Shown here piece after piece: positions 1 to 55,120 of a DNA stretch of 55,120 bases (its first letter is position 1; each line of letters begins with the position of its first letter). Under the pieces are notes generated by a model. That model was not told the origin of the DNA. It saw only the letters and a program-made list of their open reading frames with translations, and ran no database searches. The stretch lies in the NCBI GenBank assembly GCA_036385755.1, contig DASVJU010000029.1:1-55120 (forward strand). Direction: 5' to 3'. The position numbers and the translations under genes were made by a program. The stretch is from Thermoanaerobaculia bacterium (GTDB taxonomy: Bacteria; Acidobacteriota; Thermoanaerobaculia; UBA5066).

Positions 1-4334
<4,334 letters not shown>

Positions 4335-4338
<4 letters not shown>

Positions 4339-5399
4339 GGCGCGATTCGGTCCTCGTCCTGGCGACGCGCGGGCTCGCCTCGGCGCTCGGAACCTGGAAG
4401 GCGATCCTGCTCTTCCTCGTCCTGAACGCGCTTCTCGCGGCCGCCTTCCTGCATCCGCTCGCGTCCGCGCTCCACGAGACGCTCGACAAGAACCCGTGGG
4501 CCGAGCGGCTCGCCGCGGGCGACACGGACCTCCACACGTTCTTCACGTCGTTCGCGCGCACCCGGCCCGACGTCCTCGGCGACCTCGAGAAGTGGGACGA
4601 GGCCGTCACCGGCGAGCGCGGCGAGCGCGGTCCCTCCGGGAAGGCGACGCCGCTTTCGGGTTTCTTCGGCACGACCGGCCTCTCGGGTTCCGCGGTTGCC
4701 TACGCGGCGCTCGCCGCCGTCCTCGCCGCCCTCTTCTCCGGCGGATTCGCCGGGCGATTCGGCGCCGAGCGCGACCGGACGAGCCTCGCGGCGTTCGGAG
4801 CGGACGCCGCGCGATTCGCGGTCCCGTCCCTCCTGTTCGGCGCGCTGTCTCTGGCGGGGATCCTCGCGGCCTATCGCTGGGTCTACGCGGCGGCGGGGAC
4901 GCTCTACGAGCCGGACGAGCTGCGGTACGAATGGGAGGCCACGGGGCTCGTCCTCCTGCGCCTCGGGGCGTTCCTTCTCGTGGCAGGTATTCTCCGGCTC
5001 GTCGTCACGTACGCGCGCGCGGCGATGGGACAGGGCGCGACGAACCCCTTCGCGGCCCTCATGAGCGGCTTCGGATTCGTCCTCGCCCGGCCCGCGCGCA
5101 CGCTCGCGATCGAGATCTTCTTCGGCGTTCTCGGCATCCTTCCGCTCCTCGTCTGGGCATTTCTCGGCCCCGTCTGGAATGGCGGCGATTTCGCCGATTT
5201 CGCCCTGATTCTCGCCGGCCAGCAGCTCGTCGTCATCCTTCGGATTCTGACGCGCGCGGGCCACCTCGGCGCGGCCTCGGCCTATCTGAAGCGCTCGAGA
5301 GAGCCGGTGTCGCCGGCGGCGGCCCCCCCGCTCCGGGTGGCGCCGGAGCCCTCGGCCGCCCGGCCCACCGAAACACCTGTCGCCGTGACCGCGCCGTGA
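4335..5399 (+). CDS. Polytopic membrane protein, function unknown
   Basis: This is the in-frame tail of track ORF 2316..5399; the first 2 kb of that ORF is a GC artefact overlapping the peptidase. GTG at 4335 overlaps the peptidase stop (GTGA). There are several long hydrophobic segments (KAILLFLVLNALLAAAFL, AVAYAALAAVLAALF, LLFGALSLAGILAAY, LVLLRLGAFLLVAGIL, IEIFFGVLGILPLLVWAFL). I recognise no family motif. Confidence 0.7.
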
Positions 5400-5995
5400 T
5401 GCCCCTGCGCCTTCGCTCCCGGACGCCCGATTCGTGGGCAGCGCATGTCACGGCGAAGGAAAACCTCCCGGCCCTCGTCGCCGATCACGCCGTCTGCGAG
5501 TTGCAGGCCTCGGTCTACGCCCTGTCGCTCGTCGGCACGTATCCACGGAACGCGCCGCTCGTCGACCGGCTCTCCGCGCTCGCGGCCGAGGAACTGCGCC
5601 ACTTTCGCAGGGTCTCGCGCGAGGCGCGCCGCCTCGGGGCGCCGATGAAGACCACCAGGCGCAACTTCTACGTCGCCGAGCTTCGCGCGGCCTGCCGCCG
5701 GGAGCGGGAGCCCGAGAAGGGCCTCGACCTCCTCCTCGTCGCCGCTCTCATCGAGGCGCGCAGCCACGAGCGTTTCACGCTCCTCCTCGGCCACGTGCCT
5801 GACGCGCGCCTCTCGAAGATCTACGCCGATCTCGCCGAAGCCGAGGCCCGGCACGGCCCGATCTACCTCGACCTCGCGATCACCCATGCCGGCGAGGACG
5901 CGACGAAAAAGCGGCTCGACGAGCTTCTCGACGTCGAGGCCCGCGCCATCTCTCTCCCGTCGAAGACCGAGATCGCGGTTCACGGGGCGGCATAG
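5399..5995 (+). CDS. miaE: tRNA-(ms2io6A37) hydroxylase MiaE-like ferritin-fold diiron protein
   Basis: 198 aa. ATG at 5399 shares its A with the previous stop (TGATG). Glu/His-containing helices (CELQAS, AEELRHF, ALIEARSHERF, LAEAEARH) are spaced as in MiaE. This is the in-frame tail of track ORF 4496..5995. Confidence 0.7.
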   Translation: MPLRLRSRTPDSWAAHVTAKENLPALVADHAVCELQASVYALSLVGTYPRNAPLVDRLSALAAEELRHFRRVSREARRLGAPMKTTRRNFYVAELRAACRREREPEKGLDLLLVAALIEARSHERFTLLLGHVPDARLSKIYADLAEAEARHGPIYLDLAITHAGEDATKKRLDELLDVEARAISLPSKTEIAVHGAA

Positions 5996-5999
5996 GGGC

Positions 6000-6335
6000 G
6001 TGGCCTCGCGCCTTCTCCCCGCGGCTCTCGCCCTCCTCGTCCTGGGCGCGCACTTCCTGCGTGCGGGACAGCTCGCGCTGGTGTCCGTGACCCTGGCCGT
6101 CGCCCTTCTCCTCTTCGTGCGGCGTCCGTGGGCGGCGCGGGCCGTGGAGGGCGCTCTCGCTCTCGGGGCAGTCGAGTGGCTGCGCACGCTTGCTCTTCTC
6201 GCGGGCGAGCGCCGCGCGGCCGGCGCGCCGACCCTCCGCATGACGCTGATTCTCACGAGCGTCGCCCTCGCGACGGCCCTCTCTCTCCTCGCCTTTCGCT
6301 CGCGCGCCGTGAAGGAGCATTTCCGCCTGATCTGA
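6000..6335 (+). CDS. Small membrane protein (about 3 TM), function unknown
   Basis: GTG at 6000, in-frame tail of track ORF 5886..6335. Hydrophobic segments LLPAALALLVLGAHFL, LALVSVTLAVALLLFV and LILTSVALATALSLLAF. Confidence 0.5.
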   Translation: MASRLLPAALALLVLGAHFLRAGQLALVSVTLAVALLLFVRRPWAARAVEGALALGAVEWLRTLALLAGERRAAGAPTLRMTLILTSVALATALSLLAFRSRAVKEHFRLI

Positions 6336-6351
6336 AGGCACGGCCCCCCGC

Positions 6352-7122
6352 TCAGGCGAAGAGGACGCTGCGCATCGAGAGAGACCCGAGGTCGAAGCCC
6401 GTGAGCGGGAAGCTCGCCGTGTCCCTTCCGTCCGAGGCGCCGAAGGCATAGAGGATCGGGAGCCAGTGCTCGGCCGTCCGGTGCGCGCGCCGGCCGTCCG
6501 GCGTGTCGAGGGCGCCGACGAGCCACGGCTCGTCACGCGCCTCGAGGGCCCGCGCGACCTCGGCGTCGAAGCGCGCGGCCCAGTCGGGTGTCGACGGGTC
6601 GCCGCGCCGCATCCGGGAGAACGCGTCCCTGAGGTCGTGCGTGAGATTGCCGCTTGCGAGAACGAGCACGCCCTCGTCGCGCAGTGGCGCGAGCGCGCGC
6701 CCGGCCGCGAGATGTTCGGCGGCGCTCGCGCGGACATCCAGCGACAGCTGCACCACGGGGACGTCCGCGCCCGGGTACATCCGGTGGAGGACGGACCACG
6801 TCCCGTGGTCGAGGCCGCGGCCGTCCGCCGCGGACCCTCCCGCGAGCTCCGCCGCTCGCTGCGCGAGCGCCTTGTCGCCACGCACGGCATACCGCATCGC
6901 GTAGAGCTCGGGCGGGAACCCGCCGAAGTCGTGGATCGTCGACGGCGGGTCGTCGAGAGTCGTGAACGTGCCGTCCGACTCCCAGTGCGCCGACACCGCG
7001 AGGATCGCGCGGGGGCGCGGGACGAGGCGCGCGAGCGCCGCGTGGCCGCGGCTGAAGGCGTTGTCCTCGAGCGCGTTCATGGGCGAACCGTGACCGACGA
7101 AGAGAACGGGCTGGCGGGTCAT
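6352..7122 (-). CDS. ygiD: Class III extradiol ring-cleavage dioxygenase (4,5-DOPA dioxygenase, YgiD family)
   Basis: 256 aa. N-terminal VLFVGHGSPMNALE, then AILAVSAHWE and SGNLTHDLR motifs characteristic of the family. Confidence 0.8.
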   Translation of the reverse strand: MTRQPVLFVGHGSPMNALEDNAFSRGHAALARLVPRPRAILAVSAHWESDGTFTTLDDPPSTIHDFGGFPPELYAMRYAVRGDKALAQRAAELAGGSAADGRGLDHGTWSVLHRMYPGADVPVVQLSLDVRASAAEHLAAGRALAPLRDEGVLVLASGNLTHDLRDAFSRMRRGDPSTPDWAARFDAEVARALEARDEPWLVGALDTPDGRRAHRTAEHWLPILYAFGASDGRDTASFPLTGFDLGSLSMRSVLFA

Positions 7123-7142
7123 CGTGAGCCTCCGTGAGCTTC

Positions 7143-8285
7143 CTACCGTGCCAGGCGGACGGGGCCTGCCGGCGCGGCATGGGTCCAGCGCGACGACGGA
7201 AACCCCGCGAAAAGCACGGTCCCGTCTGCCGAGTAGCGGACCATGTACGTGAACGGGTCGACCTCGTGGGAGAGGTAGCCGAAGCGTACATCCCGGACGA
7301 GGACCTCCACGTTGCGGCCCTGCGTCTCCTCGCGCGCGGCCGGAAACCGGGCGAAGCGGCCGAACACGCCGGCCATTCCGCTGTCCAGGGCGCGCTCGGC
7401 GAACGGGCCGTTTGTCTTCTCGATCACGCGGGGCGCGAGGTCGTCGCGCGAACGGTAGACGCCGCCCATGGAACGGACGAGATTCAGGAGACCTCTCCGG
7501 AACCCCGTGCGCGCGAGCTCCTCGGCACCCGGCGCGCGCACCCCCTCCCGGCCGCGCTTGCCGAGATCCACGAACGCGGCCGTCACGGCAGACCCGTCAT
7601 CCGAGAGGAGGAGCCAGCGGTTCGGCGATCCCGGCTGGGGAATGGCGGCTCGCCGCGCCGTCCCCGTCGCAAGAGCTTCCGCGAGGCGGAGCGCCTCTCC
7701 GTGGCAGACCGCACACAGTCCCACATACGCCGTCGCCGCGAGAAGGCCAGCGCGCGCCGCGGTTCGCGAGCGCGAGAGCGAGCGTCTCGCGACGACGCCG
7801 ACACCGACGAGGCCGAGCGCGAGGAGCCCCGAAAGCACGAGATCGACGATGAACGTCCAGTCGAGCGTATACCGCGTCCACGACAGCGGCGACAGGAACA
7901 TCGTGCCCCAGGACGTGATCCAGTCGAGGAGGATGTGCGAGACGAGGCTCAGCGCGACCACCGAGCCGAGACGCTGCAGCGCGATCCGGCGGGCCGCGGA
8001 TCCTGGCGGGCCGAGCTCCGGGGAAAGCCGCAGGGCCGCGACCGCCGTGAGCGCCACGATCCAGACCGGCAGCGTGACGAAGGAATGCGTCAACGCGCGG
8101 TGCTGCGTGATGTAGAACTCGGCGGAGAACGGCGACACGAACACGTCGGCGTCGGGGAACATGGCCGCGAAGAACCCGGCCCACGCCTCGCGCCTGGCGA
8201 GCGTGCGGTCGAGATCCTCGTTTCCCGTGGTCGGGAGGGATCGGGCGAGAAGGGCGCCCGCGAGGCCGTGCGTCAGCGTGTCCAT
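7143..8285 (-). CDS. Membrane-bound metal-dependent hydrolase (YdjM/DUF457-like) with an extra C-terminal domain
   Basis: 380 aa. The MDTLTHGLAGALLA N-terminus and His-containing TM segments (ITQHRALTHSF, VSHILLDWITSWG) are typical of this family. Confidence 0.7.
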   Translation of the reverse strand: MDTLTHGLAGALLARSLPTTGNEDLDRTLARREAWAGFFAAMFPDADVFVSPFSAEFYITQHRALTHSFVTLPVWIVALTAVAALRLSPELGPPGSAARRIALQRLGSVVALSLVSHILLDWITSWGTMFLSPLSWTRYTLDWTFIVDLVLSGLLALGLVGVGVVARRSLSRSRTAARAGLLAATAYVGLCAVCHGEALRLAEALATGTARRAAIPQPGSPNRWLLLSDDGSAVTAAFVDLGKRGREGVRAPGAEELARTGFRRGLLNLVRSMGGVYRSRDDLAPRVIEKTNGPFAERALDSGMAGVFGRFARFPAAREETQGRNVEVLVRDVRFGYLSHEVDPFTYMVRYSADGTVLFAGFPSSRWTHAAPAGPVRLAR

Positions 8286-8331
8286 GGACGCGCGACTTTA
8301 ACCCGCACACCCTTCCGCTATCCTCCGGGCG

Positions 8332-10209
8332 GTGAGGCCGCTCTTCCCTCTCACGCTCGCGGCCCTGGCGCTCGCGGGCCCGCTCTACGGGCAGGACGTA
8401 CCCGCTCCCGACCCGGACGCTCCTCCGCGCGTGAAGCAGAACGTCGCCGTCGTGGCGACGCGTCTCGACGCGCCGCCGGCCTCCGCGACCGTCCGCGTCG
8501 TCACGCGCGAGGAGATCGCCGCGATGCCGGGAGTCCGCGCCCTGCCCGACGTGCTCATGACGATCGCCGGAATCGACGTGAGGCGGCGGGGCCTGAACGG
8601 CACCCAGGCCGACGTCGGCATCCGGGGCGCGGATTTCAACGGCACCCTCCTCCTCGTCGACGGCCAGCCCGCGACGGATTCAGAGAGCGGCCATCTCTCG
8701 GCGGACTTCGACGTGCCGCTCTACGCCGTCGAGCGGATCGAGGTCCTGTCGGGCGGGGGCTCTTCGTTGTGGGGTTCGAGCGCCGTCGGCGGCGTCGTGA
8801 ACATCGTGACGCGCGGAGCCGACCTGGGCCGCTCGAACATGCAGTGGGAGACGCGCTACGGGCACGGCAGCAACTCTCTCGACGCCGGCGGAGTCCGCGC
8901 GGCGACGCGCGTCAGCGAGTCCGTCTCGGCGGCCGTCGACTGGTCCCGGACGGAGACCTCGGGTTTTCGCGACGACACCGAATCTGCGTCCTCGCTCCTG
9001 CGGGTCTCCGGGCGCTGGGACTCGGGCCTCGGCCCCGTGACGCTCGGCCTCGGCTACGCGAGCCGGAGCTACGGTGCGTATGGCGCCTACGGGTCGGCCT
9101 ATCCGAACCAGCAGGAATCGACGCGGACGCGCACAGCCACCCTTTCCTCCACGCTGACCCTCGGCGGATGGACGCTGATGCCGTCCGCGTTCGTGCGCGC
9201 CCACCACGACGACTTCGTTCTCGAGAGGACCGATCCGGCCTTCTACGAGAACCTCCACGACACTCTTACCGGGCTGTTCCGGGCTGCTGCGCGGCACGCA
9301 CTCTTCGGGGGCTCTCTCGCGTTCGGCGTCGAAGCCGGCCGCGAGACGATCACGTCCACGAATCTCGGGAATCACGGCCGGAACCACGGCGCGGTCTTCG
9401 CCGAGTTGGCGCATGGCTGGGGCGCCGCTCAGGCGTCCGGCGGACTCCGCGCCGGACTGCGCGCCGACGCCTACGAGGGCTACGGGTCGCGTCTGTCTCC
9501 CTACGCCGGCGTTTCCCGCGAGGTGCTGCCACGCCTGACGCTTCGCGCCTCTTACGGCACGAGCTTTCGCGTCCCGTCGTTCACGGAGCTCGACTACACG
9601 GACCCTCAGAACGTCGGCAATCCGGACCTACGCCCGGAGAACGCCTGGAACGTCGAAGCGGGCGCTTCGATCGAGGCCGGGGCCGTTACCTTCGACGCGG
9701 CGTGGTTCCACCGGAACGCAACCGACCTCATCGACTTCGTGCGCTCGTCTGGGAGCGAGCCCTGGCGCGCCCGAAACGTGCGCAAGGCCGTCACGGACGG
9801 CATCGAGGCCTCCCTCGGCTGGTCGCGGGAGCGGCCCGTGTTCCTGACGATGTTTCGCGTACAAGCGGCGTACACATTTGCCGACCTCGCGAGCCTCTCG
9901 GCGGCGGCCGGCGGCGCGACCGAAGGGAAGTACGTGCTCGACCCCCTGCACGCGAAATGGGACGTCGCCGCGGGGATTGCGCTCCCCTTCCAGCTCGGCG
10001 CCACGTCGCGACTCTCGTACCTGTCCCGCCCGAGCTTCGAAGACGGCGTCTGGCTGGTCTCGGCACGGCTCGCCTGGCAGGCCTTCCAGGGACGCATCCT
10101 CGAGTTATTCGTGGACGGCGAGAACCTCGGCAACGTGCGCTACGAAGAGGTTCCGGGTGTCCCGCTGCCGCGCAGGACCTTCTTCGGCGGGTTCAATCTG
10201 ACGTGGTGA
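8332..10209 (+). CDS. TonB-dependent outer-membrane receptor
   Basis: 625 aa with a GTG start and a signal peptide. Plug motifs are present (VVTREEIAAMPGVRALPDVL, GIRGADFNGTLLLVDGQP, IERIEVLSGGGSSLWGSSAVGGVVNIVT). The beta-barrel ends in FFGGFNLTW. Confidence 0.9.
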   Translation: MRPLFPLTLAALALAGPLYGQDVPAPDPDAPPRVKQNVAVVATRLDAPPASATVRVVTREEIAAMPGVRALPDVLMTIAGIDVRRRGLNGTQADVGIRGADFNGTLLLVDGQPATDSESGHLSADFDVPLYAVERIEVLSGGGSSLWGSSAVGGVVNIVTRGADLGRSNMQWETRYGHGSNSLDAGGVRAATRVSESVSAAVDWSRTETSGFRDDTESASSLLRVSGRWDSGLGPVTLGLGYASRSYGAYGAYGSAYPNQQESTRTRTATLSSTLTLGGWTLMPSAFVRAHHDDFVLERTDPAFYENLHDTLTGLFRAAARHALFGGSLAFGVEAGRETITSTNLGNHGRNHGAVFAELAHGWGAAQASGGLRAGLRADAYEGYGSRLSPYAGVSREVLPRLTLRASYGTSFRVPSFTELDYTDPQNVGNPDLRPENAWNVEAGASIEAGAVTFDAAWFHRNATDLIDFVRSSGSEPWRARNVRKAVTDGIEASLGWSRERPVFLTMFRVQAAYTFADLASLSAAAGGATEGKYVLDPLHAKWDVAAGIALPFQLGATSRLSYLSRPSFEDGVWLVSARLAWQAFQGRILELFVDGENLGNVRYEEVPGVPLPRRTFFGGFNLTW

Positions 10210-10252
10210 CGCGGTAAACTCGCGTCGCGAGCTGCTCCTTCAGGCCACATTA

Positions 10253-10942
10253 ATGCCGACGATTCTTCTCCTCGACGGCGCCCGGAGGCGCCTGCCCGAA
10301 GAGCCGACCTGGCTCGGGCGGAGCGAATGGTCGCTTCGGGAGGCCGCCACGGCGGACGAGGCCCTGCGTGCAGTCGCCGCCCATCCACCGACTCTCGTCA
10401 TCGTCGACTTCGAGCGGAACCCCGAAACCGCGCTCGAGGCCGTTCGCGCTCTCCGCGCCGATCCCGCGGGCCGCGATGTTCCTCTCCTCGTCCTGGCGCC
10501 GCCGCACCGCGCCGACGAGGCCCTCCGCGCCGGCGCCGGCCACGTCTTCACGGCCGACGCGCCGCCGGAGGCGGTCCTGGCCGAGGTCGGGCGAATCCTC
10601 AACCTGCTCGAGCGCGCCGCGCCGCGCGTGAGCGTCGACGCTCCCGTGGCGTTCTGGCGGGACGGCCGGCCCACGGAAGGACGCCTGACCGACATCTCCT
10701 CGTCGGGGTTCTTCACGGCCACGAGCGAGCCTCAACCCGTCGGCGCGCGCCTCGAAATCAGCTTCAGGCTCCCCCACGACCGAACGGGGAAGACCGTGAC
10801 GGGCGAAGTGATCGTCGTGAGGCACACGGACTCCCCGGAGCCCGGCTTCGGCGCCCGCTTTTTCCGCCTTCCGCAGAACGCGAGCCGCCTCATCGAGGCG
10901 TTTCTCGACCCGCGCGCGCGCCGGGGCGGTTTCTGGACCTAG
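10253..10942 (+). CDS. Receiver-like domain fused to a PilZ domain (c-di-GMP binding type)
   Basis: 229 aa. The N-terminal half has REC-like topology (TILLLDG..., PTLVIVDFE, VPLLVLAP). The C-terminal half has PilZ-like motifs (RAAPRVSVDAP...GRLTDISSSGFF...GEVIVVRH). Confidence 0.65.
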   Translation: MPTILLLDGARRRLPEEPTWLGRSEWSLREAATADEALRAVAAHPPTLVIVDFERNPETALEAVRALRADPAGRDVPLLVLAPPHRADEALRAGAGHVFTADAPPEAVLAEVGRILNLLERAAPRVSVDAPVAFWRDGRPTEGRLTDISSSGFFTATSEPQPVGARLEISFRLPHDRTGKTVTGEVIVVRHTDSPEPGFGARFFRLPQNASRLIEAFLDPRARRGGFWT

Positions 10943-11367
10943 CGAACCGACAGGTCGTAGAGGCGAATGCCCACGCGGTCGGCGTAGTCGTGGATGCGCG
11001 GCTCCCGATAGAACTCGCCGAAATGAACGGCGACGAGGCCTGCGTTCGCGATGAGCTTGAAGCAGTTCCAGCACGGCGAAGCCGTCGTATAGATCTCGCC
11101 CCCCTCGATCCGGACGCCGTTCAGCGCCGCCTGCAGAATCGCATTCGCCTCGGCGTGGACGGTCGCGATGCAGTGACCGTCCTCCATGAGGCACCCCACC
11201 TCGTCGCAGTGCGGCAGGCCCCGGAGTGATCCGTTGTATCCCGTGGAGAGGAGCCGCTTGTCGCGCACGACAACCGCGCCGACGTGCTTGCGCGGACACG
11301 TCGCCCGGCTCGCCACCTCCCCGGCGATATTCATGAAATAGCGATGCCAGTCGACGCGCTCGGTCAC
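10939..11367 (-). CDS. dCMP deaminase (ComEB/deoxycytidylate deaminase family)
   Basis: In-frame tail of track ORF 10939..13602. Zinc motifs VHAEANA and SPCWNC are present. The start is taken as GTG 11367 (VTERVDWHRYFMNIAGEVA...); ATG 11334 is the alternative. Confidence 0.85.
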   Translation of the reverse strand: MTERVDWHRYFMNIAGEVASRATCPRKHVGAVVVRDKRLLSTGYNGSLRGLPHCDEVGCLMEDGHCIATVHAEANAILQAALNGVRIEGGEIYTTASPCWNCFKLIANAGLVAVHFGEFYREPRIHDYADRVGIRLYDLSVR

Positions 11368-11390
11368 GAGGCCGAAATGATACAGGTCCG

Positions 11391-13208
11391 CTACCAGCCG
11401 ACCGGCTTCCCCTTGTTCTGCTCGTCCAGCCACTTCTGGAGGGGCGCGAAGTAGTCGCGAATCGCGGTCGCGTCCATCTGCTTCTGTCCCGTCAGGGCCT
11501 GGAGGGCCTCGGGCCAGGGGCGGCTCGCGCCGAGGGACAGGGTCGCGTTCAGCCGGTTGCCGGCCTCCTTGTTCCCGTAGATCGAGCAGCGGTTCAGCGG
11601 GCTCTTGCAGCCGGCCGTCGCGGCGAGCGCGCGGTGGAACTGGAACTGCAGGATGTCCGCGAGGAAATAGCGCATGTAGGGCACGTTGCCGGCGACGTGG
11701 AACTTCGCGCCCGGGTCGAAGTCCTGTTCGCTCCGCGGGGTGGGCGGCGCGATGCCCTGATACTTCTTCCGGAGCTCCCACCACGCTTCGTTGTACTTCT
11801 CCGGCGGGATCTGGCCCGAGAACACCTTCCAGCGCCATTCGTCGATCACGAGCCCGAAGGGAAGGAAGGCGATTTTCTCGAGCGCCTTGTCGAGGAGCAG
11901 GCCGATGTCCTTCGTCGTGTCGGGCGCCTTGTCGAGGAGTCCGAGCTTCACGAGGTACTCGGGCGTGACCGAGAGCGCGATCGTGTCGCCGACGGCCTCG
12001 TGGAAGCCGTCGTTCGCGCTGTCGCGGAAGAGGAAGGGCTGCTGGTTGTACGCGCGCTGGTAGAAGTTGTGCCCCAGCTCGTGATGGATCGTGTTGAAGT
12101 CCTCGGCCGTGATGTCGATGCACATCTTGATGCGCAGGTCGTTGTCCGCGTCCACGTCCCAGGCGCTCGCATGGCACACGACGTCCCGGTCCCGCGGCTT
12201 CACGAAGAGCGAGCGCTTCCAGAACGTCTCCGGCAGCGGCGCGAACCCGAGCGACGTGAAGAATCCCTCGCCGTACTTCACCATCTGCTGGTCGTCCGTC
12301 TTCCGGCTCTTCAGGATCTGCGTCAGGTCGTATCCGGGGTCGGCGCCCGCGGGCGCGACGAGCGGGTAGATGTTCCCCCACTCCTGCGCCCACATGTTGC
12401 CGAGGAGATGCGCGGGGATCGGACCCGTCGCGGGCACGCGGTCGCCGTACTTCTCGCGCAGCTTCGTCCGCACGTACGCGTGGAGCGAGAGGTAAAGCGG
12501 CCTCACCTGCTCCCAGATGCGGTCCAGCTCCTTTGCGAACGCGTCCGGCGGCATGTCGTACTTCGAGCGCCACATGGCGCCGGTGTCCGCGAAACCCAGT
12601 TCGCGGGCGCCCTTGTTCGCGAGCGCGACGTACGTGACGAAGTCCTTTCGCATCGGCCGCGAGACGGAGTGCCATCCCGTCCACGCGTCGAGGAGCTCGT
12701 CGTAGTTGCGGCTCGTCGCCAGGACCTTCGAGAGGTCGCCGAGGTCGCGGCATTCCTCTTTGCCGTCCTTGCCCGGCCGGCAGGACTTGCCCTTCCCGTA
12801 GAGGCCCTCCATCGACGACGCGATGCGCGTCAGCTGCTCGCTGTCCTTCGGGTCGGCGGGCGTCGCGAGCGTGAGAGAGTTCTTCAGGAGCTTCATCTTG
12901 CGGGCGAGCTCCTCCGGCAGCGCGAGAGAGTCGAACCGCACGGACTGCTTCGCCAGCTCGACGCCCGCGTTGATCGCGCGCTCGTCCGCCTTCGCCGCGA
13001 GGATTTCCGTGTCCTCGGTGATGAAATTGATCTTGACCCAGTCGGCGCGCCCCGCGTCGACGGAGAGATCGAGCATGCGCTTTTCGGCATTCCGGATGAA
13101 GGCCTGCGCCTCCGCAACGGTGGGCGGGGGCGCCGGCTGCGCGGCGGCGAAATTCGCGAAGAGGGAGAAGAAGGCGGCGACCGCGGCGAACCGGCTGAAG
13201 CGTTTCAT
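11391..13208 (-). CDS. Secreted M2-family peptidyl-dipeptidase (angiotensin-converting-enzyme-like)
   Basis: 605 aa with signal peptide MKRFSRFAAVAAFFSLFANFAAA. HHELGHNFYQRAYNQQPFLFRDSANDGFHEAVGD matches the ACE HEXXH-x23-E zinc site almost residue for residue. Confidence 0.88.
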   Translation of the reverse strand: MKRFSRFAAVAAFFSLFANFAAAQPAPPPTVAEAQAFIRNAEKRMLDLSVDAGRADWVKINFITEDTEILAAKADERAINAGVELAKQSVRFDSLALPEELARKMKLLKNSLTLATPADPKDSEQLTRIASSMEGLYGKGKSCRPGKDGKEECRDLGDLSKVLATSRNYDELLDAWTGWHSVSRPMRKDFVTYVALANKGARELGFADTGAMWRSKYDMPPDAFAKELDRIWEQVRPLYLSLHAYVRTKLREKYGDRVPATGPIPAHLLGNMWAQEWGNIYPLVAPAGADPGYDLTQILKSRKTDDQQMVKYGEGFFTSLGFAPLPETFWKRSLFVKPRDRDVVCHASAWDVDADNDLRIKMCIDITAEDFNTIHHELGHNFYQRAYNQQPFLFRDSANDGFHEAVGDTIALSVTPEYLVKLGLLDKAPDTTKDIGLLLDKALEKIAFLPFGLVIDEWRWKVFSGQIPPEKYNEAWWELRKKYQGIAPPTPRSEQDFDPGAKFHVAGNVPYMRYFLADILQFQFHRALAATAGCKSPLNRCSIYGNKEAGNRLNATLSLGASRPWPEALQALTGQKQMDATAIRDYFAPLQKWLDEQNKGKPVGW

Positions 13209-13306
13209 GGGCCGATCGTAGCAAGGTCGCGCCCTTCGTCGCGCTCTGCGATGCCCGAAGAATCCGGAGAATCCAAAGTCCAGCCCGACTCAGTAAGATC
13301 CCCCGG

Positions 13307-14518
13307 ATGGACGGATACCGCGTCGTCGTGACGGGATTGGGAGCCGTGACCTCCCTCGGGAACGACCTCGCGTCGACCTGGGAGGGCCTCGTCTCGGGCC
13401 GCTCGGGCATCGGGCCGATCACGCTCTTCGACGCGTCTCTCTTCCGGACGCAGCTCGCCGCGGAGGTCAAGGAGCTGCCCACGGGCATCGACGCGCGCCT
13501 CCGGCGCCGGCTCTCGCGGACGGACGTCATCGGCCTGACGGCGGCGGCGGAGGCGCTTGCCGACGCCGGTCTCGACCTCGACCGCGAGGATCCGTCGCGC
13601 ATCGGCGTCGTCCTCGGCGGAGGCGTGTCGGGCCTCCTCGACAGCGAAAATTACTTCCGCGATCTTCTCGCCAGAGGGGCGCACCGCGCGCGGCCCACGA
13701 AAGTGCTCAACCATCCGCCGGATCAGACGACCGACCGCATCGCCCAGCGCTGGGGATTCCTCGGGCCGCGCTCGACGATCACGACGGCGTGCTCGTCTTC
13801 CGCCACGTCGCTCGGTTACGCCGCCGATCTCATCCGCCACGGCTTCTGCGACGTCGTCGTGACCGGAGGAGCCGACACGTTCGCCCGCCTCACGCACGGC
13901 GGCTTCAACGCGCTGCGCTCCGTCGACCCCGAGCCCTGTCGCCCGTTCGACCGGCGCCGCAAGGGGCTCACGATCGGCGAGGCGGCCGGACTCCTCATCT
14001 TCGAGGACGAGGCTCATGCGCGGCGGCGCGGCGCACGCCTTCGCGGCCGCTTCCTGGGCTACGGCGTGACGTCCGACGCGCACCACATGACGCAGCCCGA
14101 GCCCACCGGCGAGGCAGGGGCCCGCACGATCGAGGCTTGCCTTCGGGCTTCCGGCCTCAATCCCGAGGACGTCGACTACGTGAACGCGCACGGCACCGCC
14201 ACGCCGCAGAACGACTCGGCGGAGACCGCCGCCATCAAGAGAGCCCTCGGAAAGCGCGCGCGGGAGATCCCGCTTTCCTCGATCAAGTCGATGCTCGGCC
14301 ACTGTCTCTGCGCGGCGGGTGCCATCGAGGCCGTCGCGACCGTGCTTACGATCGAGACCGGGCTCATTCCTCCGACGATCCGCCTCGAGGAGCCCGATCC
14401 CGAGTGCGACCTCGACTGCGTGCCGCTCGTGGCCCGCGAGGCTCGCGTGAAGACCGCCCTCTCGAACTCGTTCGCGTTCGGGGGGAACTCGACGGTCGTG
14501 GCGTTCGGGTCCGCATGA
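13307..14518 (+). CDS. Beta-ketoacyl-ACP synthase II-like condensing enzyme (catalytic)
   Basis: 403 aa. The Cys-His-His triad contexts are present: TITTACSSSATSLGYA, YVNAHGTATPQND and SIKSMLGHCLCAAGAIE. Confidence 0.88.
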   Translation: MDGYRVVVTGLGAVTSLGNDLASTWEGLVSGRSGIGPITLFDASLFRTQLAAEVKELPTGIDARLRRRLSRTDVIGLTAAAEALADAGLDLDREDPSRIGVVLGGGVSGLLDSENYFRDLLARGAHRARPTKVLNHPPDQTTDRIAQRWGFLGPRSTITTACSSSATSLGYAADLIRHGFCDVVVTGGADTFARLTHGGFNALRSVDPEPCRPFDRRRKGLTIGEAAGLLIFEDEAHARRRGARLRGRFLGYGVTSDAHHMTQPEPTGEAGARTIEACLRASGLNPEDVDYVNAHGTATPQNDSAETAAIKRALGKRAREIPLSSIKSMLGHCLCAAGAIEAVATVLTIETGLIPPTIRLEEPDPECDLDCVPLVAREARVKTALSNSFAFGGNSTVVAFGSA

Positions 14519-15618
14519 AGGCGCCCGTGATCACGGGAGCGGCCGCGGTCACCGCGCTCGGCCGCACCCTCGCGGAGACCCGCGCCGCGCTCGCCGCCGG
14601 GCGCTCGGCCATCGCCCCCGTGGAAGAAGAAGGCGCGCCGAAGGCCGCCGACCGTTCGCCGGCCGCGCGCATCGGTTCCTTCACGACGGAACCGGAGCTC
14701 GCGAAGGGCAAGGCCCGCAGGCTCGACCGCGGCAGCCAATACGCCGTCGTCGCCGTCAGGCAGGTCTTAGCCGACGCTCTCTACGCGATCGCCGGACGCG
14801 AGGAGCGAACCGGAATCCTGCTCGGCACCGGATCGGCCGGCGTCGGCCCGCTGACCGAGTTCGAGCGCCAGATGGCCGTCGAGTCACCCGATGCCGCGTC
14901 GCCGTTCCTCTTCCCGAACACGGTCGCGAACGCGCCCGCCTCGCAGGCCGCGATCGAGGTGGGAGTCAAGGGTCCGAACGTGACGATCATTCAGAAGGAC
15001 CCCGCGGCGCTGAACGCGCTCTTCTACGGCCGGATGCTCCTCGCGGACGGCCGCGCCGACGCCCTTCTCGTGGGCGCGGCCGACGAGTGGAACCTCGTCT
15101 ATCACCGCGCGTACGAGAGCGTGCGCGCGACGCGCACCGCGAGGCGGCCCGGGTTCGTCCTCGGCGAGGGAGCGGCCGTCGTTCTCGTCGAGGACGAGGC
15201 TGCCGCCCGCGCGCGCGGCGCCCGGATCGACGCGCGGGTCGCGGGGCTCTCGTCCCGGGGAGCGGCCGTCTCCCCGCACAAGCGACGCGCCGACCCCGCA
15301 GTTCTCGCCGCGGCGATCCGGGATGCGCTCGCCGAGGCGCATCTCGCACCCGAGGGAATCGGCCTCATCCACCTCTCGCGGAATGGATCACCCTTCACGG
15401 ACGCCGCCGAGGACGCCGCGCTTGCCGACGTCTTCGGCACCCGACTCCCACGCACGGCGGCCGTCAAGGACGCGCTCGGTGAGAACCCCGCGATCGGCGC
15501 GATCCAGCTCGCCCTCGCCGCCGCCGAGTTGCGCGCGAATCCCGGAATCGGCGCCATCCTCCTCGACGCCTTCGGCGCCGGGGGCAACGTCCTGGCGGCG
15601 GTTCTCACGGCACCATGA
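14515..15618 (+). CDS. Ketosynthase-like protein lacking the Cys-His-His triad (chain-length-factor-like partner)
   Basis: ATG 14515 overlaps the fabF-like stop (ATGA). Thiolase-fold similarity runs along the whole length. The active-site Cys context reads GPNVTIIQKDPAALNA, and the two His contexts read LIHLSRNGSPFTD and AVKDALGENPAIGA. Confidence 0.75.
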   Translation: MKAPVITGAAAVTALGRTLAETRAALAAGRSAIAPVEEEGAPKAADRSPAARIGSFTTEPELAKGKARRLDRGSQYAVVAVRQVLADALYAIAGREERTGILLGTGSAGVGPLTEFERQMAVESPDAASPFLFPNTVANAPASQAAIEVGVKGPNVTIIQKDPAALNALFYGRMLLADGRADALLVGAADEWNLVYHRAYESVRATRTARRPGFVLGEGAAVVLVEDEAAARARGARIDARVAGLSSRGAAVSPHKRRADPAVLAAAIRDALAEAHLAPEGIGLIHLSRNGSPFTDAAEDAALADVFGTRLPRTAAVKDALGENPAIGAIQLALAAAELRANPGIGAILLDAFGAGGNVLAAVLTAP

Positions 15619-16082
15619 CGGCACGCACCTTCACGACCTCCTTCGAGGTGCGCTTCCCCGAAGTCGACTCCTACGGCGTCGTCTGGCACGGACACTACGT
15701 GCTGTACTTCGAAGTGGCGCGCAACGCGCTTTGCGCGGCATTCGGCCTCACGCCCGCCGAGGCCCTCGCGCATGGCTACAAGGTGCCCATCACGAAGGTC
15801 GAGATGAGCCTCAAGAGGCCCGCGAAGCTCGACGATCGGCTGGAGGTGTCGGCGGTCCTCGCGCCGGCCGAGACCGCGAAGCTCGTGATGACCTACGAAA
15901 TCCGGTGCCTGCCCGAAAAGACGCTGCTCGTGACGGGGTCGACCGAGCAGGTGATCCTGAGCCCCGCGGGCGAGCTCCTGCTCACGCTCCCTCTGCCCGT
16001 GAAGACGCTCGTGGCGCGCGTCCTCGCCTTCCAGCGCGGAGACGCGGAGCCGGATCCGTCGAAGATCCTCCCGCCGCGTTGA
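15615..16082 (+). CDS. Hotdog-fold acyl-CoA/acyl-ACP thioesterase (4HBT/YbgC-like)
   Basis: 155 aa. The start overlaps the previous stop (ATGA). The N-terminal FEVRFPEVDSYGVVWHGHYVLYFEVAR is typical of 4HBT-type thioesterases. Confidence 0.8.
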   Translation: MTARTFTTSFEVRFPEVDSYGVVWHGHYVLYFEVARNALCAAFGLTPAEALAHGYKVPITKVEMSLKRPAKLDDRLEVSAVLAPAETAKLVMTYEIRCLPEKTLLVTGSTEQVILSPAGELLLTLPLPVKTLVARVLAFQRGDAEPDPSKILPPR

Positions 16083-16108
16083 GCGGGCGCCCCGCCGGGC
16101 GCCCGCTC
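16081..16108. terminator. Perfect 12-bp GC hairpin between convergent genes (bidirectional terminator candidate)
   Basis: GAGCGGGCGCCC-cgcc-GGGCGCCCGCTC starts inside the thioesterase stop codon. No U-tract follows on either strand. Confidence 0.5.
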
Positions 16109-16119
16109 GCGCTCTCGAG

Positions 16120-16359
16120 TCAGTTGGCCGCGAGACAGGACTCCGCGCAGCCGCAACCGGGAACCTCGTTCGAGGTTTCTTCGGCGGCGCCCGGCGCCGC
16201 GGGAGCGCTCGTGAGCGACGAAGCCCGGGTCCCGGCGGCTGGCGGGTTCGCGCCGGCCCAGCCGAACGGGGTCGCCACGAGCATAAAGACGACGGTGAGC
16301 GCTGCGATCAGCCAAATGCGGTCGTGGCGGCGGTCCTGGGAGCTCAGGGTTTCGTTCAT
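16120..16359 (-). CDS. Small membrane-anchored peptide with a Cys-rich C-terminal tail
   Basis: 79 aa. A strong SD (GGAGGA) lies 4 nt before the ATG. One TM segment (IWLIAALTVVFMLVATPF), an Ala/Pro-rich linker, and the C-terminus EVPGCGCAESCLAAN. Confidence 0.6.
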   Translation of the reverse strand: MNETLSSQDRRHDRIWLIAALTVVFMLVATPFGWAGANPPAAGTRASSLTSAPAAPGAAEETSNEVPGCGCAESCLAAN

Positions 16360-16363
16360 CTTG

Positions 16364-16399
16364 TCCTCCTTCGGGTCTCTCGCGTTGAACCCGGGAGGA
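16364..16399 (-). promoter_or_regulatory. Leader hairpin that pairs with the Shine-Dalgarno of the 79-aa peptide gene
   Basis: On the mRNA, UCCUCC-CGGG (16399-16390) can pair with CCCG-AA-GGAGGA (16375-16364). That gives 10 bp with a 2-nt bulge and a 14-nt loop, and it sequesters the SD. Confidence 0.35.
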
Positions 16400-16469
16400 A
16401 GGTAGTTCCGGGAGCGGCGGGCCCGTCAGAGCATCACCATGCGTTTTTTCACGCCGTACGTGCGCCCTG

Positions 16470-17126
16470 TCACGAAATGAGGCCGAGACGCAACGCTTTC
16501 GAGACCGCCTCCGAGCTCGAATGGACGTGGAGCTTTTCGTAGACGCTCCGGACGTAGTTGCGAACGGTGTTCACGCTCACGACCATCCGGTCCGCAGCCG
16601 CCTGGTAGCCGTGCCCCTCGGAGAGGAGGCCGAGGAGTTTCGTCTCCTGCGCGGTCAGGTGGGAATCCTCTACCGGCGGGGGCGTCTTGCGGAAGAGATC
16701 CACGACCTTCCGGGCGATCTCGGGCGACATGGGCGATCCCCCGTCTTTCGCCTCGCGCAGGGCCTCGAGGAGCCGGGCCGGGGGCGTGTTCTTCAGGAGG
16801 TAGCCGCAGGCCCCGTTGCAGATGCTCTCGAAGATGCGCGCCCGCTCCGCGAGGACGGTGAGCATGAGAACTTCGACGGCCGGGTGTCTTTCGCGGACGA
16901 GACGGACACCCTCCGTTCCCGAAAGGCCGGGGAGCTGGATGTCCATGAGGAGGACGTCCGGCACGTCCGCCGGGAGCGCGGCGAGCGCATCCTCGACCGA
17001 GGGCCACGCCCCCACGCAGTGGAAGCCGGGGCTGCCGTCGATCAGGACCCGCAGACCCTCGCGGACGAGGTCGTCGTCCTCGACGAGGCCGACGAGCAGC
17101 GGCGCGGGGGCGCCGGTGGGCCACAT
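16470..17126 (-). CDS. NarL/LuxR-family response regulator (REC + LuxR HTH)
   Basis: Receiver motifs LLVGLVEDDDLVREGL and DVLLMDIQLPGLSG. C-terminal HTH: LTAQETKLLGLLSEGHGYQAAADRMVVSVNTVRNYVRSVYEKLHV. ATG 17126 overlaps the kinase stop (TGATG); the track start 17141 is the alternative. Confidence 0.88.
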   Translation of the reverse strand: MWPTGAPAPLLVGLVEDDDLVREGLRVLIDGSPGFHCVGAWPSVEDALAALPADVPDVLLMDIQLPGLSGTEGVRLVRERHPAVEVLMLTVLAERARIFESICNGACGYLLKNTPPARLLEALREAKDGGSPMSPEIARKVVDLFRKTPPPVEDSHLTAQETKLLGLLSEGHGYQAAADRMVVSVNTVRNYVRSVYEKLHVHSSSEAVSKALRLGLIS

Positions 17127-17854
17127 CAATCGCCCGACCATTTCACGGGGAGGACGAGGACGAGGCGCGTGCCCCTCCCGGGCTTCGACTCGACCACGAG
17201 ACTTCCACCCAGGCGCTTCGCCCGCACCTTCATGTTGAGGAGGCCGCGCCCCCGCCGGAGACTCGAGTCGAGGTCGCGGGCGGGCCCTGAGTCGAACCCG
17301 CGTCCGTCATCGGCCACCTCGAGCGTGACCGAGCCGCCGAGGAGGTCGAGCCGGAGCGCCGCGCTGCCGGCGCCGGAGTGCCGCGCAACGTTCGTGACCG
17401 CCTCCTTGAAGACGAGGAACAGCTCGCGCCGTGTCTCGGGCGCCAGCCTCGCCCCAGGCTCAGCTGGCGCGTCGAAGGTCCACGTGATCCCTTTCCCGTC
17501 GAGGACATCCGTCGCAAACGTCCGGATGCGCGCGACGACGTTGCGGAGGTCGTCCTGGCGGGGATCGATCGACCACACCGCGTCGCTCATCGAGCCGACC
17601 AGGGACCGCGCCGTCTCCGCGATCTCGGCGAGCAGCGCGTCCGCCTCCCCCGCCGGGATCTTCCGGCGCGCGACCTCGCTCAGGATCGAGATCCGCGACA
17701 GGCTCGAACCGATGTCGTCGTGCAGATCGGCCGCAATGCGGGCGCGCACGCGCTCGAGCGCGAGGACGCGGTCGCCGCGGACGCGCGCCGCGACGAAGGC
17801 GCCCGCCGCGAGGATCGCCGCGGCAACGGCGAGGAACCAGGCCGTTCCCGACAA
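17126..17854 (-). CDS. Minimal HisKA_3-type sensor histidine kinase (one N-terminal TM, no sensor domain)
   Basis: 242 aa with a TTG start. TM segment AWFLAVAAAILAAGAFVAA is followed directly by the H-box RIAADLHDDIGSSLS, then an HATPase region (VTNVARHSGA, DDGRGFD, GRGLLNM). Confidence 0.8.
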   Translation of the reverse strand: MSGTAWFLAVAAAILAAGAFVAARVRGDRVLALERVRARIAADLHDDIGSSLSRISILSEVARRKIPAGEADALLAEIAETARSLVGSMSDAVWSIDPRQDDLRNVVARIRTFATDVLDGKGITWTFDAPAEPGARLAPETRRELFLVFKEAVTNVARHSGAGSAALRLDLLGGSVTLEVADDGRGFDSGPARDLDSSLRRGRGLLNMKVRAKRLGGSLVVESKPGRGTRLVLVLPVKWSGD

Positions 17855-17878
17855 AGTGCGGGAATCGTACCGTGCCGG

Positions 17879-19255
17879 TCAGCCCTTCGGAAACGTCGCC
17901 ACGGCGCGTGTCGGTTCGCCGGGAGACGAGGAAAGCGCCAGCGTCCCGCCGTGCGCCCTCACGATGCGCTCGGCGATCGGAAGACCCAGGCCCGTTCCGG
18001 CGGGCTTCGTCGACACGAAGAGCTTGAAGAGGTCGGCCGTCTTCGCGGCCGGCACGCCGGGCCCGCGGTCGGCGACCGTGAGGCGCCAGAAGCTTCCGGC
18101 ATCTTCGACGCGCGCCTCCACTTCGCGCGCCGCGGCGCCCTCCGTTTCGACGGCGTCTAGCGCGTTGCCGACGAGATTGAGAACCACCTGGCGCACGCGT
18201 GCCGGGTCCAGTCGCGCGGGGGCGCCCCCCGGTTGCGGCGCGAACGTGAGCCGTATGTGGCGCCGCCCGGCCTCGGGCTGGAGGAACGCGACGGCCTCGC
18301 CGGCGGCGTCGTTCAGGTCGGCGGGAACGGGACTGAGAGGAGACGGGCGCGCGTACGAGAGGAAGTCCGTGAGGAGTCGCGCGAGACGGCTCGTCTCCAC
18401 GCGCGCGGCCTGCGCGAGATCCGAGGCCGACACGGCGCCAGCGCGGCTCGCGGCCGCGCCGCCGTGCGCGAGCTGCTCCTCGAGAAGCTCCAGATTCAGA
18501 CCCATGGCGTTCAATGGATTCCGGATCTCGTGCGCGAGCCCCGCGGCCACCTCGCCCAGCTCGGCGCGGCGCTCGGCCTCGACGCGGGCCGCCTCGACGC
18601 GCCGCGTGCGCTGATAGAGAAGGATGACGGCCGCGGAGGCCGCGAGGATGCCGAGGAAGGATACGACCGCCGCGGCGAACGTCCGAAGGTACAGCTCCCG
18701 GCGCAGCTTCTCGACCCGTTCGGCCAGGACGCGCCGCGAGACGCCGAAGCGCAGCACGGCGAAGTCTCCGACGTTGACTTCCATGTTGAACGGATCCTGC
18801 TCGGGGGCCTCGAGCGTGGAAATGCGGGCGTTCGTCCCGGGCTCCGCCGGCTTCACGTCGAGAACCTTCGGACCCTCGGCGCCGGGCTGGGCCTTGCGGT
18901 CGGGAACGGTGAGCGTGCCCCGATACGCGTAGAGGACTTCCTTTCTCGCGCTGTCGAGGACCTCGACTTCCGTCAGGATCTGCCGCTCGGAAAGCCCGGA
19001 GGTGACGAGCCGGTCGATCTCCGTCTGCTTGAGCTTCAGGACGTACGGGTCGCCCGCCGAGCGCTCCGCGATGCCACGCGCGAGACGCTCGGCGTCGAGC
19101 CTCGTGTGGAGGATCGCGTCGTTGACGACGTCCTTCGAGAGCGCCTTGAAGAGGAGGTGCCCGAAGAGGAGGACCGAGCCCGCCGTCAGGAGACCGAGGA
19201 TCACGAGGACGAGAGTGATCGAGCGCCGGAAGGAGGCGGCTTCGGGATCGGACAC
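17879..19255 (-). CDS. NtrB-like sensor histidine kinase (two TM, periplasmic loop, HisKA + HATPase_c)
   Basis: 458 aa with a GTG start. H-box LGEVAAGLAHEIRNPLNAM, N-box LVGNALDA, G-boxes DRGPGV and GTGLGLPIAERIV. Confidence 0.85.
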   Translation of the reverse strand: MSDPEAASFRRSITLVLVILGLLTAGSVLLFGHLLFKALSKDVVNDAILHTRLDAERLARGIAERSAGDPYVLKLKQTEIDRLVTSGLSERQILTEVEVLDSARKEVLYAYRGTLTVPDRKAQPGAEGPKVLDVKPAEPGTNARISTLEAPEQDPFNMEVNVGDFAVLRFGVSRRVLAERVEKLRRELYLRTFAAAVVSFLGILAASAAVILLYQRTRRVEAARVEAERRAELGEVAAGLAHEIRNPLNAMGLNLELLEEQLAHGGAAASRAGAVSASDLAQAARVETSRLARLLTDFLSYARPSPLSPVPADLNDAAGEAVAFLQPEAGRRHIRLTFAPQPGGAPARLDPARVRQVVLNLVGNALDAVETEGAAAREVEARVEDAGSFWRLTVADRGPGVPAAKTADLFKLFVSTKPAGTGLGLPIAERIVRAHGGTLALSSSPGEPTRAVATFPKG

Positions 19256-19284
19256 GGGAGCAGTGTAACGGCCCGGCCGCTCCT

Positions 19285-21174
19285 TCAGTCCTGCCGCTTG
19301 AGGTAGCGGAAGTCCTTGATGTCGTACTCCTTCATCTTCGCGATGAGGCTCCCGCGGGAAATGTTCAGGAGTCGCGCGCCGAGGGACTGGTTGCCGCGCA
19401 CCTTGCGCATGACGCGCTCGATGACCTGGCGCTCCACCTTTTCGACGATCTCCTTGAGGTCGTCGCTCTCCTTGAGCGCGAGCTCGACGTGCTCGCCCGA
19501 GAATTTCTGGTCGAGGTCCGCCAGGGTGATGGGCCCGGCGCCGACCTGCGCGGCCAGCCGGCGGACCTCGTTCTCGAGCTCGCGCACGTTGCCGGGATAC
19601 TGATAGTTCAGGAGAGCGTTCATCGCCTCGACGTCGAAGTGTTCCGCGACCGGGCCGCCGTGGCGCGCCGCGAGCGCGTCGAGGAGGGCCGGAAGGTCTT
19701 CCTTGCGGTCCTTGAGCGGGGGGATGCGCAGCGTGAGGGCTGAAATGCGGAAGTAGAGATCGTCGCGGAAGGCGCCGTCCTCGACCGCCCGCGTCAGGGG
19801 GCGGGAGGTCGTGCCGATGACGCGCACGTCGACCGGAACGGTACGTCCGCCCGGCGCCGTGACCTCGCGTGCTTCGAGGAGGCGAAACAGAAGCGCCTGG
19901 GTCGGCGCGGGCAGGTCGCCCACCTCTTCCACGAGAAGCGTGCCCCCGTCGGCTTCGAACAGGCGGCCCGCGCGACGACGGCGGTCGCTGGCCGCCGGAA
20001 CGCCGAGCAGATCCTCTTCGAGCGCCTGGGCGCTCGCCGCCGTGGCAGACACGCGAACCAGCGGCCGCCCGCGCCGCGGCGAAAGGGCGTGAAGTGTCTC
20101 GGCCACGAGCGTCTTTCCGCTGCCGACGTCACCCACCAGAAGGATGGGAGCCCGAGCCGACGCGACCCGCGACAATGAAGCCTTCAGGTTCGACAGCGGC
20201 AGGGAGCCGCCGACGAGCTGGGCGAGTGGATCATCCAGCGAGACACCGGAGGACGCGGGCGCGGACGAGACCCCGCGCTCGCCGAACGCCCCCTCGCTCC
20301 TTTCGCCGTGCACGAAACCGACGGCGGACGCGGCGTGGGCGATGAAGTCGAGGAGGACGGGATCGGCCACGGTCTCGGCCGGCACGAGGAGGAGGCCCAC
20401 CGGATCGCCGCCCGGCCGCGGCACCGGAAAGACCCGCAGGCGGTTGCCCGCTTCGAACGCCTCCCAGGACGAGGTCTTCCCGCGCGCCTCCGCGAGCGTC
20501 CGGGCCGACAGGCGCGGAAGAGTCCCCTTCCAGAGCGCGGCGATCGCCTCGCCTTCGTTTGGAGGAAGCAGCGAGACGAAAGCGAGACTGTGTACCGGCG
20601 TCGCGGACGCAATGTAGGCCGCGATCTCCTGGAGCAGATCCTCGAAGGGAACCGGCCGGTGGAGGCACTCGAAGAAACCGGACCAGGGGTCCGAAGCCGG
20701 ACGCTCCTCGGGGCGGAGGCCCGGGACCACGACGGGCCGCGCCGCGACCGCGACCGATGCAGAGGCCCCGGACGGAGCGGCAACGGGGCCGGGAGCAAGG
20801 GGCGCGAGCGCCGCCGCGGCGAGCGACAAGGCATCGCGCCCGCGAGGGGGCGGAGCCGCCATCCGGTGGGGGTTCGGCGCCGGGCCGTTCAGCAGCGTGA
20901 TCGTGGCTTCGCCGATGGTGATCCGGTCCCCCGCCGCGAGGGCGGCCGTCTTGACGATCGAGCCGTTCAGGGTGACGTCGGATCCTGGCGCGCTGCCGAG
21001 GACCTCGAGACGCAGCTCTTCGCCCGTCACCGAAATCCGCGCGTGCCGGCCGAGAACACCGCGAGCGCGCACAACGAGGTCATTTCCCGTCGAAGCGCCG
21101 ATGTGGATGACATCCCGATGGACCTTGCGGACTTCCGATTCGCCGCCGGTCTTGCGGACTTCAAAGCTCAACAT
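19285..21174 (-). CDS. FHA domain / AAA+ (sigma-54-activator-like) / Fis-type HTH transcriptional regulator
   Basis: I take ATG 21174 (MLSFEVRK...) as the start because GGAGGA lies 8 nt upstream; the track start is 21234. FHA-like N-terminus (IHIGASTGNDLVV...HARISV...LNGS). Walker A GDVGSGKT, Walker B GGTLLVEEVGDL, sensor region YPGNVRELENEV, and C-terminal HTH GNQSLGARLLNISRGSLIAKMKEY. No GAFTGA loop is present. Confidence 0.85.
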   Translation of the reverse strand: MLSFEVRKTGGESEVRKVHRDVIHIGASTGNDLVVRARGVLGRHARISVTGEELRLEVLGSAPGSDVTLNGSIVKTAALAAGDRITIGEATITLLNGPAPNPHRMAAPPPRGRDALSLAAAALAPLAPGPVAAPSGASASVAVAARPVVVPGLRPEERPASDPWSGFFECLHRPVPFEDLLQEIAAYIASATPVHSLAFVSLLPPNEGEAIAALWKGTLPRLSARTLAEARGKTSSWEAFEAGNRLRVFPVPRPGGDPVGLLLVPAETVADPVLLDFIAHAASAVGFVHGERSEGAFGERGVSSAPASSGVSLDDPLAQLVGGSLPLSNLKASLSRVASARAPILLVGDVGSGKTLVAETLHALSPRRGRPLVRVSATAASAQALEEDLLGVPAASDRRRRAGRLFEADGGTLLVEEVGDLPAPTQALLFRLLEAREVTAPGGRTVPVDVRVIGTTSRPLTRAVEDGAFRDDLYFRISALTLRIPPLKDRKEDLPALLDALAARHGGPVAEHFDVEAMNALLNYQYPGNVRELENEVRRLAAQVGAGPITLADLDQKFSGEHVELALKESDDLKEIVEKVERQVIERVMRKVRGNQSLGARLLNISRGSLIAKMKEYDIKDFRYLKRQD

Positions 21175-21329
21175 GGAACGGATCCTCCGCCGGTGGGAGA
21201 CAGATTCCTGAACGGACATGAGCCTATCACGCACGTCGCGGGCTGTCCGCCCGGCGTCACCACAAATTGAACGACGACGGGCCGCCTACCCGGGGCGCAT
21301 ACAATGAGAACGAGGGCTGAGCGCCACGC

Positions 21330-22316
21330 ATGCCGGTTTCCCCGCTCGACGGCCCCCCCTTCCGGGGGCGCCACACCACGACGCTGACGCGCATCGTCGG
21401 CAGCGTGCGTTCGGTCCTCGACCCGGACTCCGTGGAGATGGAGTATCTCTTCGAGCCTTCGGGGCAGCGCTTTCGATGGCGAGCGGTCCGCAGCCGTGTG
21501 TTCACGGCGGGCGCCGTGCGCCCGGCCCGGCGGCGGCCCGGGCCGGCGGAGGCCCTCGCTGTGGAGTTTCACGTGACCGGGCTCCTTCACGGGACGCTCA
21601 CGATGGTCCGCGGACCGCGCCGGCCCTGGACGGAGCCCGAGATCCTGCGCTTCGAGGTTCTCCGGCCGCTCCTCGCCCAGCTCCTCGAGAGCGCGGCCGC
21701 AGCGGAGATTCACGCCGCCGCGCGGCGCAGGCTCGAGAGTGCCGCAGAGGCCGCGTCCACGCCCATTCTCCTCATCACGCCATCGGGCTCCGTGCTCTAC
21801 GCGAACCGCGCCGCCGCAGCGCTCCTTTCGGCGCGCGCCCCGCTCGTCGTCCTCCCGGAAGACGGCCGCGAGACCTCGCTCGCGGCATGGATCTCGCGCC
21901 TCGGTGCGACGGCCGCCGCGGGCGAGAAGCTGCGCGCGACCCTCGCCGACGGCCGCGCGCTCGAGGCCTCGGTCGCACGCTTCGCCGACGACGAGCAGGA
22001 CGACGTGGCGGTTCTCACGCTGAGGGTCCAGTCCGCGCTCTCCCACGAGGACGTGAAGGAAAGGCTCGCGACGCGCGGCGTGTCGGGCCGCGAGGCCGAA
22101 GTCGTCGGCGCCGTGCTCGAGGGCCTTCGAAACGCCGAGATCGCGGGCCGCCTCTTCATCACGGAATGGACCGTGAAGGACCACCTCAAGCACGTCTTCT
22201 CGAAGCTCGGCGTGAGCTCGCGATCGGGCCTTCTGAAGGCTCTCGATGCGGCGCCCCGATCGGCCCCGAAACCCCATCCGGTGGAGTCCACGGGGAGGCG
22301 ACACCTCAAAATGTAG
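21330..22316 (+). CDS. LuxR-family transcriptional regulator with an N-terminal sensory (PAS/GAF-like) region
   Basis: 328 aa. C-terminal HTH: SGREAEVVGAVLEGLRNAEIAGRLFITEWTVKDHLKHVFSKLGV. Confidence 0.75.
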   Translation: MPVSPLDGPPFRGRHTTTLTRIVGSVRSVLDPDSVEMEYLFEPSGQRFRWRAVRSRVFTAGAVRPARRRPGPAEALAVEFHVTGLLHGTLTMVRGPRRPWTEPEILRFEVLRPLLAQLLESAAAAEIHAAARRRLESAAEAASTPILLITPSGSVLYANRAAAALLSARAPLVVLPEDGRETSLAAWISRLGATAAAGEKLRATLADGRALEASVARFADDEQDDVAVLTLRVQSALSHEDVKERLATRGVSGREAEVVGAVLEGLRNAEIAGRLFITEWTVKDHLKHVFSKLGVSSRSGLLKALDAAPRSAPKPHPVESTGRRHLKM

Positions 22317-22388
22317 TGGTAGGCCGCCATGCTCACGTGGTAGGTTGCGGCCCGAAAAAAGCATCGCGCCCCCCGCGAAAAGGCGTTC

Positions 22389-25924
<3,536 letters not shown>

Positions 25925-25928
<4 letters not shown>

Positions 25929-26227
25929 CGCCCGGCCGGACTCTCGAAGGCCGTCAGGATCGGCCGCCGGCCGGTCCCCTCACGCCCCGATCTCTTCCCG
26001 GGAGAGGTCTCGTCCTTCTCCTTCGGCGGGAGCGGCGTGATGAGCTCGTGCATCAGGAAAAACGCGATGATCATGAACCCGACGAGGTACCAGAGCTGGA
26101 AGAACAGCTGATTCGAGCCGTTCCGGTAGAAGCCGATCCCGAAAACCGGTAGCGTCGAGTACGCGCACAGCGCGACGAGAAAGAGCAGCACCGCCTTGTG
26201 GCCCTTGTGGGAGGTCGCGTCGCTCAT
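25925..26227 (-). CDS. Small 2-TM membrane protein, function unknown (divergent from the oxidase operon)
   Basis: 100 aa. AGGAGG lies 7 nt upstream of ATG 26227. The longer track ORF (to 26611) runs through the low-GC promoter region and is not credible. Its stop overlaps the smc stop on a CTAG palindrome. Confidence 0.6.
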
Positions 26228-26243
26228 CGTTCCGCCTCCTGTC

Positions 26244-26259
26244 TGAACTGAGACTCTGT
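26244..26259 (+). promoter_or_regulatory. Copy 1 of a 16-nt direct repeat TGAACTGAGACTCTGT, embedded in an imperfect palindrome
   Basis: Exact 16-mer, repeated 65 nt downstream. Here it forms AACTGAGAC-tct-GTCTGAGTT (26246-26266), with 8 of 9 positions complementary. This is an operator-like site in the divergent promoter region. Confidence 0.45.
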
Positions 26260-26307
26260 CTGAGTTCTTGACCGTGATGTTAACGCAACGCGAGGCGCAC
26301 GAGCGGC

Positions 26308-26335
26308 TTGAACTGAGACTCTGTTCCCTTATAGT
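26308..26335 (+). promoter_or_regulatory. Sigma-70-type promoter candidate for the oxidase operon (TTGAAC-N16-TATAGT), overlapping copy 2 of the 16-nt repeat
   Basis: TTGAAC at 26308-26313 and TATAGT at 26330-26335. Repeat copy 2 occupies 26309-26324. An SD-like GAGGGG and ATG 26358 follow. Confidence 0.5.
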
Positions 26336-26357
26336 AACCGTCCAGCGAGGGGACGAA

Positions 26358-27110
26358 ATGCACCATTGGCCTTTTTCCTGGTTGACGACCGTGGACGTCT
26401 CGCGGGACGGGTACCGGGCGGAAGCCCTGTTCTGGTACACGACGCTCATGTGCGTCATCGCCTTTACGCTCGTCACGTTCGCGCTCGTGTACTCCTCGTG
26501 GAAATACCGCGCGCGGCCGGGCGTCAAGGCGCTGTACACCCACGGCACCGACCGCAAGAGCTTCCTCGTCACAGGTATCCTCGCCGCCCTCGTCTTCGTG
26601 ACGATCGACATGAATCTCGTGAGGGTCTCTCAGGCCGACGTCAAGGAATACACGTACAACTGGCCCGTGTCGCCCGACACCGTGAAGATCGAGGTCATGC
26701 CGCAGCAGTGGGCGTGGAACATAAGGTACGCGGGGCCCGACGGCGTCTTCAACACCGCCGACGACGTCGTCACGCTGAACGAGATGCGCGTGCCGGTCGG
26801 ACGGCCGGTGATGCTGAACCTGAAGGCGAAGGACGTCATCCACAGCTTCTACATCCCGAACTTCCGCCTGAAACAAGACGCGAACCCCGGCTACGTGACG
26901 CGCACCTGGTTTCAGGCCGTCCAGCCGGGCAATTTCGAGATCGCCTGCTCGCAGATGTGCGGCTGGGCGCACTACCAGATGAAGGGCGATCTCATCGTGC
27001 AGCCGGAGGCCGACTTCGCGCGCTGGATGAAGGAGGCCGAAGGCGACGCGAAACGACGGTTCGACCCGGCCGACAAGGAACAACTCTGGGGCTGGGAGTG
27101 GGTGCAGTAG
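26358..27110 (+). CDS. coxB: Heme-copper oxidase subunit II (CuA subunit, no fused cytochrome c)
   Basis: Two N-terminal TM segments, then a cupredoxin domain with CuA ligand contexts VIHSFYIP and CSQMCGWAHYQM. I take ATG 26358 as the start; the track start 26268 lies in the promoter. Confidence 0.88.
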   Translation: MHHWPFSWLTTVDVSRDGYRAEALFWYTTLMCVIAFTLVTFALVYSSWKYRARPGVKALYTHGTDRKSFLVTGILAALVFVTIDMNLVRVSQADVKEYTYNWPVSPDTVKIEVMPQQWAWNIRYAGPDGVFNTADDVVTLNEMRVPVGRPVMLNLKAKDVIHSFYIPNFRLKQDANPGYVTRTWFQAVQPGNFEIACSQMCGWAHYQMKGDLIVQPEADFARWMKEAEGDAKRRFDPADKEQLWGWEWVQ

Positions 27111-27112
27111 AG

Positions 27113-27139
27113 ATGGGAGATATGGGAGACATGGGAGAC
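27113..27139 (+). repeat. Tandem 9-nt repeat x3 (ATGGGAGAY) at the coxA start
   Basis: ATGGGAGAT ATGGGAGAC ATGGGAGAC, followed by the related ATGGTTGAC. Encodes MGD-MGD-MGD-MVD. Confidence 0.9.
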
Positions 27140-28945
27140 ATGGTTGACGCAGCTCTGACCAAACCGGTCCGGCACGTTCACGTCGGGCCCGACTTCCACG
27201 CCGAACAACACATCCACCCGGAGCCGACCTCGTTCCTCGCGAAGTACATCTTCTCGTTCGACCACAAGGTCATCGCGAAGCAATTCCTCTGGTACGGCCT
27301 CTTCTTCCTCGCCATGGGCGGCCTCATGGCGATGATGATCCGCTGGCAGATCGCGTATCCCGGCACCGCATTCCCCGTGCTCGGCCAGCTCATGTGGCCG
27401 CAGAGCGGCGGCGTGATGCCGCCGCAGTCCTACGCGGCCTTCTTCACGATGCACGGCACCCTCATGATCTTCTTCGCGATCACGCCAATCCTCATCGGCG
27501 CGTTCGGGAACCTGCTCATCCCCCTCATGATCGGCGCGCGGGACATGGCGTTCCCCACGCTGAACCTCATGTCGTTCTGGACGAACGTCCTTGCCGGCCT
27601 CTGCATGGTGGTCTCGTTCTTCGTCCCGATGGGCGCGGCCGCCGGGGGCTGGCAGTCGTATCCGACGCTCTCGACGCTCGTGGGCTCGCCCGGACACGGC
27701 CAGACCCTCTGGGTCCTCGGCATCTTCCTGACCGGAAGCGCCTCGATCATGGGCGCCGTCAACTACATCACGACGGTCGTGCGCCTGCGCGCTCCCGGGA
27801 TGGGCTATTTCCAGATGCCGCTCTCCGTTTGGGGCATCTGGCTCACGGCGATCCTCAACGCCCTCTTCGTCCCGGTTCTCGCGGCGGGCGTCCTCCTGCT
27901 CTTCCTCGACCGCGTCTTCGGCAGCCACTTCTTCCTCGCCGGCGCCGCGATCACGAAGGGCGGCGGCGATCCGGTCCTCTACCAGCACCTCTTCTGGATC
28001 TTCGGCCACCCCGAGGTCTACATCCTCATCCTGCCCGCCTGGGGCATCGTGTCCGACCTCCTGTCGTTCTTCTCGCGCAAACCCGCGTTCGGCTACAAGG
28101 CGACGGCGCTCTCGATGAGCGTCATCACGCTGCTCTCCATGGTCGTGTACGGGCACCACATGTTCGTCGTCGGCATGAGCCCTCTTCTCTCGCAGGGGTT
28201 CATGACGCTCACGATGCTCATCTCGATCCCGTCCGCCGTGTTCTTCCTGAACTGGCTCGGGACGATGTGGCGGGGCTCCATCCGCTTCGCGACGCCCATG
28301 CTCTTCGCGGTCGGCGTCGTGTTCGTGTTCGGCCTCGGAGGCCTCACGGGCCTCCACCTCGGCGCGATCTCGTCCGACATCTACCTTCACGACTCGTACT
28401 TCGTGATCGGCCACTTCCACCTCACGATGGCGGCCTCGGTGCTGCTCGGCGCGTTCGCGGCGATCTACTTCTGGTTCCCGAAGATGTTCGGGAAGATGAT
28501 GAACGAGACGCTCGGCAAGTGGCACTTCTGGCTCACGATCGTTCCGATCACCGTCGTCTTCTGCGGAATGCTCGTCGTGGGCTATGCCGGGATGCAGCGC
28601 CGGCTCTACAACTACCAGGCCTACGAGTTCCTCAAGCACCTTCACCCGATCAACGTGTGGATGACGCGCGCGGCGCTTCTCCTCGGCGCCTCGCAGTTCC
28701 TCTTCGTCGCCAATTTCCTCTCGAGCCTGATCTCGGGGAAGAAGGCCTCGGAAAACCCCTGGGAGGTCGGCACGCTCGAGTGGACGATTCCGTCCCCGCC
28801 GCCCCACCACAACTACGACGAGATCCCCGTCGTGCTCCACGGCCCGCACGAATTCAACAATCCCGCCGTCACTGGCAAGGACTGGCTCGCCCAGGACGAG
28901 CCGATCGGCGACGAGCCCGCCGCGTTGGGAGCCGTCGGAAATTGA
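27113..28945 (+). CDS. coxA: Heme-copper oxidase subunit I
   Basis: In-frame tail of track ORF 26366..28945. Twelve or more TM helices carry canonical His contexts (FFTMHGTLMIFF, WIFGHPEVYILILP, YGHHMF, VIGHFHLTM). The start is one of four in-frame ATGs (MGDMGDMGDM). Confidence 0.93.
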   Translation: MGDMGDMGDMVDAALTKPVRHVHVGPDFHAEQHIHPEPTSFLAKYIFSFDHKVIAKQFLWYGLFFLAMGGLMAMMIRWQIAYPGTAFPVLGQLMWPQSGGVMPPQSYAAFFTMHGTLMIFFAITPILIGAFGNLLIPLMIGARDMAFPTLNLMSFWTNVLAGLCMVVSFFVPMGAAAGGWQSYPTLSTLVGSPGHGQTLWVLGIFLTGSASIMGAVNYITTVVRLRAPGMGYFQMPLSVWGIWLTAILNALFVPVLAAGVLLLFLDRVFGSHFFLAGAAITKGGGDPVLYQHLFWIFGHPEVYILILPAWGIVSDLLSFFSRKPAFGYKATALSMSVITLLSMVVYGHHMFVVGMSPLLSQGFMTLTMLISIPSAVFFLNWLGTMWRGSIRFATPMLFAVGVVFVFGLGGLTGLHLGAISSDIYLHDSYFVIGHFHLTMAASVLLGAFAAIYFWFPKMFGKMMNETLGKWHFWLTIVPITVVFCGMLVVGYAGMQRRLYNYQAYEFLKHLHPINVWMTRAALLLGASQFLFVANFLSSLISGKKASENPWEVGTLEWTIPSPPPHHNYDEIPVVLHGPHEFNNPAVTGKDWLAQDEPIGDEPAALGAVGN

Positions 28946-29541
28946 CGTCTCTCGCCCACGGCGTCCAGCGCCTCCCTCTCCCGGAGGAATCCCGGCGAAC
29001 CTCGTTCGTCGGGATGGTGATGGCGCTCGCGTCGTGGACGATGCTCTTCGTCGCGCTCTTCTTTTCGTATGCCGTCCTGAGGCTGAACGCCGCGACGTGG
29101 CCCCCGGACGGCCTCGCGCCCCTGCCGAAGGCGCTCCCGTTCCTGAACACGCTCGTTCTTCTCGCGTCCAGCCTGCTCCTTCACCGCGGCACGCGCCCCG
29201 AATCGGAAGAGAAGCCCGGTACGCTCCGGCGCGCCATCCTCGGGACGATGGCGCTCGGCGGCCTTTTCCTGGCGCTGCAGCTCGCCGTGTGGATCCCGCT
29301 CTGGCAGAGCGGATTTCGCATCGACAACACGGGGCCTTACGGGTCGATTTTCTATGGCCTCACCGTGTTCCATGCGCTCCACGTCCTCGCGGGACTCCTC
29401 GCGCTCGCTCTTCTCCTGCCCGGCGCCTTCTCGGGGCGCCATACCTCGGGCCGCTCGAGCTCCGTGCGCCTTTCGGCCATGTTCTGGCATTTCGTCGACG
29501 TCGTCTGGGTCGTCATGTTCGTCGCCGTCTATCTCGTTTGA
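28942..29541 (+). CDS. coxC: Heme-copper oxidase subunit III (first copy)
   Basis: In-frame tail of track ORF 27394..29541. The TTG start overlaps the coxA stop (TTGA). Motifs GSIFYGLTVFHALHVLAGL and FWHFVDVVWVVMFVAVY are typical of subunit III. Confidence 0.8.
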   Translation: MTSLAHGVQRLPLPEESRRTSFVGMVMALASWTMLFVALFFSYAVLRLNAATWPPDGLAPLPKALPFLNTLVLLASSLLLHRGTRPESEEKPGTLRRAILGTMALGGLFLALQLAVWIPLWQSGFRIDNTGPYGSIFYGLTVFHALHVLAGLLALALLLPGAFSGRHTSGRSSSVRLSAMFWHFVDVVWVVMFVAVYLV

Positions 29542-29543
29542 GA

Positions 29544-29580
29544 TCGGAAGAGAGAGAGAAAGACTTCTATGAAGGTCGGA
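29544..29580 (+). repeat. Purine-rich low-GC module, copy 4 (weaker match)
   Basis: TCGGAAGAGAGAGAGAAAGACTTCTATGAAGGTCGGA resembles the rc of 47891-47934 (TCGGAAGAGAAGAGAAAGAAGAGAGTTTTCTTAGAGGGTCCC). It spans the SD and start region of the cytochrome c gene. Confidence 0.4.
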
Positions 29581-30507
29581 CGGAAGAAAAACGATGGAAG
29601 GGCTTCGCGGTTGTCGGCGACGACGGCGGTCGCGGTGACGGCGGCAATGGCCGCGGTCCTGGCGGGCGGCGCCGGATGCTCCGGCCCGGGCCGGACCTTC
29701 ACCAAGACGATGACGCTCGGGGGGAAGAAGGTCTCGGCGCGCCGGCTGAACAACGGCGAGCACCTCTTCGTCACGTACTGCTCCGCGTGCCATGGCATGA
29801 AAGGCGACGGCAAAGGCCCGGCCTCGATCGGCCTCCGCCCGCCGCCGCGCAACTTCACACAGGGCCAGTTCAAGTTCGCGGCCGTGGCCAGCGGACAGCT
29901 TCCGAACGACGAGGATTTTCTCCGCATCATCCAGAAGGGCCTCCACGGCAGCGCCATGCTTCCCTGGAACGACGTCCCCGAGCGCGAGATCATGGACATC
30001 GTCCAGTACATCAAGACGCTCTCGCCGAAGTGGGCCGACAAGACGCCCGGCGAGCCGATCGTCCCCGGCCCGGATCCGTGGGGCGCCGAACGAAACGCCG
30101 TGGCGATTACGCGCGGGATGAAGGTCTACCACGGGATGGCACAGTGCCTCTCGTGCCACCCGGCGTACGAGACGAAGGAGGCGATCAACGCGGCGAGCCT
30201 GGAGCTGTCCAAACGCGAAGCGACGCTGCGTCCGGACGCGTACCACTCCGAGATGAAGGACAGCGACTACGGCTACAAGCTGATGCCCCCGGACTTCACG
30301 CGCGACCACGTCCGGTCGGGCGACGCGCTCGAGGACATCTACCGCACGATCGCCTCCGGCATCGGCGGCACGGCCATGCCCACGTGGAAGGGCGCGCTTC
30401 CCGACGACGACATCTGGGCGATGGCCTACTACGTGCGCTCCCTCATCGAGATCAAGGGCAAGCCCGAGGCCGACACGCGGCGGGAGAAGCTGGTCGCTGC
30501 GAAATGA
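29569..30507 (+). CDS. Diheme c-type cytochrome lipoprotein
   Basis: 312 aa. Lipobox LAGGAGC after a basic n-region. Two CxxCH motifs (CSACHGMKGDG and CLSCHPAYE). Confidence 0.85.
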   Translation: MKVGRKKNDGRASRLSATTAVAVTAAMAAVLAGGAGCSGPGRTFTKTMTLGGKKVSARRLNNGEHLFVTYCSACHGMKGDGKGPASIGLRPPPRNFTQGQFKFAAVASGQLPNDEDFLRIIQKGLHGSAMLPWNDVPEREIMDIVQYIKTLSPKWADKTPGEPIVPGPDPWGAERNAVAITRGMKVYHGMAQCLSCHPAYETKEAINAASLELSKREATLRPDAYHSEMKDSDYGYKLMPPDFTRDHVRSGDALEDIYRTIASGIGGTAMPTWKGALPDDDIWAMAYYVRSLIEIKGKPEADTRREKLVAAK

Positions 30508-31127
30508 CGGCTTCTCTCGTTTCTGGCAGCGTCACCGCGCCTTTCCCCCAACGCGTGGCCGCGCGGCTGACCGGGAGCCCGTGGTTCTGGGCCCTTCTCG
30601 TAGGGGCGGCGTTCACGTTGCCGCTCGTTCGCTCGGTCCGCCGGGCGCTGCCGCCCGCGCCGCCCGTCCTCGGCACGTTCCCCGCGTTCGCCCTCGTCGA
30701 TCAGGCCGGGAAGCCCTTCGTCGACGCCGATCTGCGCGGGCACCTCGTCATCCTCGAGTTCACGTCGGCCGAGGCCTTCGCCTCCGGCGGCTCCCCTCTC
30801 GCGAAGATGCAGCGGCGCGTGCGCAACACCGGCGAAGCGGTCCATCTCGTGAGCTTCGTCGATGCTGCCGGCGTGTCGACTCTCTCTTCCCTCGCGAAAA
30901 ACGCTGGGGCCGGTGCGTGGCGCTGGACGCTCGCGGGCGGAGACGTCAAGACTTTGGAGGCCGCCACGCTGAAAGCTCTTCAGGCGCCCGAAGGCGGCAC
31001 CCTCGCGGGCCGGCTCCTCCTGCTCGACGGCCGGGGCCGCATGCGCCGGCTCACCGCAGCGTCTCCGGACGAGATCGACCTTATGATGCGCGACACCGGA
31101 CTCCTCGTGAACATGGAAGGACTGTGA
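30504..31127 (+). CDS. SCO1/SenC-like thioredoxin-fold protein lacking the CxxxC...H copper site
   Basis: In-frame tail of track ORF 29034..31127. ATG overlaps the previous stop (ATGA). One TM segment, then an SCO-like pattern (FALVDQAGKPFVDADLRGHLVILEF...LLLLDGRGRM). Where SCO proteins carry CPxxCP the sequence is TSAEAFAS. Confidence 0.6.
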   Translation: MTASLVSGSVTAPFPQRVAARLTGSPWFWALLVGAAFTLPLVRSVRRALPPAPPVLGTFPAFALVDQAGKPFVDADLRGHLVILEFTSAEAFASGGSPLAKMQRRVRNTGEAVHLVSFVDAAGVSTLSSLAKNAGAGAWRWTLAGGDVKTLEAATLKALQAPEGGTLAGRLLLLDGRGRMRRLTAASPDEIDLMMRDTGLLVNMEGL

Positions 31128-31742
31128 ATGAGCGCTCGCTCTGAAGCTACGTACGCTCCGGCACCGGCTCCGCACGCGGACCCCACCTTCGGCACCGCGA
31201 CGACGGGCAAGGTGGGGATGTGGATTTTCCTCGTCACCGACGCGATGACCTTCGGCGGCCTGCTCCTCGCCTACGGCATCCTCCGCGCGGGCAACAAGGA
31301 ATGGCCCGCGCCGACGAGCGTCCTCGGCATCCCGTTCACGGCCGTCATGACGTTCGTCCTCATCGTCAGCTCGCTCACGATGGTTCTGGGGCTCGACGAG
31401 GCGAAGAAGGGCAACCGGCTGGGCACGGTGAAGTGGCTCCTCGCGACGGCCGGAGGCGGGATCTTCTTCCTGTGCGGCCAGGTCTACGAGTACCGCCACC
31501 TCATCCACGAGGGCTTCACGCTGCCCTCCGGGAACTTCCCGGCGACGTTCTACGTCATCACGAGCTTCCACGGCGCGCACGTCTTCACGGGCGTCTGCTA
31601 CCTGATCCTGACCGCCTTCGGCGTGTGGCGCGGCAAGCACCTCGAAAACGGAGCGAACTTCGTCGAGATCACGGGGCTCTTCTGGCACTTCGTCGACCTC
31701 GTCTGGATCCTCGTCTTCACGCTCGTCTACCTCATCCCGTGA
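31128..31742 (+). CDS. Heme-copper oxidase subunit III (second copy)
   Basis: 204 aa. MWIFLVTDAMTFGGLL, FYVITSFHGAHVFTGV and FWHFVDLVWILVFTLVY are typical of subunit III. Confidence 0.85.
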   Translation: MSARSEATYAPAPAPHADPTFGTATTGKVGMWIFLVTDAMTFGGLLLAYGILRAGNKEWPAPTSVLGIPFTAVMTFVLIVSSLTMVLGLDEAKKGNRLGTVKWLLATAGGGIFFLCGQVYEYRHLIHEGFTLPSGNFPATFYVITSFHGAHVFTGVCYLILTAFGVWRGKHLENGANFVEITGLFWHFVDLVWILVFTLVYLIP

Positions 31743-31752
31743 AGAGGACCGC

Positions 31753-32106
31753 ATGACCGAACACGCCGTCGCCGTCCACGCCGCTCCCGAGATGCAAACG
31801 CCGCATGCCGACCACCGGCGTGACTACTTCCGGATCTTCTGGGTGCTCCTCGCCCTCACGATCCTCGAGGTCGGCGTCTCGTACACGAAGATCGACAAGC
31901 GGATCATCTCGGCCGTCATGATCGCGCTCGCGCTCTCGAAGGCCTCGTTCGTCGGCCTCTACTACATGCACCTGAAATACGAGAAGCGCTCGCTCCTGTG
32001 GCTCGCGTTCCTGCCGCTCCCGCTCGCGGGGTTCTACGCCGTGTTCCTCATGCTCGACGCCTTCAACCTCCTCAGGGGCGTGCCGGTTCCCTGGGCGCAC
32101 CTCTGA
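31753..32106 (+). CDS. Bacterial cytochrome c oxidase subunit IV family protein
   Basis: 117 aa with three TM segments. YFRIFWVLLALTILEV and KASFVGLYYMHLKYE are characteristic of the prokaryotic subunit IV family. Confidence 0.75.
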   Translation: MTEHAVAVHAAPEMQTPHADHRRDYFRIFWVLLALTILEVGVSYTKIDKRIISAVMIALALSKASFVGLYYMHLKYEKRSLLWLAFLPLPLAGFYAVFLMLDAFNLLRGVPVPWAHL

Positions 32107-32113
32107 GCCTGCG

Positions 32114-32401
32114 ATGAAGCCTCCCCTTCGCGCCGCGCTCGCCATGCTCGCCACAGCCGCCGCGCTCCTCGCGCAGGAAGCGATGGCGTGCCCGTCGTGC
32201 GCGGGATCCGCATCGCCGAAGGACCCGAACATCTGGCCGCTCGTCGGCCTCTTCATGCTCGTGCCCTGGATCCTCGCGGCAGCCGTGACGATCCTCGTCC
32301 GGCGCGAGTCGACGTCGTTCTTCGGCGTCAAGAGAAGCGCGCACGCCCCGCTCGCCGACGTCCTCGCCTTCTCGAAGACGCGCGGGTCCCGGCCCTTTTG
32401 A
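32114..32401 (+). CDS. Small exported/membrane protein with a CPSC motif (oxidase-operon associated)
   Basis: 95 aa. Signal peptide MKPPLRAALAMLATAAALLAQEA, then MACPSCAGSASP, then one TM segment (WPLVGLFMLVPWILAAAVTILV). Confidence 0.55.
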   Translation: MKPPLRAALAMLATAAALLAQEAMACPSCAGSASPKDPNIWPLVGLFMLVPWILAAAVTILVRRESTSFFGVKRSAHAPLADVLAFSKTRGSRPF

Positions 32402-32536
32402 CGCGCGAGGACGACAGGCCCCGGGAGGGCACCTCACGATCCCGGCCCGTGACCGAGACCGGGAGGTCCAGGTCCACGAGGAGCGTGAGGTTCGTCACGG
32501 GGAGACGATGCCTCGTTCCTGGCGTTACCATGCGCT

Positions 32537-34180
32537 GTGCAGCCCGTCGACGAACGCGGCCGGATGGTGGAGAAACTCCTCGGCGGCCGCTATGAGGTGT
32601 TCGGATTCCTGGGACGCGGTGGATTTGCCTCCGTCTACCAGGTGAGAAGCGCGAGTCTCCAGCGCTTCGAGGCTCTCAAGGTTCTGCACGAGTCGCACGG
32701 AGAAGACTCCGACTTCGTGCAGCGCTTCCGTCAGGAAGCGCGCGTGGCGGCCTCGCTCGAGCATCCGAGCATCGTCAAAGTCTACGATTTCGGCCACGTC
32801 GAAGGGATGCTCTGGTATTCGATGCAGTTCGTGGAAGGGCCCTCGCTCAGCGCCGAGATCAAGGCGCGCGGCAGGTTCGACGAGGAGGCGGCGGCGCGGA
32901 TCATGGTTCCGCTCCTCGACGCGCTCGACTACAGCCATGCGCGCGGCGTCATCCACCGCGACATCAAGCCCGACAACGTTCTCCTCGACAAGCGCGGACG
33001 GCCGTTCCTGATGGATTTCGGCATCGCGAAGATCGGCGAGAGCCTCGTGAAGACGCAGACCGGCTTCATCCTCGGCTCCCCGGCCTATCTGTCTCCCGAG
33101 CAGCTCCGCGGCCAGCCACTGGACGGGCGCACGGACGTCTATTCGCTCGGAGTCACGCTGTACCAGATGCTCGCCGGGATCATTCCGTACCGCACGGAAA
33201 ACATGTCGGCCCTCGCGCGGCGCCTCACCGAGGACGCGCCGCGTCTCTCCGGGCGGCGCGAGGACATCCATCCCGAGCTGGAGCGCATCGTCCACCGCTC
33301 TCTCGAAAGGGATCGGGACGCGCGCTACGCGAACGCCGCCGAAATGCGGGACGACCTCGAGGCGTTCCTCGCGGAAGTCCACCCCAAGTCGACGCGCGCA
33401 CGCGCGGCTTCCAGCGAGAGCTCGGCCCAGCCGGCGCGGCCCGAGCCGGCGCGGCCCAAGCCGGAGCCGCTCCCGGCCCGCAGGCCCGACCCACCCCTGA
33501 TCCGCCCTCTCGCCCCGCCGGCGGTCCGCCCGCCCGACCCGCTCCCGGCCGCCCTCGCCCCCGCTCCGAAAAGTCGCCCGGCCTGGCTTTGGCCGGCTAC
33601 CTTCGCGCTCGTCGTCACCGTCCTCGCCGCCCTCGCGGGTGGCTGGCTCCTGACGCGCGCGCCGGCACCGAGCCCCATTCCCGCGCCGGCCGCGACGCCC
33701 GCTCCGACACCGGCTCCGACACTTGCTCCCGCTCCCGCGAACGTCTCCACGAACGCCCTCGCAGTTCCGACCGCGCCGGCTCCCATGGCCGTCCCCACGC
33801 CCGTACCCGCGGCACAGCCGCCGGCTCTTCCGGCCCCTACCCGCGTCCGCCGCGAGGCTCCGGCGCGCGCCGCCGCGCTCGCGAAAACGCTCCCGCCGCC
33901 GGACGCCATCCGCCGCGCCAAGACACCCCCGGACGTCGCCGAGGAGGCGACGATCTCGCTTACCCCCGCGCAGGAACGCGAATGCGGCGGCAAGGTCGTC
34001 GGCGTCTCCGTCGTCGTCGCCGAGGACGGCAGCCTCAGGAGCAGGCACGTGATCTCCTCCGCGTCCGCCGCCTGCGACGCGATCGCCCTCGAGGCGGTCA
34101 CCCGCAACCGCTACAAGGCGGCGCTGGACGAGAGAGGGCGACCCATCGAAGGCCGCTTCCTCCTTTCGATTCGTTTCTGA
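32537..34180 (+). CDS. Ser/Thr protein kinase with a Pro-rich linker, one TM segment and a TonB-C-terminal-like domain
   Basis: Hanks kinase motifs are present (GRGGFASVY, HRDIKPDNVLL, DFGIAK, SPAYLSPEQ). A long Pro/Ala linker and TM segment WLWPATFALVVTVLAALAGGWLL follow. The C-terminal ~80 aa resemble TonB_C (GKVVGVSVVVAEDGSL...ACDAIALEAVTRNRYKAALDERGRPIEGRFLLSIRF). The start is GTG 32537 or ATG 32564. Confidence 0.85.
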   Translation: MQPVDERGRMVEKLLGGRYEVFGFLGRGGFASVYQVRSASLQRFEALKVLHESHGEDSDFVQRFRQEARVAASLEHPSIVKVYDFGHVEGMLWYSMQFVEGPSLSAEIKARGRFDEEAAARIMVPLLDALDYSHARGVIHRDIKPDNVLLDKRGRPFLMDFGIAKIGESLVKTQTGFILGSPAYLSPEQLRGQPLDGRTDVYSLGVTLYQMLAGIIPYRTENMSALARRLTEDAPRLSGRREDIHPELERIVHRSLERDRDARYANAAEMRDDLEAFLAEVHPKSTRARAASSESSAQPARPEPARPKPEPLPARRPDPPLIRPLAPPAVRPPDPLPAALAPAPKSRPAWLWPATFALVVTVLAALAGGWLLTRAPAPSPIPAPAATPAPTPAPTLAPAPANVSTNALAVPTAPAPMAVPTPVPAAQPPALPAPTRVRREAPARAAALAKTLPPPDAIRRAKTPPDVAEEATISLTPAQERECGGKVVGVSVVVAEDGSLRSRHVISSASAACDAIALEAVTRNRYKAALDERGRPIEGRFLLSIRF

Positions 34181-34236
34181 ACGAACCCGGGATCCGTCGG
34201 ATAATGCCAACAACAAATTCAGAAGGGAGCCCGTCC

Positions 34237-34914
34237 ATGATGAAGTTCACCCGCCTCGCGCTGCCGCTCGCCATCGCCGCACTCCTCGCGGGCTGCACGC
34301 ACGGCGTCGAGATGAAGATGGCCATCGACGTCCTTTCGGAGCCCGAGAAGGCCACCGTGACCTACAAAGGCAAGAACATCGGCGAGACGCCTCAATCCCT
34401 CAACGTGAAGACGTTCGAGGACGTCAGCTCGATCATGGCGACGAGCGCCGATCTCGAGGTCGTCGAGAAGCGCATCCGGATCGTGTCGCCCGACCAGGCG
34501 CAGGTCATCTTCCGCATGGGCAAAGGCGGCATCTCTCCGGTCGCGAAAAAGCTCGGCATGACGCGCGTCCTCGTCTTCGAATACGCCGAGAAGGTCTGCT
34601 TCGACTCGGGAAAGTCCGATCTCAAGCCGGACGCGCTGCCCGTCCTCGCCAAGCAGGCCGAGATCCTGAATCAGTATTTTCCGAAGGCCGTCGCCTACGT
34701 CTGCGGCTACACGGACGCGACCGGGAGCGACGCCTTCAACGACAAGCTCTCGCTGCAGCGCGCCGAAGCCGTGCGGAACCTCCTCGTGAACCAGAACGTG
34801 GACGCGGCGCGCCTCAAGACTCAGGGCTTCGGCAAGCAGTTCGAGGTGGCGCCCAACACCACGGCCGAGGGCCGCGCGCTGAACCGCCGGACGGAGGTCA
34901 TCCTTCCGGACTAG
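34237..34914 (+). CDS. OmpA-family lipoprotein with an N-terminal PEGA-like domain
   Basis: In-frame tail of track ORF 33589..34914. Lipobox LLAGC. C-terminal OmpA_C motifs (GYTDATGSDAFNDKLSLQRAEAV, ALNRRTEV). Confidence 0.85.
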   Translation: MMKFTRLALPLAIAALLAGCTHGVEMKMAIDVLSEPEKATVTYKGKNIGETPQSLNVKTFEDVSSIMATSADLEVVEKRIRIVSPDQAQVIFRMGKGGISPVAKKLGMTRVLVFEYAEKVCFDSGKSDLKPDALPVLAKQAEILNQYFPKAVAYVCGYTDATGSDAFNDKLSLQRAEAVRNLLVNQNVDAARLKTQGFGKQFEVAPNTTAEGRALNRRTEVILPD

Positions 34915-36953
34915 GGTTGTCCTTCGGGCGGGGCGTCGAGAGCGTCGGCCGGCGGCAGGAAGAACCTCCCCGGCGCCTCTTTCAGCGCTTTCCACACCGC
35001 GTAGACGAGCCGCCGGAGGTCCCGGCTCGTCAGGCCGCACGCGCGCGCGGCGACCGTGAACGCGAGGGCGAAGCTCACCGTGAAGTTCATGAGCGCGATC
35101 GCCGCGACACCCGCGAGCGCCCACAGGAACGGGGGCTTCAGGAACGCGTCGAGCGGAAACGTCACGGCTGCGAGCGCAAGGGCCCCCGACGACAGCGTCA
35201 CGTGCCGGACCTCGAGGGGAAGCCCGAAAAAAGACGCGACCGCGGGCGTCATGCCGAGAAAGAAGCCGAGCGAGACGTTGCTCCCGAATCCGCTGACGTT
35301 CCTCTGAAACCTGTGCGCGATGCGCGCGCGCCGGTCCGGGCCGAAAAACCGCCCGAACGCCGCGCTACGTTGAAGCGCCTCCGGGAGCCGGTTGTAGTTC
35401 GACCAGTTCTCCAGCCAGCCGCCGATGACGCTCGACAGCCACAGGTAGAACCCCGTGAGGGCGGCGAAGACGATCGTTCCCGAGCGGAAGGGGTGGAGCG
35501 TGTCCACCGCGTGGTGCACTTCCTCGTCCGTGAAGTACGCGTGACCGGAAACGGCCCTCCAGAGCAGGCCCAGGAGCACCGCGACGGGAAAGACCAACCC
35601 GATGTTTCCCGCGATCGCGGCGAGCTGCGAGCGCGTCGTCCGCGCGAGGAGGTCGACGAGCGTGTCCCGGTGGGTTCCGCGCGCCTCGAGCGCCGATGCG
35701 AGCGTCGCGGCCGTGGCGGCGGGTTGCTTCGTCGCGACCGTGAAGTGCAGGGCCTGGATGAGGAGAAAGCTCGCCGCGTAGTTCACGGACGCCGCGAAAC
35801 CGCTGAAGAACGGCGCGAAAGGAAGCGTGAGCAGGACGTACTTCACGACCGTGGTCCCGGCCATGACCGCGCCCCCGCCCGCCGCCGACCCCCACATCTG
35901 CCGGTATTCCGCGCGGGACCCCGTGATGTAGTGCTCGCCTGTCGCGCCCGCGCTCTCGATGATCTTCCGCGAGAGGAGCCGCGTGTTCGCACGCACGAGC
36001 CCGTGCACGCCGCTCTCCCGCGCGCCCTGACGCACGAGGGTCGCGAGGAACGCGCGCCCGTCGGGCGGTGCGCCCGGCCCGGGCGCGAGGAACTCGAAAA
36101 GGCTTTCCAGGCGGTCCAACGCGCGTCCGAGAAGATCGATCCGGAAAACGAGGTCCATGCTCGTTCCGAACGTCTCGAGATGGCTGGTCACGACGCCGAG
36201 CATGTCCCGACAGGCGGCGATGTCCGCTCGGGCCTCGCCGCAGAGGTGGGAGAGCGCGACCGCTGATGCCGTGCGGCTCCGCGAGGCCTCGGTCACCCGG
36301 CCCACGCTTCGCGGGAGCCGGAGAAACGGCGACGCCCCGACGGTTCCGTCGTTGGCGCGCGCACGCACGTCCGGGCCGAGACCGAGCCCGCCCACGCGGA
36401 CCGCGAGGAGATCCGCCGCGTCCGCGACATCGCCGTGCCGCGCGCCCCAGGGAGTCTCCCCCGTCCGGAACACGACCGCGAAGAGGGCGGCGACGTCGCC
36501 GGCGGGAAGGCTTTCCAGCCAGTCCGCGTCCACTTCGTCGGGAAGGAGGCGCGCGACGACCTCCCGGAGATGGTGGTCGTTCGGAACGGACGGCAGGATC
36601 TTGCTCGCGAGGCGGTCGGCAAGCTCTCCCAGGAAGTTGTGCCGCGCCCCCAGTCCCGTCTCGGCGAAGAGCTCGACCGCCGACGTCGCGCCGAGGAGCG
36701 CGCGCAGTCGCGCCGCCAACGCCGCCGCGAGAAGAGGCCGGCCTTCGAGAACTTCCCGGAAGAAGGCGAGTCGCAGGGCGGCTGCCCCGCCGGGCCCCGG
36801 TTTCTTCAACCAGGCGAGGATCGGCTCGAGCCACTCGCCGAGGGCGCCGGCGTCGTCCGCGTCCACCGGCGCGACGAGAAGCGCCTCGAGCGCGACGCTG
36901 GCTCGACGCGTGCGAGGCGAAAGCGCGGCGGCGGGCGTCGCGTTTGCCGTCAT
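34911..36953 (-). CDS. Large integral membrane protein; possibly the family annotated as 'site-specific recombinase' (Gcr-type), unverified
   Basis: I take ATG 36953 (MTANATP...) as the start; the first 52 codons of the track ORF are Arg/Ser-rich junk. The N-terminal half is soluble and helical, and the C-terminal half has 6-8 TM segments. The GATGEHYITG motif is what reminds me of that family, from memory only. Confidence 0.6.
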   Translation of the reverse strand: MTANATPAAALSPRTRRASVALEALLVAPVDADDAGALGEWLEPILAWLKKPGPGGAAALRLAFFREVLEGRPLLAAALAARLRALLGATSAVELFAETGLGARHNFLGELADRLASKILPSVPNDHHLREVVARLLPDEVDADWLESLPAGDVAALFAVVFRTGETPWGARHGDVADAADLLAVRVGGLGLGPDVRARANDGTVGASPFLRLPRSVGRVTEASRSRTASAVALSHLCGEARADIAACRDMLGVVTSHLETFGTSMDLVFRIDLLGRALDRLESLFEFLAPGPGAPPDGRAFLATLVRQGARESGVHGLVRANTRLLSRKIIESAGATGEHYITGSRAEYRQMWGSAAGGGAVMAGTTVVKYVLLTLPFAPFFSGFAASVNYAASFLLIQALHFTVATKQPAATAATLASALEARGTHRDTLVDLLARTTRSQLAAIAGNIGLVFPVAVLLGLLWRAVSGHAYFTDEEVHHAVDTLHPFRSGTIVFAALTGFYLWLSSVIGGWLENWSNYNRLPEALQRSAAFGRFFGPDRRARIAHRFQRNVSGFGSNVSLGFFLGMTPAVASFFGLPLEVRHVTLSSGALALAAVTFPLDAFLKPPFLWALAGVAAIALMNFTVSFALAFTVAARACGLTSRDLRRLVYAVWKALKEAPGRFFLPPADALDAPPEGQP

Positions 36954-37060
36954 GCCCGGCGAGCTTAACCCGTCGACCTCGACTCGGGCTTCCCCTGTCG
37001 AACGACGGAATCGATCGCGATCCCTCGACCTGGAATACGATCTGCGGGAGAGGAGATCTC

Positions 37061-37528
37061 GTGAAAACGTTCCTCGCGCTCTCGCTGCTCTCCATGCTGA
37101 TCGCCGCATCCGCTCGCGCAGACGACACCGCAGGACGCGAGGCGCTGTTGAAGACGGATCGTGATTTCGCTGCGGCGGCGCAGACGCGCGGCGTCGAGGC
37201 GTGGGTCGAGAACTGGGCCGGGAACGGCGTTCATCCGGACGGTTCCACGGGTGTCGCCGTCGGGAAGGACGGAATCCGCAAGCAGATGGGCCCTCAGTAC
37301 GCGACGCCCGGATTCTCGCTTACGTGGTCGCCCTCGCGCGCGGAAATCTCGAGGGGCGGGAACGTCGGGACGACCTGGGGCCGGTACAAGGCCACGGGCA
37401 TCAAAGACGGCAAGAAGGTCGTCAGGGCCGGCGACTACGTCACCGTTTGGCAGAAAGAAGAAGACGGTTCCTGGAAGGTCGCGTTCGACACCGGTGACCG
37501 CGACCCGGAGCCTCGACCGAAGCCGTAA
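37061..37528 (+). CDS. Secreted SnoaL/NTF2-like (DUF4440-type) protein
   Basis: GTG 37061 lies after GGGAGAGGAG. Signal peptide VKTFLALSLLSMLIAASARA. The ending YVTVWQKEEDGSWKVAFD is typical of DUF4440. Confidence 0.65.
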   Translation: MKTFLALSLLSMLIAASARADDTAGREALLKTDRDFAAAAQTRGVEAWVENWAGNGVHPDGSTGVAVGKDGIRKQMGPQYATPGFSLTWSPSRAEISRGGNVGTTWGRYKATGIKDGKKVVRAGDYVTVWQKEEDGSWKVAFDTGDRDPEPRPKP

Positions 37529-37550
37529 ACGCCGTACGCTCTTCCGCCTT

Positions 37551-37673
37551 CTAGCGGCCGTCCCGCGAGCGCCTGACGAGAAGCAGAGCGAAAACCACCA
37601 GCACGACGACCAAGGCAGGAACGAGCCAGTACGATCCCATCCCGCCCATTCCCATCCAACCTCCGTCGTGCAT
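37551..37673 (-). CDS. 40-aa Met/Gly-rich single-TM peptide
   Basis: MHDGGWMGMGGMGSYWLVPALVVVLVVFALLLVRRSRDGR. Its ATG shares the A of the upstream YHS gene stop (TGATG). The longer track ORF 37551..37832 is an Arg-rich artefact upstream of this Met. Confidence 0.55.
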   Translation of the reverse strand: MHDGGWMGMGGMGSYWLVPALVVVLVVFALLLVRRSRDGR

Positions 37674-37849
37674 CAGGTCCGCCCTTCTCGTTTGCCTTCT
37701 CCGCCGCCGGCGGGGACGTACTGCGAAGGATTCTTGTCGAACTTCGCTTTGCAAGACGCGGAGCAGAACGCGTAGTTCTTTCCCTCGTGCGTGCTTTTCA
37801 GCGGGGCGTTTTCGTCGACGGTCATGCCGCAAACAGGATCTTTCGCCAT
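37673..37849 (-). CDS. YHS/TRASH-domain metal-binding protein (58 aa, absent from the ORF track)
   Basis: The minus strand encodes MAKDPVCGMTVDENAPLKSTHEGKNYAFCSASCKAKFDKNPSQYVPAGGGEGKREGRT. GAGGAGG lies 7 nt upstream of the ATG. It has the same CGM...FCS..C pattern as the CopA N-terminus in this window. Confidence 0.8.
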   Translation of the reverse strand: MAKDPVCGMTVDENAPLKSTHEGKNYAFCSASCKAKFDKNPSQYVPAGGGEGKREGRT

Positions 37850-37966
37850 TTCGGGGCCTCCTCGAGCAAGCGGTGTCTTAGGGCACCTCCGTCAGGCCAC
37901 GCAACTCCCCTGCCATAGAAGCCGTGGCCGGGGAATTGCAGTCCTCTCGTACGAAAAGGCCCAACC

Positions 37967-38863
37967 ATGAAATCTGCTCCCGATAGGACGTTCACGCCAT
38001 CGAAAGGACTCCTGCTCGTCGGGCTGCTGTGGGCGACGATGCCGGGTTCGCTGCACGCCCAGATGGACCCCTACTTCACCGCGATCAACTACCCGGTTGA
38101 AAAACACTCTCTCATGGTGATGGCCTTGCCGGATCTTCAGGTTGCGCGATACGGCAACGATTTCGCCACCGGGATGCTCATGGTCCAGTACGGAATTACC
38201 TCTCGATGGACGGTCGGCGTCATGGCCGAGGGCCAGAAGATCTCCGGTATGCCCGCGACCTACGGCGGCATTCGGTTCAACACGTACTTCCATCTGTTCC
38301 GAGACGACCGGTTCCTGAACCTGACCCTGTACGGTGAGTACGAGGATCTCAATGGGGCGGCGCTGTACAAAATGGAAGTCGCCGGCTTCGGCCCCGAAGA
38401 CCTGACCGAACCGTTGTCGCTCGCACGCGGAACCTCCGTCCGCACGTTCGAACAGCGCCTGATCGTTTATCACGACTGGGGCCGGCTCAATGCGACCTTC
38501 AACTTCATCAGGGAAACCGCTCTCCAGGAGCCGCACGGAAGCGACTACGGCTACGCCCTGGGTGTCTTCTTCAAGCCGTCATGGATGGGTGACTCGATGG
38601 CAGGGATGGCCGACATGGCGGCGCCACCGGCGCTTTCGATGAGCCGCCTCGGCTACGGCCTGGAGATGATCGGAGCGCTGGGAGACAACGAGCGGTTCGG
38701 TGTTTACTGGAGTTCCCAGCAGCATTACCTCGGTCCGGTCTTCACGTACGACCTCTCTTCCCGCTTGTCGGTGCGCCTCGAGCCCGCGGTGGGACTTTCC
38801 AACGTCAGCGACCCCTTCATGCTGCGCATGGGTGTGGCGTTCATGTTCGGTTCTCATCAGTGA
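37967..38863 (+). CDS. Putative outer-membrane beta-barrel protein with a Met-rich loop, function unknown
   Basis: 298 aa with visibly lower GC. Signal peptide ...LLWATMPGSLHA. Alternating hydrophobic beta-strand patterns, a Met-rich segment WMGDSMAGMADMAAPPALSM, and an aromatic C-terminal strand GVAFMF. Confidence 0.6.
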   Translation: MKSAPDRTFTPSKGLLLVGLLWATMPGSLHAQMDPYFTAINYPVEKHSLMVMALPDLQVARYGNDFATGMLMVQYGITSRWTVGVMAEGQKISGMPATYGGIRFNTYFHLFRDDRFLNLTLYGEYEDLNGAALYKMEVAGFGPEDLTEPLSLARGTSVRTFEQRLIVYHDWGRLNATFNFIRETALQEPHGSDYGYALGVFFKPSWMGDSMAGMADMAAPPALSMSRLGYGLEMIGALGDNERFGVYWSSQQHYLGPVFTYDLSSRLSVRLEPAVGLSNVSDPFMLRMGVAFMFGSHQ

Positions 38864-39395
38864 GCCGAGGGGACGAGCGACCCCGCGCCAGTTCATCATC
38901 CCCATGCCGCACCCGCCGTTCATCATGTTCCCCATCACGACGTAGCCGTCGTTCGTCGCATTGTCGTTGACGACCGCGGAAAATCAACACGAGCAGAACC
39001 GGGACCACGAGCCATTGCGCGAGCGGGGCCAGTCCGATTCCGAAGACGCGGGGCATGGATTCGGCGTAGTGCCACGAGAGTGTCACCTGCGTGTTGAACC
39101 ACTCACTCCAGACCGTGTACGCGAAGCCAATGGAGACGAAGAGGATGGTGGGCCCGCAGCGGCTTTCGTGGAGCCACTGTCTCGACCGGAGGGCGAGCGA
39201 CGTGACCCCGAACGCAAAGAAAAGAATCAGCGTGTCGCCAGCGGCGCAATGCAGCCGGGTTCGGAGCAGATAGCCGAACTCCCTACCGTGGTCAGAATAG
39301 AGGGGCGACTGAAGAAACTCCCAGGCCGCGTTCAGGCCAAAGGCCAGACCCGCTACGGAAAGCTCCGGGAACCTTCGCAACAAGACGGGCAACAC
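38841..39395 (-). CDS. 4-5 TM membrane protein coupled to copA; the C-terminal ~45 codons look chimeric
   Basis: GTG 39395 overlaps the copA stop (TAGTG). The hydrophobic body ends at ...LVVPVLLVLIF. After that the frame reads Arg/Asp-rich junk through a gene remnant that lies in another frame. Confidence 0.6.
   Translation of the reverse strand: MLPVLLRRFPELSVAGLAFGLNAAWEFLQSPLYSDHGREFGYLLRTRLHCAAGDTLILFFAFGVTSLALRSRQWLHESRCGPTILFVSIGFAYTVWSEWFNTQVTLSWHYAESMPRVFGIGLAPLAQWLVVPVLLVLIFRGRQRQCDERRLRRDGEHDERRVRHGDDELARGRSSPRLTDENRT
38901..38983 (-). pseudogene. 3'-terminal remnant of a paralogue of the Met-rich secreted protein gene at 51000..51908
   Basis: The minus strand 38977-38901 aligns to 51813-51889 with 69 of 77 identities, counted by hand, including a 32-nt exact run (38944-38913 = 51846-51877). 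It encodes SAVVNDNATNDGYVVMGNMMNGGCGMG versus SYAVVNDNLTNDGYVVMGNMMNGGRGMG. The frame is closed upstream by TGA at 38986-38984. Confidence 0.6.
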
Positions 39396-41806
39396 TACAA
39401 GTCGGTGCGCCGAAGCCTCAGCGCATTGGTGATGACGGAGACCGAGCTCAGGCTCATCGCGGCGCTCGCGATGATCGGAGACAGGAGGAGGCCGAAGAAC
39501 GGGTAGAGGACGCCGGCCGCCAGCGGAACGCCGAGTGAATTGTAAAGAAACGCGAAAAAGAGGTTCTGCCGGATGTTCCGGATCGTCGCGCGGCTCAGCC
39601 GTCGCGCGCGCAGGAGGCCGGCGAGATCGCCTCCGACGAGCGTCACGCCCGCGCTCTGGATGGCGACGTCGGTCCCCGTCCCCATCGCGATGCCCACGTC
39701 GGCCGCGGCCAGCGCGGGCGCGTCATTGATGCCGTCTCCCGCCATCGCGACGATCCGGCCCTCGCTCTTCAGCCGCGCCACGACCTCGGCCTTGCCCGCC
39801 GGAAGCACACCCGCCTCGACGCTGTCGATGCCGAGCTCTTTGGCGACCGCCTCGGCCGTGGCCTTCGCGTCGCCCGTGAGCATCACGACACGAATCTCGA
39901 GGTCATGCATTGCGGCGATGGCGGCGCGCGTGGAAGGCCTGATCGGATCCGCGGCGCCGAGGAACCCTGCGGGCTTCCCGTCCACGGCAACGAAGAGGAT
40001 CGTCTGGCCCTTCGCGCGCGCAGCGTCGGCCTCTGCGATTAGCCCAGGAGAGAAGGGAGAAGAAAGAGAAGAAAGATTTGCTTCGAACAGGGAAAGAGAG
40101 CCAACCGCAACCTGATGCCCCTCGACGAGCGCCTGCGCGCCCCTGCCCGGAAACGCGCGAAACTCACTCGGAGGCGCCAGCTGCAGATGGCGCTCCATCG
40201 CCAACTTGACGACCGCCGCTGCGAGGGGGTGCTCACTCCCCCTTTCTAAGCAAGCTGCGAAGCGAACAAGCGCATCCTCCTGCAGGCCTGGCGCGGGTCT
40301 TACCAAAGAGATTTTCGGCTTCCCTTCCGTCAGCGTACCCGTCTTGTCCACGACGAGCGTATCCACCTTTTCGAGCCGCTCGAGCGCAGCCGCGTCCTTG
40401 AAAAGAACCCCCGCCGCCGCGCCGCGACCCATCGCGACCATGATGGACATCGGAGTCGCGAGGCCCAGCGCGCATGGGCACGCGATGATGAGAACGGCGA
40501 CGGCGTTCACGAGCGCGTGGACGAAACGCGGTTCGGGCCCGACGAGCGCCCAGATCGCGAAGGTGAGCGCCGCGACGAGAATCACGACGGGGACGAAGAC
40601 GGCGGCGACCCGGTCCGCGAGGCGCTGGATTGGCGCGCGGCTCCGCTGGGCGTCGGACACCATGCGGACGATCTGCGCGAGGACGGTGTCGCCGCCCACC
40701 TTCAGGGCCTCGATGACGAGAGCGCCGTTCCCGTTCACAGTCGCGCCCGTCACGGCATCGCCGGCCTTCTTGGCGACCGGAACCGGCTCGCCCGTAATCA
40801 TGGATTCGTCGACCGCGCTCGTCCCCTCGAGAACGCGCCCGTCGACGGGAACGCGCTCACCCGGGCGCACGCGCACGCGGTCCCCGATCTTAAGGCGCTC
40901 GATCGGAACGTCTTCGTCGGTTCCGTCCGCGTGTACGAGCCGCGCGGTCTTCGGAGCCAGGCCAAGGAGCGCCCGGATCGCACCGCCGGTGCGGTTCCGC
41001 GCGACGAGCTCGAGAACCTGACCCAGGAGCACGAGCGTCGTGATGACGGCCGCCGCCTCGAAGTAGACGTCGTGGACAGGGGAATGAGACGAAGAGGGAG
41101 AAGGAGAAGAAAGGAAAGATTTGCTTAGAAAGGGAATAAGGGACCCGATCGTTCTCCCTAGGCTGTAGAGGTATGCCGCGCCTGTCCCGAGCGCGATCAG
41201 CGTGAACATGTTCAGGTTGCGCGTCTTGACCGACGTCCATCCGCGCTGGAAGAACGGCCAACCGCACCACAGCACCACGGGCGTCGCGAGAAGCAATTGC
41301 GCGAGAAGGCCGAGACGCGGCGGGATCCCGTCGATGAGCCGGGGCGCGACCATCGCGCTCATTTCGAAGAAAAGCAGCGGTACGGTGAGAACGACGGCGA
41401 CTCGCAGCCGGCGCTTCATGTCGACGAGCTCGGGATTCGGCGCGTCGTCCAGTGACACGGTCTTCGGCTCGAGCGCCATCCCGCAGATCGGGCAAGCGCC
41501 CGGAGAGGGCCGGACGATCTCGGGGTCCATCGGGCACGTGTACTCGATGCCGGCGCCGGTGGGCGCCGTGAACGGCTTGGGGGGCGCCGACGCCATCGGC
41601 TCGAACACGCCGCCCGAGCTCGCGGCAAGATATTTCTCGGGTTCCCGCCGGAATTTCTCGAGGCAGCCAGCGCTGCAGAAGAAGTAGTCCTTTCCGTCGT
41701 GAGCGGCCGAGTGCTTCGTCTTGATCGGGTCGACGTTCATGCCGCAGACGAGGTCCTTCACGGTCCCGGGCGGTGACGAGGAAGGGAGCGTTGGAAGGGT
41801 CAACAT
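39395..41806 (-). CDS. copA: Copper(I)/silver-translocating P1B-type ATPase
   Basis: 803 aa. N-terminal YHS/TRASH-like VCGMNVDP...YFFCSAGC, plus a second metal-binding module [28 protein letters not shown] motif CPC ([13 protein letters not shown]), phosphorylation site DKTGTLT, and hinge [11 protein letters not shown]. Confidence 0.93.
40046..40102 (+). repeat. Purine-rich low-GC module, copy 1 (inside copA, antisense to the gene)
   Basis: CAGGAGAGAAGGGAGAAGAAAGAGAAGAAAGATTTGCTTCGAACAGGGAAAGAGAGCC. Translated on the copA strand as [20 protein letters not shown]. Confidence 0.7.
41078..41146 (+). repeat. Purine-rich low-GC module, copy 2 (inside copA, antisense to the gene)
   Basis: AGGGGAATGAGACGAAGAGGGAGAAGGAGAAGAAAGGAAAGATTTGCTTAGAAAGGGAATAAGGGACCC. 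Translated on the copA strand as [23 protein letters not shown]. It shares the AAGATTTGCTT core with copy 1, read in a different frame. Confidence 0.7.
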
Positions 41807-41827
41807 TTCTTCACTGTCCTTTCGGGT

Positions 41828-44800
41828 TCAAGCGGTGGCTTCGGCGGCGGCGAGAGGCGGTGTCTGCCCTCCCGGCAGCTCGCGCTCCTTCCAGAGGATG
41901 TAGACGGCCGGGTAGACCAGAAGCTCGAGCGCGAACGAGGTCACGAGGCCGCCGACCATCGGCGCGGCGATGCGCTTCATGAGGTCGGCGCCGGCGCCGG
42001 TCGCCCACATGATCGGAAGGAGACCGAAGAACGCCGCGCAGACGGTCATCGCCTTCGGTCGCACGCGCTTGACCGCTCCGTGGATGATCGACTCGACGAG
42101 GTCGGCGCGATTCCGAAGCAGCCCCTTCGCCTTCGCCTCCGCGTGCGCGAGATCGAGAAACAGGAGCATGAAGATGCCGGTCTCGGCGTCGAGCCCCATG
42201 AGCGCGATCATCCCGACCCAGACGGCGATGGACAGGTTGTAGCCGAGAAGGTACAGGAACCACACGGCGCCGATGATCGAGAACGGCACGGCGAGGAGGA
42301 CGATCATCGTCTTCATCGCCGACTTCGTGTTCGCGTACATGAGAAGCCAGATGAGGACGAGCGTGACCGGGATGACGACCTTGAGGCGCTCCTTGACGCG
42401 GATCATGTTCTCGTACTGCCCGCTCCACTGAAGCGTGTACCCCGGCGGCAGCTTGACGCTCGCGGCGACGGCCGTCTTCGCCTTCTCGACGTAGCCGCCC
42501 ACGTCTTCCTTCGAAGTGTCGAAGTCCACGTACACGTAGCCCGACAGGAGGCCGTTTTCGTTCCGGATCATGGCCGGGCCGCGCACCTGGTGAATCGTGG
42601 CAAGCTGTCCGAGGGGAACCTGCGCGCCGGCCGCGGTCGGGACGAGAACGCGGGCGAGCCGGTCGAGATCCTCGCGCAGCTCACGCGAGTAACGCACGTT
42701 GACCGAGTAGCGCTCCCGGCCCTTGATGATCGTCGTGACCGTCTCGCCCCCGATCGCCGTCATGATGACGGCGTTCGCGTCGTCCACGGTGAGACCGTAG
42801 CGGGCGAGCGCGTCGCGGTTCAGGTCGAAGTCGATGAAATAGCCGCCGGCCACCCGCTCGGCGAAGGCGGAACGAGTTCCCGGGACGTCTTTCACGGCCG
42901 CCTCGACCTCCCCGCCGACCCGCTCGATCTCCTTCAGGTCCGCGCCGAAGACCTTGATTCCGATGGGCGTCCGGATTCCCGTCGACAGCATGTCGATTCG
43001 CGCCTTGATGGGCATCGTCCACGCGTTCGTCGTCCCGGGGATCTTCAGCGCCCGGTCCATCTCGTCCACGAGCTCGTCGTGGGAGATGTGGTCGCCCCAG
43101 ACGTGCCGGAAGACTCCGGCCAGCCATTCGGGCGACCAGGAGGAATACCAACGCGCCTTCTTCCGCCACTCGGTCTCGGGCTTGAGGATGACCGTCGTCT
43201 CCATCATCGAGAACGGCGCCGGGTCCGTGGACGTCTCCGCGCGGCCGGCCTTGCCGAAGACGCGCTCGACCTCCGGAAACCCCTTCAGGACGCGGTCCTG
43301 CACCTGCAGCAGCCGTTCCGCTTCTGTCACGGAAATTCCCGGCAGGGTCGTCGGCATGTAGAGGATCGAGCCCTCGTAGAGAGGCGGCATGAACTCGGAC
43401 CCGAGCTTCAGAAAGACCGGGACCGTCGCGAGCATCGCGAGGAGGGCGATCGCGATCGTCTTCTTCGGATGCCGGAGCACGGCCCGGCACGGCCGCTCGT
43501 AGAGCCGGTGGATGACGACGCTGATCGGATGTTTCTCTTCGGCGTAGTACTTCCCCCCGGTCACCTGATTGACCACCCAGGCCAGCCACTTCGGGCGGAA
43601 CGAGAAGCCGTCCATCCGCGCGAACAGCATCCGGATCGCCGGATCGAGCGTGATGGCGAGGAACGCCGCAATAGCCATCGCGAGGTTCTTCGAGAACGCG
43701 AGCGGCTTGAAGAGGCGCCCCTCCTGGTCCACGAGCGTGAAGACCGGGAGGAACGCGACGGCGATGACGAGGAGCGAGAAGAACACGGACGGGCCGACTT
43801 CCATGAGCGCCTCGAGCCGGACCTTGTGGAAGTCCCCGGGCCGGCCGCCGTCGTTCCATTGCTGCAGCTTGTGGTACGCGTTCTCGACCTCCACGATCGC
43901 GCCATCCACGAGGATGCCGATCGAGATCGCGATGCCGCCGAGCGACATGATGTTGATGTTCAGGCCCATCGCGTTGAACGGGATGAACGCGAGGACGACG
44001 GAGATCGGGATCGTGACGATCGGCACGATCGCGCTCGGCACGTGCCAGAGGAAGACAAGGATGACGATCGAGACGACGATGATCTCTTCGATGAGCTTCG
44101 ACCGGAGCGTGTCGACGGAGCGCTTGATGAGATCCGACCGGTCGTACGTCGTGACGATCTTCACGCCCGGCGGAAGCGACGGCTCGATCTCCTTCAGCCG
44201 GGTCTTCACGCGCTCGATGACGTCGAGCGCGTTCTCGCCGCTGCGCATCACGACGATGCCGCCCACGGCGTCTCCCTTGCCGTCGAGATCGGAGATGCCA
44301 CGTCGAATCTCGGGCCCCAGAGAGACGCGTCCGATGTCGGCCACGGTCAGCGGCGTCCCCTTCTCGTTCGTCTTGACGACGATCTTGCCGATGTCCTCGA
44401 TCGACTTGAGGTAGCCGCGGCCCCGGACCATGTATTCGCGCCCGGAGAACTCGATGAGGCGCCCGCCAACCTCGTTGTTGCTCTTGCGGATCGCTTCCAC
44501 GACGGACTCGAGCGGCAGGCCATACGCGGCGAGCGTATTGGGGTCCAGCGTGACCTGATACTGCTTCTGGAAGCCGCCGATGCTCGCGACCTCCGCGACG
44601 CCCGGCACGGACTGCACGGTGTACCTCAGGAACCAGTCCTGATACGAGCGGATCTCGTCGGTGGAGTTCTTTCCGCTCTCGTCGACGAGCGCGTACTGGT
44701 AGATCCAGCCCACGCTCGTCGCGTCCGGCCCGAGCTCGGTCGTCACCCCGGCGGGCAGGCGCGACTGGATCTTCGACAGGTATTCGAGAACGCGCGATCG

Positions 44801-45115
44801 CGCCCAGTAGATGTCGGTCCCGTCCTCGAAGATGACGTAGACGTAGGAGAAACCGAAGTCCGAGAATCCCCGGATCGTCTTCACCTTCGGCGCGCCGAGA
44901 AGCGCCGCCACGATCGGGTACGTGACCTGATCCTCGAGGATGTCCGGGCTGCGGTCCCAGCGCGAAAAGACGATGACCTGCGTGTCCGAGAGGTCGGGGA
45001 TCGCGTCGAGCGGCGTCCGACGAATGACGCCGACCGCGAGGACGATCACGATCGCATAGATCGCGATGACGAGATACTTGTTCTCGGCGGAGAACCGGAT
45101 GATCCGGCGGATCAT
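41828..45115 (-). CDS. cusA: Heavy-metal efflux RND pump, CusA/CzcA family
   Basis: 1095 aa. The N-terminus MIRRIIRFSAENKYLVIAIYAIVIVLAVGVIRRTPLDAIPDLSDTQVIVF is typical of HME-RND pumps. 12-TM architecture. The Cu/Ag assignment rests on context (CopA and a CusB-like adaptor). Confidence 0.9.
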   Translation of the reverse strand: MIRRIIRFSAENKYLVIAIYAIVIVLAVGVIRRTPLDAIPDLSDTQVIVFSRWDRSPDILEDQVTYPIVAALLGAPKVKTIRGFSDFGFSYVYVIFEDGTDIYWARSRVLEYLSKIQSRLPAGVTTELGPDATSVGWIYQYALVDESGKNSTDEIRSYQDWFLRYTVQSVPGVAEVASIGGFQKQYQVTLDPNTLAAYGLPLESVVEAIRKSNNEVGGRLIEFSGREYMVRGRGYLKSIEDIGKIVVKTNEKGTPLTVADIGRVSLGPEIRRGISDLDGKGDAVGGIVVMRSGENALDVIERVKTRLKEIEPSLPPGVKIVTTYDRSDLIKRSVDTLRSKLIEEIIVVSIVILVFLWHVPSAIVPIVTIPISVVLAFIPFNAMGLNINIMSLGGIAISIGILVDGAIVEVENAYHKLQQWNDGGRPGDFHKVRLEALMEVGPSVFFSLLVIAVAFLPVFTLVDQEGRLFKPLAFSKNLAMAIAAFLAITLDPAIRMLFARMDGFSFRPKWLAWVVNQVTGGKYYAEEKHPISVVIHRLYERPCRAVLRHPKKTIAIALLAMLATVPVFLKLGSEFMPPLYEGSILYMPTTLPGISVTEAERLLQVQDRVLKGFPEVERVFGKAGRAETSTDPAPFSMMETTVILKPETEWRKKARWYSSWSPEWLAGVFRHVWGDHISHDELVDEMDRALKIPGTTNAWTMPIKARIDMLSTGIRTPIGIKVFGADLKEIERVGGEVEAAVKDVPGTRSAFAERVAGGYFIDFDLNRDALARYGLTVDDANAVIMTAIGGETVTTIIKGRERYSVNVRYSRELREDLDRLARVLVPTAAGAQVPLGQLATIHQVRGPAMIRNENGLLSGYVYVDFDTSKEDVGGYVEKAKTAVAASVKLPPGYTLQWSGQYENMIRVKERLKVVIPVTLVLIWLLMYANTKSAMKTMIVLLAVPFSIIGAVWFLYLLGYNLSIAVWVGMIALMGLDAETGIFMLLFLDLAHAEAKAKGLLRNRADLVESIIHGAVKRVRPKAMTVCAAFFGLLPIMWATGAGADLMKRIAAPMVGGLVTSFALELLVYPAVYILWKERELPGGQTPPLAAAEATA

Positions 45116-46536
45116 TTCGAGGCCCCCATCGCCGAGATGGCTGCCTTGAGGCGCGACTCCGAGTCGACGAGGAAGTTGGCCCCCCGGACGACGACCTCGC
45201 CCTCCTTCAAGCCGGACCGGATTTCGACGACGCCTTCACCGTGGTCGCCCACGACGACTTCGCGCGGCACGAGTCTTCCTTCCGCCTCGGACACGAAGAC
45301 GATGTTCCGCGCGCCACTCTCGAGGATGGTGTCGTCGGGCACCTGAAGCACGCTCCGGGTCGGCCCGTGAATCGTCACGTCCGCGAACATCTCGGGCTTC
45401 AGCTCGCCCTTCGGGTTGTCGACCTCCGCCCGGACCTTCACCGTACGGGTCTTTTCGTCCACGGTCGGATAGATGTACGTGACCGTCCCGTTCCAGGAGC
45501 GCCCCGGCCAGTACGAGAGCGTCATCGTGGCCTTCTCGCCGAGCGTGAGCCTGGGGAGCTCGTACTCGTAGACGTCCGCGAGGACCCACACGGACGAGAG
45601 ATCGAGGATGTCGAAGAGCGTGTCGGCCGGCATCACCTTCATGCCGTGGTAAGCCGTGCGCCCCGTGACGAAACCGGAAATCGGCGCATAGACGGGCATC
45701 GCGCGGATCGGTTCCCCGTTCTTTTCGATCCGCTCGATGTCCGCGGGCGTGATTTCCCACAGGAGCAGGCGCTCGCGCGCGGCAGACAACAGATCCCGGC
45801 CGCCTTGCGCGACTGAAGGGACCCCCGACGCTCCGAGCGAGTGTGACGCCCGGAGCGCGAGGAGGTACTCCTGCTGGGTCGCATAGAGCTCGGGGCTGTA
45901 GATGAACGCGAGCGCCTCGCCCTTTTTGACGAACTTGCCGGTGAAGTCGGCGGTCACGTGCTCGACGAAGCCCTCATACCGCGTGTGGACGTGATGGACG
46001 CGCCGCTCGTCGGAGGCGACGCGTCCCGTCGTCCTGATCGAGGTCCCGAACGGCCCCCGGACGACCGCCACGGTCTTGAGTCCAAGGAGACTCTCCTTGC
46101 GGGCGTCGACCGTCACGGTCGTGAGGCCCTCGGGTCCCGGCGGTCCCCCCCCGGCCTCTGTCTCGTCGGAGTAGACGGGCACGAAGTCCATCCCCATCGA
46201 ATCCTTCCTGGGCGTGGGCGACGTCTCGCCCGTGCCCATGGGTGATCGATAGAAGAGGATCTTCCTCGGGCCGCTCGCCGCCTTCGCGGACGTCGTCCTT
46301 GCCGTGGCCGCGGGAGACGCCTCCTCCATCGGCACGAGCTTCATGCCGCAGATCGGACAATTCCCGGGAGCGTCCCTGATGATTTCCGGATGCATGGGGC
46401 ACTGGTATTTCTTCGCCGCGGCGGGCGTCGCGCCCTTCCTTCCGCAGCCCGCGCTGAAGACGAGCGAGACGGGGGCGGCGGCGGCGAGAGCGACTGCGAG
46501 AACGAGCCGAAGGGCGCGGCGTGACGTGGCTTTCAT
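45112..46536 (-). CDS. cusB: RND efflux periplasmic adaptor (CusB-like) with an N-terminal CPxCG metal-binding module
   Basis: 474 aa with a lipoprotein-like signal (LVFSAGC). The YQCPMHPEIIRDAPGNCPICGMKLVP module matches the one in CopA. Membrane-fusion-protein barrel motifs follow. The stop overlaps the cusA start. Confidence 0.88.
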   Translation of the reverse strand: MKATSRRALRLVLAVALAAAAPVSLVFSAGCGRKGATPAAAKKYQCPMHPEIIRDAPGNCPICGMKLVPMEEASPAATARTTSAKAASGPRKILFYRSPMGTGETSPTPRKDSMGMDFVPVYSDETEAGGGPPGPEGLTTVTVDARKESLLGLKTVAVVRGPFGTSIRTTGRVASDERRVHHVHTRYEGFVEHVTADFTGKFVKKGEALAFIYSPELYATQQEYLLALRASHSLGASGVPSVAQGGRDLLSAARERLLLWEITPADIERIEKNGEPIRAMPVYAPISGFVTGRTAYHGMKVMPADTLFDILDLSSVWVLADVYEYELPRLTLGEKATMTLSYWPGRSWNGTVTYIYPTVDEKTRTVKVRAEVDNPKGELKPEMFADVTIHGPTRSVLQVPDDTILESGARNIVFVSEAEGRLVPREVVVGDHGEGVVEIRSGLKEGEVVVRGANFLVDSESRLKAAISAMGASK

Positions 46537-46547
46537 GTGGCGACTTC

Positions 46548-47936
46548 CTACATCCTCGGCGTGGCGCCGGCGGAGAGAGCGGATGATTTCGGCGGAGCGG
46601 CGGACGACGGGCCCCCGTCGAGAGAGAACTCGCGAAGGTCGGCCTCGGCGCGCAGGAGGTCGGCGAGCCGCGCGACGGCGCCGCGGCGATCCGTGAATCT
46701 CGTGCTCAGGGCCTCGAGAACGGTGACGAAGGGGACCGATCCGGTCCTGTAGCTCGTGAGCGCGGCGTCCACCGCGAGGCGGTCCTGGACGAGGAGGGCC
46801 TCGGTGTCGAGCCGGGATTCATCTCCGAGCTGCCGGATCCTGATCAGCCTCTCTTCCGTGCGGGCCAGGGCCTGGCGCCGCAGCGAGGCCTCGTTCGCCG
46901 AAGCCGCCTCGAAGAGGCTTCGCGCCTCGACGATCAAGGGGCGCTGCTTCCTGCCGGCCCAGAGAGGAACGGAAACGCCGACGCCGGCGGACCACATGAG
47001 GGGCAGAGAGCCGCGGTTCATGTAGGCCGCGGACGCCACGAAGTCGGGGCGCAGGTTGCGGTGGGCCAGCTCCCCGGCGAGGCGCGAGCGCTCCATCGCG
47101 AGGGCGGCGTCCCTCAGCTCGGGCGTCTTTTCCAGGGTCATCTTCTGGAAGTCCTCGGCCGATGGCGCGGCGTGGGGTTCGTCGGGGACGAGCCGCCGTT
47201 CCGTCGGAACGGGCGTGTCCATCGGGCGATCGAGGAACCGGCGAAGCTCGACGAGGGCGCCCTCTTCGGCGGCCTCGTCTTTTCGCCGCCGCTGGAGGAG
47301 GCGCGTGTGCTCGCTCTGGGCGCGAAGAACGTCCTGCTGCGTCCCCATCCCGGCCGAGTACCGGGCGCGGATGACCTCCTCGATCTCCCGCCAGGTCTCG
47401 ATCTGTTCGTCCACGAGACGAAGGTCTTCCCGCGCCTCGAGAAGCGTCGCGTAGCCGCGTCTCACGGCCGCTTCGAGAGTGAGCGCCACGCGCTCGGGCC
47501 GCGTGGCGGCCCGCTCGGCGTCCGCCTTCGCGACGCGCTCCTGAAGGCCGAGCTTCCCCGGAAACGGGATCGCCTGCTGCGCCATGAACTGCAGGCGCGT
47601 CATGGCCTCGACGCCGAGGGAGGGCGACACGCCGTCGTTCTCGTAGTTCACGGTCACCATCGGGTCGGGCAGGGCTCCCGCCGGAGAGACGCGCGCGCGG
47701 GCGGCCGCGGCTTCCTGTCTCGCCGCGACGAGATCCGGGTTCTTTGCGAGCGCCTCGGCGACGAGTGCGTCGGCCTCCGACGAAGCGGCGGCCGCAGCCG
47801 GCTCCGCCGCGAACGCGATACCCGCGAAGGAAATCGACGCGCTTGCCAAAGCGAGACACCACGGCAGAAGCACACGGCCCGCGGCTACTCGGGACCCTCT
47901 AAGAAAACTCTCTTCTTTCTCTTCTCTTCCGACCAT
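46548..47936 (-). CDS. cusC: TolC-family outer-membrane efflux channel (CusC-like)
   Basis: 462 aa with tandem OEP repeats (LVAEALAKNPDL..., ...RYSAGMGTQQDVLRAQ..., ...YRTGSVPFVTVLEA...). ATG 47936 has GAGGAG 7 nt upstream. The first 15 codons (MVGREEKEESFLRGS) come from the purine-rich module. GTG 47873 is the alternative start. Confidence 0.85.
   Translation of the reverse strand: MVGREEKEESFLRGSRVAAGRVLLPWCLALASASISFAGIAFAAEPAAAAASSEADALVAEALAKNPDLVAARQEAAAARARVSPAGALPDPMVTVNYENDGVSPSLGVEAMTRLQFMAQQAIPFPGKLGLQERVAKADAERAATRPERVALTLEAAVRRGYATLLEAREDLRLVDEQIETWREIEEVIRARYSAGMGTQQDVLRAQSEHTRLLQRRRKDEAAEEGALVELRRFLDRPMDTPVPTERRLVPDEPHAAPSAEDFQKMTLEKTPELRDAALAMERSRLAGELAHRNLRPDFVASAAYMNRGSLPLMWSAGVGVSVPLWAGRKQRPLIVEARSLFEAASANEASLRRQALARTEERLIRIRQLGDESRLDTEALLVQDRLAVDAALTSYRTGSVPFVTVLEALSTRFTDRRGAVARLADLLRAEADLREFSLDGGPSSAAPPKSSALSAGATPRM
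47891..47934 (-). repeat. Purine-rich low-GC module, copy 3 (sense orientation, forms the 5' end of cusC)
   Basis: The minus strand reads TCGGAAGAGAAGAGAAAGAAGAGAGTTTTCTTAGAGGGTCCC. It has the same GA-tract / T-rich / AGA-GGG-CCC architecture as the copA copies. Confidence 0.55.
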
Positions 47937-48009
47937 CTGATTCTCCTCGCGCGAAAAGCCTCACGGAGCCGCCCGAAGCGGGCGGCGCGAGAACGGCTCG
48001 ACGCAGGAA

Positions 48010-48417
48010 TCAGACGAGGAAGACGGAGTAGAGGAGGAAAAGCGGCGCGGGCCGGGCGCGCGGCTGGACGCGGCGCACGTGTCCTTCCCGGGAGCCCGCG
48101 CAGGCGGGAAGCGGCAATTCGAGAAAGCTCGCTTCGGGGGCGGCGAGCGCGGGGGCGGCGGGCGACATCAGCGAAGGCGCCGCCTCTTCCGGGGCGGACA
48201 AACGGCAGCATCCAGCGGACGAGTCCGCGGGGGAACCCGGGGGAGCGTTTTCGCCCATCGCGCAGCATGCGGGGGCGTCGTCGGACATCCCCGCCGCCGC
48301 GCAGCAGGGCGGACGCGGCGCGGTCCTGGGAGCAGCAAGCGCCACCGCCGACAGGAGCACCGCCGCGAGCGCCGCGGACGCCCCTCGAAACGCCAATGCC
48401 GCAGAAGACCGACTCAT
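48010..48417 (-). CDS. Secreted protein with three Cys-Cys pairs, heading the cus operon, function unknown
   Basis: 135 aa from ATG 48417. Signal peptide MSRSSAALAFRGASAALAAVLLSAVALAA. Motifs PPCCAAAGM, PACCAMGE and AGCCRLS. Hydrophobic C-terminus LFLLYSVFLV. Confidence 0.6.
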   Translation of the reverse strand: MSRSSAALAFRGASAALAAVLLSAVALAAPRTAPRPPCCAAAGMSDDAPACCAMGENAPPGSPADSSAGCCRLSAPEEAAPSLMSPAAPALAAPEASFLELPLPACAGSREGHVRRVQPRARPAPLFLLYSVFLV

Positions 48418-48464
48418 CACGCCTCAGGATAACGCAGTCCCATCCCCGTTCATTCCTGACGCAG

Positions 48465-49112
48465 ATGCTTCATCGGTTCATTCGTCGCCCTGACGTCTCC
48501 GCGGTCTGGTACACAATGGCTCTCATGGGAACCCAGTCGCCCCCGCCCGGCGCGCCACACGGCGCGCCGGGCCCCGCACCGCCGTCTCGCTTCGACGCGG
48601 GACGGCCCGCCCCTCCGATGGGTCCCTCGGGCCGGACGGTGCTCCTCGTCCTCGTCGCCCTCTCGGTTGGAGCCTGGCTCGTCCTGCGCGCCCCTTCGAG
48701 GCTCTCGGCGACCACGCTCCCACGGCTCGCCGCGGACGGAACTCCCGCCGGCGAGGCACCCGCCGGAAAATGCGCGGGCGCGAAGGGCTGCCTCATCGTC
48801 TACGTCGCCCCCTGGTGCGGACCCTGCAAGCAGTCGCTCCCCGGTGACCGCGCGCTCGCGGACCTCGTCAAGGACCGCGGCATCGAGACGACCTTCGTCG
48901 TGGGGATGGACGCGATGCCGAAGTGCGCGGAGATGGCGCGAAGCATCGGACGCGAGGTCCTCGTCGACACGTCGGGCGCGTGGGCGCAGAAAATGAACAT
49001 CCGGGCCGTGCCCCACTTCCTCGTGACCGGTCCCGACGGCAGCGTGAAGAAGCGGCAGGCGGGCGCCCTCATGGCGAGCCCGGAAGAAGTCGCGCGGAGC
49101 TTAGGGCTCTAA
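48465..49112 (+). CDS. Membrane-anchored thioredoxin-like thiol:disulfide oxidoreductase (TlpA/ResA-like)
   Basis: In-frame tail of track ORF 47061..49112. TM segment VLLVLVALSVGAWLVL. Active site VYVAPWCGPCKQ. ATG 48516 is the alternative start. Confidence 0.75.
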   Translation: MLHRFIRRPDVSAVWYTMALMGTQSPPPGAPHGAPGPAPPSRFDAGRPAPPMGPSGRTVLLVLVALSVGAWLVLRAPSRLSATTLPRLAADGTPAGEAPAGKCAGAKGCLIVYVAPWCGPCKQSLPGDRALADLVKDRGIETTFVVGMDAMPKCAEMARSIGREVLVDTSGAWAQKMNIRAVPHFLVTGPDGSVKKRQAGALMASPEEVARSLGL

Positions 49113-49143
49113 CGGCGAGGGCCGGGGCTGTGACGGCTCGGGC

Positions 49144-50844
49144 TTACGGGTTCATCTCGTAGGCGTCCTTCAGCGCGTGGACCTTCGCCCAGACGCGCTC
49201 GTACCGGGGGGCGTCGTGAACGGGCTTGCGGACGAGCTTCAACGCGTATCCCATCTGGGCTTCCGTGCCGGCCGGCTTCGAGTAGAGGTCGACCGCGTGC
49301 CTCGAGAAGTCGCGCACGAAGACGTCGAAGATCTGGTCCAGGAGGTCCGGGTCGGCCGCTTCATCGCCGAGGAGCTTCGCGTTCTCGAGGACGAGCTGCG
49401 CGTAGACGACGAGCGTGAAGAGCTCGCCGAGGGCAAGACTGAAGTCGACGTCCTTCGCCTGCTCCTCGGTCGGCGTGGCGCGCATGAGCATCTCGCGGAA
49501 GACGGCGGTCTGCTCGCGGAACACGGCGACGTTCGGCTCGGTCCGTGCGGCGAACACGGGAGCGAAATCCTGGAAGCGGACCTTCGAAAGACCGTGAGCG
49601 GGCCCTTGACCCCACAGGAAGACGTCGTCTCTCGGGTCGTCTCTCCGCGGGACGTCCGGGTAAGGCTCCGCGGCGAAGAAGTAGTTCTTCATGAACTTGA
49701 CGATGAGGGCGATGTTGACGTGGACCGTGCCCTCGAGCTTCGGGAGCGCCCGGATGTCGCGGGCGGCCATCTCGAAATACGTGTCCTTCTCGAAGCCTTT
49801 CGCCGCGATGACGTCCCAGAGGAGGTCGATCACCTTCTCGCCCTCGGTCGTGACCTTCATCTTCACGACCGGGTTGAAGAGGAGGTAGCGCCGGTCCTCG
49901 CGCGAGGCGGACCGGAAGTAGTCGGACGCCCGGAGCGCGAAGAGCTTCATCGCGACGAGGCGCGCGTACGCGTCCGTGAACATGCGCTTCACGTGCGGGA
50001 AGTCGGTGACGGCCATGCCGTAGAGCCGCCGGTTCGCGGCGTGGCGGATCGCTTCGTAGAACGCGTGCGTCGCGATGCCGATCGAGCCCCAGCCGAGGTT
50101 GTATTTCCCGACGTTGACCGTGTTCAGGGCGGCGTCCCAGGCGGCGGGACCGCGAAGCAGGATCTCGGCTTCCGAGACCGGATAGTCGCGGAGGACGAAC
50201 TCCGCGACGTAGGACTGGCTCGCGACGACGTTTCGCACGAGCTCGTACCCGGGGCGCTTCGGGTCGACGGCGAAGAAGACGTACTCGTCCGTCCCCGCGA
50301 TCTTTCCGAAGACCGACAGCAGCGCCGCCTCGTTCCCGTTCCCGATGTAGTACTTGTCCCCGCGCGCGAGATACGTTCCCGCGCCGACCGGAACGAGCTG
50401 CATGCCGGAGGAATAGATGTCCGCGCCGTGCTCTTTCTCCGAGAGGCCGAAGCCGAAGATTCCACCGTCTTTCAGGAGGCGGGCCGCCTCCTTCTTCGCC
50501 TCTTCGTTGCCGCTCATCCAGAAGGGTCCGAGCCCCAGGATCGTGACCTGCCACGTGTACCAGTACGGCAGGCCGTAGAACGCGAGGACTTCGTTGAGCG
50601 CGCAGTTCCGATACGTGTCCCAGCGCGACGCGGCGCCGTAGGGCGAGGGCGTGAGAAACGTCGCGAACAGCTTCTCCTTCTTCACGAAGGCGAGGAAGTC
50701 CGCGTACCAGACGCGCTCGAGGTCGTCCCTTCGGAGGGCCGACTTCCCCTTCGCCTCGAAGAACGCGATCGTTTTTTCGACGAGATCCTGCGAGACCGGA
50801 TCGAGCGGCAGCGGGAGGGAGCGCTTGGGATTGAGAAGCAGCAT
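49144..50844 (-). CDS. Acyl-CoA dehydrogenase family protein (long, about 566 aa type)
   Basis: The ORF has the coding character of a real gene. Motifs FGFGLSEKEHGADIYS and YNLGWGSIGIATHAF resemble the ACAD middle and C-terminal domains. Confidence 0.75.
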   Translation of the reverse strand: MLLLNPKRSLPLPLDPVSQDLVEKTIAFFEAKGKSALRRDDLERVWYADFLAFVKKEKLFATFLTPSPYGAASRWDTYRNCALNEVLAFYGLPYWYTWQVTILGLGPFWMSGNEEAKKEAARLLKDGGIFGFGLSEKEHGADIYSSGMQLVPVGAGTYLARGDKYYIGNGNEAALLSVFGKIAGTDEYVFFAVDPKRPGYELVRNVVASQSYVAEFVLRDYPVSEAEILLRGPAAWDAALNTVNVGKYNLGWGSIGIATHAFYEAIRHAANRRLYGMAVTDFPHVKRMFTDAYARLVAMKLFALRASDYFRSASREDRRYLLFNPVVKMKVTTEGEKVIDLLWDVIAAKGFEKDTYFEMAARDIRALPKLEGTVHVNIALIVKFMKNYFFAAEPYPDVPRRDDPRDDVFLWGQGPAHGLSKVRFQDFAPVFAARTEPNVAVFREQTAVFREMLMRATPTEEQAKDVDFSLALGELFTLVVYAQLVLENAKLLGDEAADPDLLDQIFDVFVRDFSRHAVDLYSKPAGTEAQMGYALKLVRKPVHDAPRYERVWAKVHALKDAYEMNP

Positions 50845-50957
50845 GGCGGGATTGTCGCCTGTCCGCCTCCCGGCACGACCGTCGCGGTCAAAGCCTTCGA
50901 ACCGGAGCGGGATCGAAGGACCAAGCTATTTGGTTATAAAGTAATGATACGATTCCC

Positions 50958-50982
50958 GAACGTGGCGGAAAGCGGCCGCGTC
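50958..50982 (+). promoter_or_regulatory. ECF-sigma-type promoter candidate (GAAC-N17-CGTC) upstream of the Met-rich protein / ECF sigma operon
   Basis: cGAACgtggcggaaagcggccgCGTCc ends 18 nt before ATG 51000. The SD-like GGGAGG lies in between. The ECF sigma gene is in the same transcriptional direction downstream. Confidence 0.35.
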
Positions 50983-50999
50983 CACACAGGGAGGCCCTC

Positions 51000-51908
51000 A
51001 TGAAGTCAGTTCGATCGATTCTCGCCGCGACGACCGTCGCCGTCACGCTTATGGCATTTCCCGCCTTCGCCCAGATGGGCGGCGGTCCCGGCACCGGAAC
51101 CCAGAACGGCCCGATGGACGGCATGACGAACGGCAGCGAAGACCTCGTCATCCCCGCGGGCGTCCGTGGGCCGGGCCTTTTCGGCTCGTTCTTCGTGACC
51201 GATCTCTGGATCAAGGCGAGCGCGACGGGAACCGCGACGCTCTATTTCCACAAGGCCGACTCGGCCACCTCGGCGCCTTTCGCGACGACGACCGTCAGTC
51301 TGACCCAGCCCATCACGTACCTGCCGGACGTCCTCCAGGCAAACTTCGGCATCCCGACCGGCTTCGGGGCGATCCGCGTCGCCGCAAGCTTCTCGGTCTC
51401 GGCGACCGTGCGCGTCTACAACCAGTCCGGTGCCGGCGCTTACGGGCTCGCGTTCATGGGGATGCCCACGCGCATGTCCATGAGCTCGCTTCCGATGACG
51501 GGCGGGCACGGGATGGACGAGTATGCGATGTACATGCTCGGGCTCCTGCCGGAGCCGGGTAACCGCGTCAACGTGAACGTCGTCTCCACCTCGGGCGACG
51601 GCGCCGCGGGGGTCGTGGAGATCGTCGACGCCGACGCCAGCACCCCGTCTGGCTCCGGCGCGAAGAGTCTTCCCTTCACGCTTGCGGGCTTCTCGTCGCA
51701 CCAGTTCAACGACGTCCTCGCGAACGTCCACTCGAAGTTCCCGGCCGGCGACGCGGGCCTCCAGGTCCGGGTTCGGATGAGCCAGGGTGCGTCGGGGATG
51801 GTGATGTCCTACGCGGTCGTGAACGACAACCTCACGAACGACGGGTACGTCGTGATGGGGAACATGATGAACGGCGGCCGCGGCATGGGCGGCGGCATGA
51901 TGCCCTGA
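51000..51908 (+). CDS. Secreted Met/Gly-rich protein, function unknown (candidate periplasmic Cu(I)/Ag(I)-binding protein)
   Basis: 302 aa. Signal peptide MKSVRSILAATTVAVTLMAFPAFA. Met-rich N-terminal (QMGGGPGTGTQNGPMDGMTNG), internal (FMGMPTRMSMSSLPMTGGHGMDEYAMYM) and C-terminal (VMGNMMNGGRGMGGGMMP) segments flank a beta-rich core. Confidence 0.7.
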   Translation: MKSVRSILAATTVAVTLMAFPAFAQMGGGPGTGTQNGPMDGMTNGSEDLVIPAGVRGPGLFGSFFVTDLWIKASATGTATLYFHKADSATSAPFATTTVSLTQPITYLPDVLQANFGIPTGFGAIRVAASFSVSATVRVYNQSGAGAYGLAFMGMPTRMSMSSLPMTGGHGMDEYAMYMLGLLPEPGNRVNVNVVSTSGDGAAGVVEIVDADASTPSGSGAKSLPFTLAGFSSHQFNDVLANVHSKFPAGDAGLQVRVRMSQGASGMVMSYAVVNDNLTNDGYVVMGNMMNGGRGMGGGMMP

Positions 51909-51913
51909 CACCG

Positions 51914-51936
51914 TCGGGGCTCGACGCACGGGATCC
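51914..51936 (+). repeat. 23-nt exact repeat, copy 1 (TCGGGGCTCGACGCACGGGATCC)
   Basis: Identical to 54099-54121. Here it sits inside a 10-bp-stem hairpin (51911-51920 pairs with 51937-51946), just after the stop of the Met-rich protein gene and before the sigma gene. Confidence 0.85.
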
Positions 51937-52013
51937 GCCCCGATGGACCCGAAGCGCTCAGGCCGCGCGTCGCCGGCGTGACCAGATCGCGCTCGCCGTG
52001 CGTCTTCCTTAGG

Positions 52014-52598
52014 ATGCACGCGGTGGCCGAACACTTCGAGGAGAGGCTCCTCGCGAGCGATGTCTCGTGGGGGGAAGCGTTGCGCGCCCCTTTCGACGCC
52101 CTCGCGGCGGGCGATTCGGCGGCGCTGGGAACGATCTGGGACCTCGCGTCCCGCCGGCTCTACGGCCTCGCCCTCTGGCGAACCGGCTGCGAAGAGGATG
52201 CGCGCGACGTCGTCCAGGACGTCTTCGTGCGCCTCGTCTCGCGGCGCGGCGAGCTGGGCGATGTCGAAACGCCGCACGTCTGGCTCCTCGCAGTCACCCA
52301 CAACGCTGCGGTGGACTTGGTGCGGCGAAGCGCCCGGTGCCGAACGGAGCCGCTTGAAAGCGCCGCCCACGTCGCGGCGCCCGGGGCCAACCCGGAGCGC
52401 GCGGCCGTGGCGTCCCGGGCCTCCCGCGCGCTCGAGCAGCTCCCGCCACCCCAGCGCGAGGCCGTTCTTCTCCACCACGTCGCCGGCTGCTCGTTCCGCG
52501 AGATCGGGGCGATCACCGGCGTCCCCGCCTTCACCGCGGCGAGCCGTTGCCGCCTCGCGCTCGCGCGGCTCCGCCGCCTGATTGGAGGCTCCCGATGA
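52014..52598 (+). CDS. ECF (group IV) RNA polymerase sigma factor
   Basis: Region 2 (LYGLALWRTGCEEDARDVVQDVFVRLV...WLLAVTHNAAVDLVRR) and region 4 (LPPPQREAVLLHHVAGCSFREIGAITGVPAFTAASRCRLALARLR) are present. GTG 51978 is the alternative start. Confidence 0.85.
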   Translation: MHAVAEHFEERLLASDVSWGEALRAPFDALAAGDSAALGTIWDLASRRLYGLALWRTGCEEDARDVVQDVFVRLVSRRGELGDVETPHVWLLAVTHNAAVDLVRRSARCRTEPLESAAHVAAPGANPERAAVASRASRALEQLPPPQREAVLLHHVAGCSFREIGAITGVPAFTAASRCRLALARLRRLIGGSR

Positions 52599-52930
52599 AC
52601 GACGACCTTCCGCTTCGCGGGCTCGAGCCGCCCGCCGTTCCCGCTGGCCTGCGGGAGGACGCCCTCGCGGCCGCACGCGCCGCGTTCGCGGCGGCGCCGC
52701 ACCGGGATTTCTGGGCGCGGCTCCTCGCGAGCTCCGTCGCGCGCCTCGCGTGGGCCGCCTGCGTCACCGCGCTCATCGCCGCGAACGCCCTTCTCCCGCG
52801 GAACGGGCAGCCCCTCGCTGCCGCCACGTCCGCGGCAGCGACACGGCCAGACCCCGAGCTCGCCTCGATCGCCCGCCTCCCCCGCATCGACGAACACGCG
52901 CTTCCTGCGCCGGAAGGAGACCGCTCGTGA
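52595..52930 (+). CDS. Single-TM putative anti-sigma factor (no zinc-binding HxxxCxxC, no FecR domain)
   Basis: 111 aa. ATG overlaps the sigma stop (ATGA). One TM segment (LAWAACVTALIAANALL). The call rests on position only. Confidence 0.5.
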   Translation: MNDDLPLRGLEPPAVPAGLREDALAAARAAFAAAPHRDFWARLLASSVARLAWAACVTALIAANALLPRNGQPLAAATSAAATRPDPELASIARLPRIDEHALPAPEGDRS

Positions 52931-54009
52931 GCCGCCCCCGCACCCTGGTCCTCGCCGCCCTCTCCCTCGTCGCCGTTCTCGCCGCCGCTCTCGGGATCCG
53001 ATGGGCATGGCTCGGGCGGCGCTTTCCGGCGCCGCCGGCAAAGCCGCCGCTCACCCGCTTCGACAAGCCCGCACCGCCTGCGCGCGTTCCCGTCCCGATC
53101 CACGTCGACGTCCCGAAGGTGCCGTGCTGGTCCTGCCCCGACAGCGAGAAGTGGCCGATCCGGTTCCAAACCGACCTCGACCTCCTCGCGCCGCTCGGCG
53201 ACGGCTCCGCGAACGCTGCGCTCTGGCTCAAGGACTTCGCGAAACCGCAGGGGGCGCGTCTCCCGGAGGCAGAGAAGGCGATGCAGCGCCGCATCGCCGG
53301 ACCGGGCGACTTCGGGCTCGTCCTGCCTCCCGGCGATCCTCTCCTGAAGGAGGCGGAACCGTGGGCCGACCAGGCGTCTTTGCGCTTCTATCCCGACGTT
53401 TGGGCCGTCGAAGGCGGTTCGACGCCGCTCCCGAACCTCCTCGTCTCGCTGTCCTTCGCGAAATCCTGGGCGGCTCGCGCCGCCTCGAATCCCGACGCCC
53501 CGGCGGCGATCGAGGACTGCCGCCGCGCGATCCGCTGGGGACGGCTCCTCCGGCAGGACGACGCCACGATCATCCAGGACCTCATCGGCCTAGCGAGCAT
53601 CCGGATCGGAGCCGAGCAGCTCTATGTGCTCGCGGCGCGCCACGGTGACCAGCCGCTCATGCTCGCCGCCGCGATCGTGCAGGGCGAGGCGGCGCCACAG
53701 CGCCTGCGCACGGCGCAGCTCCTGACCCGCGTCGGCATCCAAGCTGCGGAGAAGGACGCCGTCACCGACGGGAAGGTCGACGACGTGATCGGCGTCGCGA
53801 AGACCTCGCCCGACCGCCGCTTCCGCAACGAGGCGATCGTCATGCTCGGGTTCGCGCGCTTCATGGGCTCTTCAGCCCAGTGCAGGAAGGCCGAAAGGGG
53901 ATTGGCCGAGCTGAAGGCGTCACCCGACACGATGACGGCGGGCAACGCGCGATGGGCGCTCGAGCTTCGCCGCGCGGACCTCTCGCGCTTTTCGAACGGC
54001 AACATCTGA
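52927..54009 (+). CDS. Membrane-anchored, mostly helical protein of unknown function (360 aa)
   Basis: GTG overlaps the previous stop (GTGA). In-frame tail of track ORF 52582..54009. N-terminal TM segment LVLAALSLVAVLAAALGI, a CWSCPD motif, then a helical-looking domain. I recognise no family. Confidence 0.6.
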   Translation: MSRPRTLVLAALSLVAVLAAALGIRWAWLGRRFPAPPAKPPLTRFDKPAPPARVPVPIHVDVPKVPCWSCPDSEKWPIRFQTDLDLLAPLGDGSANAALWLKDFAKPQGARLPEAEKAMQRRIAGPGDFGLVLPPGDPLLKEAEPWADQASLRFYPDVWAVEGGSTPLPNLLVSLSFAKSWAARAASNPDAPAAIEDCRRAIRWGRLLRQDDATIIQDLIGLASIRIGAEQLYVLAARHGDQPLMLAAAIVQGEAAPQRLRTAQLLTRVGIQAAEKDAVTDGKVDDVIGVAKTSPDRRFRNEAIVMLGFARFMGSSAQCRKAERGLAELKASPDTMTAGNARWALELRRADLSRFSNGNI

Positions 54010-54098
54010 GAGCAAGGCTGATCCAGCTGTATCCGAGCGGTTCGTCGCGCTTCGCGGCAGGGTCGAGATACTCGAGACGGTTGGAGCGTACGCGTACA

Positions 54099-54121
54099 TC
54101 GGGGCTCGACGCACGGGATCC
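54099..54121 (+). repeat. 23-nt exact repeat, copy 2 (TCGGGGCTCGACGCACGGGATCC)
   Basis: Identical to 51914-51936. It ends 26 nt upstream of ATG 54148. Confidence 0.85.
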
Positions 54122-54147
54122 TCGTTAGGTAGGATGGCGCACCCTCG

Positions 54148-54789
54148 ATGCGCGGTTGGATCCTTGCCGCCGCTCTCCTCCACGCGCTGCCCGCGTTCGC
54201 CGGCGCGGTTCTGCCACTGCCGCGCTCCGGCGAGCGCGTGAGATCTCCGGAGCGTGTCGAGGTCCGGCTCCCCGGGCTCGCCCTCCCCCAAGACACCCGC
54301 GAGAAGGAGCTCGTCCTTTCCCTCGACGGCGGGCAGTCGTACCGCGTCCGCATCACGGCGGAGATCGGCGCAGCGGAAAAGAGCCTGGTCTTCCGCGTTC
54401 CCAACCTTCCGTCCACTCGCGCCCGCCTGGCGCTTCGGGCCGGGGACGGGACCCGCGAGGTCGTCGTCGCCGAGAGCGCGATCTTCGTCATCGAGCGGGA
54501 CCCGGCATCGCCCCTCGAGACGGTGACGCGCATCGGTCTCGAATTGGGGACGCGCGAGGCGCTCGAGGGTCAGCCCGGAGAGCCGCTGCTTCCCTCGCGT
54601 CTCGCCGGCCGCGACGAGTCCGTCCTCGAAGAGCCGGACGAGTCGGCCCTGGCCGAAGCCCCTTCGCCGCTCCTCCTCCCGGTGCCTCCGGGTGAAACTC
54701 CCAGGCACGCCGAGGCACCGCCCCCCACTGTCCGAACGGCCGTCTCGCCGGCCCAGCGTCTGCCCCTCGACCGCCCCAAGCGGGAATAG
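54148..54789 (+). CDS. Secreted protein of unknown function
   Basis: 213 aa. Signal peptide MRGWILAAALLHALPAFAGA. The N-terminal half is beta-rich and the tail is Pro/Glu-rich. Confidence 0.6.
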   Translation: MRGWILAAALLHALPAFAGAVLPLPRSGERVRSPERVEVRLPGLALPQDTREKELVLSLDGGQSYRVRITAEIGAAEKSLVFRVPNLPSTRARLALRAGDGTREVVVAESAIFVIERDPASPLETVTRIGLELGTREALEGQPGEPLLPSRLAGRDESVLEEPDESALAEAPSPLLLPVPPGETPRHAEAPPPTVRTAVSPAQRLPLDRPKRE

Positions 54790-54792
54790 AGA

Positions 54793-54855
54793 CTCCTTCC
54801 TTTCCTCCTTCTCAACGACTCGAAGGCGGCGCTTCGTGCGCCGTGAAAGGAAGGA
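54793..54855 (+). promoter_or_regulatory. Structured leader: an 11-bp stem pairs a CT-rich tract with the ribosome binding site of the downstream TonB-dependent receptor gene
   Basis: UCCUUCCUUUC (54793-54803) is the exact complement of GAAAGGAAGGA (54845-54855), which is the SD region 7 nt before ATG 54863. The 41-nt loop contains two small GC hairpins that share bases and so exclude each other (CGAAG..CTTCG, GGCGC..GCGCC). Confidence 0.45.
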
Positions 54856-54862
54856 ATCCACC

Positions 54863-55120
54863 ATGAATTCATTTCGTCTTGCCGTGCTGTCCGGCGCGGC
54901 GTTCCTGGCGTTCCCCCGCCTGTCGGGCGCCCAGCCGGCGCCCGCTCCGACGCCCACGCCCGCCCCCGTCTCCACGGAGATCGTGGTCTCGGCGACCAAG
55001 ATGCCCGAGGAAGCCGTCGACATCCCCGGCTCCGCGTCCGTGATCAGCGGTGACGAGCTCCGCCGGACCGGCGCCCGGACCGTCGCGGACGCGATCATCG
55101 ACGTCGTCGGTCTGGACACG
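54863..55120 (+). CDS. TonB-dependent receptor, N-terminal part only (runs off the right edge)
   Basis: Open to the window end, so it is absent from the track. Signal peptide MNSFRLAVLSGAAFLAFPRLSGA, a Pro/Thr linker, then plug motifs EIVVSATKMPEEAVDIPGSASVISGDELRRTGARTVADAI. Confidence 0.75.
   Translation, partial: MNSFRLAVLSGAAFLAFPRLSGAQPAPAPTPTPAPVSTEIVVSATKMPEEAVDIPGSASVISGDELRRTGARTVADAIIDVVGLDT

Follow-up and report, generated by a model that had tools for sequence, protein, structure and literature searches.

The window analysed here, 55,120 nt of the contig DASVJU010000029.1 from a Thermoanaerobaculia bacterium, carries on its reverse strand a copper ATPase gene, copA, in which two short tracts of low GC content and a possible remnant of a related sequence are located:

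39395..41806, minus strand: copA, Cu+-exporting P-type ATPase of 803 aa with a YHS and HMBD N-terminus, defined by its ORF and translation
41078..41146, minus strand: region 2, probable pyrimidine-arm copy, residues 221-243; sense CCC TTT CTA AGC AAA TCT TTC CTT TCT TCT CCT...
40046..40102, minus strand: region 1, probable pyrimidine-arm copy, residues 569-587; sense GGC TCT CTT TCC CTG TTC GAA GCA AAT CTT TCT TCT CTT TCT TCT CCC TTC TCT CC
40240..40254, minus strand: region 3, possible remnant of a purine-arm core, membership uncertain; sense TGC TTA GAA AGG GGG, codons C-L-E-R-G of a conserved motif

The copA product contained the YHS, HMBD, E1-E2_ATPase and Hydrolase domains (PF04945, PF19335, PF00122, PF00702), was 99% identical to protein P0001 ('Cu+-exporting ATPase') and matched the Legionella CopA 3RFU over its full length (E=5e-251). 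The CPC, DKTGT, SEHPL and GDGxND motifs were invariant in the alignment of CopA orthologues and the topology comprised eight helices including MA and MB, placing the protein among the P1B-1 Cu+ ATPases. A scan of genome contigs with the whole CopA was dominated by the generic MAGDGIND pattern and recovered only relatives with <=61% identity.

Both tracts had been singled out in a first-pass annotation as purine-rich (on the forward strand) patches of low GC content sharing a core that is read in two different frames, and both observations were reproduced. The GC content in 60-nt windows was 0.42–0.47 at 40030-40119 and 41080-41169 compared to approximately 0.68 in the flanks. Regions 1 and 2 aligned with 41 identities over 49 columns and three small gaps, and the Smith-Waterman score of 53 exceeded both mononucleotide and codon shuffles (p<0.002), while the longest word they share measures 13 nt (codon shuffles, p=0.016); AAAGATTTGCTT occurred exactly twice in the window. 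The 13-nt core is read as GAA GCA AAT CTT TC in region 1 and as CTA AGC AAA TCT TTC in region 2, and the tails of the two tracts share a frame (LSSP) past a 4-nt indel. A- or T-ending codons made up 28 of the 42 codons in the two patches (7.8 expected), with third-position T at 57% versus 11% and G at 7% versus 35%, A being the same at 10%.

The placement proposed earlier was also confirmed. Region 2 occupies the extracytoplasmic loop between helices MB' and M1, immediately N-terminal to VYFEAAAVI, where the predicted structure has a pLDDT below 50 and a coil between the helices 200-228 and 249-280. Region 1 lies in the nucleotide-binding domain, with a predicted strand (564-569), a helix (571-575) and a coil (576-586), and contains a tandem 9-nt duplication (CTTTCTTCT x2). 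That the tracts are inserts was true only in part: they add a net length of about 5 aa (region 1) and 9 aa (region 2) relative to the Legionella protein, but they are not pure insertions, the GSLSLFE of region 1 being aligned to GNARLMQ of 3RFU.

Region 3 is an exact inverted 13-mer of region 2 situated 150 nt upstream of region 1, and its profile match had E=0.27. A rare-codon allele of this site was present in the window, L085-L088, L093 and L102-L104, and a GC-rich allele in L001, L084, L091, L094 and L097-L099. Long-range pairing between regions 2 and 3 was considered and discarded, given that seven orthologues retain region 2 yet have the GC-rich region 3 allele.

A dispersed repeat in unrelated genes

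The first-pass annotation had taken the tracts for a small repeat element and proposed a search for further copies, and such copies were found in the related genomes and at the following positions of the window:

227..2317, minus strand: ligA, NAD-dependent DNA ligase with the Pfam domains DNA_ligase_aden, OB, ZBD, HHH and BRCT (E=1e-181 to 2OWO)
1744..1778, minus strand: purine-arm copy in ligA, E=4.6e-6; sense GCG CGG AAG ATT TCT TCG AAG GTG AAG ATA
1486..1503, minus strand: weak pyrimidine-arm-like match in ligA, an uncertain member, E=0.17-0.5; sense CTC GAA GAA ATC TCT TTC C = LEEISF
47890..47936, minus strand: start of cusC, the gene of the cus outer-membrane factor, with a purine-arm copy; sense ATG GTC GGA AGA GAA GAG AAA GAA GAG AGT TTT CTT AGA GGG TCC CG = MVGREEKEESFLRGS

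In the repeat, a core of ~20 nt with the sequence ACCTTC(T/G)AAGAAATCTTC precedes a pyrimidine tail of 15–30 nt; its reverse complement forms a purine arm, (GAR)n-GAAGATTTCTT(A/C)GAAGGT. The hosts are unrelated genes, namely ligA and cusC (at its start) in the window and, in related genomes, cusB, an MFS transporter gene and a pair of ABC-ATPases; there are approximately ten independent sites within ~0.26 Mb of the clade DNA. Copies were found in every frame and either orientation, frequently in inverted pairs in which a purine arm is followed by a pyrimidine arm 35–250 nt later.

Searched against 262 kb from the clade, a profile built only from the copies outside copA produced 14 matches with E<=0.01; it produced none in 20 local-composition shuffles, and the best match in 620 kb of non-clade loci had E=0.35. 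Its matches within copA fell precisely on region 2 (best E=0.005), region 0 (0.034) and region 1 (0.064), including the orthologous copy of region 2 in L094 (E=0.005) and orthologous copies of region 1 (E=0.06–0.17). Regions 1 and 2 of the window itself gave no match to it at E<=1, although some orthologues did, so the membership of the copA tracts is read from individually weak E-values together with the positional coincidence; with a mixed profile the same two regions were recovered at E=3e-4 and E=4e-6, respectively. Exact identities linked unrelated genes as well: the ligA 20-mer TCACCTTCGAAGAAATCTTC is identical to the L084 cusB insertion (chance expectation 0.003), an identical 21-mer is present at L084:13934 and in the L087 ABC gene (chance expectation 0.0002), and region 1 of L092 has an 18-mer in common with the L087 ABC-ATPase copy.

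Several copies are evident insertion polymorphisms. The ligA purine arm adds 10 residues to the adenylation domain, exactly where the E. coli LigA 2OWO is gapped by 10 aa; the weak match 250 nt downstream aligned without gaps to FKKWGL of the same protein. Among 114 relatives this LigA loop varied from 2 to 66 aa: it was short in 24, contained purine-arm peptides (KISSK, ISEKGKRG) in 56 and PFEE(K/N) in 11, and the peptides suggest that the loop is a hot spot of repeat copies. The cusC-start copy, in a gene whose product has an OEP domain, was recovered with the non-copA profile at E=0.003 and its orthologous copy in L001 at E=3e-5. At the start of cusB an insert of ~100 nt (+24 aa) was found in L084 only, with both the Shine-Dalgarno (SD) sequence and the ATG inside the purine arm, and in L087 the stop of ABC1 and the start of ABC2 are located between the arms. 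Full arm-spacer-arm copies measured ~115 nt in cusB and ~125 nt in the MFS gene. Over all sites the insert length ranged from 30 to 110 nt, the spacers between the arms were unconserved, and the element ends were undefined, including those of the L087 arm pair with its 20-nt inverted identity.

The independence from reading frame was apparent from the translations. The core is read as CTA AGC AAA in region 2, as TTC GAA GAG in region 1, the MFS gene and ligA, and as TCT AAG AAA in the L087 ABC gene and in R0 of L093; in reverse it appears as GAT TTC TTA GAA or AAG ATT TCT TCG AAG. One orientation gives the peptides LSKS, FEEN, SKKS/SKQI and HLRRN, the other DFLEG, EDFLRR and KISSK; a common frame is restricted to ligA, MFS and copA region 1. 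All five sites with a potential in-frame TAA or TAG carried a substitution, such as the TTC GAA variant of region 1, which sidesteps a TAA, and the ORFs of copA, ligA, cusB, cusC, MFS and ABC were all open through the copies.

These observations suggest how copies might be accommodated. They would enter coding DNA through a short insertion or patch replacement and persist wherever the translated product is tolerated. The pyrimidine tract can specify only Ser, Leu, Phe and Pro and is free of stops in every frame, because codons made of pyrimidines alone cannot be stops, and the purine arm specifies Glu, Lys, Arg and Gly. The lone potential stop of the core (TAA/TAG) is replaced in copies using that frame. 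This accounts for the same DNA being seen in surface loops, at termini and in linkers as LSKS, FEEN or SKKS. Resident tracts would then change by whole-codon slippage and compensated frameshifts, becoming hypervariable in length as a result. The repeat may have spread as selfish or non-autonomous DNA or via templated repair or conversion between copies. Classical transposition fits poorly with the unconserved spacers, the variable length, the lack of a recognised target-site duplication and the lack of a linked mobilising gene: no transposase was present near the copies, the sole recombinase of the window (PF10136, 34911-37109) had no evident link to them, and no target-site duplication was evident at the cusB insertion in comparison with five empty sites, the flanks having diverged too far for a firm verdict.

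Three further candidates were dismissed. The six viral-contig matches to the canonical 19-mer all came from phage contigs with 29–46% GC lacking the flanking tracts and were attributed to chance; L100:628-673 corresponds to the N-terminus of copA itself in antisense and not to an independent copy; and the patch rich in purines at 29540-29575 represents an ordinary gene start with its SD.

Age of the copA tracts and competing explanations

Both tracts were found at the same positions, with conserved peptides, in about 20 CopA orthologues with 68–99% identity and were missing in the orthologues with <=62% identity. The peptide conservation in distant CopA proteins that had been named as evidence against a repeat was thus encountered in part, the orthologues with <=62% identity excepted. 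Presence/absence polymorphisms were clear at orthologous sites in cusB, copA and ligA. The earlier claim of conservation on the DNA level was supported for the core, which crosses frames. The dips in GC3 at both regions were retained in the orthologues (0.35–0.45 versus 0.85). Region 2 varied in length from 0 to ~20 aa, always in whole-codon steps, being wholly missing in L093 and nearly so in L089, while R0 was present in L092 and L093 and absent from L087.

The similarity between regions 1 and 2 was not significant in most of the other genomes, and the 13-mer identity arose stepwise within this sublineage: region 1 passed through GAG>GCA, then AGT>AAT and then CCT>CTT, with region 2 separately gaining TCT TTC CTT. 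L104 has GCAAAT in region 1, yet GGCAAG in its region 2. Given the stepwise intermediates in L102, L103 and L104, a single gene conversion from region 2 to region 1 was unnecessary and was rejected; short-patch conversion among copies is possible. Altogether, the copA tracts are not recent insertions but probably ancient, diverged members of a short dispersed repeat that is restricted to Thermoanaerobaculia-type Acidobacteriota (~68% GC). Since part of each tract is homologous to ancestral CopA, in-situ recoding under selective or mutational pressure could mimic insertion.

An unlikely alternative is that the arms are functional cis-elements, either protein-binding or RNA-pairing sites, selected into coding DNA to tune translation or mRNA processing; the purine arms resemble Shine-Dalgarno regions and the pyrimidine arms can pair across starts and junctions. 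The arms bracket or include starts in the L084 cusB (SD and ATG), cusC and the L087 ABC1/ABC2 junction, the minimum free energy folds do pair them, the ~20-nt core is conserved far beyond the need for mere complementarity, the copA tracts partly take the place of ancestral sequence with little change in length, and A/T-ending codons were kept across saturated divergence. However, the folding energies did not exceed those of dinucleotide shuffles (z = +0.03, -1.37 and +0.11), region 1 had no consensus structure with only one covarying pair, many solo arms lie deep in ORFs (copA region 2 and ligA in most relatives), and the host genes (ligA, MFS, ABC, cus, copA) are functionally unrelated. The extreme length polymorphism of LigA resembles neutral turnover, and the promoter-like, terminator-like and Rfam scans gave no matches. 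A hairpin or dyad in region 1, CGAAGAG-AATT-CTCTTCG, was rejected on similar grounds: RNAalifold found no consensus structure (-1.8 kcal/mol) and pair counting gave 75% paired versus 71% in shuffles; codons for Glu-Glu and then Ser-Leu are inherently complementary. Two other candidates were considered from sequence alone, namely programmed frameshifting at CCC TTT CTA A and an intragenic Rho-utilisation site; neither found support, and the enriched base is T and not C.

Still less probable is a more specific version in which the repeat is a translation-control device, its SD-like purine and anti-SD-like pyrimidine arms pairing across starts and junctions (cusB, cusC, the ABC pair) and being copied into many genes, including essential ones. 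The core GATTCACCTTCTAAG may resemble the 3' end of 16S rRNA and the start of the spacer, GGATCACCTCCTTTCTAAG.

Of slightly lower probability again is the absence of any repeat family, the tracts being low-complexity Ser/Pro/Leu/Phe loops created by replication slippage in pyrimidine runs and alike through shared composition. The indels were whole codons within TCT/TCG runs (the Ser run of region 2), which together with the tandem 9-mer of region 1 is the signature of slippage; the insignificant similarity of the two regions in most genomes, the stepwise origin of the 13-mer and the marginal status of several profile matches after composition correction point the same way. It leaves unexplained that 20-21-mers mixing purines and pyrimidines are identical between unrelated genes from different genomes, that local-composition shuffles gave zero matches, that purine-arm copies occur in reverse orientation and that the non-repetitive half of region 1 holds rare A/T-ending codons down to 68% protein identity. 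Whole-codon slippage explains how resident copies change, not the source of the core.

Conserved clusters of rare codons slowing translation, for membrane insertion after MB' and for folding of the nucleotide-binding domain, would account for strongly non-optimal codons and for dips conserved at a TM-loop and a domain edge, but are very unlikely: the enrichment is specific to T, with G depleted and A flat, as in maintenance of a pyrimidine tract, common codons such as TCC occur freely, region 2 is missing altogether from L093 and nearly so from L089, and the same core is found in unrelated genes and in antisense. Least credible is the original proposal of one mobile module recently inserted twice in this copA, for which the high similarity of regions 1 and 2 in this genome speaks, but which the series of orthologues refutes: both tracts are older than the clade's divergence, and the intermediates, as in L104, show stepwise convergence.

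Relation to known repeats

Short repeats that colonise essential genes in-frame are, to our knowledge, textbook matter for Rickettsia and a handful of AT-rich or reduced genomes alone. The dispersed repeat described here would be the same phenomenon in a different form in a free-living, mostly uncultured class of Acidobacteriota with 68% GC. It yields striking length variation in CopA, in the periplasmic loop, and in LigA, at one loop of close relatives, and a compositional anomaly within a gene can evidently be old and conserved rather than recent. If confirmed genome-wide, it would provide a natural system for studying the tolerance of coding DNA to repeat invasion and possibly a strain-typing marker, and it would call for caution in annotation, structural and phylogenetic work on these MAGs, where such loops mimic assembly errors or foreign DNA.

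By analogy, the Rickettsia palindromic elements (RPEs) invoked in the first-pass annotation are probably the closest counterpart, although the Acidobacteriota repeat appears to fall outside that family. Common to both are short repeats located in-frame in unrelated, including essential, genes without inactivating them and adding surface-loop peptides; the full arm-spacer-arm copies (cusB, MFS, long LigA loops) form inverted repeats comparable in size, and ligA, MFS and copA region 1 share the same peptides (EKISxK...PFEE[K/N]). RPEs are units of ~150 bp, each family having one conserved peptide in one frame (Ogata et al., 2000, summarised in PMC10969869). In contrast, only a core of ~20 nt and a compositional tail are conserved here, the spacers are unrelated, the length is not fixed (30 to >110 nt), many copies are solo arms, and instead of a single frame and peptide the repeat uses all three frames in either orientation. 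No discrete palindromic unit of ~100-150 bp was found, the unit not being palindromic alone: in copA the copies are either solo arms or arms separated by 150 nt, with conserved host sequence between them. The hosts also differ, a free-living GC-rich Acidobacteriota versus a reduced AT-rich intracellular genome.

Prokaryotic MITEs, including intragenic copies of ERIC and QMITE (PMC10969869), are similar in being non-autonomous-looking and AT-rich relative to the genome, in their inverted arms, occasional in-frame ORF fusions and truncated or solo copies. The Acidobacteriota repeat differs from them by the lack of defined ends, of a conserved length and internal sequence, of a recognised target-site duplication, of any related IS or transposase near the copies and of unusually stable stem-loops in its transcripts. 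REP/REPIN sequences are a poor match as well, nearly all copies being intragenic and the core not being self-complementary beyond TTCTnAGAA.

The DNA uptake sequences USS and DUS, like other oligomers over-represented in coding DNA, share several traits with the present repeat: a short conserved core with a biased flank, both orientations, frequent inverted pairs, a position within ORFs in more than one frame where the protein is poorly conserved, and a possible origin by replacement. A density of about one per 10–25 kb in the DNA analysed, compared to about one per kb for the uptake sequences, and clear multi-codon insertions set the repeat apart, and we know of no link to competence in this lineage. 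Two more distant parallels are the PARCELs, tandem 25-residue amphipathic repeats in surface proteins (PMC2996958), and the long, perfect, gene-specific palindromes of nematomorph mitochondria (PMC6649704): both consist of translated dyad-symmetric DNA with two coding arms, in contrast to the dispersed 20-nt core with purine/pyrimidine-asymmetric arms that characterises the Acidobacteriota repeat.

Low-GC tracts in the window copA

Both low-GC stretches that the first-pass annotation had singled out as anomalous within copA were borne out by the GC dips and by the alignment and shuffle statistics. The features concerned are the following:

39395–41806, minus strand: copA ORF of 803 codons, encoding a Cu+ P-type ATPase whose N-terminus has YHS and HMBD domains
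40046–40102: region 1, low-GC tract inside copA
41078–41146: region 2, low-GC tract inside copA
40240–40254: region 3, possible remnant purine-arm core inside copA

The GC content dropped to 0.42–0.47 at 40030–40119 and 41080–41169 against a window mean of 0.69, and both stretches are pyrimidine tracts when read on the copA sense strand. Regions 1 and 2 aligned with 41 identities in 49 columns and a Smith-Waterman score of 53, which no mononucleotide or codon shuffle out of 500 attained, and AAAGATTTGCTT occurred exactly twice in the window. Their common 13-mer (p=0.016, codon shuffles) is read as GAA GCA AAT CTT TC in region 1 and as CTA AGC AAA TCT TTC in region 2, and downstream of a 4-nt indel the two tails share the frame; region 1 also contains a tandem 9-mer. 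Codons ending in A or T made up 28 of the 42 in the two patches, versus an expectation of 7.8 had these amino acids been encoded as they are elsewhere. Since third-position T was increased (57% vs 11%), G decreased (7% vs 35%) and A unchanged, the bias was directed towards pyrimidine and not merely towards AT or rare codons. In the AlphaFold2 model of CopA (mean pLDDT 66.5), residues 225–245 formed a low-confidence coil between helices 200–228 and 249–280, and region 1 comprised a strand (564–569), a helix (571–575) and a coil (576–586).

Dispersed copies and repeat anatomy

An nhmmer profile of region 2 produced marginal matches outside copA, with long exact words in common. GATTCACCTTCTAAGAAATCT was present in two contexts, the sequence encoding the N-terminus of an ABC-ATPase (locus L087) and an intergenic site 5.5 kb from copA in a different genome (L084), as was TCACCTTCGAAGAAATCTTC, at the cusB start of L084 and in the interior of the window ligA (1744–1778); the chance expectation in 262 kb is 0.0002 for the shared 21-mer and 0.003 for the shared 20-mer. 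Related cores also occurred in an MFS transporter with orthologues in L087 and L100, where they occupy the central loop, and at the start of cusC (window, L001, L002), there in the reverse orientation. All clade loci were scanned for purine- or pyrimidine-rich tracts, and a third copA tract (R0), with the core CCT TCT AAG CAG ATT in the third frame, was found in the YHS-HMBD linker of L092 and L093 only.

A test profile built solely from the non-copA copies gave 14 hits at E<=0.01 in the clade DNA, no such hits in 20 shuffles with composition kept per 60-nt window, and a best E of 0.35 across 620 kb of non-clade loci. Within copA it hit exactly region 2 (E=0.005, L094), R0 (0.034) and region 1 (0.064–0.17); the window's own regions 1 and 2 were not reached at E=1. 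An 18-mer was common to region 1 of L092 and the ABC copy. At the sequence level, a dispersed repeat, NEVERTHELESS, exists; judged from the small sample of clade DNA, it is probably lineage-specific and probably spreads between sites.

The start of cusB in L084 carried about 100 extra nt, composed of a purine core, a 60-nt GC-rich spacer and a pyrimidine core, which added about 24 residues in-frame and were missing from five orthologous loci; the insert apparently provides the SD and ATG. Compared with LigA of E. coli, the window protein carried 10 inserted residues precisely at the repeat copy. Among 114 relatives with 70–100% identity, this loop varied from 2 to 66 residues: it was short and E. 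coli-like in 24, contained one or two KISSK/ISEKGKRG-type peptides in 56 and PFEE(K/N) in 11, the same peptides as those in the loop of the MFS transporter and in region 1 of copA. Some LigA loops (P0132, P0134, P0144, P0149, P0150, P0158) had two purine-arm peptides in tandem (ISEKGKRGAA...ARRISSKV), indicating that the repeat can duplicate locally, besides forming inverted pairs.

The repeat unit joins a roughly 20-nt core, ACCTTC(T/G)AAGAAATCTTC, to a pyrimidine tail, and its reverse complement is the purine arm. Frequently a purine arm was followed by a pyrimidine arm 35–250 nt further on (MFS loop, cusB start, ABC1/ABC2 junction, ligA and copA R0), and copA regions 3 and 1 perhaps make up another such pair. 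Recurrence was confined to the core, the spacers between arms being unrelated among copies. A codon made up of pyrimidines alone specifies Ser, Leu, Phe or Pro and is never a stop, which accounts for the composition of the peptides as well as for the tolerated frame changes. The sole potential stop of the core was replaced (TTC GAA, TCG AAG, TTG AAG) in all five sites with the exposing frame.

Age of the copA tracts and alternative readings

A protein search retrieved many relatives with 70–99% identity, their sources, where named, being Thermoanaerobaculia or Acidobacteriota MAGs. In a 28-sequence alignment both segments were conserved as peptides within the clade (LIPFLSK..SSSSVSSxHSP and GSLSLFEExSLRLSSPFP), and neither was present in homologues with <=62% identity. 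The DNA comparison covered 23 clade copA genes or fragments, all with GC3 dips to 0.35–0.45 (gene mean 0.85) in identical columns; rare A/T-ending codons were kept down to 68% protein identity. The GSLSLFE of region 1 pairs with the universal GNARLMQ of Legionella CopA (3RFU), relative to which the net extra length was about 5 residues in region 1 and about 9 in region 2. The length of region 2 ran from 0 residues in L093 up to about 20, every indel comprising whole codons within TCT/TCG runs. The copA tracts are old and not pure insertions.

The similarity between regions 1 and 2 was non-significant in most other genomes. In region 1, most orthologues had GAA GAG AAT TCT, followed in the series by GAA GCA AGT CTC (L102), GAA GCA AAT CCT (L104) and GAA GCA AAT CTT (window), and TCT TTC CTT was gained separately by region 2. 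Because of this non-significance and these piecemeal intermediates, the earlier proposal of one module inserted twice does not describe what occurred in copA; its notion of a DNA-level repeat residing in ORFs in several frames holds, its timing and mode in copA do not.

That the repeat is a functional cis-element is unlikely: scans for promoter-like and terminator-like sites found none, no Rfam family matched, and the compact elements folded no better than shuffles. The region 1 dyad was also rejected as an RNA structure, with no consensus structure and a single covarying pair. Slippage alone, codon pausing and recent insertion jointly take up the probability that is left.

Unlike RPEs as characterized in PMC10969869, the dispersed repeat has neither a discrete palindromic unit nor a single conserved peptide, and membership was rejected on these features. 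A classical MITE (PMC10969869) was likewise rejected, the repeat having no fixed length, fixed internal sequence or stable transcript; a target-site duplication was not recognisable in the diverged flanks of the cusB insert. The literature consulted, which covers RPEs, MITEs, PARCELs and coding palindromes, contained nothing like it for Acidobacteria.

The copA N-domain (window 40180–40330 and orthologues) is a recombination mosaic with two alleles of a 21-residue block, rare-codon and AT-rich in the window, L085–L088, L093 and L102–L104, and GC-rich (LLRLAASVERASEHPLAGAVV) in L001, L084, L091, L094 and L097–L099; their spread does not track overall identity. In the deep branch with 61–69% identity, the sequence of the MB'-M1 loop is FQGRFAGH, LQRNLADH or FRRSFADH (region 2 at L087 6700–6760, L092 5835–5862, and in L100). 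Its DNA, TTT CAA GGA AGA TTT GCC in L087, resembles the core in opposite orientation on the sense strand, and a local inversion is possible.

The copA neighbourhood

51000–51908, plus strand: intact Met/Gly-rich paralogue
34911–37109, minus strand: PF10136 site-specific recombinase, 2.3 kb from copA (L002 11596–13638)
47937–48060, minus strand: small ORF upstream of cusC (L001 3770–3834; L002 493–549, 63 aa in L002)
38841–39395, minus strand: conserved 184-aa membrane ORF

A 78-nt inverted repeat with 90% identity (38901–38978 and 51812–51889) represents C-terminal coding sequence (VVNDNxTNDGYVVMGNMMNGG) common to two Met/Gly-rich paralogues, the second being a truncated remnant adjoining copA, with a stop before it; their Met-rich tails suggest copper binding. 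In L002, a 99%-identical contig, the genes past the recombinase (OmpA, kinase, cytochrome oxidase) differ from those of the window, suggesting that the cus-copA cluster lies at a rearrangement-prone or island boundary. The small ORF terminates in a pyrimidine tract (CTTTTCCTCCTCTACTCCGTCTTCCTCGTCTGATTCC) complementary to the cusC SD/start region (GGAGAATCAGATGGTCGGAAGA), and a leader or SD-sequestering arrangement is possible. The copA stop (39395) overlaps the start of the membrane ORF, and a convergent 298-aa ORF comes next; neither of these two ORFs matched Pfam, and both are syntenic in L002.
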